A stretch of DNA of 64,000 bases from positions 1,056,001 through 1,120,000 of the forward strand of contig CAVYXA010000001.1 of the NCBI GenBank assembly GCA_963772365.1. The letters are read 5' to 3'. Below are positions 1-64,000 of the stretch, piece after piece. The translations under genes and the position numbers were made by a program. Position 1 is the first letter of the stretch. Each line of letters starts with the position of its first letter. The notes beneath the pieces are model-generated. The model was not told the origin of the DNA. It was given only the letters and a program-made list of their open reading frames with translations, and ran no database searches. The stretch comes from an uncultured Verrucomicrobiae bacterium. Lineage in GTDB: Bacteria; Verrucomicrobiota; Verrucomicrobiia; Chthoniobacterales; UBA10450.

Positions 1-88
1 CAGCTTAATAGAATTTTCACCGCAAAAGCAGCGGCGCGATTCGCGATTTGGTGAAAGACCGACGAACAAGAGGCAAATCGTGAAGCGC

Positions 89-139
89 GAATCGTGAATC
101 GTGAATCGTCATTCGATGTAACGATGTAACGATGTAACG
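89..139. repeat. Short tandem repeats (GAATCGT)x3 followed by (CGATGTAA)x3
   Basis: Read directly: GAATCGT at 89-109 and CGATGTAA at 114-137, just downstream of the aas stop. Confidence 0.85.
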
Positions 140-157
140 AATTACGATCCCGTTTCG

Positions 158-2371
158 TCATTCGTGCTTCGTCACTGCTTCTGTGAGTTCCTTGCATCTT
201 TTCAGATCCAATTTTCCCGAAGCCAGAACAGGAATTGACTCCAGCTGCTGAACCTGTTTCGGGATCCACAAATTGGGAACACCGGCTTCACGCAGCTTAT
301 GGCGCAATTGGGCAAGATCGACATCTACTGCGCTTAAAAGCACCAGCGCTTCGCCCTTTTGCTCGTCTTGCACACCCATGATCGCAAACGGGCGTTCCTC
401 TCGTCCGCTGAAACCGAGAAGATCGACAATTTTCATTTCCACCGCTTCGTGTGGCACCATCTCGCCCCCGATTTTTGAAAAACGCGACAGGCGGCCTTCG
501 ATATAAAGAAACCCATCTTCGTCAAACCGACCGATGTCTCCGGACTTCAACCAGCCATGGCGCAAGACTTCGTTCGTCTGCTCGGGATCGTCCAAATAGC
601 CTTCAAAAATATTCACCCCACGCAGCCAGACCATTCCAGTTTCCTGCAACGAAAGTTTTCTGTCGGTTTCCGGGTCGCGAATCTCGGCGGCGATGCCGGG
701 CGCCATTTTTCCGACGGAACCAAGGCGGCTCGACGGCTGGATCTGCTCGGCGGGTTTAGTCGGCTCCGGCTCAGGCAGGTTCACACTCACTACCGGCGAA
801 GTCTCGGTGAGACCATATCCTTCGAACACACGCTGATCGAAGCGTTCCTCGAAATGCCTGGCCAGATCGAGCGGCAATTTTTCCGCCCCGGTAATCACGA
901 GTCGCAAACTGCGGAACTGATCTGGCTCGGCCTTCCGCAAGTAAAGTCGCAGAAACGTGGGCGTGGCGAGCAACAACGTAAGTTTGTATTTTTGAATCAA
1001 GGCCGCGTTCTTCGCCGCATCGAGCGGATTGGGGTAGGTCACAATCGGCACGCCCTCGACCAGCGGATACCAAAGTGTAACCGTCGATCCGAAACTATGG
1101 AAAAACGGGAGCGACGCGAGAATGCCATCGCTTTTTTTGAGATCGAGCAGGTCGCAGAACTGGGAGACGTTACCAGCGATGTTGCGATGACTAAGGACCA
1201 CTCCTTTTGGCTCGCCAGTGCTTCCGCTTGTAAAAAGCAATGTCGCTTCGGCATGTCCACCCATTTTTGGAATCTGCAATAGACGCAAAAGCAGCGGCGT
1301 TGGCAGCAGGGTCGACATCACCCACCACAAAATGATCGGACGCTTCAGCCGGGGCATAACTTCATCGAGTTTGAGGACATTTTTTGGCCATGGAAAATCT
1401 TTCAATCTCTCCATGAAGGGCGTAGCCGAGATCACGACCTTTAGGTTGGCTCTTCTGCAACACGATTCATTCGCTGACCGGCCCATGGTGAAATTTAGAT
1501 CGACAGGTACTTTGCCCGCCAGAGTGACGGCCAGATTCGCTACCATGGATCCTTTGCTCGCAGGCAAAACGATTGCGATGCGCTCGTCGCGAAATTCCCG
1601 CCGCAAATAACGGCTCAATGCTGCAGCCGCCCCGAGTAATTTCGAGCGACTCAAGCTGCTGTGATCAACACCATCGACAACGGCGGTTCGGAAAGGCCCG
1701 TTTTTTAGCCCACGAAGACAAGCCTCAGCAAGATGTCGATCCAACTTGGACTGTCGGCTGTAACAAAACTCCCCGAGCTTGAGCAATTCTTCTCGCAGCG
1801 TGGGAAGTTCCGCCTCATCTGGCTTCAATGGCTTACCGAAGGCCACTGTAACCGGGTAGGGAATTCGCCGCGGCCATTTGGTGAAGAATCTCCCGCCTTG
1901 GAAGGAAAAAATTGATCCCCAGAGTTGATCCAGCCAGACTGGGACTACCGGTGCATCCGCGTGGCGCGCGATGAGTTCAAAACCACGTCTTAAACGTAAA
2001 AGCGTACCCGAACGTTCGAGTTGGCCCTCGGGAAAAACACAAACGATCTCGCCTTCTCGGATCTTTTTCGCCGCCGCCCGAATGGCAGCGTGAGAACGGC
2101 GGATGTCGATAGGGATACATCCGACAAGCCGTAAGAAGGGCTTTAGCAATGGCTTGTAATAAAATTCCTGATCGACGACATAACGAATTGGTCTTTGGTA
2201 AGCAAGTTGCAGTATAATGGCATCGACCCAGGTGATGTGGTTGGGCAAGAGGAGGAATCCGCCGCCGGGAAGATTTTCCAATCCATGAGCGGCGACCCGA
2301 TACACACAGCGTGCCAGAAGCCGGCCCATACCGTAAACGAGACGCTCGGCTAACGAAACACGATTCACCAT
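158..2371 (-). CDS. aas: Bifunctional lysophospholipid acyltransferase / acyl-ACP synthetase (Aas-like)
   Basis: N-terminal PlsC motifs NHITWVD and FPEG; AMP-binding FTSGSTGEPKG, YGLTE and GDIG. Confidence 0.9.
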   Translation of the reverse strand: MVNRVSLAERLVYGMGRLLARCVYRVAAHGLENLPGGGFLLLPNHITWVDAIILQLAYQRPIRYVVDQEFYYKPLLKPFLRLVGCIPIDIRRSHAAIRAAAKKIREGEIVCVFPEGQLERSGTLLRLRRGFELIARHADAPVVPVWLDQLWGSIFSFQGGRFFTKWPRRIPYPVTVAFGKPLKPDEAELPTLREELLKLGEFCYSRQSKLDRHLAEACLRGLKNGPFRTAVVDGVDHSSLSRSKLLGAAAALSRYLRREFRDERIAIVLPASKGSMVANLAVTLAGKVPVDLNFTMGRSANESCCRRANLKVVISATPFMERLKDFPWPKNVLKLDEVMPRLKRPIILWWVMSTLLPTPLLLRLLQIPKMGGHAEATLLFTSGSTGEPKGVVLSHRNIAGNVSQFCDLLDLKKSDGILASLPFFHSFGSTVTLWYPLVEGVPIVTYPNPLDAAKNAALIQKYKLTLLLATPTFLRLYLRKAEPDQFRSLRLVITGAEKLPLDLARHFEERFDQRVFEGYGLTETSPVVSVNLPEPEPTKPAEQIQPSSRLGSVGKMAPGIAAEIRDPETDRKLSLQETGMVWLRGVNIFEGYLDDPEQTNEVLRHGWLKSGDIGRFDEDGFLYIEGRLSRFSKIGGEMVPHEAVEMKIVDLLGFSGREERPFAIMGVQDEQKGEALVLLSAVDVDLAQLRHKLREAGVPNLWIPKQVQQLESIPVLASGKLDLKRCKELTEAVTKHE

Positions 2372-2426
2372 TATTTAAGGATTTACATTTCCCGTGCGGT
2401 CATTTATCTGCAATCGGCAATTGTCC

Positions 2427-3710
2427 ATGCAACCGGCCGATAGAACAGGCAATCGGGCTGCAATCGCGCTGTGGTTGCTGCTTGCCATCAATCTCTTTAA
2501 TTACATCGACCGCTACATCCTGGCTGCGGTTTTGCCAAGGATTCGCCAAGAATTTTTGGCTGGCGATCCGAATCAGTTTGCCAAAGCTGGCTGGCTGTTT
2601 CCGGCATTCCTCCTCAGTTACCTGTGCGCGGCGCCTCTCTTCGGCTGGCTGGCAGACCGGGTGTCGCGCTGGTGGCTAATCGCTATCAGCGTTGGGATCT
2701 GGAGTCTGGCTAGCGGTTGGTCAGGCCTGGCCGTTTCGTTTGCGATATTGCTTTGCACACGCACGTTGGTGGGGATTGGTGAAGCCGGATATGGCCCAGC
2801 CGCACCGACGATTTTGTCCGATCTGTATCCACTCGAACGGCGCGGTAGGATTCTTTCATACTTCTACCTGGCGATGCCTGTAGGGGCGGCGCTTGGCTAT
2901 GCCTTTGGCGGTAAAATTTCTGACCTGCTGGGGTGGCGCTCGGCGTTTTACCTGGTCGTAGCACCCGGGTTGATCCTGGCGGGCCTTTGTTTGTTGATGC
3001 GTGATCCTCGCGCAGGATCGACATGGCCAGCTCAGAAAAATCGCCCCACCGCACGTGATTACACGGCCCTGATTCGCAACAAATCGTACGTGATCAATAC
3101 CGCCGCGATGACGGCACTCGTCTTCGCAATTGGCGGAATGTCTGCATGGGTACCGGACTACATTTTCTCGGAACGGGGACACGAATTCGCCGCCAGCCAA
3201 AACCTGCTGGGCAATATCAATCTAACCTTTGGCGCAATCACCGCCGCGGCAGGGTTTCTGGGTACATTGCTCGGTGGCTGGATAGGCGACTGCCTGCGCA
3301 AGCGATATGCCAGCGCTTACTTCTTGATCTCCGGCGTCGCCATGTTGCTGGCGTTTCCGGCCACGATCGCGATGCTGCATGTGCGTTTTCCCGGCGCCTG
3401 GATTTGCATTTTTCTGTCGGTTTTCTTCCTGTTTTTCAATACCGGTCCTGCGAACACTGCGCTTGTGAATGTTACGCTTCCAAACGTGCGCTCCGCTGCA
3501 TTCGGCCTCAACATCTTCCTGATTCACTTGTTTGGCGATGCTGCTTCACCGCCACTCATTGGTGCTATCCGCGATCGGTCGAGCATGAAGGCTGGCTTTC
3601 TGGTGGTTTCTTTCGCGATTCTCATTGCGGCGCTGCTTTGGTTTTGGGGCACAAAATATCTCGCCGCCGACACGGAGGCAGTCGAGAAGAGTACCCAGAC
3701 CTCTTCCTAG
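2427..3710 (+). CDS. MFS transporter, spinster-like
   Basis: NLFNYIDR, GWLADRVSR and GIGEAGY motifs; about 12 TM segments; ATG at 2427 chosen as start. Confidence 0.85.
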   Translation: MQPADRTGNRAAIALWLLLAINLFNYIDRYILAAVLPRIRQEFLAGDPNQFAKAGWLFPAFLLSYLCAAPLFGWLADRVSRWWLIAISVGIWSLASGWSGLAVSFAILLCTRTLVGIGEAGYGPAAPTILSDLYPLERRGRILSYFYLAMPVGAALGYAFGGKISDLLGWRSAFYLVVAPGLILAGLCLLMRDPRAGSTWPAQKNRPTARDYTALIRNKSYVINTAAMTALVFAIGGMSAWVPDYIFSERGHEFAASQNLLGNINLTFGAITAAAGFLGTLLGGWIGDCLRKRYASAYFLISGVAMLLAFPATIAMLHVRFPGAWICIFLSVFFLFFNTGPANTALVNVTLPNVRSAAFGLNIFLIHLFGDAASPPLIGAIRDRSSMKAGFLVVSFAILIAALLWFWGTKYLAADTEAVEKSTQTSS

Positions 3711-5503
3711 GGCGCAGTCTGGGCGTCGAGGTGCACGTCGTAGGCGTTCGCTTTGGCCAGAGCTATCGAGGCTGCTTCTTCCCGGCCATCTTTCGCCAAC
3801 AAGTGGCTGAGCAGTTGCCAGGTTTCCGCACGATACCATTCCGTGCGCAGACAGTTTTCCAACTCATCAATTGCTTTTTTCGTCGCGCCAGCCTCATCCA
3901 GCACTTTGACATAGCGTTTTTCGATCGACCAATTCGGCGGACCTGTCCTCGCTGCCAACCGAAGACGCAACAAATCGACCGTGCCTTTTTCCTTGTAGTT
4001 GAGCACCGCAAGAAGTTCGTGTGCCTGAGCATCGACAGCAGGCATCTGCGTGGCGCTGTTGAGGAGTTCCCGCGCCAGCCTGAAGTCATTTTGCTTTAGC
4101 GCAACCGCAGCGAGATTCAACACAGCCAGCGGCTCATTGGGCGATTTTTGAAGCGCTTCGTGCAGATGTATAGCTGCATCCGAGAGTTTGCCCTCATTGA
4201 TTTCCGCTCCCGCCAGGTTGATCAGCATCCGGGCGGAACGTCCGCCGCTGGCAATGGTCCGTTCGACAAATGTGCGCTGGTCTTTCCAATCGAACGCCCT
4301 GGCAAAACTGCGGACCCCCAGAAATAGGATCCACAAAAAAATAATTGTCAGAAAAGCAGCCCGGATTGTCGATCCTCTGCGGGAAAAAAAATCAATGCCC
4401 TCGATGGCTACGGCCAGGAAAAGAAATGCAGAAGGTAAATAGAGCCAGTGCTCCGCAACAGTCGCGTTCAAGGCTACGATCCCGCTCACCGGCAGATAAG
4501 TGATGATCGCAAGGATCAGACAGGCGAAAACAGGAGGACAGCGGTGGCGAGCGTTGGCCATCCAATACACAATGCCGGCCGCAAGCAGGATCCCGAGCAG
4601 CGTTTGCAATTCACGCCGGGCGGCCCGGCTTAAACTCGGATCGTTGAAGCCAGTCGGATGCGTCTCGACATCTCGGTCCATGTGAAGGTTAACCGGCAGC
4701 AGAATCAGTCCTGCATATTCCGCCAGGGCACGCGCGATGATGATGGGTCTGACTGATGCTGGCGCTGGCTGATGAACTACCGGTGGCTGAACGTGCTCAG
4801 CCGGAAGCCGCAGGCTCACATACACGACACCCACACAGACTGCGACCACAATAGTCTTGAATATTGCCTTCCAATTTCTTCCAACAGCAAGAAGGGACAT
4901 CGTAAGAACCGGAAAAATCAGGCCGGATTCCTTACTCAATCCGCTGAGTAAAAAGAGCGCCACAGCAGCGATGAGAAGTAAAAATTTATTTCTCGGAGTT
5001 GTCCGGACACTTCGCAGAACGAGATAAGATCCAAGAAAGCCAAAAAGGGCCGCCAAAGGATCGGCCCGGCCAGAAACATAAGCGACAGCGGCACTGTGCG
5101 CCGGGTGGATCGCCCAGACCAGCGCCGGAAAGAAAGCAATGAGACGGCGCCTTGGTAAGCCGATCCCAAAACTTAGAAGAAGCTCTTCCGCGAAAAAAAA
5201 GAGCGCGATCGACGCAGCGATATGACAAGCAATACTCGTCACATGATATACGGCGGGATGGAAGATGAACCCGGCGTACTCGAATGTGTAGCTGAGGCGT
5301 TGAATGGGTCGGTAAAAATTTGAAGCCGTGGCGTCTGTGAACAGATAATGATTGAATCCTTCCGGAATCAGCCGCCAGCTTCGGATCAAAGGATCGCGCA
5401 GGATGAGCGCGGTATCATCCCAGACGAAATCATTTTGCAACGCGGGAGCGTAGGTCGCGGTCACAGCAATCGCGATTAGGAGAACGGCGATCCATTTTTT
5501 CAT
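3707..5503 (-). CDS. TMTC-like GT-C membrane glycosyltransferase with C-terminal TPRs
   Basis: DFVWDD, FYRP, SGRAD, SKE and AEHWLYLP motifs plus TPR-like C-terminus; start trimmed to MKKWIAV because the ORF extension runs through a repeat. Confidence 0.75.
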   Translation of the reverse strand: MKKWIAVLLIAIAVTATYAPALQNDFVWDDTALILRDPLIRSWRLIPEGFNHYLFTDATASNFYRPIQRLSYTFEYAGFIFHPAVYHVTSIACHIAASIALFFFAEELLLSFGIGLPRRRLIAFFPALVWAIHPAHSAAVAYVSGRADPLAALFGFLGSYLVLRSVRTTPRNKFLLLIAAVALFLLSGLSKESGLIFPVLTMSLLAVGRNWKAIFKTIVVAVCVGVVYVSLRLPAEHVQPPVVHQPAPASVRPIIIARALAEYAGLILLPVNLHMDRDVETHPTGFNDPSLSRAARRELQTLLGILLAAGIVYWMANARHRCPPVFACLILAIITYLPVSGIVALNATVAEHWLYLPSAFLFLAVAIEGIDFFSRRGSTIRAAFLTIIFLWILFLGVRSFARAFDWKDQRTFVERTIASGGRSARMLINLAGAEINEGKLSDAAIHLHEALQKSPNEPLAVLNLAAVALKQNDFRLARELLNSATQMPAVDAQAHELLAVLNYKEKGTVDLLRLRLAARTGPPNWSIEKRYVKVLDEAGATKKAIDELENCLRTEWYRAETWQLLSHLLAKDGREEAASIALAKANAYDVHLDAQTAP

Positions 5504-5538
5504 CCGTGAGTTGCGATCACCGCGCTGATAGCTGCTAT

Positions 5539-5622
5539 TGTCATCCTGAGCGAAGTCGGCGGATCCCGGCACACTGCCACCTGACAGCGCAACGGGATTC
5601 CTCGATTCCGCTCGGAATGAGA
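5539..5622. repeat. TGTCAT...ATGACA palindromic intergenic repeat, degenerate copy
   Basis: TGTCATCCTGAGCGAAG ... TTCCGCTCGGAATGAGA; similar to four other copies in the window. Confidence 0.7.
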
Positions 5623-5631
5623 GATTCATGT

Positions 5632-6378
5632 ATGAGGTTGTTCGTGGGAATCTATCTGGCTGCCTTGGTCGGGAGCAATGCTTGTGCCGATGGCCTCCCG
5701 AAGGATTGCACCCAGCTAATTGTCGCCGTCGCTCCGACCTGGGATTCTATGCGCGGGCGGTTGCGATTACTTGAGCGACAGCAAGGCGGCGAATGGAAAA
5801 CGGCGGGTGGACCTTTCCCCGTGCTCTTTGGCAAGAACGGCGTTGCCTGGGGCAGGGGCCTGGCTGGTCAGAATGAAACCGGTTTACGAAAAAAAGAACG
5901 CGATGGGCGCGCACCAGCGGGAATTTTTCGGATCGGCAAAATCTACACCTACGATGCGAACTTGCCGAAGGGAGCGGATTATCCGTTTCACCAGGTCACG
6001 ACAGCTGACGCCTGGATCGACGATGTGAATAGCGCCGATTACAATCAGTTTGTCACGATCGACAATCCTGCGAATCCCCCACCCTGGTTCGAAAAGCAGA
6101 AGATGCGGCACCACGATTTCGCCTACCGCTGGCTGGTAGAAATTCGGCATAACTCCGATCCGCCCGTTCCGGGAGCGGGCAGCGCGATTTTTTTTCATAT
6201 TCGGCGCGGGGTCAATCGGCCAACGACTGGTTGCACCACGATGGCCGAGGCGGATTTGGTGAAATTAATCGTTTGGCTGCGAGCGGCGCGCGATCCTTGT
6301 TACGCACTATTAACGGCAAGCGAGTATGAAAAGAAATGGAAACAGTGGAACCTGCCGCCACCGACGGTGTTCCATTGA
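5632..6378 (+). CDS. L,D-transpeptidase (YkuD) family secreted protein
   Basis: Signal peptide; KKERDGRAPAG and GSAIFFH...PTTGC catalytic His/Cys pattern. Confidence 0.8.
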   Translation: MRLFVGIYLAALVGSNACADGLPKDCTQLIVAVAPTWDSMRGRLRLLERQQGGEWKTAGGPFPVLFGKNGVAWGRGLAGQNETGLRKKERDGRAPAGIFRIGKIYTYDANLPKGADYPFHQVTTADAWIDDVNSADYNQFVTIDNPANPPPWFEKQKMRHHDFAYRWLVEIRHNSDPPVPGAGSAIFFHIRRGVNRPTTGCTTMAEADLVKLIVWLRAARDPCYALLTASEYEKKWKQWNLPPPTVFH

Positions 6379-6435
6379 TTAACAATTAATAATTCATCGC
6401 TTGCATCGACACCGTAACTTTCTAGTAATTCCCCC

Positions 6436-6675
6436 ATGCGAAAACGTCCTAATCCAGATTCAGAGGAAAATATCCGGCGGATCGATACCAAGGCCCGCGC
6501 CAAAAAGCAGACGCACGGCTTTCAAGTCCATTTCCTCCGTGGCAAGAAAACCGTGACCAGAATGTTTAGCGATAGTTTGTACGGCGGGAAAGAAGGCGCC
6601 AGACGGGCCGCCCGAAAATTCCGGAACAGCACGCTACGGAAGTTGCCCAAGAAGCGGTCGGGCGGCTTTCGCTGA
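6436..6675 (+). CDS. Small basic AP2-like DNA-binding domain protein
   Basis: IRRID...HGFQVHFLRG...RMFSDSLYGGKEGARRAARKFR resembles bacterial AP2 domains. Confidence 0.6.
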   Translation: MRKRPNPDSEENIRRIDTKARAKKQTHGFQVHFLRGKKTVTRMFSDSLYGGKEGARRAARKFRNSTLRKLPKKRSGGFR

Positions 6676-6712
6676 GAATCATCGCGATTCGCTTGGGCAC
6701 TTAGCGGAGAGG

Positions 6713-8053
6713 TTAGCCGCGACTTCGCTCGCGATACGCTTTCCAACACTCCACAAAGGCCGGCGCGAAATCGTCAGGACGCGCTGCAATCCAGCCGTTC
6801 ACCGTATCGGGATGAAAGAAAGCGCCCGCCTCAATCTCGGCGCGATTGGGGCGGATTTCGCCCATCGCTTTCCCTTGAAAAAGCAAGATGAACTCCTGGT
6901 TCGTCCGCCGGGAAGCCGAAAGCTTGAGACATTTTTCCAAGGGAACAGTAATCCCTAGCTCCTCCTTCAGTTCCCGCCGAGCCGTTTCCTGATAATCCTC
7001 GCCGGCCGAAACGTGACCTGCGGCACTCGAATCCCATCGAAGTGGATTTCGATCCTTTTCGCGGGAACGCAACTGGAGGTAAATCCGGCCCAACGGGTCG
7101 AAAATGAAGATGTGGACGGCGCGATGACGCAAGTTATTCCCATGCGCTTCGAAGCGGTAGGCGTAGCGCAGGATACGATCCATTTCATCGACGATAGGGA
7201 AACGCTCCTGCTGCGAGGAATGAGCTTGTCCGGGCCAGAGCGGTGCTGCGAGATTTGTTAAGCCAATCCATTGTCCGAGTGACAGATCCTCTGCTCGAGC
7301 TTTGGCATCAAAACCGAGTAAGCCTGCGGCGCGCTCCCAGTTCGGCACCGCCGCGCGAAGTAATTTCTGTAATTGCTTACGTCTTTGAGAAAAACCAAAC
7401 CGAACCAGCTTCACGAACAGTTCGTTGTCGCGCGCAGGTAGTTCTCTCGGATCGCGCGGAGTGATTCGGATCAGCGCAGAATCGACATTCGGTTCCGGAA
7501 CAAAAACCGTTGAGGGAATGGTTCTCAGATATTCCACACGGTAATGCAATTGCACCATTAAGGTTAGCGCGCCATAATCCTTGGTTGAGGGCGAAGCCGA
7601 AAGACGCAACGCGAGCTCCTTCTGTAACGTCAACACACACAATGCGATAGGAGTGGGATACGCGAGATATTTGAAAAGGAGCGGGCTGGAAATCTTGTAG
7701 GGAAGATTGCCTAACATTTTTGCGACCGGCTGTGCAAACAACGATTGCACATCGAAATCCAGTGCATCCATGTTGCGAACTTCCAGACGTTCGTCACTCA
7801 ATCGCTCACGCAGAAAATTTGAGAGACGCGTGTCTTTCTCGATTGCCAACAACCGCGGCCCCTTTTTTAAGATTAATTCCGTCAGGGCTCCTAACCCGGG
7901 CCCAATTTCCAAAACAAAATCCTCCGGCTTCAGATCGGCCTGATCAACAATCCAGCGAGCCAGATTTTGGTCGTGCAGGAAATTCTGGCCCAGCGTTTTC
8001 ACCGGTGAGACGCGGATCTCGCGAAGTGTGGCGTTGATCTCGGAGAGCTTCAT
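6713..8053 (-). CDS. rsmA: 16S rRNA m6,2A dimethyltransferase RsmA/KsgA fused to a C-terminal NUDIX (IDI-like) domain
   Basis: LGQNFL, EIGPGLG, GNLPY and QRRKQL motifs; C-terminal GHVSAGEDYQETARRELKEELG Nudix box. Confidence 0.92.
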   Translation of the reverse strand: MKLSEINATLREIRVSPVKTLGQNFLHDQNLARWIVDQADLKPEDFVLEIGPGLGALTELILKKGPRLLAIEKDTRLSNFLRERLSDERLEVRNMDALDFDVQSLFAQPVAKMLGNLPYKISSPLLFKYLAYPTPIALCVLTLQKELALRLSASPSTKDYGALTLMVQLHYRVEYLRTIPSTVFVPEPNVDSALIRITPRDPRELPARDNELFVKLVRFGFSQRRKQLQKLLRAAVPNWERAAGLLGFDAKARAEDLSLGQWIGLTNLAAPLWPGQAHSSQQERFPIVDEMDRILRYAYRFEAHGNNLRHRAVHIFIFDPLGRIYLQLRSREKDRNPLRWDSSAAGHVSAGEDYQETARRELKEELGITVPLEKCLKLSASRRTNQEFILLFQGKAMGEIRPNRAEIEAGAFFHPDTVNGWIAARPDDFAPAFVECWKAYRERSRG

Positions 8054-8097
8054 AGGAAGATCGACAATGGGCTGCTGATCTCTGGAATTCCGAAAGC

Positions 8098-8162
8098 TTG
8101 TTCACAAAACTGGTGTGAACAAACTGGGCTGGGACAATAATCTTATTCACAAGTTATCCACG
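8098..8162. promoter_or_regulatory. Cluster of four DnaA-box-like 9-mers
   Basis: TTGTTCACA 8098, TGTGAACAA 8114 (inverted), TTATTCACA 8143, TTATCCACG 8154. Confidence 0.55.
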
Positions 8163-8232
8163 GGTAAATCATTCCCTTCTTTGCCGCCCCCTCCCAGCGG
8201 CAAGCTGGCCTAATCCGTAGCCTGGCAGAATC

Positions 8233-9303
8233 TCATTTGCCTGCGGGCAGAGCTCGATGCGCCTGTTTCTTGCGACTTGTCAGATAGGTCCGGCGCGCCT
8301 CTTTCAGGGTCACGCCTTCGAGAAAGTAAGCAGTGGCAGCGCGCCCGATAGCATAGGTGCCGGCGCCAGCTACCATTCCGCAAACCACGTTCCCCCACCC
8401 TGGAAAGAACTTCAGCAGCGCCCGGGTGCCCTCTCGCAGCAGCATTCCAGCGCCGACATTCGCTCCCAATGCGCCAATGAATTCGGTGGCCGCACGCAGG
8501 CTTCGCTCCCGACCACTGATATACATGATCCCAGAAACCATCACCAGCTGGAGAGTCGTGAGAATCGGCAGATCAGCCAATGGAATCGGTTGGGCTCCGA
8601 TAGCTGTGCATATCGCTGTCGTCGACTTTACCAAAATCTGAGCCACATGGTGTTGGGCCTCACGGTCGTGCGAAATCCGAATCATTTCGATTTTGGCTTC
8701 ATTCGGCAGCTCTTGGGTCAAGATCGACATCAGCCGGGCCGCATCGGCCGAACCGGTTTGGCCAAGCTGTATCGTCGCGAGCAGCCGACTACGGACGCCA
8801 CTGGGCGCATGAAGCTCTTTCTCCATGAGCGTGCCGTTCTTTTGGGACCCCAGGGACAAGGCGATGATTTTTGTGGCACTCGGAACCAATTCGCCGAAAG
8901 CGGACCCAACAGCGGCCAAATCGTTTCCAATGAGGAAAACGAGGTCAGCGGGCTGACGTTTTAGTTCGTAGCTGATCTCATCCATCGCAGAGTCATCCGG
9001 TTCTCGCGCGTCCAGAATTGCGATCGAACCCTGGTCGTCGATCTTCCAATCCGCCCATCGATGGACTGGAGTTACCGCCATACTGATCTGCTCATCAGGC
9101 GAAGAAGAGAAAACGGCCTGGACTATTTCTGGCATTGGCAACTTGCCGGACCCGACGAACAGAAAGCGCGGCGGACGCTGTGCCAGAAATAGCTCCTTGA
9201 GCGGGGTCAGCTCACTCAAGATCGGGCGCCGGATTCCGTCCGGCAGTTTCCCGATCAGCCCTTCGAGCCGCTCCACAATATGCAAGAGTGCAGTTTGATT
9301 CAT
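8233..9303 (-). CDS. DUF697/YcjF-like protein with degenerate N-terminal GTPase-like domain
   Basis: AIGAQPIPLADLPILTTLQ...KFFPGWG...AGAGTYAIG C-terminal domain; RPPRFLFVG start of a decayed P-loop. Confidence 0.65.
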   Translation of the reverse strand: MNQTALLHIVERLEGLIGKLPDGIRRPILSELTPLKELFLAQRPPRFLFVGSGKLPMPEIVQAVFSSSPDEQISMAVTPVHRWADWKIDDQGSIAILDAREPDDSAMDEISYELKRQPADLVFLIGNDLAAVGSAFGELVPSATKIIALSLGSQKNGTLMEKELHAPSGVRSRLLATIQLGQTGSADAARLMSILTQELPNEAKIEMIRISHDREAQHHVAQILVKSTTAICTAIGAQPIPLADLPILTTLQLVMVSGIMYISGRERSLRAATEFIGALGANVGAGMLLREGTRALLKFFPGWGNVVCGMVAGAGTYAIGRAATAYFLEGVTLKEARRTYLTSRKKQAHRALPAGK

Positions 9304-9337
9304 TTCAGGGCCTTAAATGTTGCACCAAGTGAAAGTC

Positions 9338-9429
9338 TGTCATTCTGAGCGAAGCGAAGAATCTCAAATCATTTTTGACGTCCTTACCTGGGCAATAGAA
9401 GGAGATGTTTCGTTTCGCTCAATATGACA
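9338..9429. repeat. TGTCAT...ATGACA palindromic intergenic repeat
   Basis: TGTCATTCTGAGCGAAGCGAAGAATCTC ... GAGATGTTTCGTTTCGCTCAATATGACA. Confidence 0.85.
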
Positions 9430-9566
9430 ATGTGGTTAACCGCAAACTCAGGGTTCGACAATTCAACACGCCAAGTCATTCGTCATTTCATACTGTCGAT
9501 CGTACGAAAACGCACGCGCACGAAATTCAGGTTTCCAACTCTGCCAGGCTCCGATAAAAATCTAGG

Positions 9567-11552
9567 ATGAGCTTGAACATCGAGATTCTTTCGAAGGCGG
9601 CAACGCAGGCGCGCGGCTTGGCCATGGACGCCGTGCAAGCTTCGAAGTCGGGCCACCTCGGGCTGCCGTTGGGCTGCGCGGAAATGGGCGCGGTGCTTTA
9701 CGGTCATGCTTTGAAATACAACCCAGACCAACCTCGATGGATCAACCGCGATTATTTTGTCCTCTCCGCCGGTCATGGCAGCATGTTTCTTTACGCTTGG
9801 TTGCACATGAGCGGCTACGATCTGCCGGTGTCGGAGATCAAACGATTCCGGCAATTGCATTCCAAAACGCCAGGACATCCCGAATTTTTTGAAACACCCG
9901 GCGTGGAATGCACCACGGGTCCGTTAGGCCAGGGTGTCGGGAATTCCGTGGGAATCGCAGTAGCCATGAAAATGGCGGCCGCGCGTTTCAACACCGCCGA
10001 GCACAAGATATTCGACCAACATGTGATCTGTCTTGCGGGAGATGGCGATTTACAGGAAGGCGTAGCCGCGGAAGCGAGCGCATTCGCCGGTCACTTCGGA
10101 CTCGACAATCTCATTCTGATTTACGATTCCAACTCCGTCACGCTCGATGCGCCGGCCAAGGACACGCAAAGCGAAGATACCGGCGCGCGATTCAAAGCCT
10201 ACGGATTCGATGTCCAGGAGATTAACGGTCAGGACATGCAGCAGTTCCTCGATGCACTCAACACGGCGAAGGAACGCGATAATGGCAAACCGCAGTTCAT
10301 CATCGCCCACACGTTGATCGGCAAAGGAATTCCCGAAGTCGAGGGCACATACAAGGCGCACGGCGAAGCGGGAGCGAAATTTGTCGATGCTGCGCGCAAG
10401 TCGCTCGGCCTGCCTGATGAGCACTACTTCGTTTCGCAGGATGTCTACGATTATTTCGCAGAGCACAAAAAGAAACTTCTGGCCGATTACGATCGTTGGG
10501 AAAAAACCTACGGTGAATGGCGCAATAAAAATCCCGATAAAGCGAAGCTGCTCGACGACGCCATCGACCGAAAAATTCCCAGCGATCTGTTGTCGAAAAT
10601 CCCGGAGTTCCCGAAAGATGCGAAATTGGCCACACGCAAAGCGGGCAGCGAAGCATTGCAGCCAATCGCGCAAGCTGTGCCGTTGCTCATGAGCGGCAGC
10701 GCCGATCTGCATGGATCGACGTTGAATTACATTAAGGACGGCGAGGATTTTAACCGGAATAATCCCGGTGGCCGTAACATCCGATTCGGAATTCGCGAAC
10801 ATGGCATGTGCGCCATTCTGAATGGCATTTCCTATCATGGAATTTTTCGCGCGTCGGGCGCGACATTCACAGTGTTCACCGATTACTGCCGGCCATCGAT
10901 CCGGCTGGCTGCATTGTCGAAGCTCCCGAACATTTACATTTTCACGCACGACTCGATTGGAGTAGGCGAGGATGGCCCGACACATCAACCGGTGGAAACG
11001 ATCAGCTCCGTGCGCGTCATGCCGCAAATCGATGTGATTCGTCCAGCCGATCCGGAAGAAACCGCTGGCGCCTTTGTTGCCGCGATGGAACGAATCGATG
11101 GTCCAACGCTAATCGCGCTCACGCGGCAGGTCGTTCCAGTGTTAAACGATGTCGATGTTAAACTGCGGCGCGAAGGTGTGGCACGCGGTGGTTACACTGC
11201 GAAAAAGGAAACGGGCAAACTCGATCTCATCATTCTATCGTGCGGCAGCGAGCTGCAGCACGCCCTCGCCGCGGCGAAAGAACTCGGCGACAGCGTCCGG
11301 GTCGTCTCGATGTCGTGCTTCGAGCGGTTCAATCGCCAGCCCGAAAAATATCGCCAAGAAGTTTTGCCGGATTCATGCCGGAAACGAATCGCGATCGAAG
11401 CCGGCGTGCCCGATCTCTGGTATCAATACGTCGGTCTCGACGGGAAAGTCATCGGCCTTCATCGGTTCGGCCTCAGCGCTCCCGGAAGTGAAGTCATGAA
11501 AGAGTTCGGCATCGACGCCCAGCACGTAATCGAAGTCGCGAGATCTTTGTGA
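9567..11552 (+). CDS. tkt: Transketolase
   Basis: [27 protein letters not shown] and GEDGPTHQP motifs. Confidence 0.97.
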
Positions 11553-11562
11553 ATCGCAACCT

Positions 11563-12636
11563 TCAGGGTCGCACAAAGAAGAATGCCATCGCCAACAGAA
11601 CGTAAATCGCCAGCAACAGCACGCCTTCAAACCAGGTCGTTTCGCCATCGGCGGCTATCGCATTTACTGCAAAAGTCACTCCAGCGATCGCGATCAGTTC
11701 CAATGGATTTTCGAAAACCAGATTCATCGGCGTTCCGATAAAGTAGGACACGATCACGAGTAGCGGAGCGACAAGGAGCGCGACTTGAATGCTGGATCCC
11801 ACAGTAATGCTCATGACCAAGCCCATCCGATCACGTCGCGCAAAATAGACCGCGGCCACATATTCGGCTGCGTTGCCGACCACTGCCAGCACGACCACTC
11901 CGAGAAAAAATCGCGTCAGTCCCAATTGTGCCGCAGTCTTATCCAGCGCACCAGAGATGAGCTGAGATTCCCACGCAGTGAGCGCCGTTCCGGCGAGCAG
12001 AACACTGAGCGAAATCCAGATCGGCCAGGGCGAGCGATCGGATTCTCCCTGGGTTTTTTCAAACGCGAATACCTCGCGATGCGTAATCAGGGTGTAGATC
12101 AGATTTGCCACGTAAACCAGAATCAGAACTACGGCCACGCCGAGACTCAGGCCCTCATCCAAACGGGTCGTGTCCGAAGAATTGAGAATCCCACGTTCTG
12201 TGTAATTGAACAGCGCCGGCACCAGCAGACCGATCATCGCCAGGATCAAGAGACTCGAAAGCAGGCCAGCGCGCTCGCGCTGAAAACATTGCTGTGTGCG
12301 TTTCCAGCTTCCGGCGAGGATTGCCAGGCCGAGACCGAGCAAACTGTTCCCGATAATGGAACCGGTGATCTGGCCTTTCACCACGCTGGCGTGACCGGAA
12401 GCCAGAACAAAAAGCGCCAGAACAAACTCTGCAGTGTTTCCAAACGTAACGTTCAACAATCCGCCCACTGCGGGCGTGGCCCTCGCTGCCAATTGCTCCG
12501 TCGCCCGACGAATCCATTCTGCCAGAGGCACGATCGCCAGGATCGACAAGACGAAGATCCAGATCGGCCCAGCGTGAAACAAATACTGCAATGCCAGGGA
12601 GACAGGAATTAACAGAAGTAACCAAACAAAGATCAT
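11563..12636 (-). CDS. cax: Ca2+/H+ antiporter (CAX/ChaA)
   Basis: [13 protein letters not shown] and VGNAAE alpha repeats; GSSIQVAL. Confidence 0.9.
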
Positions 12637-12682
12637 CTTTGCTTAATTGAGCGCGAAATTCTGATATGGAAATCCGCCGCGC

Positions 12683-12776
12683 TGTCATGTTGAGCGGAGT
12701 GAAACATCTCTAACTATTATTCGCAGCCGGGTCGGACCGAAATGGTCGGAGATTCTTCGCTGCGCTCAGAATGACA
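12683..12776. repeat. TGTCAT...ATGACA palindromic intergenic repeat
   Basis: TGTCATGTTGAGCGGAGTGAAACATCTC ... GAGATTCTTCGCTGCGCTCAGAATGACA. Confidence 0.85.
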
Positions 12777-12790
12777 GCGAAAAAAAAAAT

Positions 12791-14281
12791 CTAAAACGCT
12801 TCGTCCGGTTCGTTCACATTGCGGGCGCGCGTTTCGAATCGGGTGAATTCCTTCAGGAACGTCAGCGGGATTTCGCCCACAGGGCCATTGCGTTGTTTGG
12901 CGATGATGAATTCCGCTTCGCCAGATTTTTCTATGCGTGCCTCTTCGTCCTCTTCGTAAAGTTCGGGTCGCACCAGCAATCCAACCAGATCGGCATCCTG
13001 TTCGATCGATCCCGATTCCCGCAGATCGCTCAAACGTGGCTTACCGCCGGAGCGTTGTTCCGGTTGTCGATTTAGCTGCGCAACCACGATCACAGGAATT
13101 TTCAATTCCTTGGCCAGTCCTTTCAGTCCTGCGGAAATTTCCGAGATTTCCAACTGTCGATTGTCTTGGGCCCTGCGCGATGTCGATCTTAACAACTGGA
13201 GGTAATCGACGACCAGGAGTTGCACATCATGCTGGGCTTTGAGCCGCCGGGCTTTGGCGCGCAATTCCAAAATACTCAGCCCCGCGCTGTCATCGATGAA
13301 AATTTTCGCTTCGGCCAGTTTTGAAGCCGCAGCGGTCAAACTCGGGAAATCGCGCTCGGCCAGAAATCCATCGCGAACTTTTTGCAAGTTTACTCGGGCC
13401 CGGGAACAGAGCAGCCGTTGCACGAGCTGCTGGCTGCTCATTTCCAAACTGAATACACCGACCGCCAGATTATCGTGCACCGCGACGTGCTCGACGATGT
13501 TCATCGCGAGTGCGGTTTTTCCCATACTCGGCCGCGCCGCGATGACGATCATTTCCGCCGGATGCAACCCGCTGGTCATCCGATCGAATTCGACGAAGCC
13601 GGTCGAAATTCCAGTGATCCCCCCTTTGCGCTCGTAAAGTTTCTCGATCGATTCGATCGCTTCCATGACTTGGTCCTTCATGGAAAGCATCTGGCCTTTG
13701 AACCGGTCCTCGCCGACGGCGAAGATTTTCTGTTCCACTTCATCGAGCAGATTGTTCACTTCATCCTGCTCTTCATATGCGCGCCGGACGCTCTCGGTGG
13801 CTGCGGTAATGATCGACCGCAGGAGATACTTGTCGCGAACGATGTCGATGTAATACTCGATGTTCGCCGCCGTGGGCACGAACGTGTAGAGACTCGTTAC
13901 GAACGCCGGGCCGCCGATTGCGTCGAGCAAATTTCGGTCGCGCAGAATTTGGGTGAATGTAATCAGATCGATGGCCTGACCTGCATTCCAGAGTTCGACC
14001 AGAACAGTGTAAATGGTGCGATGCGCCGGAACGTAAAAGTATTCTTCGTTAATTTTCTCGACGCACTCCGCGATCGCATCGCGCGGTGAGATTAACATCG
14101 ACCCGAGCACGCCCTGCTCGGCTTCGACACTGTGAGGCGGCGTCCGGTGAATATCCTGGGCAGAACCTGTGGGCGAAATGGGAATAACATTTTCGCCGCT
14201 CCGCGCTGCCGAGCCTCGGCCAGCGCCATTACCTGCTTTGCCAGACTCTCGACCAATCCCGGAGGATGGTTGAGTCGCCAT
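12791..14281 (-). CDS. dnaB: Replicative DNA helicase
   Basis: AARPSMGKT, SLEMS, DYLQL, SDLRESGSIEQDAD and KQRNG motifs. Confidence 0.98.
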   Translation of the reverse strand: MATQPSSGIGRESGKAGNGAGRGSAARSGENVIPISPTGSAQDIHRTPPHSVEAEQGVLGSMLISPRDAIAECVEKINEEYFYVPAHRTIYTVLVELWNAGQAIDLITFTQILRDRNLLDAIGGPAFVTSLYTFVPTAANIEYYIDIVRDKYLLRSIITAATESVRRAYEEQDEVNNLLDEVEQKIFAVGEDRFKGQMLSMKDQVMEAIESIEKLYERKGGITGISTGFVEFDRMTSGLHPAEMIVIAARPSMGKTALAMNIVEHVAVHDNLAVGVFSLEMSSQQLVQRLLCSRARVNLQKVRDGFLAERDFPSLTAAASKLAEAKIFIDDSAGLSILELRAKARRLKAQHDVQLLVVDYLQLLRSTSRRAQDNRQLEISEISAGLKGLAKELKIPVIVVAQLNRQPEQRSGGKPRLSDLRESGSIEQDADLVGLLVRPELYEEDEEARIEKSGEAEFIIAKQRNGPVGEIPLTFLKEFTRFETRARNVNEPDEAF

Positions 14282-14851
14282 TTATTTTTCTTCTGTTTTC
14301 TCTTCCTTCTTCCGTCGGAAAAACGAGCGATGTTTCTTCTCGGGCGGAGCCGCAGCTCCCGGCGCGCCTTCTTCGGCGCCGCCGTCGCGAGGTTCCTCGG
14401 TCGATTTCACAAGGAAATGGAGGGTCGCGCTCACATCATGATGCAATTTGATTTGCACTTCGTGTTCGCCGGTATCTTTCACGTGGCGGTCCAAGATAAC
14501 CTTATGTCGATCGATCTCGGCCCCAATTTCGTTCTTAAGTCGAGTGACAATATCCTGGGCCGTAACCGATCCAAAGGCTTTGCCGCCTTCGCCTGTAGCC
14601 AGGGTGAACGTGATATGCAGCTTGCCGATGCGGCGGGCCAGCTCCTCGGCTTCATTCAATTCGCGCGCCTCGCGCTCGGCCCGTTTCTTTTTGAGATTAT
14701 CGAGCTGTCGCAATGCCGCCGGCGTGACTTCATAAGCCTTGCCGCGCGGAAGCAAATAGTTGCGCGCGTACCCACGACGCACCTTTACCACATCAGCTTC
14801 AGCACCAAGGCCAGGCACGTTATCGGTCAAAATGATTTGCGTAGAAGGCAT
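14282..14851 (-). CDS. rplI: 50S ribosomal protein L9
   Basis: LGAEADVVKVRRGYARNYLLP and FGSVT; adjacent to dnaB. Confidence 0.96.
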   Translation of the reverse strand: MPSTQIILTDNVPGLGAEADVVKVRRGYARNYLLPRGKAYEVTPAALRQLDNLKKKRAEREARELNEAEELARRIGKLHITFTLATGEGGKAFGSVTAQDIVTRLKNEIGAEIDRHKVILDRHVKDTGEHEVQIKLHHDVSATLHFLVKSTEEPRDGGAEEGAPGAAAPPEKKHRSFFRRKKEEKTEEK

Positions 14852-15087
14852 TTTTACAGTTTATCTCGCGCTAGAAAAATTTCGGGAGAGCAAGCGCGGT
14901 CACGAGTATAGAAGTACGAATGCAAGTGTCAACGCGTAGAGGAAATAAAATTCAATGCGCCGCTGGTTTCTGTCCTGAAGGAAGGTGGATCGGCTTCTCC
15001 GAAGACGATGGTAACAAATGTCGCCGAAGGCGCACGATGGATCTGGCAGTGATATCACAACGCCTGCGGTGGGTGCCGCCGTTGTTA

Positions 15088-15240
15088 ATCACGGCAGCAT
15101 TAATTGGCCAATACCCGAGAGTCTGGCGCCGGCATTAACCGTGGTCGCGCTGGCGTGCGAAACATCCACCCGGAGTTCGCCGTCATTGATCGTTGTCGCG
15201 CCGGTGTAAGTACTTGCACCGGCCAAGATGATTCTACCGG
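15088..15240 (-). pseudogene. Fragment of an autotransporter-associated beta-strand repeat protein
   Basis: Minus-strand translation IILAGASTYTGATTINDGELRVDVSHASATTVNAGARLSGIG, then the frame breaks; no start codon or full ORF. Confidence 0.6.
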
Positions 15241-15282
15241 TCTCCGCAATTTTGAATCGAAAAAACTACATCCACGTTGCGA

Positions 15283-16287
15283 TCACGAAATTTTCCGTTC
15301 GCCAGCAGGAACTAAAACCCGCAACGCTTTTTTCTGGATTTGGAATTTGACCGGACAATTGCCGATGAGTTCGCCGTCGAGTTCTACCGGGACATTCTGA
15401 TCGCTCGCGACCTGCAAATGCCGGGTCTGAAAATATTCGATCTCGGGCACTCGGATGTCGGAGCTGAACACGACATCCTGAAGATATTTGATGATCTCCA
15501 GGTAACCGAGTTGCTTGAACACGACGACGTCGAACAAGCCGTCGTCGATCACGGCGTGTTTGAAAAACGGAAACGGCCCGCCGTAAAGACGGCCGTTACC
15601 GATCAGAACAAATGATCCTTCAAGATTGTAGCGTGCGCTCTCCTGAGCGCACTCGCACCGGGTGCGCGAACCTGAAACTTCGCTGTGGACAGCGGATGCT
15701 CCAAGGTTGGTGAAGGCGTTCTCCGATTCGATGGACAATCTCGGCGGGGTGCGGCCGGCAATTTGGGCGGCCGAAATGAGATAACTGAGCGGCCCGAAGC
15801 TGCGTTTGAAAGCGAGACTGGTTTCTTTGACAACCTGGGCGTCGAGCCCGATGCCGCCGAGCTGCACGAAATATTTTCCATTCGCGCTGGGAAGATCGAC
15901 ACGGCGCGTCTTCCCGGCCCGAATGATTTCCCAGCAATCTTCTAGATTGCTTGAAGGTAGCCCGAGCTCCATCGCAAAAACATTCACTGTTCCCATCGGC
16001 AACAATCCCAACATCGCGTCGCTGCCGGCCAGCCCGTTCACGACTTCGTGAATCGTGCCGTCGCCACCCGCAGCGACGACTTTTTGAAAACCTTCCTGCA
16101 CAGCGCGGCGGGCCAGCACTTCGGCATCGCCGCAGCGCGAGGTCGTGCAGAATGCGCAATCCCCGATCAGTTCTTCGATGCGCGAGCGCAGGCGTTGGGC
16201 GCGATCGCTGCATGCAGCCGGATTGAGAATGACCAGCGTGTCACTCGTGCGCGAAAACCTGGAAATTTGCTTTGATCTTTTCTTCAA
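15283..16287 (-). CDS. Diacylglycerol/lipid kinase family protein (YegS/BmrU-like) with in-frame repeat insertion
   Basis: LNPAA, AGGDGTIHEVVNG, PMGTVNVFA, NGRLYGG and DGE motifs; start uncertain (TTG 16287 chosen). Confidence 0.88.
   Translation of the reverse strand: MKKRSKQISRFSRTSDTLVILNPAACSDRAQRLRSRIEELIGDCAFCTTSRCGDAEVLARRAVQEGFQKVVAAGGDGTIHEVVNGLAGSDAMLGLLPMGTVNVFAMELGLPSSNLEDCWEIIRAGKTRRVDLPSANGKYFVQLGGIGLDAQVVKETSLAFKRSFGPLSYLISAAQIAGRTPPRLSIESENAFTNLGASAVHSEVSGSRTRCECAQESARYNLEGSFVLIGNGRLYGGPFPFFKHAVIDDGLFDVVVFKQLGYLEIIKYLQDVVFSSDIRVPEIEYFQTRHLQVASDQNVPVELDGELIGNCPVKFQIQKKALRVLVPAGERKIS
15622..15708. repeat. REP-like doublet inserted in frame in the lipid kinase gene
   Basis: TGTAGCGTGCGCTCTCCTGAGCGCAC arm and an inverted TTGGAGCATCCGCTGTCCACAGCGAA arm. 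Confidence 0.65.
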
Positions 16288-16311
16288 ACTCGGTCTGCGT
16301 AACGTCTGCGC

Positions 16312-17889
16312 GTGGGAAGATTGCCTCGGATTATTTTGATCGCCACTGGAAGCCTGATCGCGCTCTTCGCGATTTTTTTCCTCGGCGTGAACCTGTATGT
16401 GCAATCCAAGGCGACACAAGCCAAGATTCAGCACGAACTTAGCCATCAGCTCGGCATGCCATTACACATCCGGCAGATTAGCGTCACGCCGTGGGGTGGA
16501 CTGAGGCTTAGCGGCATCACCATTCCACAAACTTTCGGTAACGCGGCAGGCGACTTCCTTGAGGCTAAGGCGTTTCAATTGCGAATTCGATTTTTCTCGC
16601 TGTTCCGCAGACGCCTGGTGATAAAGCAGGTTTCGCTCGTCGATCCTATCGTGATTTGGCAGCAGGATGCCGAAGGCAAATGGCGTTTGCCGGAATCGCG
16701 TAAGGAAAACCGTGGTAGCGCGCGGCCGCTTGCCACGGCGGAGTCTGTTCACGGCGAAAGCGGGCCGAGCGCGCCAGTGCTTGAAGCCGAGCCAACCACG
16801 CAGAAAACTCCCAACACCAAAGGTCGAACACCCAATGTAGAATCAAACCGCGCGCTTGCCGGATCGACGCCAGCAAAGTCATCCGCATTCGCGCCGGAGA
16901 TTCAGCGGATCAATTTGAAGCGAGGCAATTTCACTTTTCTGGATCGCTCTGGAAAAGTAGTTGGCCACCTTGAAGGAGTCGAATTTCGTTCGATCCTGCC
17001 CAGTAATGTTTCCGCGCGGGGCAATTTAAGGATCGGGACAGCTTCATTGCGGGATCGCTTTTTCATCAAGCATTTGCAGTCCCCTTTTAGTTATGAGCCC
17101 GACGTGCTCGAGCTTTCCAAAATTTCCGCGGAAGTAGGCGGCGGAAAGATCAGCGGGCATTTCGCAATTCAACCCGAAGCTGAAGATGCGCCGTTCACGG
17201 CGAACCTGAATTTTCGCGACGTGCAGGCCAATCAGATCATTGTCGACGCCGGCGGGCCTGAGAATGTGGTGCAGGGAAAATTGGACGGAAATTTCGAAAC
17301 GTCGGGCGAAACGGCCGAACCGAACTCGATCACAGGTCGCGGTGCAATTTTTCTGCGCGAAGGTCAGGTTAAGCAATACAGTTTACTAGTCGCGCTGGGG
17401 CAGCTCTTGCAGATTGAAGAATTGATGCAGTTGCAGCTTCAGCAGGCCGAGGCCAATTATCACATCACTCCGGGCGTGGTGAACATCGACAATCTCGTTT
17501 TGCGTTCGCCCAACATTCGGCTCTCTGCCACGGGCACGGTCGCATTTTCCGGAAAGTTGAAGCTCGATTCGCAACTCGCAATCGACGACAAGATTCGAAG
17601 TCAACTTTTCAGCATGGTCCGCAATAACTTCCAGCCAACAAACGAGCCAGGATATTATGGGCTAAAGTTTCAAGTGAACGGCACCATTGAGCGACCGAAG
17701 ACGAACCTGATGGAGCGACTCGTTGGGCGTGGAATAAAGGATTTGTTCAACCAATTCCTGGGCAGCGGACGAACGAAAAAGAAGAAACCTGCTGCGACAG
17801 AAACGGCAACGCCGGAGCCGAGCCCTGCTGAATCACCTGCCAGCCCGTCATTCTCCCCTGCTCCAACTGAAACTTCTCCGACACCATGA
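16312..17889 (+). CDS. AsmA-family protein
   Basis: N-terminal TM, beta-rich repeats, C-terminal FQVNGTIERPK motif. Confidence 0.75.
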   Translation: MGRLPRIILIATGSLIALFAIFFLGVNLYVQSKATQAKIQHELSHQLGMPLHIRQISVTPWGGLRLSGITIPQTFGNAAGDFLEAKAFQLRIRFFSLFRRRLVIKQVSLVDPIVIWQQDAEGKWRLPESRKENRGSARPLATAESVHGESGPSAPVLEAEPTTQKTPNTKGRTPNVESNRALAGSTPAKSSAFAPEIQRINLKRGNFTFLDRSGKVVGHLEGVEFRSILPSNVSARGNLRIGTASLRDRFFIKHLQSPFSYEPDVLELSKISAEVGGGKISGHFAIQPEAEDAPFTANLNFRDVQANQIIVDAGGPENVVQGKLDGNFETSGETAEPNSITGRGAIFLREGQVKQYSLLVALGQLLQIEELMQLQLQQAEANYHITPGVVNIDNLVLRSPNIRLSATGTVAFSGKLKLDSQLAIDDKIRSQLFSMVRNNFQPTNEPGYYGLKFQVNGTIERPKTNLMERLVGRGIKDLFNQFLGSGRTKKKKPAATETATPEPSPAESPASPSFSPAPTETSPTP

Positions 17890-18479
17890 GAGTAATCGCC
17901 GGCACAGCCGGCGGCCTTCGGCTCGCAGTTCCCAAGAGTGGTGTGCGACCAACGATGGACCGGGTGAAAGCCGCGATCTTTTCCAGTCTGGGTGAGGCCG
18001 TGATCGGCGCAAAAGTTCTCGATCTTTTTGCTGGAAGCGGCGGACTTGGGATCGAAGCGCTCAGTCGCGGCGCGGCCTCAGCGGTTTTCGTCGAGCAAGA
18101 TCGACAAGCAGTTTCAGCGATTGAAAAAAATCTCTCTAAGGCGCGATTACAGGGCTGTGTTCGGCCGGCGGGTGTTTTTCAGTGCCTCAAGCGCGCCGCC
18201 GAAAAGGAGAGATTCGACATCATCTTTGCCGATCCACCGTACCAGAAGACAAAGTCGGGTGAACGCTTCACTGAAAAACTTTTGGCAAACGAATTCCTGC
18301 CGCAGTTGCTGGAGCCCGATGGCATTTTCGTTCTGGAAAAGCAACCCGAAGAAGCTCTCCCCGAAATGAAATTTTGGCGTGTTGTCCGTCAGAAAACCTA
18401 CGGCGCTACTGAAGTCTTGTTTCTCACGCGTCTGGAAAGCGATGCGAGAACGCATCGAGCTCCAAAGCACTACGCGTGA
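17886..18479 (+). CDS. rsmD: 16S rRNA m2G966 methyltransferase
   Basis: MRVIAG, RPTMDRVK, LDLFAGSG, EALSRGA and DPPY motifs. Confidence 0.95.
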   Translation: MRVIAGTAGGLRLAVPKSGVRPTMDRVKAAIFSSLGEAVIGAKVLDLFAGSGGLGIEALSRGAASAVFVEQDRQAVSAIEKNLSKARLQGCVRPAGVFQCLKRAAEKERFDIIFADPPYQKTKSGERFTEKLLANEFLPQLLEPDGIFVLEKQPEEALPEMKFWRVVRQKTYGATEVLFLTRLESDARTHRAPKHYA

Positions 18480-18548
18480 AATCCTTGACGTAATGATTAC
18501 CATTTCGCGAAGCTTTCGGAGTGCGAACGCGTCCTCGCGTCGCTTTTC
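18435..18548. repeat. GGAG-type REP doublet overlapping the rsmD 3' end
   Basis: Inverted arms GAAAGCGATGCGAGAACGCATCGAGCTCCAA and TTCGGAGTGCGAACGCGTCCTCGCGTCGCTTT; near-identical inverted copy at 63103-63215. Confidence 0.8.
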
Positions 18549-18575
18549 GGACGCCAGCCACAGTTCGTGCACCGC

Positions 18576-19871
18576 GTGATTCGTTTCATCTACAATCTGC
18601 TTTGGCCAATTGGCCTGCTTTTTTTTCTGCCAGGCTATCTGGTCAAGATGTTCCGGCGTGGCGGTTACCGGAAAAAATTCGGGCAACGGCTGGGTTGGTA
18701 CGATGTCGATCTTCGACGGCGTCTTTCGCAGCGAAGATCGACATGGCTGCACGCGGTGAGCGTGGGCGAAGTCGCGATTGCGTTAAAACTCGCGCGTGCC
18801 CTGCGCAATCTTGAACCAGAGCTGAGTTGCATTCTCACTACCACCACCACAACCGGTTTCGCATTCGCAAATACAAACGCGCCGTCGTGGATCGAAGTGA
18901 TGTATTCGCCGCTCGATTTCTGGCCGATTATGCGGCGGGCGTTTGCGGCGGTCGGTCCCACTAGGGTTTTGCTGGTCGAAGCAGAGGTATGGCCAAATCT
19001 CGTCGCTTTCGCTCACGCGCGCAGGATTCCGGTAGCGCTTGTGAACGCGCGGCTGTCTCCCCGGTCCGAAAAACGGTTCCGCCGTTTCCGATTTTTTGTC
19101 GCGCCGGTTTTTCGTCAGCTCGATCTGGTTTGTGTTCAAAACTCGTTGGACGTCGAGAGATGGAAAGCTCTCGGAGTTGATCCGCAGAAAATTCGCCTCG
19201 TTGGAAGCATTAAATACGATCCGGAGAATGTGCTTGTCGATCCTGCCATTCCACGTGCTGTTCTTGCCGAATTTGGGTTGGAGAAGCGCGTGGTGATCTT
19301 TGGCGGCAGCACCCATCCCGGCGAAGAGAAGATCCTGGCAGAAGTTTTTCGAGCGTTGCGCAGGGAATTTGTCGATCTTCTTCTGCTGCTCGCGCCGCGG
19401 CATGTCGAGCGCGCAACCGAAGTCCAGCGTGGGCTAGAAGCCGCCGGATTTCGCGTTGTGTTGCGAACGCAATCGCCCGTTCAAGATCAATCAATCGATT
19501 GCCTGATTCTCGATTCGACTGGCGAACTGCGGGATTGGTACGGGATCGCCACCGTGGTTTTTATTGGAAAAAGTTTAATCGGCCGCGGCGGACAAAATCC
19601 TGGCGAAGCGATCCTGGCAGGAAAACCTGTCTTGTTTGGACCGCACATGGCGAACTTTGCTGCGCTTGCTGAATCCCTGTTGGCACGGGAAGGCGCGATC
19701 GAAGTGCATTCGACTACCGAATTGCGGCGAGCAACGGCCAGACTTCTACCCGATCGGGAGACGCGGGAGAAGATGGCCCGAAACGCGCGAGAAGTGCTCG
19801 AACTGCATCGCGGAGCAACGAATCGAACTGTTCAACTCATTGTCGATCTTCTTCCGTGTAAGGGAAGCTGA
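18576..19871 (+). CDS. waaA: 3-deoxy-D-manno-octulosonate (Kdo) transferase
   Basis: WLHAVSVGE, EAEVWPN, NARLS, GSTHPGEE, APRHVER and GGQNP motifs. Confidence 0.95.
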   Translation: MIRFIYNLLWPIGLLFFLPGYLVKMFRRGGYRKKFGQRLGWYDVDLRRRLSQRRSTWLHAVSVGEVAIALKLARALRNLEPELSCILTTTTTTGFAFANTNAPSWIEVMYSPLDFWPIMRRAFAAVGPTRVLLVEAEVWPNLVAFAHARRIPVALVNARLSPRSEKRFRRFRFFVAPVFRQLDLVCVQNSLDVERWKALGVDPQKIRLVGSIKYDPENVLVDPAIPRAVLAEFGLEKRVVIFGGSTHPGEEKILAEVFRALRREFVDLLLLLAPRHVERATEVQRGLEAAGFRVVLRTQSPVQDQSIDCLILDSTGELRDWYGIATVVFIGKSLIGRGGQNPGEAILAGKPVLFGPHMANFAALAESLLAREGAIEVHSTTELRRATARLLPDRETREKMARNAREVLELHRGATNRTVQLIVDLLPCKGS

Positions 19872-20005
19872 CAACTTCCTGAGTAAATCCGTTGTGCCGC
19901 TCGTCAACGCGCAGGTGGGCCGGGCGGCCAATTTTTGTGACCACGAAATCAGCGCGGCAATTTGCCTTGGTCGCAACGAATGGAATATTGGCGGCTCATC
20001 TGAAC

Positions 20006-20081
20006 GACCCTATCGTCTAGAGGCCTAGGACATCGCCCTTTCACGGCGGTAACACGGGTTCGAATCCCGTTAGGGTCGCCA
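20006..20081 (+). tRNA. tRNA-Glu (anticodon TTC)
   Basis: GACCCTA/TAGGGTC acceptor stem, CT-TTC-AC loop, GGTTCGAATCC T-arm, encoded CCA; 76 nt. Confidence 0.96.
20054..20079 (+). repeat. attL core
   Basis: ACGGGTTCGAATCCCGTTAGGGTCGC, identical to 30401-30426. Confidence 0.92.
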
Positions 20082-20167
20082 CCTTTTTTCATAGGTAAAT
20101 CGGGCGATTCGTGTCCACTTTCAGATTTGGCGTGACAGAAACGTGACAAATCTTCAAGATCGGCCGC

Positions 20168-21412
20168 GTGAAGGCGAAACGCATCGAAGTGAAAGAGGGA
20201 AGCGTTTCTGTTCCCATTTACAGGTTTTCTGACGGCAGATTTTGCGTCGACACCCTCGTTGGAAAAAAGCGCCGGCGAATCACCCGCGCCTCACTCGACG
20301 CGGCCAAGATCGAAGCGCGGAAGCTGATCGCGCAGATTGCTTCGGGCCGCGCCCATGAGGAGCGAATGACGCTCGCAGAAGTCGAGGATTACCGCCTCGC
20401 GAAGAACAAGGTGGCTCCATTCGGAATGTCACTGCTCAGCGCTGTGGAGGAATGGATCGCGGGACGGGGCAAGACGCAGCGCATCATCTCCAAAACGGTT
20501 GCCGAAGTTGTCGAGGAGTTCCTTACCTCGAAGCGGGTGGAGGGCGTGAGTTTTTTCCATTTGGAAGATCGGAAATATCGGATGAACAAATTCGCCGCTG
20601 CATTTCCCGGCCGTATCGATCAAATCAGCACGCACGAAATCGAGGTTTGGCTGAATGGCCTCGGAATCAGCGGGCGCACACGCAACAACTACCGCAACGC
20701 AGTCCTTCAGCTTTTCCGCCACGCGCGGGGCAAGCGCTACCTGCCGCGGAACGAGCCCACCGCTGTCGAAGACGTGGCATCAGCAAATACGGGCGAGGGC
20801 GCGATTGAAATCTATACGTCGCAAGAGCTGCGGTTGCTCCTCTCAAATGCTCCGGCGAAACTACTGCCGTTTTTTGCGATCGGCGCGTTCGCCGGTCTGC
20901 GGAGTCAGGAAATCATGCGGCTCGATTGGAGTGAAATTCGTTTTGAGCAACACTTCATCGAGGTTGCTGCGGCCAAGGCGAAGACAGCCTCACGCCGTCT
21001 TGCGCCGCTGCTGCCCGCCCTCGCGGCTTGGCTGTTGCCGCTGCGCCAGAAGACAGGTCACGTGGTCGGCTACACGCGCAACGACATGCTGTGCGAAGCT
21101 CGGCAGCGGTATTGCAAGAGCGGTATCAAAGTGGAGGACGAGGTTTTTGAATTTAGGTGGAAACCGAACGCGCTTCGGCACAGTTACGCAAGCTATCGAT
21201 TGGCCGACATCAAGGATGCGGCGCGGGTTGCGCTGGAGATGGGTAACTCGCCGGCAATGCTCTTCCGCAATTATCGCGAGCTTGTGACCGAGAAACAAGC
21301 AACAGAGTGGTTTGCTGTCCTCCCCGAAACCAAAGATCGGCAAAACCAACTCCGAAAGAAATCGCGCGACAAGCCGCTTAACTGCGCGATTGGATCAAGA
21401 ACTCCTCCATAA
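20168..21412 (+). CDS. Tyrosine recombinase / integrase
   Basis: AGLRSQEI (catalytic R), KAK, NALRHSYASY, MGNS...RNY (catalytic Y); next to tRNA. Confidence 0.93.
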   Translation: MKAKRIEVKEGSVSVPIYRFSDGRFCVDTLVGKKRRRITRASLDAAKIEARKLIAQIASGRAHEERMTLAEVEDYRLAKNKVAPFGMSLLSAVEEWIAGRGKTQRIISKTVAEVVEEFLTSKRVEGVSFFHLEDRKYRMNKFAAAFPGRIDQISTHEIEVWLNGLGISGRTRNNYRNAVLQLFRHARGKRYLPRNEPTAVEDVASANTGEGAIEIYTSQELRLLLSNAPAKLLPFFAIGAFAGLRSQEIMRLDWSEIRFEQHFIEVAAAKAKTASRRLAPLLPALAAWLLPLRQKTGHVVGYTRNDMLCEARQRYCKSGIKVEDEVFEFRWKPNALRHSYASYRLADIKDAARVALEMGNSPAMLFRNYRELVTEKQATEWFAVLPETKDRQNQLRKKSRDKPLNCAIGSRTPP

Positions 21413-21644
21413 ATACGACGAGTTCTTGAAGGCGGTAGCGCACTAAATGTGAACTGACCTTGCGCGGATGAATATAGCCAAGGCGTACCCACTCCTTGAA
21501 CTGTGATTCGCCGACGGAAAGAAATTTGCACGCGCCTTTCCGATCGACATAGCCACTGAAATCATTGATACGCGAAAGCTGTTTTCCGACAGCTTCGCTG
21601 ACGGCGCGGATCAGCAACTCGTCTTGGATTTCAACGCGCAACAT
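21378..21644 (-). CDS. Excisionase-like helix-turn-helix protein
   Basis: YVDRKGACKFLSVGESQFKEWVRLGYI...VRY, HTH_17-like pattern; convergent with the integrase. Confidence 0.7.
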   Translation of the reverse strand: MLRVEIQDELLIRAVSEAVGKQLSRINDFSGYVDRKGACKFLSVGESQFKEWVRLGYIHPRKVSSHLVRYRLQELVVFMEEFLIQSRS

Positions 21645-21912
21645 GTGCTATCTGTTCGACGCGATTTCCATTTTTCAAACGCGGACAGAAACAACAGAGC
21701 TCAAGCCGCAACCGAGTAATCCTCGAGCGATTTCGATCAGTGAAGATTCCCATGTTTGAGGTTTAACCCAGTGATACTGTCTGCGTGCTCTCATTCTGGC
21801 GCAGCTTTGCTTTCGCTTGGAGCGGTAAACTGCGATATGCCGCCGGAAGGGCAACTTTTGCTGCTGACGAAAATCCTCTGCCCGACTAACGGCTCGCAAT
21901 CGGCGGTCTGTT

Positions 21913-22248
21913 TTGCTAGATTACCTTGGATTGAAAGTGGATTCCAAGAGTTTGGAAGCTGAAGAAACAGGGTCCGGGCATTTGGCCGCTATAGCCCGTC
22001 GCGTTTGCTGGTGGGAACCGGTTGCCTCCACCTTTGAAAATACGCCGCTGTTTCTCTGCCGAATTATGGTGCTGGGAACATGGGAGGACATCTGCATCGC
22101 TCTAGACCATTACGGCAGGGATGCTTTCCGCCAGGCATTACTAAATGCGCCTCCTGGCTTGTTCGATGCCCGTTCCTGGCATTACTGGCACCATCGCTTG
22201 CAGCTTCTGCCTGTTCCATCGTTGCCGCAGCGCGTCATCCCGGCATGA
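21913..22248 (+). CDS. Putative antitoxin partner of the AbiEii-type toxin
   Basis: Small ORF (RIMVLGTWED...RSWHYW) coupled by ATGA overlap to the nucleotidyltransferase; start uncertain. Confidence 0.65.
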   Translation: MLDYLGLKVDSKSLEAEETGSGHLAAIARRVCWWEPVASTFENTPLFLCRIMVLGTWEDICIALDHYGRDAFRQALLNAPPGLFDARSWHYWHHRLQLLPVPSLPQRVIPA

Positions 22249-22940
22249 AGCCACGGCTGGATGTTTTGCCTCCGCAGCAGCGGCGCTTTTGGTCTGAGCT
22301 TTCCCAATTGCCCGAGCATTTCGTTTTATACGGAGGAACAGCGATTGGCTTGCGCCTTGGTGGAAGACAATCCGTTGATTTCGATTTTTTCACGAACCAG
22401 CCCATTTCGGCAGACGCTCTAAGCCGGAGCCTTCCATTTCTTCGCGGAGCGGAACTGATTCAATCCGAGCCGAACACTTCCACTTTTACCGTGCATCATG
22501 AGGGAGAAATCAAAGTCTCATTTTTCGGTGGACTCACCATCGGACGTGTTGCCGATCCCGACCGTTGCGAAGATAATGGAGTTTCCATCGCTTCGCTCCT
22601 CGATCTCGCAGCGCAAAAGGTAAAAGTGATTCTGGCACGCGCGGAGGCAAAGGATTACCTCGACATTTATACGTTGTTAAAAGCCGGCATCACCTTGCCC
22701 AGTGCTCTTGGAGCGGCGAAAGCGCTGTATCCCGAATTCAACCCGGTGCTGTCCCTGAAGGCCCTCGCATACTATGGCGAGCCCGGCCTTGGCGCCATAT
22801 CAGCGGAGATTCGTGAGTTTCTCACGGCGGCAAGCGCAAGAGTGGAATCGGTTGAGACGATTTCTAAAATCGCACCCGGCATCACTCCGTCGAACCGCAA
22901 CACGCGTGTTCAGACGCGAAACAAAAGTATCCAAATTTAA
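22245..22940 (+). CDS. AbiEii/AbiGii-family nucleotidyltransferase toxin
   Basis: LYGGTAIGLRLGGRQSVDFDFF, AAQK...R...KDYLD motifs. Confidence 0.88.
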   Translation: MKPRLDVLPPQQRRFWSELSQLPEHFVLYGGTAIGLRLGGRQSVDFDFFTNQPISADALSRSLPFLRGAELIQSEPNTSTFTVHHEGEIKVSFFGGLTIGRVADPDRCEDNGVSIASLLDLAAQKVKVILARAEAKDYLDIYTLLKAGITLPSALGAAKALYPEFNPVLSLKALAYYGEPGLGAISAEIREFLTAASARVESVETISKIAPGITPSNRNTRVQTRNKSIQI

Positions 22941-23511
22941 TCGCCTTTTTACCCACCATCAAGAATGACGGTTTGCTTATCGGCGAGGCATGACGAAGGA
23001 TCTTCAACCAGTCTTGCCCACGGAAGGAACCGTGGGCTGGGTTAGGAGGGACGCCCTACCCCTTAGCACCGCTAAGGAATTTTTGATTTGCCGCTAACCC
23101 GCTCCCGATCTGAGGAGCAACGCGCCAGACATCGTAGCGCCCACGCAGCGTTCGCCGGACGTTTGTTCGCGCATTCACGCTGCCGGCACCAAGCCATCAC
23201 GCCAAGTTGATGTCGCCGACGGATGGATCTCGAACTGCGGCAAGAAGGGCGCATCGGACCACCTCAGCTGCGCGTTGTTTGCTAGCGTTAACGTGGCGGT
23301 TAAAACCGATATGATCGCGCGTTCCCTCCCGAGGTCGCTGATAAGCCGCAGCAGCGACGAACACCGAACCGACCCGGCTAACGTTCGCACCACGCTGCAG
23401 CGAAATCGCCAGCGGCAGAATCCCGATTGACCTATCCGCAAACTAGCGTTGAAAATCAACCACTCGCTGGTGAATATTCACTATGAAACGGCGGGAATGT
23501 CACACCTCAAA

Positions 23512-23868
23512 TCAATTCTTTGGTGTCGCTGGTTCTGCGGTTTCGGGGATCGCGTCCGGCGGCAAGAACTTTCGCATCTCGTTCAAATCGGATTCAGCTC
23601 CCGGATCCCCAAACTGCTTCGCGCGGAGCATCCAAGTATATGCAAGCTTGTATTGTTTTTTAATGAGAAAATGCCTGCTAAGCCTGGCTGCTGCTGCTGC
23701 ATCGCCATTGTTAGCCGCTGCCGTCGCAGCAGCGAGATCATCTTGCGCTAGCTCGATTGACGATCTGGGACCTAAACGCTCGTGGCTTTTGTAAATGTAA
23801 ACAGCGCCAACGATTAGTGCGACCAGACAAAGGGCCATCGCGCCAGCTTTCGGAATTGAGTTCGTCAC
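23512..23868 (-). CDS. Hypothetical membrane-anchored protein with Sel1-like repeat (immunity-like)
   Basis: N-terminal TM; AANNGDAAAAARL...AYTWMLRAKQFGD. Confidence 0.55.
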   Translation of the reverse strand: MTNSIPKAGAMALCLVALIVGAVYIYKSHERLGPRSSIELAQDDLAAATAAANNGDAAAAARLSRHFLIKKQYKLAYTWMLRAKQFGDPGAESDLNEMRKFLPPDAIPETAEPATPKN

Positions 23869-23922
23869 ATCAGCGCGAACGGTAAACGGGAATGTATGAA
23901 GCGCATGTCGCCGCTTTAATGT

Positions 23923-24285
23923 CTATGGGGTGGAAGCGGGAGACGGTGTCGCCGTCGAAGTCGGTTGTTTGCCGTTGGACTTGCCGAGTTCTTTTAATTT
24001 CTCTACATCAAGACCCAAAGCGTCGAGATATGCTCGACCGCGCTCCGACTCGATTTGATACCACGCAAAGAAAAGAATCAGAATGAAGGACAGCACAAAT
24101 GAGATGAGGTCTTTCCTTCGAGAGCGGTTAGTATTCAAAAGGTAAACGATCGCCCAGACAATTTGGAGGCCGAGAAGGAAGTAGTAGAGTTCTAACGAGA
24201 CACCCGGCCGCAGGTCCGAAATCACTAACCAGTTTGCGCTTAGCAGCAAAGCGCAAGTTACGAGCGGCAGAATTCGCGCCCTCAT
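23923..24285 (-). CDS. Hypothetical 3-TM membrane protein, putative immunity protein
   Basis: Starts 10 nt after the mini-Rhs 3 stop; three hydrophobic segments. Confidence 0.6.
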   Translation of the reverse strand: MRARILPLVTCALLLSANWLVISDLRPGVSLELYYFLLGLQIVWAIVYLLNTNRSRRKDLISFVLSFILILFFAWYQIESERGRAYLDALGLDVEKLKELGKSNGKQPTSTATPSPASTP

Positions 24286-24294
24286 CGGCTTGTA

Positions 24295-25017
24295 TCAATG
24301 CCCAAGGTTTATCCGCCCAAGATACAAACCGCTTCCCGCTAGTTGACCATTAAGAAATGTTTGCATCAGGCCGAGATGAAACCCGTTGTCATAGGCAGCG
24401 ACGCTCCGGTCAGAACCAAGGATCGGCACAGCAGGCAGGTTCAGCGACAAAGTTGTCAATAAATTCCCAGGATTTCGAGAATCTCCTGTGCCACATCCAA
24501 AAAGATCAATTGATGCTCCAGGCGCGAGTTTAGGTCCGATCAAGTCTGGGAAGTTCCCATAATTAACGAGACCATTTGGACCTTCTTCAACAAGCAAAAC
24601 GCTTCCGTTTGATACGACGATTGCACTTGCTGGGTTCGCCGCGTTGTCTATCCCTTGCCCATAACCGCCGATGCCGGTTCCAGCAGGGTCATATAAGCCG
24701 TGTCCACCGTAGAATAAGACGTTTCCAATCGACCCCGGTGCCGCTGCTATAATCGCCTGGTTCAGTCCGGCACCCGTGCTAACGCGAGTGACTCGGCCGT
24801 TTACGTCCCGCAGATAAACGTCCAATCCCAGCGGATCAACTCTGTTGATCGGGTCGTTGAAGCCGTAATGATATAAATTTGTTCCGCCGTCTTCTCCGAT
24901 TGGATCGCGGCTCAACCAGCGTCCGATTGTTGGATCATAACCAGCTTTTGCTTGGATCGACAGCAACATACCGGCGATCAGGGCGATCAATAAAACGGAC
25001 GTAATTTTGGAATTCAT
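24295..25017 (-). CDS. Mini-Rhs 3: signal peptide + Rhs core motif + variable tip
   Basis: MNSK...QAKA|GYDPTIGRWLSRDPIGEDGGTNLYHYGFNDPINRVDPLG; tip has GGHG and LFGCGTG. Confidence 0.85.
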   Translation of the reverse strand: MNSKITSVLLIALIAGMLLSIQAKAGYDPTIGRWLSRDPIGEDGGTNLYHYGFNDPINRVDPLGLDVYLRDVNGRVTRVSTGAGLNQAIIAAAPGSIGNVLFYGGHGLYDPAGTGIGGYGQGIDNAANPASAIVVSNGSVLLVEEGPNGLVNYGNFPDLIGPKLAPGASIDLFGCGTGDSRNPGNLLTTLSLNLPAVPILGSDRSVAAYDNGFHLGLMQTFLNGQLAGSGLYLGRINLGH

Positions 25018-25209
25018 GGTTTCTTGGGGGCGTTGTGATTCTTTTGTTCGACGATATCCCAGTCTACTCCGGGATGCTCCTTAATGGCTCAAATCAGCGC
25101 CAAAACCAATGAAAAATCAACATTCCCACCACGACGGCTACTAGTAATGGCACGATTACGAGCGCGAACAGAGAGAGCAAATCTTTCGGAAAATTCACGA
25201 ACTCGGCGG
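25015..25209. repeat. Cassette leader repeat, copy A
   Basis: About 130 bp near-identical to 26501-26629; 25015-25080 also matches 28789-28855. Confidence 0.9.
25094..25198 (-). CDS. 34-aa hydrophobic peptide (Fst/Ldr-like), copy A
   Basis: GTG...TGA, MNFPKDLLSLFALVIVPLLVAVVVGMLIFHWFWR; frame conserved in the second copy. Confidence 0.55.
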   Translation of the reverse strand: MNFPKDLLSLFALVIVPLLVAVVVGMLIFHWFWR

Positions 25210-25234
25210 TGCCGACGGTCGGCGAGCAAAAACT

Positions 25235-25633
25235 CTACCGAACATGTTTCTCCAACAATCGAACGACCGGTTCGCTGATGCTGCATTGTTGCTTGAGCCA
25301 ACTCAATTGATCACGCGAAATTCGATAATCTTCGTTGCCAGGCATTTCTTTTTCGAAAGACTTATACTTTGGATTTAGGAGAACCCACACCCAACGCTTT
25401 CCATCAGCCGCGGGGATTCCCACGGCACAATACTCATCGCGCCGTTTGATAATCAGATGATCATCAACAGGCGTCGCTCGGCCCTGGACTGACAATGCTT
25501 GGAGGAACGATGCCTCCGGCTTGGAGCCGAGCTCGTCGCTCTGTCTCAACAAGAAAAACAATATCGGAAAGGCCGAAATGGTTACAATTAGTACCACCCA
25601 GAACAGAACACGCTGCCATATCATTAATGGCAC
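25235..25633 (-). CDS. Hypothetical membrane-anchored protein (immunity-like)
   Basis: N-terminal TM, 132 aa, abuts the preceding small ORF. Confidence 0.6.
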   Translation of the reverse strand: MPLMIWQRVLFWVVLIVTISAFPILFFLLRQSDELGSKPEASFLQALSVQGRATPVDDHLIIKRRDEYCAVGIPAADGKRWVWVLLNPKYKSFEKEMPGNEDYRISRDQLSWLKQQCSISEPVVRLLEKHVR

Positions 25634-25771
25634 CTACTCGCTATCCTTTTGCGATTTGCCTTTGTCCCCACCAGTGCCGCTTTCATAACGGGATGACGAA
25701 CTAGGCCAAAAAATGATTGCGACAATCACTCCTGCCGCAATGAGGCCGAATATTATTCCAAGCAAAGTCAT
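25634..25771 (-). CDS. 45-aa single-TM protein, putative immunity for mini-Rhs 2
   Basis: ATG directly after the mini-Rhs 2 TAG: MTLLGIIFGLIAAGVIVAIIFWPSSSSRYESGTGGDKGKSQKDSE; not in the ORF track. Confidence 0.6.
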   Translation of the reverse strand: MTLLGIIFGLIAAGVIVAIIFWPSSSSRYESGTGGDKGKSQKDSE

Positions 25772-26446
25772 CTAAGGCCCAAGAATCAATTGTCCGTCTC
25801 TAATAACGCTTCCGACTTTGCGATACAGCAGATAGCCACCAGTTCCGGTAAGCGTTAAGGCAACTCCTTGGCCACCGATGCCGCTGTTCCAGAAAAAGGC
25901 AGGGATTGTTCCGCGCGAGATTGCAAGGCGCTCCGCAAAGTTCAGACTGGACCACGTGATTCCGTTCTCCACCGCCACGTATTCTCCAAATGCGTTAAAC
26001 GCCCCACGTAACAGCAAAGCTTCGTCAATCTGTAACGCCAAATGACCAATAGCCCTGCTGCGCTGCAAAGTTCGGTCACACGGATCATAGAAACCATGAC
26101 TCGCGAACGGGTCACCGAACGGGTTCAATCCATCCAAACCGGCATATGCACCTTGATCGAAGTCCGCGCCCCGAAAAAATTCCGCGCCTGTTCCTTCGTA
26201 ACCGCGCCCATCAAACCAAGTGCCGGGAATCAGCAGATAATACAGTCCGAGTGGATCAATCCGGTTGACCGGATCATTTTGAACATACGAATAAAGATTC
26301 GTCCCTTGCCGCAGTTCGGCGTTGTTCAGTGGATCGCGACTCAACCAGCGACCGATAGTCGGATCGTATCCGCTGCGAGCAGAATTCGAAATCAGTAAGC
26401 TGGTCAGCAGACCAACGAGAAGGAAACGGGCGTTTTTATGATTCAT
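25772..26446 (-). CDS. Mini-Rhs 2: signal peptide + Rhs core motif + variable tip
   Basis: MNHK...SARS|GYDPTIGRWLSRDPLNNAELRQGTNLYSYVQNDPVNRIDPLG; Gly-rich hydrophobic tip. Confidence 0.85.
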   Translation of the reverse strand: MNHKNARFLLVGLLTSLLISNSARSGYDPTIGRWLSRDPLNNAELRQGTNLYSYVQNDPVNRIDPLGLYYLLIPGTWFDGRGYEGTGAEFFRGADFDQGAYAGLDGLNPFGDPFASHGFYDPCDRTLQRSRAIGHLALQIDEALLLRGAFNAFGEYVAVENGITWSSLNFAERLAISRGTIPAFFWNSGIGGQGVALTLTGTGGYLLYRKVGSVIRDGQLILGP

Positions 26447-26629
26447 GGTCTCTTGGGGGATTTTGTTCACGTGAATCCCAGTTTGTTTCCGGTTTGCTCG
26501 TTAATGTCTCAAATCAGCGCCAAAAACAATGAAAAATCAACATTCCCACCACGGCGGCTACTAGTAATGGCACGATTACCAGCGCGAACAGAGAGAGCAA
26601 ATCTTTCGGAAAATTCACGAACTCGGCGG
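26444..26629. repeat. Cassette leader repeat, copy B
   Basis: Near-identical to copy A over 26501-26629; proximal part degenerate with a deletion. Confidence 0.9.
26514..26618 (-). CDS. 34-aa hydrophobic peptide (Fst/Ldr-like), copy B
   Basis: MNFPKDLLSLFALVIVPLLVAAVVGMLIFHCFWR; 3 nt differences from copy A. Confidence 0.55.
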   Translation of the reverse strand: MNFPKDLLSLFALVIVPLLVAAVVGMLIFHCFWR

Positions 26630-26724
26630 GTACATTGGACGGACGTTTAGCTCCTGCTCTTTCAGCAAGCAGCCTCCCTAATTACCGGATGGATGCTTTC
26701 CAGAGAGAAGCAGCGAACCACATA

Positions 26725-27006
26725 TCATGGCTTCGGACTGCGACCGCTATCAAGCCGCCGCAATTCCATAGAAATCTCATTCAATGCTCCCAAATCTTGG
26801 AATCCCGTATTGACCTCATGGTCAAGCCTCTGTTCGAGATCGCCGGGTAAACGACAACCCTGCGCCTGGTACGTTTTTCGAATGGCTACAATCAGAGCAT
26901 GGTCAGCCTTTGCAATATAATATCAGCTCACAAATAGCCAGACATTTGCGAGCACGGAAGCGGCGACGCATGCGCACAAGACGATGATCAAGATAATTCG
27001 TTTCAT
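26725..27006 (-). pseudogene. Interrupted immunity-like membrane protein
   Basis: MKRIILIIVLCACVAASVLANVWLFVS*YYIAKADH...RSPKP*, with one in-frame TGA at 26923-26925. Confidence 0.5.
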
Positions 27007-27227
27007 TAAGAATGACTAGACTTGAACAAGAAGCCTTCCCTTCGCAAACGGCTTCTCAGTTTACGGAGTCGGAACGCTTCCGGCACCTGTAAATACAGGG
27101 CTAGCGCCGTCTCTCCGATATCCATCAATATAAGGCACAAAGGGATATCCAGTGAGAGCCATCAAACGAAGCATTTCATCTTCGATATCATTTGCCATAA
27201 TGGCGAAGAATCGTCGCCTCAATCGAA

Positions 27228-27806
27228 CTAATCGGAGAAATGATACCACCGTCCCACAATATGCTTGAGCTGATAATGTCGCTCCGGCCGATTCGACGCA
27301 TCGTCACACCCTTTGAACAAGTAGCCCTTGTGGATACGTCCTCCAGCTGAAACAAGAAATTCCACGACGACAGCGCCGTCCGTGCAACGTGTGGCTTCAA
27401 CAGCAAGCACGTTGCGGGGACACTTGATCTTGCTGAGATCAATTTCGACGAACTCCGTGCTTCTCGGAATATCTTGGCTCTTTATGTCCTCCACGGCTCG
27501 CTCGAAATCAGCCAAGTGAGAATTAAACTGGCTGTCACTAAATGATGCTCCAAGGGAGCGAGCAATCCATGGGCTGAACGCAAACACAACGCAAATAACT
27601 GATGGCAATATCCAAAGCGGCGAAGATTTCCTCCAAACGAAGAAACCCAAGACCAGAGTGATCGGCACGGCAAGAATGAGAGAGAAAAATGTCAGGGCGG
27701 CTAACGTTACAAATAAGAAGTTCTGCGTGAGCGTCGCCAGGACGTTGAACGCAAGGCAAGCAGTTCCGATTAGCAAGACCGTTATGTTGCCGATTCGAAT
27801 CGACAT
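27228..27806 (-). CDS. Hypothetical membrane protein (immunity-like)
   Basis: MSIRIGNIT start; 3 TM segments followed by a soluble domain ending GRWYHFSD. Confidence 0.6.
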   Translation of the reverse strand: MSIRIGNITVLLIGTACLAFNVLATLTQNFLFVTLAALTFFSLILAVPITLVLGFFVWRKSSPLWILPSVICVVFAFSPWIARSLGASFSDSQFNSHLADFERAVEDIKSQDIPRSTEFVEIDLSKIKCPRNVLAVEATRCTDGAVVVEFLVSAGGRIHKGYLFKGCDDASNRPERHYQLKHIVGRWYHFSD

Positions 27807-27956
27807 GGATGTGCACGCAGCGAAAGGCGGAATCTTATTTCCCGAAAAACAGCAGGTTGAACCAACGCACGAGGCTAGACTGAGGTGCACCACGAAAGGT
27901 TCGCGAGTCCTTTGAACGCCATTTTGCAGCTATGCGTCGCCTCGTTGATCGCGGAG

Positions 27957-28208
27957 TTACCTCAGTGCGCCAGCTATTTCCACAAGAGTTCGCGCGGAAA
28001 CAAGACCAGCACTGCCAAATAATGCAACCTCCGCCCACGTGAGCATGCGGGGGTTCGACCGCCGGGTTCGAATCACCGCGACTATTGCGACAACTGATGC
28101 TGCCACAACTACACCTGCGATAGCGAGGCATGCCCAAATCTGAACAAAATCAATCACTGAAAGAGCAAGAAGAAGAAGCGCAGCAGAGATACGTATCAAC
28201 TGCTTCAT
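27957..28208 (-). CDS. 83-aa 3-TM protein, putative immunity for mini-Rhs 1
   Basis: Starts 14 nt after the mini-Rhs 1 stop; highly hydrophobic. Confidence 0.6.
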   Translation of the reverse strand: MKQLIRISAALLLLALSVIDFVQIWACLAIAGVVVAASVVAIVAVIRTRRSNPRMLTWAEVALFGSAGLVSARTLVEIAGALR

Positions 28209-28221
28209 GCAGAAGTCGCTT

Positions 28222-28791
28222 TTATCGCAGTGGCCCTGGCAGTGAGCTTGGGATTGCGTCAGGCGGGCCGAAAAGGTCTCTGAAAAAATAGAACATCTCG
28301 CTCGAAAAAGATCGACAGCTAGAATTTGTAAGACGATAAGGACCCTGCTGTCCGACCAAGGCGTTCAATATCGCTAATGCACGTAGGTCCTCCTCTGGGG
28401 AGGTCAATAAGTATGATGAAAAGGACTTAGGCGTAGTGCTTCTAAAGTCATCATAAATTGTGCCGGTTAGGCCATAGCGCCAAGTAAAGCCGCTCGTTAT
28501 GTCCACGCCGAAAGTATACGAACCGAGAACAGCGTTCGGTTTGCCGACGTTGATATTCTCATGGGGACTCCAAGGCGGGCCACCAATCCAGATATCTGTT
28601 CCTTTTGGATCTATCAAATTGACGGGGTCATTTCGCACATATGAATAGAGGTTTGGACCCTGACGAAGTTCGGCATTGTCGATCGGATCGCGACTTAACC
28701 AACGTCCGATAGTCGGATCATAGCCGGCTTGAACTGAATTCACGATCAGAACAGCCGCAGCTAGAGCGAGGAATGACTTTCCAACGTTCAT
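28222..28791 (-). CDS. Mini-Rhs 1: signal peptide + Rhs core motif + variable tip
   Basis: MNVGK...SVQA|GYDPTIGRWLSRDPIDNAELRQGPNLYSYVRNDPVNLIDPKG; tip with PH...YRLTNSSCRSFS; ATGA overlap with the upstream gene. Confidence 0.85.
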   Translation of the reverse strand: MNVGKSFLALAAAVLIVNSVQAGYDPTIGRWLSRDPIDNAELRQGPNLYSYVRNDPVNLIDPKGTDIWIGGPPWSPHENINVGKPNAVLGSYTFGVDITSGFTWRYGLTGTIYDDFRSTTPKSFSSYLLTSPEEDLRALAILNALVGQQGPYRLTNSSCRSFSSEMFYFFRDLFGPPDAIPSSLPGPLR

Positions 28792-30023
28792 GGTTTCTTG
28801 GGGGCAGTGTGATTCTTTTGTTCGACGAGATCCCAATTGACTTCGGGATGCTGCTCTTTTAACAGCCGATGATTTTCCTGGTCAATCATTTCTTTTGCTG
28901 AAAGCGATTTCACTGGACCGCCTACGGGGACGAACTCCCAGGGCGCAAGCTCAACGATCGTGTCCGCCAAATACGTTTTGTAAATGCGGTTCTGCGGCCA
29001 CAGGCGTGCGGCTTCGGCGTAAGCAACGATTGCCTCCGGCAAACGCTTGTGGAATCTGAGCGCGCCTGCCCGCGTTTCCATAAAGATTGCGAGTGCCTGC
29101 TCCGGCCTAAGCGTGCGCAGAGAAATGCCGGATTTAATTTCTTCCCCGGGGATCTTGCGCCAGGCTTTGTACTCTTCATCCGTCTTGAAAACGACACCTT
29201 GGCTCGTTGCTTCCAGATCCCGGAACACGTCCTCGCCTGGCCGTTGCCAGCGAACGAAAAGATGATCATGGGCGCTGACGAGGCCGACTGGATAGCCGAG
29301 CCGTCGGCCGATGGCGACATACAGCACCGGCATCGAAGCGCACGTTCCCACGCGTTTGTCGCTCAACAAACCCGTGAGAAACACATTTGATGGATCGGAA
29401 AGAAATGCCGAGTCAGGTAAGTTCTCGGAATCAGTCAAAGCGGGATTGTACTGAACGCCCAAATCTTGTTCGAGAACAGTCACAATCATTCCCATGGAGT
29501 AGTAGATCTCCGAGTTCTCGTACTGCTCGGGATGTTCTTTGAAACGATGTCGATTCCGTCTCGTTTCCAAATCAACCCGATTGGTCCAGTAATCGATAAT
29601 CTTCAGCGACTTTTGGACATCGACGTTTTCTGAGCCAGGCAGACCTTTCGCGCACAACAGATTCATCTCGGCGATGTCGATGTCTTCGAGTTCGGCCGGA
29701 CTCATTTCGAGAAGGCGACCCAACGTTAGACCGGTGTGCACTGGCGAGATTTGCTGACTGGAAGCTTGTGATCTCCCGCTCGTTTGATAGCGCGCGATCG
29801 GATAGGCCACGGCGCCTCCGATTATGAATGCCATCGCCAAGCCGAGGAAGTAGCGAGTCATCGACGACTTTCTTGAGGGTGCCGACTGTTCCCTGCGCGC
29901 TGCACGACGGACGATTTGCTCTTCCCTTCTTCGCTGATGGCGTGCACGACTCACAAGGATTTGATACTTCGAGGTGGCGGTTGAAACAAGCGGGATTGCT
30001 CGCATCGCCTTTGTCGCCGCCAC
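28788..30023 (-). CDS. Membrane-anchored transglutaminase-like (SirB1/Transglut_core2-like) protein with TPR
   Basis: GTCASMPVLYVAIGRRLGYPV...DHLFVRW...DLEAT; N-terminal TM; TPR-like EAIVAYAEAARLWP; start uncertain. Confidence 0.75.
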   Translation of the reverse strand: MAATKAMRAIPLVSTATSKYQILVSRARHQRRREEQIVRRAARREQSAPSRKSSMTRYFLGLAMAFIIGGAVAYPIARYQTSGRSQASSQQISPVHTGLTLGRLLEMSPAELEDIDIAEMNLLCAKGLPGSENVDVQKSLKIIDYWTNRVDLETRRNRHRFKEHPEQYENSEIYYSMGMIVTVLEQDLGVQYNPALTDSENLPDSAFLSDPSNVFLTGLLSDKRVGTCASMPVLYVAIGRRLGYPVGLVSAHDHLFVRWQRPGEDVFRDLEATSQGVVFKTDEEYKAWRKIPGEEIKSGISLRTLRPEQALAIFMETRAGALRFHKRLPEAIVAYAEAARLWPQNRIYKTYLADTIVELAPWEFVPVGGPVKSLSAKEMIDQENHRLLKEQHPEVNWDLVEQKNHTAPKKP

Positions 30024-30400
30024 TCATGACGGCTGGTTGCGAGCCGATTGTCGTCAGTCCTCAAGTACGAGGAGTCGCACGCTCGCCCGTGCGTGAATCG
30101 CTCCACTATTTTATGGCTCGGTGCGCGCCGTAAAGGTATTGCTCGCTCCGCTGCGCTCCACCTTGACTGTGCTCCCTCCGCCGGGAAGAAGTCGCGTATG
30201 GATTCACGCAGAGAATTTGTCGTCGCCAGTTACTTCAAACAATTCGCCATGCAGTTCGTGACAAGACGTGACAAATTTTGCCGAAATTCGTGCCTATTAG
30301 TGACCGAATGGATTTTGCAGCTGCGGGAGGAGATTTTATATAAGTTAATAATAATCAGTGATATGGGTAACAATGATCGGTCACAAAAATTTGTCACTCG

Positions 30401-30426
30401 ACGGGTTCGAATCCCGTTAGGGTCGC
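30401..30426 (+). repeat. attR core (duplicated tRNA-Glu 3' end)
   Basis: Exact 26-bp match to 20054-20079. Confidence 0.92.
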
Positions 30427-30499
30427 TTTGCTTTCGAGCGCGAGCGTGTCAAAAAAAGCCCATTTGAGGTCTGGCGGTCTGCTGGATAAACTCAGGAAT

Positions 30500-31114
30500 A
30501 TGCAGGGGCAGCCTTATGTTTCGACGAAGGACGAAAGCGTCCGAATGTTCAAGAGCGATTTCATGGAGTTTTTCTCGCATGTGCATCCGGTCACGCCGTT
30601 CCTGATCTATTTGCCGCTCGTCGGTTATTTGCTTTTCGTTGCCTTTGCGAAAATCGGATTGTCGCTGGTTGTGATCGGAGCGTTGTTCTTAGGCGGCATC
30701 GCGATTTGGACCCTGTTTGAATATGTGATGCATCGATTTGCCTTTCATTACGAACCAAAGAGCCGGTGGGGCAAACAGCTTCATTTTCTGATGCATGGCG
30801 TGCATCACGATTATCCGAACGATTCCCGGCGCCTCGTCATGCCGCCCGTAGTCAGCATTCCGATTGCGCTGATTATGTATTTGGTTTTTGCGGCAATTTT
30901 CGGCCGGTTTACCCCTGCGCTGTTTGGCGGATTTCTGTTCGGATATCTTTGCTACGATTGCATCCATTACGCGACGCATCATTTCGCGGTGAAGAACCGC
31001 GCCTTACTCTGGCTCAGGCAGTACCATCTGCGACATCACTTTAAGGACGATACCGTCCAATACGGCGTGAGCTCGCCACTGTGGGATTACATTTTCGGGA
31101 CGGGAAGAAAATAG
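30500..31114 (+). CDS. Fatty acid (sphingolipid) 2-hydroxylase family
   Basis: EYVMHRFAFH, HGVHH, RLVMPP, YDCIHYATHH, HLRHHF and YGVSSPLWDYIFGT match the FA2H/Scs7 pattern. Confidence 0.88.
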   Translation: MQGQPYVSTKDESVRMFKSDFMEFFSHVHPVTPFLIYLPLVGYLLFVAFAKIGLSLVVIGALFLGGIAIWTLFEYVMHRFAFHYEPKSRWGKQLHFLMHGVHHDYPNDSRRLVMPPVVSIPIALIMYLVFAAIFGRFTPALFGGFLFGYLCYDCIHYATHHFAVKNRALLWLRQYHLRHHFKDDTVQYGVSSPLWDYIFGTGRK

Positions 31115-31205
31115 GGGCGCTAAATTCCGCTTGCTCGCGCGCGGGGCTTTTCTAAAATAGCTGCCCCGACATGGAAACCGGCGTTCCGGCGCCCGGCCAT
31201 AAGGA

Positions 31206-32513
31206 ATGAAGGACGATCCCGCAAAACTTAGCCTGAGCAATTTTCTCGCTGGAGAAACCAGCGATCCTCTTCAAGCTCCTGCGAGGTTTACCAATTGGAT
31301 GCGGATGGCCACATGGGCAGTGGAACTCTATGAACCTGAAATGCTCGCGACAGCCGACGCGCGCACTACCATTGATTACAACGGCAAGCCGCGCTCAGTC
31401 ATTAATCTCTGTTCGTACAATTATCTCGGCCTGGCCAATCACCCTGAAGTAATCGAGGCTGCCCAACGGGCCCTCAAAACTTACGGCCTCGGCGCCTGCG
31501 GTTCGCCGATGCTCTCGGGAATGACAGACCTCCATCGCGAGCTCGAGCGAAAAATTGCCCAATTTCTCAACCGCGAAGACGCGATGCTTTTCAACAGCGG
31601 TTTCGGTGGAGCGCTCGGAACAATTTCCGGTTTGTTGCGGAAGACCGACGTTGCCATCCTCGATAATCGTTCGCACTTAAGCCTGCGCGATGGTGCACTG
31701 CTCTCGCGTTGTCGGGCTGATAAGTTCGAGCATAACGATCCGGTGTCGCTCGATAAAGCGCTCAGCCGAAAGCAAGGCCGCCGCCAGCTTGTGGTGATGG
31801 AAGGAATTTATTCGATGGACGGCGATTTCGGCAATTTGAAAGAGCTGATTGAGGTGGCGCAGTTACACAAGGCCAGTGTTTTTGTCGATGAAGCGCACTC
31901 GATGCTGGCCTGTGGCGAGAATGGTCGCGGCGCGGCGGAGAAGTTCGGCGTTGAGGAACATATCCCGCTAATCTACGGCACATTCTCGAAAGCGTTTGGC
32001 GCCTTGGGCGGATTCGTCGCCGGATCCAAGGAGACGCTGCGATACCTCCGCTTCTACGCGCATCCCTATGTTTACTCGTGCGCTTTGCCGGCGGTGGTCG
32101 TGGCGGCGATTCTCAAGGCACTCGAAATCGGGACCCGGCAGCCTGAATTGCGAAAGCAACTTTGGGAAAATGCCGATTACTTCCACTCGCAACTTCGCCG
32201 CCTTGGCATCGATGCCGGACAATCGACAACGTATATCATGCCGATTGTGATCGGTGATCGGGAACGGATGTACCGGTTGGGCCACGAATTGCGACGGCGC
32301 GGTCTTTGGGTCGCCCCAGTGGATTACCCTGCGGTGCCGGAAAGTAGAATTTGTTTCCGCGCGTGCGTCACGGCCAAACATACTCGCGCTGATCTCGACG
32401 AAGCGCTTAACATCCTTGCGGACACGCTCAAGGGCGCAGAATCGAAGGTCAAAGCGGCGGCATTCAGGTTGCGCTGCAAAATGAGTGAGTTGGCGGTCAG
32501 AATGGGTTCGTGA
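31206..32513 (+). CDS. PLP-dependent alpha-oxoamine synthase, probable serine palmitoyltransferase
   Basis: NYLGL, EGIYSMDGD, DEAHS and GTFSKAFG motifs; SPT call rests on neighbouring genes. Confidence 0.75.
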   Translation: MKDDPAKLSLSNFLAGETSDPLQAPARFTNWMRMATWAVELYEPEMLATADARTTIDYNGKPRSVINLCSYNYLGLANHPEVIEAAQRALKTYGLGACGSPMLSGMTDLHRELERKIAQFLNREDAMLFNSGFGGALGTISGLLRKTDVAILDNRSHLSLRDGALLSRCRADKFEHNDPVSLDKALSRKQGRRQLVVMEGIYSMDGDFGNLKELIEVAQLHKASVFVDEAHSMLACGENGRGAAEKFGVEEHIPLIYGTFSKAFGALGGFVAGSKETLRYLRFYAHPYVYSCALPAVVVAAILKALEIGTRQPELRKQLWENADYFHSQLRRLGIDAGQSTTYIMPIVIGDRERMYRLGHELRRRGLWVAPVDYPAVPESRICFRACVTAKHTRADLDEALNILADTLKGAESKVKAAAFRLRCKMSELAVRMGS

Positions 32514-32539
32514 TGGCTGCGCAGATCGCGCGATGAATC

Positions 32540-33730
32540 GTGGCGTCCGTCCAAGTCTCAAAAGTTCAATCACGCCGGGAACGTGAGGCATTCATCAAAT
32601 TTCCATGGCGAATCTACGCAAATGATCCGGCTTGGGTGCCGCCGTTAATCATCGAGCGTCGGGCATTTCTCGATCGAAAAAAACATCCGTTTTATCGGCA
32701 CGGAGACGCGGCGTTGTTTCTGGCGCGCCGCAACGGAGAGATCGTTGGCCGGATCATGGCCAGCGACGATCCCAATTATAATGCGCAACATCAATCGAAC
32801 GTCGGCTGCTTCGGTCTCTTCGATTGTGTTAACGATGTCGAGGTGGCGAAAGCGTTATTTCGCGCGGCGGAGAGTTGGTTGCACGCGAAAGGGCGCAATG
32901 AAATTCTTGGCCCGATCGATTACTCGACTAACTACGTCTGCGGTTTGTTGATTGCCGGTTTTGAACATCCCCCTACGGTGCTGACGGCGCACAATCCTCC
33001 ATATTATGCGGCTTTGATCGAGCAGTGCGGTTTTCAAAAAGAAAAGGACTGGTACGCCTGGTGGTTTTCAGAACGGGCACGGCCTCACGAACGGCTTCGA
33101 AAAATCGTGGACGCGCGCGCGGCGAAGCACCACATCACTATTCGTCGGATCAACCTCAAACGAATGGCCGAGGAAAGCCAACGGATTCGCGCAGTTTACA
33201 ATCAAGCATGGCGGGACAACTGGGGCTTCGTGCCATTCACGGAAGCAGAATCTGAATACATGGCGAAAGAGATGAAGCCGTTAATCGTGCCGGAAGGAAC
33301 GTTGATCGCCGAAATCGACGATATTCCGATCGGATTCGTGATTACTGTGCCCGACATCAACGTTGCCCTTCGCCGCCTCAACGGGCGATTGACCTGGTGG
33401 GGCTTGCCGATTGGCCTGGCCAAGCTCTTGTATTATCGGGTCAACTATCGAACGAGAATCCGCACGTGCCGGATGGTCGCGCTGGGGGTATTAGAAAAAT
33501 ATCGTCGTGCTGGTGTGGGTGAAGCGTTGGTCTTGCGAGAACTTGAGGAAGGAATGCAGGTCGGTGAAACAAGCATGACGCTGGAAGATAACTTTATGGT
33601 CAATCGCTTCATCGAAGCGGTGGGTGCGACAAAGTATAAGACCTATCGGATTTACCGACGCGGCCTGACCGAATGTCCATGTTACCGCACCGGCTTCCAC
33701 TCTTTCGTAAACGTGCGTCCGGTAAGATGA
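32540..33730 (+). CDS. GNAT-fold N-acyltransferase, bacterial ceramide synthase-like
   Basis: FPWRIY..DPAWVPPL, GRI, FGLFD, HNPPYY, NWGFVP, PDIN and KTYRIY; directly after the SPT-like gene. Confidence 0.78.
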   Translation: MASVQVSKVQSRREREAFIKFPWRIYANDPAWVPPLIIERRAFLDRKKHPFYRHGDAALFLARRNGEIVGRIMASDDPNYNAQHQSNVGCFGLFDCVNDVEVAKALFRAAESWLHAKGRNEILGPIDYSTNYVCGLLIAGFEHPPTVLTAHNPPYYAALIEQCGFQKEKDWYAWWFSERARPHERLRKIVDARAAKHHITIRRINLKRMAEESQRIRAVYNQAWRDNWGFVPFTEAESEYMAKEMKPLIVPEGTLIAEIDDIPIGFVITVPDINVALRRLNGRLTWWGLPIGLAKLLYYRVNYRTRIRTCRMVALGVLEKYRRAGVGEALVLRELEEGMQVGETSMTLEDNFMVNRFIEAVGATKYKTYRIYRRGLTECPCYRTGFHSFVNVRPVR

Positions 33731-34407
33731 AACCAAATTGTATTGCCGAAGAAATCGAAGATCAGACGCGGCCAACCCAGCCTGTGGGCGCGTCTTCCGG
33801 AATGAAAAATCGTCAACGCCGGATCGCAATAAGTGCGTCCGATTTTTGCCAGGCGCGTAAAAAGATCTCGATCTTCACATGTAACGAGATCTTCGCGGTA
33901 ACCGCCGATTGTGAAAAAAGATTCGCGACGCACCATTTGAAATTCGCCGCCAGCGCTGTCGCCTTGATGCAAAAAATTGTTCCGCCAACGGACCACGCGG
34001 TTCATGATCGCAAGCATGATTTTGTCGATCCAAGTTTCGCTGTCGGGATAAACGCGAAGATATCCGGTGAGCCCGACGAGTTTGGGATTGTTTTCGAAAT
34101 GGGCGATCGCGATGGAAAAGAAATGTTCCGGCTCCGGCACGATGCTATCGGCATCGAGAAAAACGAGCCATTCGCATGTTGCCGCGCGCGCTCCTTCATT
34201 TCTTCCCTGAGCAATCGTTTGTCGCGTAGCTGCGGAAGGAACGATAACTTGATCGGCCAGCGGACGGGCCAAATCGACAGTGCCGTCGTTGCTTCCGCCA
34301 TCCGAGACGATGATTTCGTGCGGCAACTTCAGGTTCGAACGCAAACGCGAGAGCGTCCCGGCGATCAGCTTCGCTTCGTCCAACGTTGGGATTATGATTG
34401 AAACCAC
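33682..34407 (-). CDS. Glycosyltransferase family 2
   Basis: SIIIPTLDE, DGGSNDGT, FLDAD and ED motifs. Confidence 0.9.
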   Translation of the reverse strand: MVSIIIPTLDEAKLIAGTLSRLRSNLKLPHEIIVSDGGSNDGTVDLARPLADQVIVPSAATRQTIAQGRNEGARAATCEWLVFLDADSIVPEPEHFFSIAIAHFENNPKLVGLTGYLRVYPDSETWIDKIMLAIMNRVVRWRNNFLHQGDSAGGEFQMVRRESFFTIGGYREDLVTCEDRDLFTRLAKIGRTYCDPALTIFHSGRRAHRLGWPRLIFDFFGNTIWFHLTGRTFTKEWKPVR

Positions 34408-34459
34408 GGCAAATTTACTTCTGGCAAAATCATCGCACGTCGTGAATTCGAATTATCGA

Positions 34460-35695
34460 GTGCTTAGCAACATTGTGCTCTTGGTCGATGAGTCGGCAAT
34501 GTGGAAAGTCGGCGGTTTGCCGCAAATCGAGCGGATTCTTCTAATGCTGAACGATTACGCCGCGCGCCAGCGTCAATCCGAACCATTGCGCGTCAAAATG
34601 TATGATTTTGGCGGAGCTGACCGCCGAATGATGCTGCCGGATCGACAATTGCCGTACGTGACTTTCGTCGAGCGCTTCGAGTCGGACCAGCCGGTGATGA
34701 TGATAAGCACGCGCCTCATTGTCGATGATGACGCTTTTAATGATGAAACACTTCCCGCGGTTGTTCTGAATTGGAACGAGTCGACGATCGAAAAGTTAAT
34801 CGAACGCTTCCGTTCCGTGGAGCGGGCGGCGTGCTCGCAAACTGAATCACAAGATCGACATTGGAAATGCCTCAACGATGCAAATGAGATTTCGGCTTGT
34901 GAAAAATGGCTGCTGCGCCGAACCCAGAAATCGCAGGATGGTTTTATCGCACGTTTTATCAATCGCCCGGCTTCCCGGTTCGTTAGCCGATATCTTCTTC
35001 GACTGCCGCTAAATCCCAACCAACTCACCCTGCTTCTCACAGCAATTCCCGTCGCGGGTGCAATCTTTAATATTCGGGGCACCTACCTCGGATTCGCTAT
35101 CGGCGCGATTCTATTCCAGTTGCACAGCATGCTTGATGGCTGCGATGGCGAGATCGCGCGAGTGAAATATCTCCAATCAGAACGCGGCCGGAAACTCGAT
35201 GAAATTTGCGACCGCTTTTCCAGTCTGCTCTACGCCCTGTCGCTTGGCATCGGTTTGTCGCACCAACCGCCTGTGAGCGATCTGCTGCGCTGGATCTATC
35301 CGCTGGAAGGAATTGTGGCGGCGCTGTTGATCGGTGTGGCCGAAACGTGGCTAACCAAAGACCCGATGGAGGAGCACTTGGAAATCGAGCCCGGAGGCGA
35401 TTTTTATCGCAGCTATGTCCAGCGAAAGCGGGCGAGTTTTAACGAAGGCGATCATGCGAAGCTCTGGGTCATTAAGAACTCGCGCATCTTATTCCTGGGA
35501 GAAAATTTCGCTGCCTTCTTTTCGCAACTGACCAAGCGCGACGTTTTCAATTTTGGTTTCATGGTTCTGGCTCTTTGCGGCCGGCCGTCGTGGATTTTGC
35601 ATATCTTCGCAATCAGTGCCGGAATGATCGGTCTGGCGGCGTTGAAAAATCTGCTGAGCCCGGTCGTTTCCGCTAATCAGGCTCGCGTTCCGTGA
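34460..35695 (+). CDS. CDP-alcohol phosphotransferase with degenerate N-terminal nucleotidyltransferase-like domain
   Basis: DGCDGEIAR...G..LDEICD signature; NRPAS...PNQLT; start uncertain. Confidence 0.85.
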   Translation: MLSNIVLLVDESAMWKVGGLPQIERILLMLNDYAARQRQSEPLRVKMYDFGGADRRMMLPDRQLPYVTFVERFESDQPVMMISTRLIVDDDAFNDETLPAVVLNWNESTIEKLIERFRSVERAACSQTESQDRHWKCLNDANEISACEKWLLRRTQKSQDGFIARFINRPASRFVSRYLLRLPLNPNQLTLLLTAIPVAGAIFNIRGTYLGFAIGAILFQLHSMLDGCDGEIARVKYLQSERGRKLDEICDRFSSLLYALSLGIGLSHQPPVSDLLRWIYPLEGIVAALLIGVAETWLTKDPMEEHLEIEPGGDFYRSYVQRKRASFNEGDHAKLWVIKNSRILFLGENFAAFFSQLTKRDVFNFGFMVLALCGRPSWILHIFAISAGMIGLAALKNLLSPVVSANQARVP

Positions 35696-36900
35696 CGCAA
35701 AATCCTCTTCCGCTCAATCGCGTTTTGATCCTGGCCGATCGTTCCGCGCTCTGGCGCGTCGCGGGGCTTTCTCAACTTGAGCGGCTGATTCTGGCGCTCA
35801 ATGAATTTGCCGGATCGAACGAAGCAACGCTGAAGATCGACATCGCCGTTTTTTGGGAACCGGGGGTGAACCTGAGCGAGGATTTGTTGCCGGAGCGTTC
35901 CCGACTTCCACACATCGGATCGATTGCGTCGACAACAGTGATCGAATCCGGGATGCATGTTCTTAGCACCAGATTGTTTGTCGAACGCGGAGCTATGTTG
36001 CGATTTCTGGAAGAGGCGCAGCCGGTCATTTCCGAACATTGCGCTGTCGATCTTGAGAGTTGGAAAACATTATTCGCTCGATTCGAGCAAAGCTGTCGTC
36101 ATAACAAACCACGCGGGAATGGCTGGCAATTTTTGGAAAACCAAGACGAGATTGGCGATGTAGAGCGTCAATTTCTCAGCCGTGCCGGCAAATCGCAGGA
36201 TGGATTGGTTTCCCGATTTCTTAATCGACCCATTTCGCGCCGATTGACTCGCTTGCTCCTGAAGTTCCCGATCACGCCGACCGGTTGGACGCTATCAATT
36301 TTCGTGCTGCCTGTGATCACATTCATTTTTTTAGTCACTGGCACATACCTGGGCATTCTTATCGCCACGATCATTTATCAGATCTACAGTGTGGTCGATG
36401 GCTGCGACGGCGAAATCGCGCGGGCCAAATATCTGGAATCGAAACGCGGCGGCCGGATCGACGATCTTTGCGATGTAATCGGCGGACTGCTATTCGTCAT
36501 TGGACTGGGGGTGGGACTTTCCCGTGCATCGGCCACGTGGGTTTATGCGACCGAAGGAATTCTCTGCGCGCTTTTGATCGCGACGAACGAATTTTTGCTA
36601 CGCAAAACAATGCTGGAACCGACATTGAAATCGCGTGAGCTGAACGTGGCGATGTATCCTCGACATCGGCAGTTAGTCGAACATTCCGCGCTGGGATTTT
36701 TCGGCGATAAGTTTGCCTGGGGTCTGGTTCAGATTACAAAACGCGATGTAGGAATCCTGTTTTTCGTCTTGTTAGCCGCAGCCGGTCTTTCGCAGTGGAT
36801 CCTTCATTTATGGGCTGGCGTGACGCTTATCACGCTGTTGCTCAACGTCACGGCCAAATCAAACGTTCGCGCCGATCCTGTTTGCCGCGCGCAATCTTAA
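35692..36900 (+). CDS. CDP-alcohol phosphotransferase, tandem paralog
   Basis: DGCDGEIARAKYLESKRGGRIDDLCD; shares KSQDG..RF.NRP.S and TKRDV with the upstream gene. Confidence 0.87.
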   Translation: MTQNPLPLNRVLILADRSALWRVAGLSQLERLILALNEFAGSNEATLKIDIAVFWEPGVNLSEDLLPERSRLPHIGSIASTTVIESGMHVLSTRLFVERGAMLRFLEEAQPVISEHCAVDLESWKTLFARFEQSCRHNKPRGNGWQFLENQDEIGDVERQFLSRAGKSQDGLVSRFLNRPISRRLTRLLLKFPITPTGWTLSIFVLPVITFIFLVTGTYLGILIATIIYQIYSVVDGCDGEIARAKYLESKRGGRIDDLCDVIGGLLFVIGLGVGLSRASATWVYATEGILCALLIATNEFLLRKTMLEPTLKSRELNVAMYPRHRQLVEHSALGFFGDKFAWGLVQITKRDVGILFFVLLAAAGLSQWILHLWAGVTLITLLLNVTAKSNVRADPVCRAQS

Positions 36901-37605
36901 CTGTTCCTCCGCCGCGGCGAGCATCTCCGCGTTATCGATGTCCTGCCACCAGGCATCGCCGATGTCGATCATGCGCACTTGTTTGTCCTCCGCCATAAGC
37001 CGCACACCATCAGCGAGGCCGCAATCGCCGTCGTGTTTCGCACGCTCCAGATAATCGAAAATCGTTTGCGGGCAGATGAAAATGCCGGTGTCGATCGCGT
37101 CGTAATTGCTGAGATGTTTGCCGATCGCTATCATGTCGTCGGCACGCGTTTGAATTTTCATCGCGTCATTGATATCGACAATCGATTCGAGTTTCCTATC
37201 GATCGCGATATTCAACCGAGCCGGATCGGACTGTTCCAACAGCACTTCGACAATTTTTCTGTCGAAGAGATGGTCCGTCATTGTTAACAGGAAGGGCGAG
37301 GCGACGCGGGTTCGGGCCTGCAACAGCGAGATCCCGTTCTGTTTTGCCCAATCATGATTGTAGATAAAATGGGCCGAGATGCTGCGCGGGATTAGCGATT
37401 TCAACTGAGGCACCAGCGTTTCATTTCGATATCCGACGATCACATGTGCAGTCGTGATCCCTGCTCGCTCAAGCGTTTCAAAAATATAGGAGGCAAGGGG
37501 TCGCCCCAAAACCGGGATCAGCGGTTTCAGCACATCATCGCGGACACTTTTGAAGCGCGAGCCCATTCCCGCCATCAAAATCACCGCGTCGGCGACGGTG
37601 CTCAT
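36859..37605 (-). CDS. Nucleotidyltransferase, LicC/IPCT-like phospho-polyol or phosphocholine cytidylyltransferase
   Basis: ILMAGMGSRF, KPL, NGISLL, MTDH, DTGIF and WQDIDN motifs. Confidence 0.82.
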   Translation of the reverse strand: MSTVADAVILMAGMGSRFKSVRDDVLKPLIPVLGRPLASYIFETLERAGITTAHVIVGYRNETLVPQLKSLIPRSISAHFIYNHDWAKQNGISLLQARTRVASPFLLTMTDHLFDRKIVEVLLEQSDPARLNIAIDRKLESIVDINDAMKIQTRADDMIAIGKHLSNYDAIDTGIFICPQTIFDYLERAKHDGDCGLADGVRLMAEDKQVRMIDIGDAWWQDIDNAEMLAAAEEQLRLRAANRIGANV

Positions 37606-38405
37606 ATTCGATAATAGTTTTTCAAGCCCCAAATTCTGACACGCTGCGGGAGAAACCGGAAAATCACAGGTGCCACTTTAGCCTGGAACACACCGCCGAC
37701 AGTAACACGCGGCGGAAGATCGACACCGTCAATTAATTTGAGAATCTGTTCCGCGACCAAATCCGCCGGTGGCGCTTCGCGCATGTTCCGTTCTACTGCC
37801 TTCCATGTTTTGGCAAGAGCTTCGTCATACCGGAAGTCACCTGCTGCGCTTTTGACGACCGCGTCATTAAAATCGGTGCGAATATCCGCCGGTTGAAGAT
37901 CGACAATCGAAATGTTCTCGTCGCCCGATTCAAGTTGCATGGTCATGATGAACGAAGCCATGGCGGCCTTTGCAGCGTTGTAAGCAGCCATAAACGGCAC
38001 CGGTAATCGCGCGGCCAGCGAACTCACGTTAATAATTGTTCCTCCGTTCCGTCTTCGCATCGCGCCCAGCGTCAGTTGCAGCAACTTCACCTGCGAATGA
38101 AACAGGATTTGAAATTGATCGGCAATTGTCTCCGACGACAGCGATTCAGCCGGCCCGAAATGTCCAGAGCCGGCGTTGTTGATGACGACATCGAACCCAT
38201 TCGCCTCGTTCCATGCCCGATCGAAAATCGACTCCAGGCTTTGGAAATCCCGCAGATCGAGTTGGACAGGATGAAACTGCGGAATGTCCGGTAATCGGCC
38301 CAGGTCACGGGATGTTCCCCAGACCTCGTGGCCGGCAGCAGTCAGTTCTCTCGTAATCGCACGACCGATGCCGGCACTGGCGCCCGTGAGAAAAATCCGC
38401 TTCAT
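37602..38405 (-). CDS. Short-chain dehydrogenase/reductase
   Basis: TGASAGIG, NNAG and YNAAK motifs. Confidence 0.9.
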   Translation of the reverse strand: MKRIFLTGASAGIGRAITRELTAAGHEVWGTSRDLGRLPDIPQFHPVQLDLRDFQSLESIFDRAWNEANGFDVVINNAGSGHFGPAESLSSETIADQFQILFHSQVKLLQLTLGAMRRRNGGTIINVSSLAARLPVPFMAAYNAAKAAMASFIMTMQLESGDENISIVDLQPADIRTDFNDAVVKSAAGDFRYDEALAKTWKAVERNMREAPPADLVAEQILKLIDGVDLPPRVTVGGVFQAKVAPVIFRFLPQRVRIWGLKNYYRI

Positions 38406-39910
38406 GAGGAATGAATGTTAGCAACCAAATACAAAAAGATGATGTGCCCCTTTAAGTAAATCACCAGGGAACGATCGAATCGTGCTAATGGCACACGATA
38501 CCAATCCTTTGGGAGCGCGAACTTGGGGTCATCTGTGTATACGGCCGCCGCATCTTTGGTTGCTTTCAACACTTGGTCCGTGCTGCTAATTCGAGTCAGC
38601 GAAATCGTCTTGAATTCTGGCGCGTACCAATCGGCATGTTTTTTTGTCTTATTGCTCAAAAGCAGGACGACGCGTCCGCGCGTTTCAGGCGGATACAGCG
38701 TCTGAAGAAAATGCACGAAGCGCAGAGCAGGAGCATCCTCGCCATGATTCGCGATGACCAAAGGAATAGCGGTGTAGAGCAGCAGAGCGACCAATGCTAC
38801 AGAAGCCCATTTCCAAGGCGCAGCCAGCCGATGTAACCCACGCAAGATAACGACCAGCAGCAGTGGAAAAATGACAAGATAATATCGCGTCGTTTCCGGA
38901 AGACAGATGAAGATGATGGCGACGTGAACAATTGCCCACGGAAGATGGAAGCGCCAAAATTGGCCGTCGCTCGCTTCACGATGCCAGGACGCGTAGGCCG
39001 AGACACCAAATAGGACGATCACGGCTCCCGCGGCCAATGCGAGCCAGGAAGCAAGAAAACCGAAACCCAATCCGAACCATCCCAGAAAATGATAACAAAC
39101 GCGGGTGGCCAAATAATGCGGAGTCCAGTTGCCTGCACCGATAAAGACATCCGGTTTATCGTAGCGCCAACTCCACTGCTGGTAGACAAGTTTGGGATAG
39201 ACCAGCCATCCGGATACATCCGGCCTCAGGCGCCATTGGGTGTACCACATTGGGATTAGCCAAAGCAAACTGCCGGCGACCAAAGTGCTCCAAGCGAAGA
39301 TCGACATATACGTTCCCGGACGTCGTTGCCGCAACGCGATCGCGAGAATGATAAACACTACCAGAATGAGTTGCGGCCGAGCACCGGCCGCGGCCGCACC
39401 AAGCAATGCAGTCGCGAACAGGTAGGCGCGGCTCCTGCCTTTGGAAACATAAATGGCAGCCAGGATCTCGGCGCTAAGAAGTCCGGCGGCCAAACTATCG
39501 CTTAGAACCTTTGTCGTGGTCATCCAAACTCCTGGCATGACCGCAAGACATGAGGTTACCCACCAGGCGAGACGCTCGGTGAATTGCGCACGAATAATTA
39601 AGAACCAGGCAGCAATGAACAGCCCGCCGCCGATTGCCGAAACCAGGTGAAGCGATAATTCCGGCGTCGCACCAAATAGGATGACCGCCAGTTTGCCCAG
39701 AGCGATGTAAAGAGGATACCCTGGCGGCTGGGGCTGGTGATTCCACACATCGAAGTGGCGGACTCCCTGCGCAAAATTGACCGAATCGATTTCGTCCAGA
39801 CCCGGCGAACGCGTGATGAAATAAACCGCGGACGCGATCGCAAAAATCAGCGCCGCTTTGACCAAAGTTGTCCGGTTCAAAGTTTTTGAATAGCGCCATT
39901 CATCCGCCAT
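38402..39910 (-). CDS. GT-C-type membrane glycosyltransferase (DUF2723/ArnT-like)
   Basis: DEIDSVNF...HQPQPPGYPLY; many TMs; RYYL; coupled to the SDR. Confidence 0.65.
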   Translation of the reverse strand: MADEWRYSKTLNRTTLVKAALIFAIASAVYFITRSPGLDEIDSVNFAQGVRHFDVWNHQPQPPGYPLYIALGKLAVILFGATPELSLHLVSAIGGGLFIAAWFLIIRAQFTERLAWWVTSCLAVMPGVWMTTTKVLSDSLAAGLLSAEILAAIYVSKGRSRAYLFATALLGAAAAGARPQLILVVFIILAIALRQRRPGTYMSIFAWSTLVAGSLLWLIPMWYTQWRLRPDVSGWLVYPKLVYQQWSWRYDKPDVFIGAGNWTPHYLATRVCYHFLGWFGLGFGFLASWLALAAGAVIVLFGVSAYASWHREASDGQFWRFHLPWAIVHVAIIFICLPETTRYYLVIFPLLLVVILRGLHRLAAPWKWASVALVALLLYTAIPLVIANHGEDAPALRFVHFLQTLYPPETRGRVVLLLSNKTKKHADWYAPEFKTISLTRISSTDQVLKATKDAAAVYTDDPKFALPKDWYRVPLARFDRSLVIYLKGHIIFLYLVANIHSS

Positions 39911-39978
39911 GCTCAGGCGTTCGACAAGTCTCGATTGAACTGGCGGCATGCATCGATCCATGCGCTATAATTCCGGTC

Positions 39979-41367
39979 TTGATTTCGAATCTGCGACGTT
40001 GGGCAAGTTTCACATTAAGCCGCGGCGCACCGCGTGATCATCGCGAGCGGCGGCTTCGAGGTGTCTTCCGGGGAACTGCTTCCGGTGTGGTGTGGCGGTT
40101 GACAGTGATCGTGGTCAACGTGGTTTCGATACCACTAACCATTCGGTACCTGGGAACTGAACGCTATGGAGCATGGGTCACCATCACTACCGTTCTTTCG
40201 TTCTTAAACATCACCGATTTCGGGTTGGCTAATAGTCTTACGAACGCGCTGGGCAGAGCCCAAGCTCAAGACGCGCGGGTGGCCGGACAGCGATACGTTT
40301 CGTCTGCGTTCGCAATGTTGTCAGCCGTTGCTCTGCTGATCCTGGCTTGCGGGCTCACACTCGCGGCGTCGATCTCTGGATTCCTGTTTCCGCATCTCCA
40401 ATCAGCCCTGGCTCGAGGAGAGGTCACGCCCGCCATTGCTGCGGCGTTAGCGATATTCGCCTTGAATCAACCGCTCTTGATCAACGCTCGCGTACTGGCT
40501 GCTCACCATGAAACTGTCGTAGCAAATATTTGGAACATCGCCGGAACACTCGGCAGTCTTCTGGCTCTTCTGATCGTGATCTGGTTCCATGGTGGTTTGA
40601 TCTGGTTGGTCTGGGCTAGCTCTGGTTTCGGACTGTTTACCAACTTGATCTGCGCGATCTGGCTCTTCGGACTTCATAAACCGTGGCTGCGGCCACGCTT
40701 CGCAACTATCGATCTCACCTATATGAGAAAGCTTTTTTCGGAAAGCTGGAGGTTCTTCGTCACGGGGGTCGGCTCGTTGGTCAATTGGCAGACCGACATT
40801 ATCGTGATCGCCCATTTTCTCGGGGCCGCTCTAGTCACCCCTTACACGGTCTGCTTCCATTTGTTCACCATCGCCACTGGGTTGCAGACGCTGGTGCAAC
40901 CATCGCTCTGGCCCGCCTACACCGAAGCCTTTGTGCAACACGATCACGATTGGATCCGGCAAACTCTCCGTTCCAATTTCAAGTTTAGTTTCTTTACAAC
41001 AATTGTGATTGTCGGTGTGCTGACGATCTTTGCTGGCGAGATCATCCGGGTTTGGGCCGGTCCGGCCGCAGTCCCGCCTTTTTCGGTAATTGTCTGGATG
41101 GCAATCTGGCGACTAATGCTTTCGACGCTTTCGCCCGGTATCGTTCTCCTAAATGCAACGGGACACCTCAAAGGATTGACCGTTTATGGAACCATCACCG
41201 CAATTCTGAATCTGGCATTGTCGATCCTGCTCGCGCAAATCTATGGTGTCTCCGGGGTTATTGCCGCAACCGCGATTGCCTATACGATTGCCAGTTACAT
41301 TCCAGTATTTCTCGAGGTTCGCGCGGTTGTGCACCGATTTCCCCGCGAAGTTCCAAGGGCTGGTTGA
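39979..41367 (+). CDS. Oligosaccharide flippase (Wzx/MOP family)
   Basis: PLTIRYLGTERYG, DFGL and TDIIVIAHFLG; about 12 TM; start uncertain. Confidence 0.8.
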   Translation: MISNLRRWASFTLSRGAPRDHRERRLRGVFRGTASGVVWRLTVIVVNVVSIPLTIRYLGTERYGAWVTITTVLSFLNITDFGLANSLTNALGRAQAQDARVAGQRYVSSAFAMLSAVALLILACGLTLAASISGFLFPHLQSALARGEVTPAIAAALAIFALNQPLLINARVLAAHHETVVANIWNIAGTLGSLLALLIVIWFHGGLIWLVWASSGFGLFTNLICAIWLFGLHKPWLRPRFATIDLTYMRKLFSESWRFFVTGVGSLVNWQTDIIVIAHFLGAALVTPYTVCFHLFTIATGLQTLVQPSLWPAYTEAFVQHDHDWIRQTLRSNFKFSFFTTIVIVGVLTIFAGEIIRVWAGPAAVPPFSVIVWMAIWRLMLSTLSPGIVLLNATGHLKGLTVYGTITAILNLALSILLAQIYGVSGVIAATAIAYTIASYIPVFLEVRAVVHRFPREVPRAG

Positions 41368-41479
41368 AAAATGGTTGGTATCTCGCATTTGCCGAACACC
41401 AATCACATCAAATCATCTTTGGTGGGTGTCCTCGACGCCCGGCAGGCGCGTTGGAGCGAGAGCAAGGTTGAAGCATAAA

Positions 41480-42313
41480 GTGAAAAGACCATTCGCGATC
41501 GGTCTCCTGATTTCAGTTTGTCTGATAACGTGCAATTGCTCCCGGCACGAACAACGCGACAGCGCAGCGCCCTTCAAAATCATCGCCACAGATTCGGGAT
41601 TTGAGGCGCCCGAAGCTGTTCCGATCGGCTTGCGGCACATTATTTTTGAAAATCACGGTTCGGAAATCCACGAGGCGATGCTCGTGAAGTTGCCCCGTAA
41701 AATGAATGCAAATGATTACTGGGCGGCAGTAAAAGCCGGCTCGCTTTTTCCACAAGGGGCGCTGGATTATTCCGGTGCGGGGTTAATGTCACCCGGCGCG
41801 ACCGCCGAGATGTGGTTGAGACTGGACCCGGGCGATTACGTTCTTATCTGCTGGAACGATGGCCATGCCGAGAGAACGCCGGTGCGCGCATTTTCGGTCC
41901 GATATCCGGTGGTTGAAGATACCCCACCTCGGGAAGATGTCGTTCTACGACTCTACGATTATCGCTTCGAAATTCAGGGGAAACTGCACAAGGGAACGCA
42001 GACGATCCGAGTAGAAACGCCCGGTCCTGCCATGCACGAGGCCGATATCTACCGATTGCATCCGGGGAAGAGCGCGGCTGACCTGAAACAATGGCGCAAA
42101 GCAGACGGCCATGGCGCTGCCCCGGCTGATGCGCTCGGCGGCGCTCTCGATAACCACGATATCAGCAGAGTGGTGTGGTTGCGGAAAAATTTCACCCCGG
42201 GCCGCTATGTTTTTTACTGCGAGATGCCGGTCACGGCAAATTCTCAAACGCCCAACGGTGGAATCACCCATGACGATCTTGGTATGGTGCAGGAATTCGA
42301 GATCGAGCCGTGA
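41480..42313 (+). CDS. Secreted/lipoprotein with duplicated cupredoxin-like domains
   Basis: Two repeats of HE...PG.Y...C...H (LDPGDYVLIC...GH; TPGRYVFYC...HDDLGM). Confidence 0.6.
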   Translation: MKRPFAIGLLISVCLITCNCSRHEQRDSAAPFKIIATDSGFEAPEAVPIGLRHIIFENHGSEIHEAMLVKLPRKMNANDYWAAVKAGSLFPQGALDYSGAGLMSPGATAEMWLRLDPGDYVLICWNDGHAERTPVRAFSVRYPVVEDTPPREDVVLRLYDYRFEIQGKLHKGTQTIRVETPGPAMHEADIYRLHPGKSAADLKQWRKADGHGAAPADALGGALDNHDISRVVWLRKNFTPGRYVFYCEMPVTANSQTPNGGITHDDLGMVQEFEIEP

Positions 42314-42408
42314 CCTTCGCGACTACCCATGTTCTATAACAAGAAGCTGACGATCTCCCTGTAATCCAGCCGAACGGGAAACTGTCAGTTTCCCCTACAG
42401 ACTACATC

Positions 42409-45400
42409 TTAGCTTCGCCGCTCGGATTTTGTGCTGACCAGCCAGCGCGCAAGCTTTTCTTCAAGCTCGCTGGTAAGATCGACAGAAAATTGGGTTCCGG
42501 CATCTAGACAGAATGGATCGCCTTCCGTTCGATCGAAGAGCAATCGAACCGGATGTTTGCCCGGTGAAGCAGCCAGGATCTGCCGCACTTCGTGCAAATC
42601 CTCTTTCGTCGCTTGGTGAGAAAACTTTAATACGACCGCGTTTTCATCAGCAGAAGCCTGGTTCGATTTGCTATTCCCGTTCGTATTAACCAGAACCTTC
42701 ACTTTTTGCGCGGTCGCCCGGAGCGAATCGCCTCTCGCATCGATCGTTCCCTGAATAGCAATGACGCGTCCGGTCGCCAATGTATCTGCCACCGGCACAT
42801 AATTCTCATTCCAGATCACAACTTCGAGCGTACCGGTAAGGTCCTCGATCCAAACGACCGCGAACGGTTTGCCTTCGCGTCGCGTAAACTTGCGATCGAT
42901 CTGAATCAACGCGCCGATCACCTTGAACGTGGAGCGATCATCCAGATCGGCCAGCGAACCGATGGTTTGGTAATTTTTCGTCGCGATAAGATCGACATAA
43001 GCGTCCAGCGGATGACCGCTCACATAAAACCCGAGCAATTCCTTTTCGTAGGAAAGCTTCTCATGCTCGCCCCACGGCTTTACTGTTCGCCGACGCGTTG
43101 TGTGCGGCTGAACATCATCGGCGAAAAGGGAAACCTGACCGGCGGCGCGATCGCGATGGGCGGCGGCGGAAGCAGCGAGACATTCATCGATGCAATCGTA
43201 AAGCTCGGCCCGATCGCGTCCGACAAAATCGAAAGCACCGGCTTTGATCAGGCTCTCGAGCATCTTGCGATTGGCCACGCGCGTCCCTAGTCGGCTGCAA
43301 AAATCGTCCAGCGATTTGAATGGCCCATTTTGATCTCGTTCCCGGATCGACAATTGCATCGCCGATTCGCCCACGTTCTTGATCGCGGCGAGGCCATAGC
43401 GGATTGCGTTTTGCTGTAGCGGCGCTCTATGAGCGTCGTCTTCCTGAGTTCGGCGGTCATAGACCGCCGCTACAGCGGGCACAAACTTTAATCCGCTCCG
43501 GTTAATGTCTGGCGGCAAAATCGACATCCCCATCCGTTTACATTCGCCGACGAAAACCGAAATCTTGTCGGTGTTATTGATTTCGTTGCTGAGCAGCCCG
43601 GCCATGAACTCGACCGGGTAATGCGCCTTGAGATAGGCCGTTTGATAACTGATCACGCCGTATGCGGCGCTGTGACTCTTGTTGAATCCATAACCAGCGA
43701 ATTTTTCGAGCAAATCGAAAATGGCATTTGCTTTTTTCTCCGAGATCTTGTTGGTACGGGCGCAGCCTTCAATAAAATTGCTGCGCTCCTTGGCCATCTT
43801 TTCCTTATCCTTTTTGCCCATTGCGCGCCGAAGGAGATCACCTTGCGCGAGCGAATAACCGGCCAACTTGCTGGCCGCGGCCATAACCTGTTCCTGATAA
43901 ATCATGACGCCGTAGGTGTCGGCGCAGATTTCTTCTAAGAGCGGATGTTCGTAGCGGATCTTTGTGAGGCCTTTTTTGCGCTTGATGTAATCGCCGATGA
44001 GATCCATCGGCCCGGGGCGATAGAGCGCGATCAAGGCGATGATGTCGTCGATCTTCCGGACATCGAACTGTTTGGCCACGCTAGTCATTCCGCCGGATTC
44101 CATCTGGAAGAGGCCGATGGTCTCGCCGCGATTGTAAAGCGCGAATGCGGCTTCATCGTTCATCGGAATATTTTTGAGTGAAAAATCCGGCTCACGCTTT
44201 TGTATCAGCTTCACCGTGTCCTCGATCACCGTCAGCGTTTTGAGCCCGAGGAAATCCATCTTGAGCAGCCCGAGATCGTTCAATGGTCCCATCGGATACT
44301 GGCTGATCACGTCGTTGCCTTTCACGTCGCGACAGAGCGGGATGTATTCGGACAAATCGCGGTCTGCGATCACAACACCGGCTGCATGCACGCCGGCGTT
44401 GCGCGACAAGCCTTCCAGAATTTTGCCGTATTCGAAAACGCGCCGCGTATCTTCCTCGGTCGCGATGGCGCGCTTGAGCTCGGCATTCTTTTCAGCGGCC
44501 GATTCGAGAGTGATGTTCAACTCGTTCGGAATCATCTTTGCTATTCGGTCGGCTGCCGCGTATGGCAGACCGATCACGCGGCCGACATCGCGCACCACGC
44601 TTTTCGCTTTCAGTTTTCCAAACGTAATGATCTGCGCGACCCGGCGTTCGCCATATTTTTTTCGAACGTATTCGAGAACTTCGCCGCGACGCGATTCACA
44701 AAAATCGACATCGATATCGGGCGGCGAAATACGATCGGGATTGAGAAAACGTTCGAAGATCAATCCGTACTGCAACGGATCGATATCGGTAATCCCGAGC
44801 ACGTAAGCGACGAGGGAACCAGCTGCTGATCCCCGCCCGGGTCCGACCGGAATCCCGCGTTCCTTTGCGAAATGGATGAAATCCCAGACGATAAGGATGT
44901 AACTGACGAATCCGGTTGCTTCGAGAACATCCAGCTCATAATCGAGACGTTGCCGGAGTTGATTGCGTGTCGCGCCGGTGCCCGGCGAAGGCGGATCGAT
45001 ATTCGCCCGCTCGCCGTAACGTTCTCCCAGACCTTTCGCACAAAGTTCTCGCAAATATGCTCTGCGAGTCGTCCCTTCCGGCGCCGGATACTCCGGATAT
45101 TTCGATTTACCGAGCTCAATTTCGAGATTGCATCGTTCCGCGATGGCGAGCGTGTTGGCGATTGCTTCCGGGAAATCCTTGAAGATTTCGCACATCTCGG
45201 CCGGCGATTTAAAATACAACTCGGGCAAATAGCGCATCCGTTGTTCGTCCTGAACCATTTTGCCGGTGCCGATGCAGAGCATCACATCGTGAGCATCATG
45301 ATCGGCGCGCCGGAGAAAATGGACGTCGTTCGCCGCGACCAAGCCAACGCCGAGATCTTTGGCGATCTTCGGCAACACGGCGTTACACCATTTTTGTTCT

Positions 45401-45948
45401 TCCATTCCGTGATCGTGCATCTCGATGAACAAATTTTCCGGACCGAGAATGTCCCGATAATCCGCAGCAGCCTGCTTTGCGATGTCGATCTTGTTGGATT
45501 GAAGGGCAGAATTGACCTCGCTGGCCAGACAACCACTCAACCCGATCAGTCCGGCCGAATGTTGAGCGAGTAATTCTTTGTCGATCCTCGGCCGGTAATG
45601 AAATCCGTCGAGATGTGCGGTCGAAATTAGCTTGATGAGGTTGTGATAACCGGTGTCATCCTGGGCAAGAAGGGTGAAATGATACGCCGCTTCTCGCATC
45701 GAATTTGGCCGTTCTCGGTGAGACCCGGGCGCGATGTAGGCTTCGCAACCGATGATCGGCTTGATCCCGGCCCGTTTCGCTTCCTGATAAAATTCAATCG
45801 CGCCAAAGAGATTGCCGTGATCGGTCATCGCGACCGCCGGCATCTTGAATTCCTTCGCTTTTTTCATCAACTCTCGCATCCGAATCGCGCCGTCGAGCAG
45901 CGAGTATTCGGTGTGAAGATGAAGATGAACGAAAGAATCGCGCGGCAT
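42409..45948 (-). CDS. dnaE: DNA polymerase III alpha subunit
   Basis: HLHLHTEYSLLDG, GRGSAAGS, PDIDVDF, KMDFLGL and GYGFNKSH motifs. Confidence 0.98.
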   Translation of the reverse strand: MPRDSFVHLHLHTEYSLLDGAIRMRELMKKAKEFKMPAVAMTDHGNLFGAIEFYQEAKRAGIKPIIGCEAYIAPGSHRERPNSMREAAYHFTLLAQDDTGYHNLIKLISTAHLDGFHYRPRIDKELLAQHSAGLIGLSGCLASEVNSALQSNKIDIAKQAAADYRDILGPENLFIEMHDHGMEEQKWCNAVLPKIAKDLGVGLVAANDVHFLRRADHDAHDVMLCIGTGKMVQDEQRMRYLPELYFKSPAEMCEIFKDFPEAIANTLAIAERCNLEIELGKSKYPEYPAPEGTTRRAYLRELCAKGLGERYGERANIDPPSPGTGATRNQLRQRLDYELDVLEATGFVSYILIVWDFIHFAKERGIPVGPGRGSAAGSLVAYVLGITDIDPLQYGLIFERFLNPDRISPPDIDVDFCESRRGEVLEYVRKKYGERRVAQIITFGKLKAKSVVRDVGRVIGLPYAAADRIAKMIPNELNITLESAAEKNAELKRAIATEEDTRRVFEYGKILEGLSRNAGVHAAGVVIADRDLSEYIPLCRDVKGNDVISQYPMGPLNDLGLLKMDFLGLKTLTVIEDTVKLIQKREPDFSLKNIPMNDEAAFALYNRGETIGLFQMESGGMTSVAKQFDVRKIDDIIALIALYRPGPMDLIGDYIKRKKGLTKIRYEHPLLEEICADTYGVMIYQEQVMAAASKLAGYSLAQGDLLRRAMGKKDKEKMAKERSNFIEGCARTNKISEKKANAIFDLLEKFAGYGFNKSHSAAYGVISYQTAYLKAHYPVEFMAGLLSNEINNTDKISVFVGECKRMGMSILPPDINRSGLKFVPAVAAVYDRRTQEDDAHRAPLQQNAIRYGLAAIKNVGESAMQLSIRERDQNGPFKSLDDFCSRLGTRVANRKMLESLIKAGAFDFVGRDRAELYDCIDECLAASAAAHRDRAAGQVSLFADDVQPHTTRRRTVKPWGEHEKLSYEKELLGFYVSGHPLDAYVDLIATKNYQTIGSLADLDDRSTFKVIGALIQIDRKFTRREGKPFAVVWIEDLTGTLEVVIWNENYVPVADTLATGRVIAIQGTIDARGDSLRATAQKVKVLVNTNGNSKSNQASADENAVVLKFSHQATKEDLHEVRQILAASPGKHPVRLLFDRTEGDPFCLDAGTQFSVDLTSELEEKLARWLVSTKSERRS
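43413..43476. repeat. GTAG-type REP doublet inside the dnaE coding sequence
   Basis: GCTGTAGCGGCGCTCTATGAGCGTCG ... CGGCGGTCATAGACCGCCGCTACAGC, perfect 12-bp terminal inverted repeat. Confidence 0.8.
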
Positions 45949-45987
45949 CGTTTTCAGTATAAGCGTTCGAAGAAAATCGCAACCTCG

Positions 45988-46698
45988 CTACTTCGCCGCC
46001 ATGTAAATCGTGGCAATCCCACCCGTGAGTTGCTCGGCTCTGGCGTTTGCAAAACCGCTCGATTCCATTAAACCAAGCATCTTTTCTCCGCTGGGAAAAT
46101 CTTCGATCGAATCGCCCAGATAATCGTAGGCGCTCTTTTTCCGGGTCAGCAATGAACCGAATAATGGAAGACAATGATGCAGGTAAAATCGATAAACCGA
46201 GCGCAGGATCGACATCGTTGGCAGTGAAAATTCCAAAACAAGGACGTGACCGCCCGGTCGAATCACTCTGGAGATTTCCCGGAGCGCTCCGCCCCAATCT
46301 TCCATGTTGCGCAGACCGAACGCGACGGTCACGCAATCGAAAGCCGTATCCGGAAACGGAAGCTTCATCGCGTCGGCCAGGACTGTGTGACGAACTCCTT
46401 TCCGTTTTGCCAGCTCGATCATCTCCGGCAAGAAATCTGCGCCGATGATTTCCGCGTCCGGAATTTTCCTTTGCAACGCCAGCGCGAGATCGCCGGTGCC
46501 GGTGGCAAGATCGACAATCTTCTTCGGCTGCCATCCCGCAACGATCTCCGCGGCCCGTTTGCGCCAGTGGAAATCGATCCCGCAACTCAGCAGATGATTG
46601 GCCAGATCGTAGCGCGAGGCGATCGATCCAAACATTTGCCGGACGCGTTCCGGCGCCTGATATGATGTGCGTTGTTCGATGTCGCATTTTTGAATCAC
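45988..46698 (-). CDS. ubiE: Ubiquinone/menaquinone C-methyltransferase (UbiE/MenG)
   Basis: MFGSIASRYDLANHLLS, DLATGTGD, AFGLRN and AYDYL motifs. Confidence 0.92.
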   Translation of the reverse strand: MIQKCDIEQRTSYQAPERVRQMFGSIASRYDLANHLLSCGIDFHWRKRAAEIVAGWQPKKIVDLATGTGDLALALQRKIPDAEIIGADFLPEMIELAKRKGVRHTVLADAMKLPFPDTAFDCVTVAFGLRNMEDWGGALREISRVIRPGGHVLVLEFSLPTMSILRSVYRFYLHHCLPLFGSLLTRKKSAYDYLGDSIEDFPSGEKMLGLMESSGFANARAEQLTGGIATIYMAAK

Positions 46699-46846
46699 GA
46701 AATCAGAATCGACAACTCAAATCATTGCTGAGCATACGAAAATGGCGGAACAGATTCGTTAGCTTAAATCATTTGCGTAAAAACCTGGCCGGCAATCGCA
46801 AAAACCTGATTGCCATGTCTGATAACCACCGCTATGTCACCAGCCT

Positions 46847-47170
46847 ATGGACATATCTGTTAAAGACCTGGAACAAGCTGTCGCGATTCGACGGCAGATC
46901 GATTCTTTGGAACAACGTCTCTCATCTATCCTTGGAAATCGGAGCATCGGAATAGCGCCAGTAAGGTCGCGCAGCGGCCGGCGCTCTGTCTCGCCTGCTA
47001 CTCGTGCCAAACTCGCCGCGGCAGCGAAAGCGCGGTGGGCCAGAATGAAAAGTGGAAGAAATTCCCGAGGCGCGCCAAAGCGCAGAGGCGGAATCACTCC
47101 CGCCGGAAGACGCAGACTTTCCCAGCTGATGAAAGCTCGTTGGGCTAAAAGGCGAGCCGGAAAAAGCTAA
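46847..47170 (+). CDS. Small highly basic protein, putative nucleoid-associated
   Basis: Coiled-coil N-terminus and two (S/T)PA.R.(K/R)L....KARWA repeats. Confidence 0.7.
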   Translation: MDISVKDLEQAVAIRRQIDSLEQRLSSILGNRSIGIAPVRSRSGRRSVSPATRAKLAAAAKARWARMKSGRNSRGAPKRRGGITPAGRRRLSQLMKARWAKRRAGKS

Positions 47171-47228
47171 CTCAGTCCAGCGTTTCCATAGCCGATCAAC
47201 AAATCGCCGCATCGATCGCAGAACGGTT

Positions 47229-48170
47229 CTAACCGGCGGCAGACCGCCCGTCTTCCGCTACAATCATTTCTTTTCGAGTACCGATCGTTACTGGTGTCCC
47301 TTTGCGAACGAGCGCCTCGAGCCGTCTGATGTCCTTTTTCTGAATGGCAATTCCTTGAGGTGGCCGGTCTGAAACAGGTTCCGATGTCGATGCCAGGGGG
47401 CGCTCATGATCATTATCAGAGTTCCCGGAAGTGGCAGTAGTTTCTTCGGTGTCGACTCCGTATAAAGCATATCCATGGTAACCCAGGTAAATCAGCGGAG
47501 TCCCTTCTTTTTCCAGCAAGGATGTTCTGCGCAAGAACCTGCCATTTTTCCAAAATAGTTTGGACCCGACTTTTGTGTGAATTGTCCCATGCCGCGAGGA
47601 CGGTAAATCGACTGAGACAATCGGATACTGGCTAAAGAAACCAAGTTGATCCCGCACGACTACCCGCCGCCGCGGAAGATCGACAGTAATTCTAAAATCA
47701 AGTCGTGGAACCAGAAGTGTCTGCTCCGGCCGGATCAGAGTTGAATCGAGATTGTTTACTCGAATAATCGCCTCGGCGCTGGAATCGAATTTTCGCGCAA
47801 TCGAGGCAAGCGCGTCGCCTCTCTCAATGGTGTACTCAGCCTTGCGCGGAGAAGGTTCTTTCGAGAAAAAGATGCGGCCATTGACTTCGCCCAGCAGTTC
47901 CCGCAGCTGCCGGGTGACAGGTGATTTGGGCGCGGTGGTGAGCGCGCCTATCAAAATCGCACGCGCTTCCGCCAATTTGCCGTCATCAACAAGCGCTTGC
48001 GCCCGTTTTAACTTTTTCACGTTGGGGTGAACATAAGTCACCCGTGGAATCGATTGGTATTTTGCCAATCCCTCCGGGCGAAAAATAATCCGCGCCACAT
48101 ATGCTGCCCCGCCAAAAATCGCGGCAGCGAGCAGAATCACAATTCCCGTTTGCCATACCGACATTCTCAT
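47229..48170 (-). CDS. LysM domain protein with degenerate YkuD-like C-terminus
   Basis: YTIERGDALASIARKF...IIRVNNL...IRPEQTLLVP; N-terminal TM. Confidence 0.8.
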   Translation of the reverse strand: MRMSVWQTGIVILLAAAIFGGAAYVARIIFRPEGLAKYQSIPRVTYVHPNVKKLKRAQALVDDGKLAEARAILIGALTTAPKSPVTRQLRELLGEVNGRIFFSKEPSPRKAEYTIERGDALASIARKFDSSAEAIIRVNNLDSTLIRPEQTLLVPRLDFRITVDLPRRRVVVRDQLGFFSQYPIVSVDLPSSRHGTIHTKVGSKLFWKNGRFLRRTSLLEKEGTPLIYLGYHGYALYGVDTEETTATSGNSDNDHERPLASTSEPVSDRPPQGIAIQKKDIRRLEALVRKGTPVTIGTRKEMIVAEDGRSAAG

Positions 48171-48281
48171 TAACTCACCCCAAATGTAACGACACCGCGC
48201 CGGAGCGCGTGGTTCATTCCCAGGTTTCTACAGTCGTCCCACGTCATCGCTCTGTCGAACGCTCGATTCACAACCGGCAAC

Positions 48282-49130
48282 TCACAGTGTGGGCAGAGCC
48301 TGTTTCGATTTCGGCGGTGGAAATTCGTTGTCGATCTCGGCCAAGTCTTCCTTTGTTAGTTCAATATCGATCGATCGGGCATTATCGCGCACATGATTCT
48401 GATCGGCAGATTTCGGGATCGCGATTACTTCTGGCTGCCGCAAAGTCCAGGCTAGCGCGACCTGCGCAGCAGTCGCGTCGTGCCGGTTTGCGATTTTCTT
48501 CAGTATTTCATTCTCCAGCAAACCACGTCCATGCCCGACCGGGGCATAGGCCATGATCGGAATCTGGTTTGTCCGACACCACGGAGCGAGTTCGAATTCG
48601 ACTTCGCGATTTTCGAGATTGTAAAGGACCTGATTCGTGGCGCAGTTGGAACCGTTCTTCACATCGAACAGTTCTTTCATATCGTCGACATCGAAGTTCG
48701 AAACGCCCCACCGTTTGATCTTTCCTTCAGCGCGAACTTTCTCGAATACTTTCACCGTTTCCGCGAGAGGCACATCGCCGCGCCAATGCAACAAATAGAG
48801 ATCGATGACATCGATCTTGAGCCGCTTGAGACTTCGGTCGCAAGCTTTGGGCAGCTCGGCGCGCGATGAGTTATGCGGATAAACTTTTGTGACGACGAAG
48901 ACGTTTTCGCGTTGGCCTTTGATCGCATCGGCTACAACTTCCTCCGCGCCGCCTTCGCCGTACATCTCAGCGGTGTCGATCAGAGTCATGCCAAGTTCGA
49001 TTCCCAATCGCAGCGCGGCCACTTCCTGATCATACTCGCTCTTGTTTTCTCCCATCCGCCATGTTCCCTGACCGAGCGCTGAAACTTGCGTGCAATCCGG
49101 TAAGCTCACTGTTTTCCTCCTCGTGCTCAT
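48282..49130 (-). CDS. Aldo/keto reductase
   Basis: LGQGTW, IDTAEMY, DLYLLHW, WGVSNF and AIPKS motifs. Confidence 0.95.
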   Translation of the reverse strand: MSTRRKTVSLPDCTQVSALGQGTWRMGENKSEYDQEVAALRLGIELGMTLIDTAEMYGEGGAEEVVADAIKGQRENVFVVTKVYPHNSSRAELPKACDRSLKRLKIDVIDLYLLHWRGDVPLAETVKVFEKVRAEGKIKRWGVSNFDVDDMKELFDVKNGSNCATNQVLYNLENREVEFELAPWCRTNQIPIMAYAPVGHGRGLLENEILKKIANRHDATAAQVALAWTLRQPEVIAIPKSADQNHVRDNARSIDIELTKEDLAEIDNEFPPPKSKQALPTL

Positions 49131-49277
49131 ACTCGTAATCGTAATCGAAATTGCGCAACATCTCAGCCGGAACGCATCGCGCAGCTCGTGGACGAAAACT
49201 AAGCCGTGTGCGATAAAAATGCGCTGAAATTGAAAGATCGATTACGAGCATGAGCACACAGTACAAATTACGATGTC

Positions 49278-50831
49278 GTGATTCTCGGCGCGGGACATAA
49301 CGGGCTCGTAGCAGCGAGTTATCTGGGGCGAGCCGGCCTGAGCGTGCTTGTGCTGGAAAAGAACGATTACATCGGTGGAGCAACGACTTCGCAGAAAGTC
49401 TTTCCCGACTACGATGCCCAGCTATCTCGATATTCGTATCTAGTCAGCCTCTTCCCGGGAAAAATTATTCGCGATCTGGGGCTGAACCTGAAATTGCGAA
49501 GCCGGGCGACTGCGTCGTTCACACCATACGTTCGGGATGGCCAACAGGGCGGCTTACTTCTGAGCAATGTCGATGAAGAACAAAGCCGGAAATCGATTGT
49601 CGATCTTACCGGCAGCGAGGCCGAGTTCGAGCAGATGAGGAAGTTTTACAATCTTTCGCGCCTGTTCGCCGAGCATTCGTGGGACAGCATGCTCGAGCCG
49701 CTGGTCGCAAAAAAGGAATTCAAGAAACGGTTCGATGCCGATCCGGTCGCTTGCGAAGCCTGGCGGAGTCTCGCAGAGGAACCGCTTGGACTCGCGATTG
49801 AGCGCTATTTGAAAGACGATCTTGTGCGCGGGCTCGTTTTCACCGATGCCAAGATCGGTATCTTCACTCATCCGCACGATCCATCTTTGGTCCAGAACCG
49901 CTGTTTTCTCTATCATTTGATCGGCCACAAGACCGGCGAATGGAAAGTGCCGGTGGGCGGGATGGGCGCAGTCGCGTGCGAGCTGGAGCAGGCGGCACGA
50001 CAAGCAGGCGCCGAGTTTCTAACCAATGTGGAGATTCGCCGGGTCGACTTGGATGGCAAAAGCAAGACCGTGGAATTCGAGAATGACGGAAAACTGCACA
50101 GTGCAGGCGCCAGATTTATTCTCGTAAGCTTTGGTCGAAATGTTCTGGCGAAGCTTACCGGCAAACTTTTCCAGCCGGACCGAACCGATGAAGGTTCGGT
50201 ATTCAAGATCAATATGCTCCTAAACCGATTACCGAAGTTGAAGGCGAAAAAATATTCCGAGAGCGAGGCGTGGTCCGGCACGTTTCACAGCGATGAAGGC
50301 TACGAACAAATGAAAAGAAGCTACGAGCAGGCGTCGCAGGGAAAACTGCCGGAACGAACTCCCTGCGAAATCTATTGCCACACTCTGACCGACGACAGCA
50401 TCCTGTCTCCCGAACTGCGCAAGAGAGGTTTTCAGACGGTCACGCTTTTTGGGCTAGACACGCCTTACTCGCTATTCACACGAGATAACAACGACATGCG
50501 CGCTCAAGCAGAGACAAAATTCCTGGCCAGCATTAATCAATGGCTGGAAGAACCGCTGGAGAATTGCCTCGCTGTTTCGCGCGACGGGTCGCCATGCATT
50601 GAGAGCAAGACTCCGCTCGACATCGAGAACGCGCTCGGAATGTATCATGGCAATATTTTCCAGGATGCGCCGACGTGGCCGTTTGCAACGTCGAAAGAAC
50701 AGGCCGGCACGTGGGGCGTCGAGACCGAGTTCGAAAATGTGTTTCTGTGCGGCTCAAGCGCGCAACGCGGCGGAGCAGTCAGTGGAATTCCGGGGCATAA
50801 TGCTGCGCGAGCTGTGCTCGCGCATGTATGA
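49278..50831 (+). CDS. FAD-dependent oxidoreductase, phytoene dehydrogenase/PYROXD2-like
   Basis: GAGHNGL...LEK...GGA, GGMG, GNIF and GGAVSGIPGHNAA; the upstream ATG at 49250 is one base out of frame. Confidence 0.88.
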   Translation: MILGAGHNGLVAASYLGRAGLSVLVLEKNDYIGGATTSQKVFPDYDAQLSRYSYLVSLFPGKIIRDLGLNLKLRSRATASFTPYVRDGQQGGLLLSNVDEEQSRKSIVDLTGSEAEFEQMRKFYNLSRLFAEHSWDSMLEPLVAKKEFKKRFDADPVACEAWRSLAEEPLGLAIERYLKDDLVRGLVFTDAKIGIFTHPHDPSLVQNRCFLYHLIGHKTGEWKVPVGGMGAVACELEQAARQAGAEFLTNVEIRRVDLDGKSKTVEFENDGKLHSAGARFILVSFGRNVLAKLTGKLFQPDRTDEGSVFKINMLLNRLPKLKAKKYSESEAWSGTFHSDEGYEQMKRSYEQASQGKLPERTPCEIYCHTLTDDSILSPELRKRGFQTVTLFGLDTPYSLFTRDNNDMRAQAETKFLASINQWLEEPLENCLAVSRDGSPCIESKTPLDIENALGMYHGNIFQDAPTWPFATSKEQAGTWGVETEFENVFLCGSSAQRGGAVSGIPGHNAARAVLAHV

Positions 50832-50854
50832 TGTTCGATGTTTGATATAATTAA

Positions 50855-50934
50855 GACTCGGCAGGCGGAGCGTCTGGCCTACAAATTCTCCCCTGGGGAC
50901 ATGGGCGTTGTAGGGCAAGCGCTCCGCTTGCCCG
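50855..50934. repeat. GTAG REP doublet, left flank of RAYT
   Basis: CGGCAGGCGGAGCGTCTGGCCTACAA ... TTGTAGGGCAAGCGCTCCGCTTGCCCG. Confidence 0.88.
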
Positions 50935-50936
50935 AA

Positions 50937-51369
50937 TTATTCTTCCAAACCAATTTGATACGGCCAATCTGACCAATGTTTTGCAAGTCCAGCCCGCACC
51001 GGGTTCTCGCGGATGTAATGCCATTTCTCGTGGACTGATTCACCCGACCGCAGGAGTCGATCGAAACAACCACTCTGCCAATTCCACTCGGCATTTAGCT
51101 CCTGGCGCATCCATCGTTTCAACGCCGCAGAGAAATTGCCTAGTTTGGCGTTCCGGTCATTTGTGGGGGAAACTATGACGCGCAAGTGGTCGGGCAGTAA
51201 CACAGCGGCGAGCACGGCCTAATGTCGAAGCTTTGCCACAGCGGCCTTGAAGGCGGTAAAAGCACTTTCGTTTGCCAAGACCGCCTCGCGATTAGCGACA
51301 CAAATCGTCACGAAATAGATGACGGATTGATCCCAGCGTAGCCAAACAGGAATGCGGCGGATGTCCCAT
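50937..51369 (-). pseudogene. REP-associated tyrosine transposase (RAYT/TnpA-REP), inactivated
   Basis: YFVTIC, LPDHLR, WQSGCFD and YIRENPVRAGL...WPY; in-frame TAG at 51219 and an apparent frameshift after MGHPP. Confidence 0.85.
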
Positions 51370-51417
51370 GCGCGCAGGTTGCCGAACGAAGCTATTCGTT
51401 TGCAATTGTTTTTCCGC

Positions 51418-51499
51418 GACTCGGCAGGCGGAGCGCCTGCCCTACAATTCCGCGGCGCTCGACACAACGGCGTTGTAGGGCAAGCGCTCCGCTTGCCCG
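51418..51499. repeat. GTAG REP doublet, right flank of RAYT
   Basis: CGGCAGGCGGAGCGCCTGCCCTACAA ... TTGTAGGGCAAGCGCTCCGCTTGCCCG, direct repeat of the left flank. Confidence 0.88.
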
Positions 51500-51551
51500 G
51501 CTGCGAATCTGTTGCTTGCTTTTGGGGGCTTCAATCATCGACAAATAGACG

Positions 51552-52689
51552 ATGCGCATTTTCGTACCCAGGGAGATCACTCCAGGAGAGCGCCGTGCAG
51601 CCGTTGTTCCTGAGACAGCGAAGAAATTTGTCGCGCTTGGAGCTGAGCTCGGGATCGAGTGCGGGCTGGGCGCGGAAATCCTTCGCGGCGACATGGAATA
51701 TGAACGCGCCGGGGCGAATGTTATTGCAGATCGCACGTCTGGTTTACGCGAATCTGATTGCGTCCTGCGGTTGCAAAAGCCGCCGGCAGATGAAATCGCG
51801 CAACTGCGGGAGAACTGCATTCACATCAGTTTTCTCGATCCGTTTAACGAACGCGATCTCATCCAGCATTTAGCGGCAGCCAAAGTGAGCGCGATCTGCA
51901 TGGAAATGATCCCGCGCTCGACCATCGCGCAAAAGATGGACGCGCTCAGTTCGCAGTCCAGCCTTACCGGCTATCACGCCATCATCCTGGCGGCTGATCA
52001 GCTCGACCGCATTTTTCCGATGATGATGACGCCAGCCGGCACAATTCAGCCGGCGCGGGTTTTCATAATCGGTGTAGGCGTGGCCGGTTTACAGGCAATC
52101 GCCACGGCCAAAAGACTCGGCGCACGGGTAGAAGCATTCGATACTCGACCGGCAGTAGAGGAGCAGGTGCGCTCGCTGGGAGCACGGTTCGTGAAAGCCG
52201 ATCTGGGCGAGACTGGTCAAACGGAACAGGGCTACGCCAAAGCATTGACCGAAGAACAGCTCGCAGCCCAACGTGAAGTAATGGCGAAACATTGCGAAGC
52301 GGCTGATGTGATCATCACGGCGGCACAAGTTTTTGGCCGTAAAGCCCCGATCATTGTGACTACGGAGATGGTGAAGCGAATGAAACCGGGCAGCATCGTC
52401 ATCGATCTTGCCATCGAAACCGGTGGAAATGTCGAATGCGTCGAATTCGACAAAGAGATCGAGGTCGATGGCGTGCGTGTTTTTGGATACGCCAATATGC
52501 CCTCGCGCGCAGCGGGGCCGGCTAGCGAGATGTATTCAAACAACCTTTTCGCGCTCGTCGAACATCTTTGGAATAAGGAGCAAAAAAACAATCGTGATCG
52601 ATCCAAATGACGAATTATTGCGCGGCTGTCTCATCACTCACGGTGGCAGCGTGGTGAATGACACGATCAAGAAGCATCACAACTTATGA
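51552..52689 (+). CDS. pntA: NAD(P) transhydrogenase subunit alpha part 1, with +1 frameshift in the A7 run near the C-terminus
   Basis: GERRAA, MDALSSQ, GVGVAGLQAIATAKRLGA and GGN; the expected tail IDPNDELLRGCLITHGG lies in another frame after 52588. Confidence 0.9.
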
Positions 52690-52705
52690 CCGCTAAACAG
52701 GCCCT

Positions 52706-52828
52706 TGTCATGTCCGCCACGGCGGATTCGTCCTGCGGCGAATTGAGCGAAGCGAAACATCTCCAATCTTTTTTGAAGAACACGAGCCAACAAATGATCG
52801 GAGATTCTTCGCTTCGCTCCGAATGACA
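52706..52828. repeat. TGTCAT...ATGACA repeat with nested insertion
   Basis: TGTCATG[TCCGCCACGGCGGATTCGTCCTGCGGCGAA]TTGAGCGAAGCGAAACATCTC ... GAGATTCTTCGCTTCGCTCCGAATGACA. Confidence 0.82.
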
Positions 52829-52845
52829 GTTATGACAATCCTCTT

Positions 52846-53121
52846 ATGATCGACATCCTCATTTTCATTTTCGTTCTATCCGTCTTTCTCGGTTTCGAGT
52901 TGATCTCGAAAGTGCCTTCTCAATTGCACACACCATTGATGTCGGGATCGAATGCGATTTCCGGAATCACGATTGTGGGTGCTCTTGTAGCGGCGGGTGC
53001 TGGCAGCGGAGACTTTGCAACGATTCTCGGTTTCATCGCGGTGATCTGCGCGACGATCAACGTGGTCGGCGGTTATCTCGTGACCGATCGGATGCTCGCG
53101 ATGTTCAAGAAAAAGAAATAA
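52846..53121 (+). CDS. pntA: NAD(P) transhydrogenase subunit alpha part 2
   Basis: VPSQLHTPLMSGSNAISG and NVVGGYLVTDRMLAMF. Confidence 0.95.
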   Translation: MIDILIFIFVLSVFLGFELISKVPSQLHTPLMSGSNAISGITIVGALVAAGAGSGDFATILGFIAVICATINVVGGYLVTDRMLAMFKKKK

Positions 53122-54476
53122 TGGAGTGGCTCTACATCATCGCGGCGGCGCTCTTCGTCGTCGGTCTAAAAATGCTCAGCTCGCCGGAAACGGCGCGCAA
53201 CGGCAATCTTATCTCGGCGCTGGGGATGTTGCTGGCAATTGGAGCAACATTTCTCGAGGGCAGGTTGAGCTTCACCTGGATCATTGCCGGCATTGCGATC
53301 GGCTCGGCAATCGGCGCAGTTTCGGCCTATCGAGTCAAGATGACCGCCATGCCGGAGATGGTGGCGCTGTTCAACGGCTTCGGTGGCCTGGCCAGCTTGC
53401 TCGTGGGCTGGGCGGAATATCACATGCATCGCGACGCGCCGACGTTCACGATGGTTTCAATTTACCTCGCGGTTTTGATTGGTGGCGTAACGTTCACCGG
53501 CAGCGTCCTGGCTTTTGCAAAACTGGCAGAGTTGGTGACGGGCAAGCCGGTTATGTTCCGCGGCCAGCAAATTGTGAATGCCGCGCTTCTCGCTGCCGCT
53601 GTTGGTGCCGGAATCTTTTTTAGCCTCAGCCCCGAATCGCACTATGAAATCTTAATTCTGGGAGTTGTTCTCTCCTTAGTCCTTGGCGTTTTCTCCGTGC
53701 TGCCGATTGGCGGAGCCGACATGCCGGTGGTCATTTCGCTGTTGAACAGTTATTCCGGCCTCGCCGGCACTGCCGCGGGATTCGTTTTGCAAAACAACGT
53801 GCTCATTGTGGCCGGCACTCTCGTAGGCGCGAGCGGGATCATTCTGACGCAGATCATGTGCAAGGCGATGAATCGGTCCCTGGCCAATGTTCTTTTCAGC
53901 GGATTCGGCTCGGTGACCACCGCCACAGCTGCCGGAACAAAAGGCGAGGCGAAGTCGCTTTCAGCACACGACGCTTACTACGTTCTCGAAGCGGCGAGGT
54001 CAGTCATATTTGTACCAGGATACGGGATGGCCGTCGCCCAGGCGCAACATGTGGTGAAAGAATTGGCCGATAACCTTGAAGCAAATGGCGCGGAAGTGAA
54101 GTATGCAATCCATCCTGTCGCCGGCCGCATGCCGGGCCACATGAACGTTTTGCTGGCTGAGGGTGATGTACCTTATGATCAACTCGTTGAGATGGACGAA
54201 ATCAATCCTGAGATGCCGACTGTCGATGTTGCGTTGGTCATCGGGGCCAATGACGTGGTAAATCCGGCGGCGCGGGAAGACAAATCGAGCCCGATCTTCG
54301 GTATGCCGATCATCAATGTCGATCAAGCGCGGACGGTGTTTGTGCTCAAGCGTTCGATGGCTTCAGGTTTTGCCGGAATCGAGAACCCGCTTTTTTACAA
54401 AGAAAACACTCGGATGATTTTTGGCGACGCGAAAAAAACCCTGCAAGAGCTCGTTCACGAATTCAAGGCGGCTTAA
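53121..54476 (+). CDS. pntB: NAD(P) transhydrogenase subunit beta
   Basis: MTAMPEMVA, GGADMPVVISLLNSYSG, HPVAGRMPGHMNVLLAE and GANDVVNP. Confidence 0.97.
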   Translation: MEWLYIIAAALFVVGLKMLSSPETARNGNLISALGMLLAIGATFLEGRLSFTWIIAGIAIGSAIGAVSAYRVKMTAMPEMVALFNGFGGLASLLVGWAEYHMHRDAPTFTMVSIYLAVLIGGVTFTGSVLAFAKLAELVTGKPVMFRGQQIVNAALLAAAVGAGIFFSLSPESHYEILILGVVLSLVLGVFSVLPIGGADMPVVISLLNSYSGLAGTAAGFVLQNNVLIVAGTLVGASGIILTQIMCKAMNRSLANVLFSGFGSVTTATAAGTKGEAKSLSAHDAYYVLEAARSVIFVPGYGMAVAQAQHVVKELADNLEANGAEVKYAIHPVAGRMPGHMNVLLAEGDVPYDQLVEMDEINPEMPTVDVALVIGANDVVNPAAREDKSSPIFGMPIINVDQARTVFVLKRSMASGFAGIENPLFYKENTRMIFGDAKKTLQELVHEFKAA

Positions 54477-54492
54477 TTATCGGCGGTTGCCC

Positions 54493-54696
54493 CTATTTTC
54501 GGATATACTTGTCAGGCCTAACAGGCGTTGCGACGCGATGGTTATCGCGATAACACTTTGTGGCCAGCCCCAGGAGAAAGGCTGCAAGGATGAAAGCGAC
54601 GACCCGTTTCTCGCGAGTGGTAAGGACAAAACGTTGTCTTGCCTGGTCGAAACGGGAGCGCCAGCGCGATTTTAACGCTCGGGCCTTGTTTGCCAT
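54493..54696 (-). CDS. Small hypothetical membrane protein
   Basis: FVLTTREKRVVAFILAAFLLG single TM; overlaps the stop of the upstream gene. Confidence 0.5.
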   Translation of the reverse strand: MANKARALKSRWRSRFDQARQRFVLTTREKRVVAFILAAFLLGLATKCYRDNHRVATPVRPDKYIRK

Positions 54697-55019
54697 TCGC
54701 GAACACGAAACGATTTGTAATTGCCCTTGATCTTTTCGTCGTAAAAACGCGCCTTCGATTCGGCGGCCATCAACTTGTGATGAACCGAGCGAGGTACACC
54801 GAGATAGCGGTAAATCGCGCCGTTAACGAATTCGATCTCCAGGATCTGGAGCCGCTTGCTGTAGCCAACAGAAGCGATTGCGCTGGATGAAACCGGCTCG
54901 CGCGGAATTCGCGAATTAATTTTCGAGGAACCGTCCCGCGGCTCAGCAGATGCGCCAGGGTCGAGGGCGATCAACGCACAGATGGTGACGAGGATCGACA
55001 ATAGAGGTCGAGGGTTCAT
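54672..55019 (-). CDS. KTSC domain protein with signal peptide
   Basis: VSSSAIASVGY...LEIEFVNGAIYRYLGVP...LMAAESKARFY...IK. Confidence 0.88.
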   Translation of the reverse strand: MNPRPLLSILVTICALIALDPGASAEPRDGSSKINSRIPREPVSSSAIASVGYSKRLQILEIEFVNGAIYRYLGVPRSVHHKLMAAESKARFYDEKIKGNYKSFRVREWQTRPER

Positions 55020-55127
55020 CCATTGGCCTTCTAACAAAATCTCTCGCTCGATGGCAAGTAAAGCCAATCGGTGCACCTGGTGTAAAAAGCTGTTTTCCCT
55101 TTCCTGATCTCGGTGCAGATTCAGCAA

Positions 55128-55553
55128 ATGCGACTAGGTTTGAAATCGTTTATTGCTCTCAGCTCGATTGCAATATTGGCCATTTCCGCCGCATCGGTAT
55201 TCTCGCAAATGAAAGCCGGAGGCGGAGTGGAAGTCATCAAAGGTGGGGACGAAGTGGACGTGAAGAAACATCTTGCCGCCGGCAAGGTCACGTTGATCGA
55301 GTTTTATGCCGAATGGTGTGGCCCATGCAAAATGATCTCGCCGGCGCTGGAGCAGCTCGCCAGAACCGATCCTGAAGTAGCGCTTTGTAAGATCGACATC
55401 GTCAACTGGCAATCGGTAGTCACGCGGCAATACCACATCAATTCGATTCCGTGCGTCGTTGTTTTCGATCGCAAAGGCGAGATGGTCGGGATCATGAGAG
55501 GTGTCGATCCTGAGACCTTGAGCAACTACATCACTAAGGCGAAGGAAACCTAG
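55128..55553 (+). CDS. Secreted thioredoxin family protein
   Basis: FYAEWCGPCK and SIP motifs; N-terminal signal peptide. Confidence 0.9.
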   Translation: MRLGLKSFIALSSIAILAISAASVFSQMKAGGGVEVIKGGDEVDVKKHLAAGKVTLIEFYAEWCGPCKMISPALEQLARTDPEVALCKIDIVNWQSVVTRQYHINSIPCVVVFDRKGEMVGIMRGVDPETLSNYITKAKET

Positions 55554-55563
55554 AGTTTCCCTC

Positions 55564-56319
55564 TCAGCGACCGAGCGGGTTGGTCACTTCCGTTCCCAGC
55601 GGCGGAGTGAACTCGAATTTTGATTTCGGAATCGGCGCGTGATTTTGGTTTGAATAATTTGTCACCACGCGATCGCCGTTCGGTTGCAGAATTTCCGTGT
55701 GCTCGACTACGAGGTCGTTGTTCAGACGCAAATCAAACTTCTGAAAGATCCGTTTCATCGCGGTCGATCGGGGCAGCAATTCCAATTGATAACCATTGTC
55801 GATCTTCGAGCCGGTGACGTGAAAATTCTTTTCCAGGTCCTGCATGTTCATCGCCGTGTTGATCGCGGCAATAGCCGCATCGGCGGGGGAATGCTTGCCT
55901 AATGTGTAGTGCTCGGCGGATTTGAAATTTGGATAGTAGATCCAAAGGTCGTGGCCGTTACTGACGGTGATGCTGGGTGCGTTTCCATTGATTTCTCGGC
56001 GGAATTTACTTGGCCGTTCGAACCAGACCTTGCCCACGCTCACAACCGGACGTGTCATCAGATGGAGGATTTTTTCCTCCCGAAAATCCGCCTGCATATC
56101 GGGCGACGCAGCGTGCTGAGTGTTGATCTGGGTGAGAAGGTTTCCTACTTCTGCAGGGGGAAGTTGCGTCTGCGCGAAGACTAACTGCAAACAAAGAAAG
56201 AAAATCGCTCCAAGAAAACGGCGCACCTGGCGGCTTCGCTTCACAAATCGGATCGTGTCAATCATACTAGTGGCCGCTAATTCTTCGCGGCAAACGCTCG
56301 GTCTGGCCGCCGCAATCAA
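55564..56319 (-). CDS. lolA: Outer-membrane lipoprotein carrier LolA-like
   Basis: ADFREEK, GKVWFERPSKFR, VSNGHDLWIYYP and FEFTPPLG; start uncertain. Confidence 0.75.
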   Translation of the reverse strand: MIAAARPSVCREELAATSMIDTIRFVKRSRQVRRFLGAIFFLCLQLVFAQTQLPPAEVGNLLTQINTQHAASPDMQADFREEKILHLMTRPVVSVGKVWFERPSKFRREINGNAPSITVSNGHDLWIYYPNFKSAEHYTLGKHSPADAAIAAINTAMNMQDLEKNFHVTGSKIDNGYQLELLPRSTAMKRIFQKFDLRLNNDLVVEHTEILQPNGDRVVTNYSNQNHAPIPKSKFEFTPPLGTEVTNPLGR

Positions 56320-56361
56320 CCTTGCCAGACTCGCCGGAAAAACTTTGCCGTCGCGATCAGC

Positions 56362-58110
56362 TTAGGCATTGGAGATCGTCGCGATTGAGCCGTCGATCTT
56401 CCGGAAGCTGACGCTGAATTTCTCGGGATAAGTCAAGGCGCGGTCCCGCAGCATGCTGATCGCCACGGCTTCCCCGAGTTGAACAGAAGACGTGGTATCC
56501 GTTCGCCAGTGAATACCGGCGTGGATTCCATGAGCAAATGAGACATTGTTTGCCAGCTTGTTCAATTCGCCGTTGACCGTAAGCTGACCGGCGTCGCCGC
56601 CGGTATAGGGCAGAAGCGAAAGCCCGTCGTTACTCGGAACGACTGGATTCGGAATAACGAAATCGTTGTCGAAGAAAAACTTCAGAACCGTGATGCAAGC
56701 CCCAGCGACTGTGCCGTGCCCGGTTGGATAAGACGGATGCGTTGGCGAGCCTTCCGGGAAAGCCTGGGAAAGGAAATAATCGCCGTACCGGTTGAAGCTC
56801 GCCTGCACCGCCTGCGAGTTCAGCACGTTATCATCCAGAGTTCCATCCAAAGTGCCCCCCTGGCCGGTCAGAATCTGGCGAGCAATCGCACCACCCGACT
56901 CGGGCCGGTGGCGAAGATGAATCCACCACTTTTGATACCAGACGCTATTGAGCGCGAGCCGGGCCGCAGTGGCGAGCGATGCTGCAAAATCGGGTCCGCC
57001 GAATGTGCCAAAGCCATTTTGCTTGGTGGAATGCATGTACGGATTCCCTGGATTCACCGGAGCACCGATGGATCCGAGCACGAGGTAAGCAGTGAAGTAC
57101 TCCTGAAAGAGCACGTCCACGTGGGTAAACGCGCAAAGCCCACGGCCATTGTGGAGGTAACGCAACTGCGGATCGTATTGGAGCAGTACGCCGGTATCGA
57201 TGCCGTTTTGGACCTGCTGGAAGGTCGTGGGATCGGTCATGAAATCGATGTTTGGAACAAATGTGACCAACTGCTGACTGATCGGCTGCGCACCCATGAA
57301 GGTGGGTTGGAGATAAAACTGAGAGAGGTAAGGCCCGAGCGTGTCGCCAGGATAAGTGCCGCGAAAGAGAAGATCGGGCGTAACCTCGCCCGAACCGTTT
57401 CTTGGCCCTATGTAGGTGGGTTGATTTGTCAGCTCCGCGGCCGCTTGTGCCGCAATTGGATCTGAAGCGTAATCCGTGAATGCGACATCCCGCAATAGCG
57501 AAGCCCAATACATCTCGATTAATTCTGTGCCATAATCGGCACTCGCCAGAGCCGGCGCCGGCGGGACAACAACCTGGTTGATCTGATTTTCTGGACAAGG
57601 CGCATCGCCGAATTGCACGTCATCAGTGCCTTCCAATGCAAAGGCCCGGCCGCCTAGCGGGCCATTCTGCGTTCGAGGACCTCCGGTGATGACATTTTCG
57701 AAATCCTGAAAACGTCCCGTGTCAATCGCATGCCGAAAGGACTGAAACGCCGCCAGGTTCACCAAGCCGATGCCATCTTGCAGGAGTCCTTTGCTATAGG
57801 TGCCACACTTGTCATTGTAACGCTGCTCGTCGCCGTTTGTGGTGTGAGGCGGAACGTGAATAAGCGCTTCATCGCTCGCACATTTAATTCGGATCTGCTT
57901 GGCCTGGGCCACTCGATCAGGCGGCACGAGGCCACCTGTGCGAAAATTCTCCGACGCAGCGGAAGCAATCGTACCTCTGCCAAGCACCGCGCCGCCGGCC
58001 AGGGCCGCACCGATTTGACCCAGAAATCGGCGGCGGCTCGAACCCTTCTGCACAAGTTTCTTAAGAGAAGTCTCGTTAACGTCAGGTTCGCTTATTTTTT
58101 TCTTTTTCAT
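56362..58110 (-). CDS. Vanadium-dependent haloperoxidase-like protein with Tat signal
   Basis: SRRRFL Tat motif; WYQKW...RPE, HPSYPTGH, GELNKLA.N and AGIHWRTD. Confidence 0.88.
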   Translation of the reverse strand: MKKKKISEPDVNETSLKKLVQKGSSRRRFLGQIGAALAGGAVLGRGTIASAASENFRTGGLVPPDRVAQAKQIRIKCASDEALIHVPPHTTNGDEQRYNDKCGTYSKGLLQDGIGLVNLAAFQSFRHAIDTGRFQDFENVITGGPRTQNGPLGGRAFALEGTDDVQFGDAPCPENQINQVVVPPAPALASADYGTELIEMYWASLLRDVAFTDYASDPIAAQAAAELTNQPTYIGPRNGSGEVTPDLLFRGTYPGDTLGPYLSQFYLQPTFMGAQPISQQLVTFVPNIDFMTDPTTFQQVQNGIDTGVLLQYDPQLRYLHNGRGLCAFTHVDVLFQEYFTAYLVLGSIGAPVNPGNPYMHSTKQNGFGTFGGPDFAASLATAARLALNSVWYQKWWIHLRHRPESGGAIARQILTGQGGTLDGTLDDNVLNSQAVQASFNRYGDYFLSQAFPEGSPTHPSYPTGHGTVAGACITVLKFFFDNDFVIPNPVVPSNDGLSLLPYTGGDAGQLTVNGELNKLANNVSFAHGIHAGIHWRTDTTSSVQLGEAVAISMLRDRALTYPEKFSVSFRKIDGSIATISNA

Positions 58111-58327
58111 GAGAAGGCCTTCGATTGTCTGGGTTGGTTAACGCTGCGTGCGTTTAGGACCTTCGTGTTTACTCGACTGAAACAGAATCGATGCGACACC
58201 GGGTGATCTTTGCGCCGCTGTGCGTTTTTTCAGCGATCCTAATACTAAATCCGGTCCCTATCGTCAATTTCATAAATTGAACGTCGCCCCCGAGGGATAG
58301 TGTTGACGGCTTGTCAGTTGGAAGGAG

Positions 58328-58429
58328 ACCCTCACCTCAATCCTCTCCTTGGCAGGGAGAGGAGGACATAGGGCGCGGGTGCCTTGGGAATCGGGGTCGG
58401 GGGCCGTACGCGAAGTGCCAGGTGAGGGT
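58328..58429. repeat. Palindromic intergenic element (ACCCTCACCT...AGGTGAGGGT)
   Basis: 10-bp terminal inverted repeat plus internal hairpin TCCTCTCC/GGAGAGGA. Confidence 0.6.
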
Positions 58430-58694
58430 TGTGGAATTCGCCTCCCCGAACTGACAATGAACAAACACTGCCCCGCTAGAGCGTATGATCGACATTTTTC
58501 AAACACGCGTCTAGGCGTATCAGTGAGTATTGCGACGACGTTTCGCGAAGATCGCGATTGTCTTATCGATGAGCTACAACATCCGAATTCTCGTTTTGCC
58601 GTTTGCCACTGGCGGCGACTGAAACCGAATGCAAAAACAATTGCGTTACGAACCCGCGCCATACATTGAGGGGACTGCCTTGAGATTGAGTTCA

Positions 58695-59309
58695 ATGAGT
58701 GAAAAGCATTCGCCTCTGTCACGATTCGGCCGATGGGCGGCGGAATTGGTTCTGGTGTTTGTGGGCGTTTACGCGGCATTCTGGCTGAGCAATTATCAAC
58801 AGCGCCGACAGGATGCGCAGCGTCGGGACCAGATTCTGGCGTCGATCGAGCAAACGTTGCGGGAAGGAATCGAAAGCGGAAGAACCAATCGCATAAAGGA
58901 AGAACGGGTCGCGGCGGATTTTCAACGAGCACTCGATGCTGGTGAGATGCCGCCATTGCAGCCGTTTACTTTCATCACTGACTATCGGCCGAGCGATATC
59001 GCGACGGTGCTTCAGGGAGGCGGGATCGAGCTGCTCGATTTGAAAACACTGGCCGCACTGCGAAACGATGAATCGGTCATTCGCTGGGGATTGGCCCAGA
59101 TGGAGCGGTTCGAAAAACTAAGCGATCAACTGATCGTGCCGAATCTGGGCCAGGACGTTTCGTTCTTTTACGATCCTACGACCAAGAAACTGCGACGACA
59201 ATTCGAATGGTATCCCGAAGCGCTGCACGCGACCGTGAAATTTGCGTTCGACCTCGACCGCGTCCACAGCGATTTGCTCAAGCAAATTCAGTTCGAACGC
59301 AAGCACTGA
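58695..59309 (+). CDS. Hypothetical membrane-anchored protein
   Basis: ELVLVFVGVYAAFWLSNY TM followed by a helical domain. Confidence 0.65.
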   Translation: MSEKHSPLSRFGRWAAELVLVFVGVYAAFWLSNYQQRRQDAQRRDQILASIEQTLREGIESGRTNRIKEERVAADFQRALDAGEMPPLQPFTFITDYRPSDIATVLQGGGIELLDLKTLAALRNDESVIRWGLAQMERFEKLSDQLIVPNLGQDVSFFYDPTTKKLRRQFEWYPEALHATVKFAFDLDRVHSDLLKQIQFERKH

Positions 59310-59415
59310 GGCGGAGATAAATCTCGTTTTGCTCGTTACGGGAACAGAGACGATCAACGATCAGCCACGCGAGTGCTATTGAGACACCCTACTAGCCTCG
59401 AGACTTGCGCACTGA

Positions 59416-59847
59416 CTACAGGGCGGGCGTCGGTTTGATCACAAACGTCGATCGAATCTGAACGCTGGAAGTCTCGGGGTAGAGATTCAGACAGCCGAAG
59501 CGAATGTCCAGCACTCCCTGATTAGTGGGCGCGTTCGGAACGGTCCAATCGAAATATTGAATCCTGGGATTGCGCTGCTCGGTGAGAAGCATGTAAACCG
59601 TATTGCCGCCGTCGAGCGAAAGAAGAACTTCCGTCTCACACATTGACAGGTCCACATTTGGAAAGTCCGCCGTCCATTCAACTCTCACAACCTGGCCCGG
59701 CGTCAAAACGGCTCCCGGTCTCGGCGAGATCAGTCGGGCGCTATAATTTCTCTGTTTTGCAGGCTGAGCTAATGCAGTTCCAGGCAATTGGGCAGCCAAA
59801 GCAAATGTGAGCGCAAGCAATGCTAAAAGTAATCCATGGGGTTTCAT
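59416..59847 (-). CDS. Hypothetical secreted protein with Ig-like fold
   Basis: Signal peptide; ISPRPG...VEW...LSLDGG...FDWTVP. Confidence 0.65.
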   Translation of the reverse strand: MKPHGLLLALLALTFALAAQLPGTALAQPAKQRNYSARLISPRPGAVLTPGQVVRVEWTADFPNVDLSMCETEVLLSLDGGNTVYMLLTEQRNPRIQYFDWTVPNAPTNQGVLDIRFGCLNLYPETSSVQIRSTFVIKPTPAL

Positions 59848-60183
59848 TCTCTCATTGCACCCGAGTTGGGTTTAATTGTCAAGCTTTCGAACGAGACAGT
59901 GCGAAGATCGAACCCCCTTTCGCCAAATATTCCGGCAAGACAGGCAATCGATTGGGTGTAAACCGGAAAGCAAGTTCGTCGGAGTTTTTTACATATTTTG
60001 TGTTACCAGAATTTCCTCAAAAAAACTTTCGAAATTTTAAATTCTTTCGTATTAATACTTTATCGACGCTTCACGTAAATGATCGTCGCGATGGCACGTT
60101 TACAGCTATCGCCCGAGCGTGTCAGAAAACCCAGTTTCAACCACAAACCTTAAAATTAACACCCGCAAAACTGCTCTTCACTC

Positions 60184-60924
60184 ATGAACCTCTCATCAAA
60201 ATCAACCCAATCACTGTTCTTCATCGCTGCTGTCAACCTCTTCCTTCCGCTTTCCCTCTCAGCTACTCCTATCAGTTGGAGCGCGCCGCACAACATCACC
60301 GGAAATTCCGACGTGAATACCACCGGCAACGCCGTTCAGGCAGTGAATGTTAGTGGCCCGAGCACCACAGTAAATGGCGTGACTTTTGAGGATTTCATGA
60401 TAACCGGCGGAACTGTGACTTCAGGCCACTTCAGCCTGGCTGGCAATAATGGAGGGTTCGCTGGTTATGGCAGCGCGAACGCCCCTTTTGCAAACTTATC
60501 AGCCGAATATCAAACTCTCCTCAGCACCGGAAACTATGGGAGTGGTAACTCAACGATGACCCTCACGATCAGCGGTCTGACGCTGGGAGACACATATCAG
60601 CTTCAAGTCTGGATTAACGATTCGCGTGGGGCTTACGGGATGCAACCCGTTACGGCGACAGATGGAGTATTCAGTGTCACGCTGCTGGGTGACACAACCG
60701 GCCTTGAGGGTGGTACTGGGCAATACGCGCTACTCAGTTTCGTTGCCACCGGCGATGAGACAATCACGTTTCAAGGAGCTCCCGGTTCCGGCACAACCGA
60801 GGAGGCTTTCCAGCTGCGTGACATCACCGGCGCCCCGTCCGTTCCTGAGAGCGGCATGACCGTATCACTCCTCGGCATCTCACTCGCTAGCATCGGCTTT
60901 CTTCGCCGGAAACTGAGTTCGTAA
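60184..60924 (+). CDS. PEP-CTERM (VPDSG-type) exosortase-sorted surface protein
   Basis: Signal peptide, T/G/S-rich body, C-terminal VPESGMTVSLLGISLASIGFLRRK. Confidence 0.85.
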   Translation: MNLSSKSTQSLFFIAAVNLFLPLSLSATPISWSAPHNITGNSDVNTTGNAVQAVNVSGPSTTVNGVTFEDFMITGGTVTSGHFSLAGNNGGFAGYGSANAPFANLSAEYQTLLSTGNYGSGNSTMTLTISGLTLGDTYQLQVWINDSRGAYGMQPVTATDGVFSVTLLGDTTGLEGGTGQYALLSFVATGDETITFQGAPGSGTTEEAFQLRDITGAPSVPESGMTVSLLGISLASIGFLRRKLSS

Positions 60925-61071
60925 GGGCCGAAGATTCTTTCAGTAATATCGCGACTCAAGTTTCGCGGGTGTTTCGCCAGATAGGGTGACGCCGCTGTTA
61001 CCTTTGCGAGCCGCGGAAGTTTGGCGGCAAAAGGAGGCAAGCGGGAGTGGCGCGACTTCTTGAGCGCTCGA

Positions 61072-61482
61072 TTATCCGTGATGACGGCGGCGTTTGACGT
61101 GCAATTGAGCAAGAGCTTTTTGCAGTGAGGCCTGGATGGCGGCAACTTCTTCCTTGCCCAAATCTTCCTTCATGGCGGCTTTCGCGCGCTCGACCGCTGC
61201 CTCCGCTGCGGCGACGTCGATCTTCTCCGCTTCTAAGGCCATATCGGTGAGGACGGAGACGGCGTCGGCTTTGATTTCAACGAAGCCTTCTCCGACAGCC
61301 ATGGATGTTTCGCGTCCATTTTTCAAAACGCGCAATTCACCGGGCTTTAGTGTGGTCAGCAGCGGTACGTGCTTTGCATAAACACCGAGCTCACCTTCCG
61401 CGCCAGGCAACGTCACCATGTCCACATCTTCGGAGTAGATCTTCTCCTCCGGTGTCACGATCTCGAGCTTGAGGGTTGCCAT
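61072..61482 (-). CDS. atpC: ATP synthase F1 epsilon subunit
   Basis: LEIVTPE, GELGV..KHVPLLT and GFVEI; downstream of atpD. Confidence 0.96.
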   Translation of the reverse strand: MATLKLEIVTPEEKIYSEDVDMVTLPGAEGELGVYAKHVPLLTTLKPGELRVLKNGRETSMAVGEGFVEIKADAVSVLTDMALEAEKIDVAAAEAAVERAKAAMKEDLGKEEVAAIQASLQKALAQLHVKRRRHHG

Positions 61483-61498
61483 CTTATACAGCCTCTAC

Positions 61499-61589
61499 TG
61501 TCATGTTGAGTGAAGCGAAAGATCTCTCGCCGTTGCTTCGAGCGAGGCTTGGAAATGATGTGAGATTCTTCGCTCTGCTCAGAATGACA
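61499..61589. repeat. TGTCAT...ATGACA palindromic intergenic repeat
   Basis: TGTCATGTTGAGTGAAGCGAAAGATCTC ... GAGATTCTTCGCTCTGCTCAGAATGACA. Confidence 0.85.
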
Positions 61590-61652
61590 TTCTTAGTATG
61601 GCTTCTGGTCATTTACTTTTTCCCCGCTTCAACGCTTCAACGTCTCAACCCC

Positions 61653-63215
<1,563 letters not shown>

Positions 63216-63251
63216 GGACCATTCGTATCATCAGGTTTTGCGACGCCATGA

Positions 63252-64000
63252 TTACCCGCCGAGCGCCATTTGCGCAGTAGCAATTTCGAGCAGCTCCGTC
63301 GTAATACTGGCCTGCCGCATCTTGTTGTATTCGAGGGTCAAATCCTTGATGAACTGATGCGCATTATCGGTCGCGTTTTTCATCGCGACCATCCTGGCGC
63401 TGTGCTCGGATGCGCGCGCGTCCAGGATCATCTGGAAAACCTGATACTGGATGTAATACGGCAGCATGGCATCGAGAACGGTCTCCGCGTTCGGTTCAAA
63501 AATGTAACCCACAAGAGGATCGATATCTTCCTGGGCCGAGTCGTCGTGTTTCTTCGGCAGATCGAACGCGCTGATTGGCAACAAGGTTTGAACAACCGGC
63601 CGCTGATTGACGGTGTTGATGAAATGCGTGTGCACCACAGAAACTTTGTCCACTTCGTGAGCAAGGAATTTTTCGATGCAGAACTTCGAAATCGCCTTAG
63701 TCTCGACGAAGCTCGGCGAATCTTTCAGCTCAAAATCGGCAAGAAACTCGCGCCTGGTTCGCGCGATGAACTGCCGTGCTTTTTTTCCCGTCACGACGAA
63801 TACCGTCTTGTTGACGTCGAAAGCTGAAGCTTCACGAAGCAGGTTTGTGTTCAGCGCGCCCGCCAAACCTTTGTCAGTGCTAATTACCAGCACCAGCTCT
63901 TTTTTGACCTCGCGGATATCCAAGAGCGGATGGAGCCGCGGATCAGTTCGTTTCTGAAGTGAGACGAGGACTCTATTCATCAACGCGGCATAGGGTCGGC
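63252..64000 (-). CDS. atpG: ATP synthase F1 gamma subunit (5' end outside window)
   Basis: TDKGLAG, ASEHSARMVAMKNATDNA and RQASITTEL motifs. Confidence 0.97.
   Translation of the reverse strand, partial: RPYAALMNRVLVSLQKRTDPRLHPLLDIREVKKELVLVISTDKGLAGALNTNLLREASAFDVNKTVFVVTGKKARQFIARTRREFLADFELKDSPSFVETKAISKFCIEKFLAHEVDKVSVVHTHFINTVNQRPVVQTLLPISAFDLPKKHDDSAQEDIDPLVGYIFEPNAETVLDAMLPYYIQYQVFQMILDARASEHSARMVAMKNATDNAHQFIKDLTLEYNKMRQASITTELLEIATAQMALGG

Follow-up and report, generated by a model that had tools for sequence, protein, structure and literature searches.

A putative Sec-dependent, shell-less Rhs-derived toxin array linked to a transglutaminase-like gene on a tRNA-Glu integrative island of a Verrucomicrobium

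The locus analyzed here lies within a 64,000-nucleotide stretch of DNA (hereafter the window), on an island of the tRNA-Glu integrative type that spans 20054–30426 (10,373 bp) and carries the toxin array as cargo. Its att sites form a perfect 26-nt direct repeat (20054–20079 and 30401–30426): attL is the 3′ end of the tRNA-Glu (TTC) gene detected by ARAGORN (20006..20081, forward strand), and attR (30401..30426, forward strand), a perfect copy of this 3′ end, marks the far border. The island encodes a tyrosine integrase (20168..21412, forward; PF00589, 30.9 bits against a cutoff of 27.1) and a small HTH protein, possibly an excisionase or regulator (21378..21644, reverse; HTH_17, 20.6 bits, under the cutoff of 27). 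An AbiEii-type nucleotidyltransferase toxin gene (22080–22940 within the feature 21913..22940, forward; PF08843, 59.3 bits against a cutoff of 22.5) and an ORF overlapping it upstream (21913–22248, forward) are island cargo outside the toxin array. The same island type is carried by the related locus L031, where an integrase homologue (E 4e-95) adjoins tRNA-Glu and a transglutaminase/mini-Rhs module, and where the small HTH protein also has a homologue (E 1e-49). The G+C content is 49–51% in the toxin array and 53–57% in the flanks. This integrative-island context was absent from the original prediction.

The array comprises three genes on the reverse strand, hereafter mini-Rhs g1 (28222–28791), g2 (25772–26446) and g3 (24295–25017). 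As originally predicted, they are co-oriented and each joins its own ATG and a predicted signal peptide, whose n-region contains K/R, whose h-region is hydrophobic and whose −3/−1 pair is small (VQA, ARS and AKA) and lies immediately before GYDPTIGRWLSRDP, to an Rhs core of about 40 residues ending in DPxG and an unrelated tip. The 189-residue g1 product consists of a signal peptide of 22 residues (1–22), a half-core of 43 (23–65, ending in DPKGT) and a tip of 124; the corresponding lengths are 25 (1–25), 43 (26–68) and 156 in g2 (224 residues), and 25 (1–25), 40 (26–65, ending in DPLGL) and 175 in g3 (240 residues). All three matched TIGR03696 above its cutoff of 32.5 bits (48.4, 50.9 and 51.6 bits for g1, g2 and g3), but over positions 30/38–76 of this 76-position profile alone (38–76 in g3), corresponding to its C-terminal half. 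The tips, 124–175 residues long, were unrelated to one another (blastp best E 0.05–3.3) and matched no family even at a threshold of E 0.1. The additional claim that neither a YD-repeat shell nor a full-length rhs gene accompanies the array held for the island and the window, but a full-length Rhs is encoded elsewhere in the same genome, on contig C4. In this genome (90% complete), RHS_repeat gave 15 matches, none of them inside the window, and neither PAAR nor TssC gave any match.

Signal peptides were called using our own heuristic rather than SignalP, and the N-termini were compared with internal Rhs sequence. Among 117 database matches to the g3 N-terminus, 52 were short and had the motif at residue ∼20–37 (P0093, a misclassified ordinary orphan, being one of them), 33 were long Rhs fragments, the regex motif was missing from 22 and 10 could not be classified. 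The −1 residue was small in 51 of the 52 short proteins and K/R occurred within the first 10 residues in all 52, while the median 10-residue hydropathy was 2.81, versus 0.78 for the 30 residues preceding the motif in the 33 long fragments. The signal-peptide-like N-termini of the short homologues are diverse, yet all end at the same junction, and the long Rhs fragments lack them. Moreover, alignment of g1–g3 to long Rhs proteins starts only at the YDP motif, so that the N-termini appear signal-peptide-like rather than internal to Rhs, in agreement with the original prediction.

Residues 26–65 of g3 correspond in alignment to the C-terminal end of Rhs/TcC shells with solved structures (7q97, 4o9x, 4igl, 8qjb), and the column of L65 is the end of several PDB constructs. 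According to the available part of PMC8765631, RhsA requires D1324 and D1346 and is cut after W1350, inside a PxxxxDPxGL motif. R34, D35, D61 and G64 (g1 numbering) are invariant in 55 family members that differ in their signal peptides and tips, and R34, D35 and D61 are the equivalents of RhsA residues. By alignment, the half-core contains both Rhs autoprotease aspartate positions together with the DPxG cleavage motif.

The gene at the head of the array encodes a TM-anchored transglutaminase-fold/TPR protein (28788..29861, reverse; 357 residues), hereafter the TGase-like protein, which matched PF13369 (Transglut_core2) with 26.1 bits against a cutoff of 23.5. The original prediction of a transglutaminase-like gene held, with a corrected start: the upstream GTG at 30023 would yield 411 residues, and the ATG at 29861, whose product resembles the 72%-identical relative P0118 in length, is more likely. 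The predicted Cys–His pair was borne out, as C174 and H200 were invariant in an alignment of 45 homologues. In an AF2 model (pLDDT 89), C174 lies at a helix N-terminus and H200 where a strand begins, a placement shared with papain-like enzymes. The model matched menin with Z 14.7 (245 aligned residues), TglA with Z 8.9 and the transglutaminase 4xz7 with Z 8.2. Menin binds peptides in a cavity between its transglutaminase and TPR parts. Homologues of the TGase-like protein are TM-anchored or bear a signal peptide, and its Atlas neighbours are Transglut_core2/TPR clusters, one of which is named SirB1 N-terminal domain-containing.

The g1 ATG overlaps the stop codon of the TGase-like gene (ATGA), and the linkage of both genes, proposed for testing in other genomes, held there. 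In a phylum sample of 401 genomes, the pairing was present in all four testable loci. Among species-representative genomes, a half-core gene lay directly downstream of the TGase-like homologue in 68 of 72 testable loci, drawn from the best 80 of 460 relatives (the family comprising 659 clusters at E≤1e-30), and upstream of it in the remaining four; of the 68 adjacent genes, 13 were not scored by the heuristic as having a signal peptide. For 41 of 55 pairs, the mini-Rhs start was located −62 to +30 nt from the TGase stop, 15 of these being ATGA overlaps, and the best 150 representatives included six natural fusions of TGase-like, half-core and tip regions without YD repeats. The TGase-like gene was present in none of 65 control loci containing only conventional Rhs cores and in 7 of 14 loci flagged for signal-peptide mini-Rhs genes; one flagged locus (L129) is a false positive of the heuristic, and three others (L128, L143 and L154) contain a signal-peptide mini-Rhs gene and, with 1 kb or more of sequence upstream, no TGase-like gene. 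Neither another recurrent gene family nor a linked outer-membrane export component was found around the pair.

As predicted, each mini-Rhs gene is followed by one or two small membrane ORFs, all six of which, on the reverse strand, encode 1–4 TM-like segments. Directly downstream of g1 is an ORF of 83 residues with two TM-like segments (27957..28208), an immunity candidate, and behind it a multi-TM ORF of ∼191–221 residues with a C-terminal soluble part (27228..27893), whose homologue in the related locus L028 (E 4e-106) follows a mini-Rhs gene carrying another tip. Those after g2 are, in this order, a single-TM ORF of 45 residues (25634..25771) and a membrane-anchored ORF of 132 residues with one TM-like segment (25235..25633). 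At L028, the homologue of the former (E 2e-11) is found directly after a gene with a tip-2-like region, making 25634..25771 the best immunity candidate for tip 2, whereas the homologue of the latter (E 2.4e-61) sits upstream of that gene. After g3 come, again in order, two further immunity candidates, of 120 residues with three TM-like segments (23923..24285) and of 118 residues with one (23512..23868; L031 homologue, E 1.6e-50), neither of which gave a family match in Pfam/NCBIfam profile searches. Judging by the L028 homologues of the 27228 and 25235 ORFs, the immunity pairing of tips and ORFs appears untidy.

About 60 nt of the TGase 3′ end are retained upstream of both g2 and g3. The remnant preceding g3 (25018..25081, reverse) lies directly upstream of its ATG, within a 69-nt repeat (25013–25081 and 28787–28855) that is 88% identical, and a 142-nt repeat element (25068..25209, with a second, 95% identical copy at 26488–26629) is found upstream of g3 and g2. 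These upstream-gene remnants suggest displacement by recombination. New tips would enter by recombination through the conserved stretch formed by the TGase 3′ end, signal peptide and half-core, and we propose that the three-cassette array arose because incoming tips pushed older cassettes downstream.

Toxicity is assigned largely by analogy, because the tips in the window lack a family match and only 5 of 92 mini-Rhs proteins from other genomes have tips exceeding Pfam cutoffs (TNT, Ntox44, SLT, AMOP and DUF6765). The TNT and Ntox44 matches reached 89.7 and 25.5 bits, respectively; 84 of the 92 tips had no Pfam match at E≤1e-3.

Taken together, we consider it probable that the region is an island cargo operon for a Sec-dependent, Rhs-derived polymorphic toxin system without a YD-repeat shell; the signal-peptide-like N-termini and the linkage to the TGase-like gene support this reading, as originally put forward. 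Its constant part would comprise a membrane-anchored protein, modelled as an extracytoplasmic transglutaminase/papain fold packed against TPR-like helices in a menin-like scaffold with a conserved Cys–His pair, and what the following gene encodes at its 5′ end, namely a signal peptide predicted to be cleavable plus the final ∼40 residues of the Rhs core. Variable are the tip and one or two small membrane proteins, the latter probably having an immunity role. Both proteins would arrive at the inner membrane on its periplasmic side, where the TGase/TPR protein may stand in for the missing shell by docking or maturing the half-core. Cleavage at DPxG, by aspartates of the half-core itself or by the Cys–His of the partner, would then free the tip, which may target the envelope, or neighbouring cells after uptake.

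The cassettes could instead form a silent orphan rhs-CT/immunity reservoir for the C4 rhs gene, with signal peptides and neighbour gene having no role. The tip of the C4 Rhs is homologous to that of g2, an observation not contained in the original prediction; the g2 core and tip are 47% identical to the C4 Rhs C-terminus (143 residues, E 7e-31), and the g1 and g3 cores are 57–58% identical to the C4 core. Orphan modules retaining a core piece are well known, as passages of PMC3150448 describe, and a long Rhs frame occurs within 7 kb at 8 of the 72 related loci. However, at the DNA level the longest exact matches to C4 rhs measure 10–17 nt and an alignment of 179 nt is 70% identical, making homologous exchange unlikely, and the island and window contain no rhs gene. 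Classical CDI orphans, in the same passages, generally lack initiation signals or signal sequences, whereas here ATG and signal peptide persist in over 50 diverged homologues. The phylum's typical orphan frames, among the matches listed, retain core positions 1–76, while g1–g3 begin at 30–38, and the TGase-like gene is tied to signal-peptide mini-Rhs genes but not to conventional Rhs loci, all of which renders the reservoir improbable.

It is unlikely, too, that the array encodes no weapon but a secreted-enzyme system serving the cell's own envelope or degrading substrates, in which the half-core would be no more than the pro-peptide or sorting tag on which the TGase-like protease acts, and the small ORFs would not confer immunity. 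The many tips without a Pfam match, the SLT lytic transglycosylase, AMOP and DUF6765 tips, which are not classical toxins, the loose immunity pairing and the failure to find a linked exporter or delivery device would fit such a system; nevertheless, hypervariable tips on a constant N-terminus, cassette arrays, small ORFs and a mobile island are a polymorphic toxin signature (parts of PMC3482391), TNT and Ntox44 are bona fide toxin domains, and a full-length Rhs carries a homologue of the g2 tip. Very improbable is a function mainly in stabilizing the island, by addiction or exclusion together with AbiEii, rather than in cell competition. The AbiEii gene does share the integrase island with the array, and tRNA genes adjoin the related modules L027, L028, L031 and L032, but Sec export would part the toxin from a cytoplasmic addiction logic, integrase homologues occur at only 4 of 77 related loci (with the window's integrase as query, within 7 kb), and some modules sit inside chromosomal Rhs loci.

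The Rhs-derived toxin system favoured here resembles Rhs/YD-repeat toxins (T6SS RhsA-type, TcC) in the homologous last ∼40 pre-tip residues, the two aspartate positions, DPxG(L) and variable tips. It differs from them in lacking the YD-repeat shell, PAAR, VgrG, a TcB partner and the first core half, in joining a signal peptide directly to the YDP motif, in size (190–240 versus at least 1,400 residues) and in its linkage to the TGase-like gene, absent from conventional Rhs loci. Short genes with a core piece, DPxGL, tip, small downstream ORF and arrays are shared with orphan rhs-CT/rhsI and cdiA-CT/cdiI modules as portrayed in sections of PMC3150448; in contrast to orphan modules, each of g1–g3 starts at its own ATG with a conserved signal peptide and does not lie downstream of a full-length rhs gene, and the recombination handle takes in the 3′ end of another gene, the TGase-like one. 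The TGase-like partner shares the fold combination of Menin/SirB1-type Transglut_core2 and TPR scaffolds, as judged from the model, but is membrane-anchored and predicted to be extracytoplasmic, keeps Cys–His and is linked at the gene level to a putative toxin.

No description of this TGase-like/shell-less half-core architecture was found in the literature searched, in line with its not having been recognized as a described one. Closest are the toxins reported, in the portion of the article available, by Zhang, de Souza, Anantharaman, Iyer and Aravind in 2012 (PMC3482391), with Verrucomicrobia among the carriers, in which a signal peptide or a TM helix, together with an inactive transglutaminase, is combined with RHS repeats. 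In both cases a transglutaminase fold, immediately preceded by a signal peptide or a TM helix, heads a Sec-dependent (here, putative) Rhs-type toxin; as presented there, those toxins are single polypeptides with RHS repeats and a lost Cys/His/Asp triad, whereas two genes (or a repeat-less fusion), no RHS repeats and an invariant Cys and His are found here. None of the 18 longer TGase-family matches (632–738 residues) was fused to RHS repeats, a result that bears weakly on the point.

Overall, the pairing of TGase-like and half-core genes is general among the loci surveyed, recurring in many bacterial phyla, and in the soil Verrucomicrobium hosting this island it is found with three predicted exported mini-toxins on a small mobile island.

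The three mini-Rhs genes are located on the minus strand, each with its own ATG, namely g1 at 28222-28791 (189 aa), g2 at 25772-26446 (224 aa) and g3 at 24295-25017 (240 aa), and encode a putative signal peptide (22, 25 and 25 aa, respectively), the last ~40 residues of the Rhs core, hereafter half-core (43, 43 and 40 aa), and a tip (124, 156 and 175 aa). This agrees with the three co-oriented genes carrying unrelated tips of 120-175 aa put forward in the original prediction. In each case, the ATG is followed by an n-region with K/R, a hydrophobic segment and small residues at -3/-1, and then at once by GYDPTIGRWLSRDP; according to our heuristic call, everything N-terminal to the YDP motif is signal peptide. 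All three proteins score above the cutoff of NCBIfam TIGR03696 (Rhs-associated core; 48.4-51.6 bits vs 32.5), which bears out the ~40 aa of Rhs core predicted for each gene; the complete core is absent, as they align to no more than the last half of the profile (positions 30/38-76 of 76). Pfam gave no match to any of the three proteins, RHS_repeat included, even at E 0.1. The tips are mutually unrelated (blastp best E 0.05-3.3), and a constant N-terminal part (signal peptide and half-core) is thus combined with unrelated tips, as is typical of polymorphic toxins.

As anticipated, small membrane ORFs follow each mini-Rhs gene, with 1-4 TM-like segments in all six of them. The stop codon of the gene directly upstream, encoding a TM-anchored transglutaminase (TGase)-like protein (28788..29861, minus strand), overlaps the g1 start (ATGA). 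Neither RHS repeats nor an rhs gene are present in the window or in the island that carries the array (20054-30426), the 15 PF05593 matches of the genome all being confined to two long genes outside the window, and no PAAR or TssC match was obtained in this 90%-complete genome; the absence of a YD-repeat shell, of a full-length rhs gene and of PAAR noted from the sequence therefore holds at these levels. Promoter and terminator consensus scans performed no better than on shuffled sequence (6 vs 5.6 and 6 vs 8.6, respectively). No RNA run with the locus was listed; the runs listed were five of DNA from soil metagenomes, with small word shares.

We analyzed whether the N-termini are signal peptides or internal Rhs sequence using g3 residues 1-66 as query against proteins of 132-420 aa, with a heuristic call (n-region K/R, hydropathy, -1 residue) instead of SignalP. 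Among the 117 matches (22 without the regex motif and 10 unclassifiable), 52 are short proteins starting with M and bearing the motif at residue about 20-37, one of which (P0093) is a misclassified ordinary orphan. All 52 have K/R within the first ten residues, despite N-termini otherwise widely different in sequence, and 51 have a small -1 residue. The median 10-residue hydropathy is 2.81 in these short proteins vs 0.78 in the 30 residues before the motif of 33 long-Rhs fragments, where the lone high value belongs to P0030, a gene call extending beyond a TGase-like gene into a mini-Rhs. Moreover, homology of g1-g3 to long Rhs proteins begins only at the YDP motif. Both the hydropathy contrast and this boundary favour signal peptides over internal Rhs sequence, as originally proposed, and the call on the g1-g3 family, although heuristic, is consistent.

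The retained residues correspond to the very end of the Rhs shell. Residues 26-65 of g3 align to the extreme end of solved Rhs/TcC shells, e.g. residues 1252-1290 of 7q97, and the chain of 4o9x terminates at the same alignment column as g3 L65. As described for RhsA in PMC8765631, C-terminal autocleavage occurs after W1350, within a PxxxxDPxGL motif, and requires D1324 and D1346; by motif alignment, the likely counterparts in g1 are D35 and D61. The mini-Rhs proteins carry PxxxxDPxGL with both putative catalytic aspartates, their roles being taken from RhsA, followed by the variable tip. Across an alignment of 55 family members, Y24, G29, R34, D35, P36, G45, D61 and G64 (g1 numbering) are invariant. 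A decaying recombination scar was rejected as an explanation because these key residues are invariant across phyla while signal peptides and tips vary among the same 55 members.

The Cys-His transglutaminase-fold protein predicted to head the array was likewise recovered: Pfam Transglut_core2 (PF13369) matches the gene upstream of g1 with 26.1 bits (cutoff 23.5), and the putative catalytic pair, C174 and H200, does not vary among 45 homologues (N215, E217 and D228 being at least 90% conserved). An AlphaFold2 model built from 45 sequences (mean pLDDT 89, pTM 0.79) runs from an N-terminal TM helix through a transglutaminase-type alpha/beta core to helical hairpins at the C-terminus, and places C174 just ahead of a helix and H200 at a strand start, a modelled arrangement usual for papain-like enzymes. 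Foldseek against the PDB returned no match at E<=1e-3, and a PDB sequence search nothing meaningful (best E 0.68). In a wide VIA search, the model matched menin best (Z 14.7, rmsd 4.7, 245 residues), well above TPR-only matches (Z <=10.4); TglA reached Z 8.9 and the transglutaminase 4xz7 Z 8.2. As homologues are either TM-anchored or have a signal peptide that looks cleavable, the TGase-like domain should face the periplasm.

The Atlas neighbours, which come from Verrucomicrobiota and Planctomycetota, are Transglut_core2 clusters without a name. An exhaustive search recovered 2,556 representative clusters at E<=1e-3 (659 of them at E<=1e-30), members being mostly 300-450 aa long. In six of the best 150 representatives, TGase-like domain, linker, half-core and tip are joined in one protein, without YD repeats and without the N-terminal TM helix; such natural fusions are classical evidence for a functional link. 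RHS repeats were absent from 18 longer homologues (632-738 aa), which is weak evidence against RHS-repeat fusions. In one relative, P0124, the whole TGase-like domain is duplicated in tandem, and P0143 and P0268 match it in length (all three 734-735 aa); P0149, P0169, P0176 and P0222 (592-681 aa) lack a half-core and instead continue beyond the TGase-like domain in a long C-terminal extension rich in Pro/Gln/Glu.

The original prediction further called for co-occurrence of mini-Rhs and TGase-like genes in other genomes, and this linkage was found at two scales. Within the phylum, 9 of 401 sampled genomes encode the TGase-like protein (the window's own genome, five strong matches of 36-42% identity and three weak ones). 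A signal peptide/half-core/tip gene lies directly downstream in all four strong loci with downstream sequence, the fifth contig stopping 105 nt past the TGase-like gene; no mini-Rhs gene follows the three weak matches. The TIGR03696 core itself occurs in 259 of the 401 genomes and is too common to single out the mini type. Scanning one genome per species yielded 460 relatives, the best 80 of which gave 77 loci. These are from Verrucomicrobiota (including Akkermansia, Prosthecobacter, Limisphaerales, Opitutaceae), Planctomycetota and Lentisphaeria, together with Chloroflexota, Hydrogenedentes, Sumerlaeota and a few others. Five loci had too little downstream sequence; among the 72 testable ones, which represent the most similar part of the family (best 80 of 460), 68 show the TGase-like gene immediately followed by a half-core gene in the same orientation, and the remaining four have 1-4 signal-peptide minis (short g1-g3-like proteins) upstream of the TGase-like gene. 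The signal-peptide heuristic is passed by 55 of the 68 adjacent genes, the 13 failures having non-ATG starts or diverged cores. In 41 of these 55 pairs, the mini start codon lies -62 to +30 nt from the TGase-like stop (15 ATGA overlaps). Cassette arrays of 2-4 signal-peptide minis are found in 23 of the 72 loci, and a long Rhs frame is also present in eight of the 72. ORF clustering over the 77 loci yielded two conserved families only, TGase-like (77 loci) and core-bearing genes (66 loci), the next-largest clusters being shadow ORFs antisense to the TGase-like gene; no third conserved component or exporter recurs among the clustered ORFs.

As a reverse control, metagenome contigs were searched with the mini-Rhs alignment, starting from the motif GRWLSRDP. 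The 79 loci obtained were mostly conventional Rhs (65), and 14 contained flagged signal-peptide minis, including one false positive of the heuristic (L129). The TGase-like gene is present at seven of the 14 flagged loci. Three of those lacking it extend <700 nt upstream; it is also absent from L128, L143 and L154, despite longer upstream sequence (at least 1 kb). None of the 65 conventional-Rhs-only loci, 25 of which are at least 8 kb long, carries the TGase-like gene.

With respect to the tips, contig C4 of the same genome encodes a full-length Rhs whose C-terminus matches core and tip of g2 (47% identity over 143 aa, E 7e-31), so that a classical Rhs makes use of the g2 tip family. This protein (C4 105326-110551; L025 6327-11552, minus strand) comprises 1,742 aa with nine RHS_repeat stretches and a Glucodextran_B-like insert; after a signal-like start, its N-terminal region has, by eye and without Pfam match, a papain/C39-type peptidase look (Cys and His motifs). 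None of the window's own three tips matches a family. Among 92 signal-peptide minis from genome loci, 84 tips had no Pfam match at E<=1e-3, five scored above curated cutoffs (TNT 89.7 bits, AMOP 47.7, SLT 36.3, DUF6765 26.7 and Ntox44 25.5) and three gave matches below cutoff. This fits a largely unannotated polymorphic toxin pool, in which the tips of the window would be candidate toxins. Two tips of one genome (L021) show weak, below-cutoff matches to Zn-dependent phospholipase C (E 0.02-0.03). Tips adjoining TGase-like genes at L018 (9555-10466), L020 (7153-7950) and L021 (7118-7978 and 9496-10353) share an H..QD..AH-type motif and may form a lipase-type family.

Homologues of the small membrane ORFs, which are immunity candidates, co-occur with tips in some relatives. 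At L028 (8725-11188, compared with 25235-27893 in the window), they are found in a different order and beside different tips, the homologue of the ORF starting at 27228 following a mini-Rhs whose tip does not match that of g1; one-to-one pairing of tip and immunity gene is accordingly not obvious.

The array is cargo of a 10,373-bp integrative island, as indicated by the sole tRNA of the window, tRNA-Glu (20006-20081), the tyrosine integrase (PF00589) that follows, and a perfect repeat of the last 26 nt of the tRNA at 30401-30426, the copies being 10,347 nt apart. An integrase beside a tRNA and borders at which the tRNA 3' end is directly repeated are the features that characterize tRNA-integrated genomic islands. 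The island also contains a small HTH gene and an AbiEii-type nucleotidyltransferase toxin gene (22080-22940; PF08843, 59.3 bits), the ORF overlapping upstream of which (21913-22248) could be an AbiEi-like partner. G+C content is 49-51% in the array vs 53-57% in the flanks. In a relative (L031), the same module lies beside tRNA-Glu with a homologous integrase, and modules of other relatives adjoin tRNA-Val or tRNA-Phe. Matches to the L031 integrase fall in three overlapping frames (2270-3506, minus strand), suggesting frameshifts, so that this island may be decaying.

The array additionally retains traces of its assembly. Immediately before the g3 ATG, about 60 nt of the TGase-like 3' end persist (88% identity over 69 nt), as they do, with a 10-nt deletion, upstream of g2. 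We infer from these remnants that the exchange unit would comprise the TGase-like 3' end, signal peptide and half-core. Copies of a 142-nt element (25068-25209 and 26488-26629, 95% identical) precede g3 and g2, but not g1; the ORFs covering this element on the plus strand appear spurious. Exchange with the rhs gene of this genome appears unlikely at present, because the longest exact matches are 10-17 nt. Elsewhere in the genome, a second, different Rhs core type with a full first half occurs on contig C3 at 399-406 kb (L002-L004, L026) and on C1 at 1730026-1730244 (L008), as three open frames of 120-342 aa and a 73-aa fragment that look like classical orphan modules. A long RHS-repeat frame (C1:777769-780426; 1,860 aa) had no TIGR03696 match in the own-genome search and may be an Rhs-like protein without canonical core.

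Rhs toxins are understood as toxin-encapsulating cocoons delivered by T6SS, Tc or similar machines. In contrast to Rhs/YD-repeat toxins, which have their own YD shell and a full core, the mini-Rhs proteins lack both and retain the DPxG motif and the tip. Orphan rhs-CT/rhsI modules, as described in PMC3150448, are located downstream of full-length rhs and lack their own initiation and export signals; g1-g3 differ in having their own ATG and a signal-peptide-like N-terminus, with no rhs gene in the island or window. The proposed cassette exchange in the array mirrors the displacement of old Rhs tips by new ones in the orphan modules of that account (PMC3150448). In the signal peptide/TM toxins reported by Zhang 2012 (PMC3482391), TGase domain and RHS repeats form one polypeptide in which the catalytic triad is lost, whereas the present module consists of two genes or a repeat-less fusion, lacks repeats and retains Cys-His. 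With polymorphic toxin systems sensu Zhang/Aravind, mini-Rhs genes share a constant N-terminal trafficking part, hypervariable tips and arrays; in such systems, a cognate immunity gene directly downstream neutralises the tip. Members are named 'RHS repeat-associated protein' or 'hypothetical protein' in public databases, and a literature search covering titles and abstracts returned no account of the architecture, in line with the original view that it is not a described one.

Taken together, these results suggest that the locus probably encodes a shell-less, Sec-dependent polymorphic toxin-immunity system with the TGase/TPR protein as conserved partner, which within this reading could serve as docking or shell surrogate, as trans-protease or as anchor. 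More speculatively, and with a rather modest chance of being correct, the TGase/TPR protein may act as a minimal substitute for the Rhs cocoon: in the periplasm, the menin-like pocket of this protein would receive the half-core of 40 residues, and the protein would complete or replace the aspartyl autoprotease and pass the freed tip on for release. If true, Sec-exported polymorphic toxins would have a so far unrecognised route of maturation and delivery that depends on neither T6SS nor Tc nor T5SS, and such a route would be common in Verrucomicrobiota, Planctomycetota and neighbours, with a large pool of unannotated toxin domains.

Overall, the architecture is well supported and widespread, and its function is predicted. 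A widespread lineage appears to have discarded the cocoon, kept only the 40 residues that would self-cleave by analogy, added a Sec signal and become tied to a conserved TGase-fold partner, for which 460 relatives in one-per-species genomes and 659 representative clusters (E<=1e-30) were counted. This raises the question of what the minimal Rhs autoproteolysis unit is and whether another protein can replace the shell context. Furthermore, the conserved handle flags several hundred candidate toxin tips, mostly unnameable by current family libraries, and, given that 84 of the 92 tips are without Pfam match, is a practical means to mine new toxin and immunity families. The module, which is found in some Akkermansia bins, thereby bears on interbacterial antagonism in understudied PVC-group bacteria.
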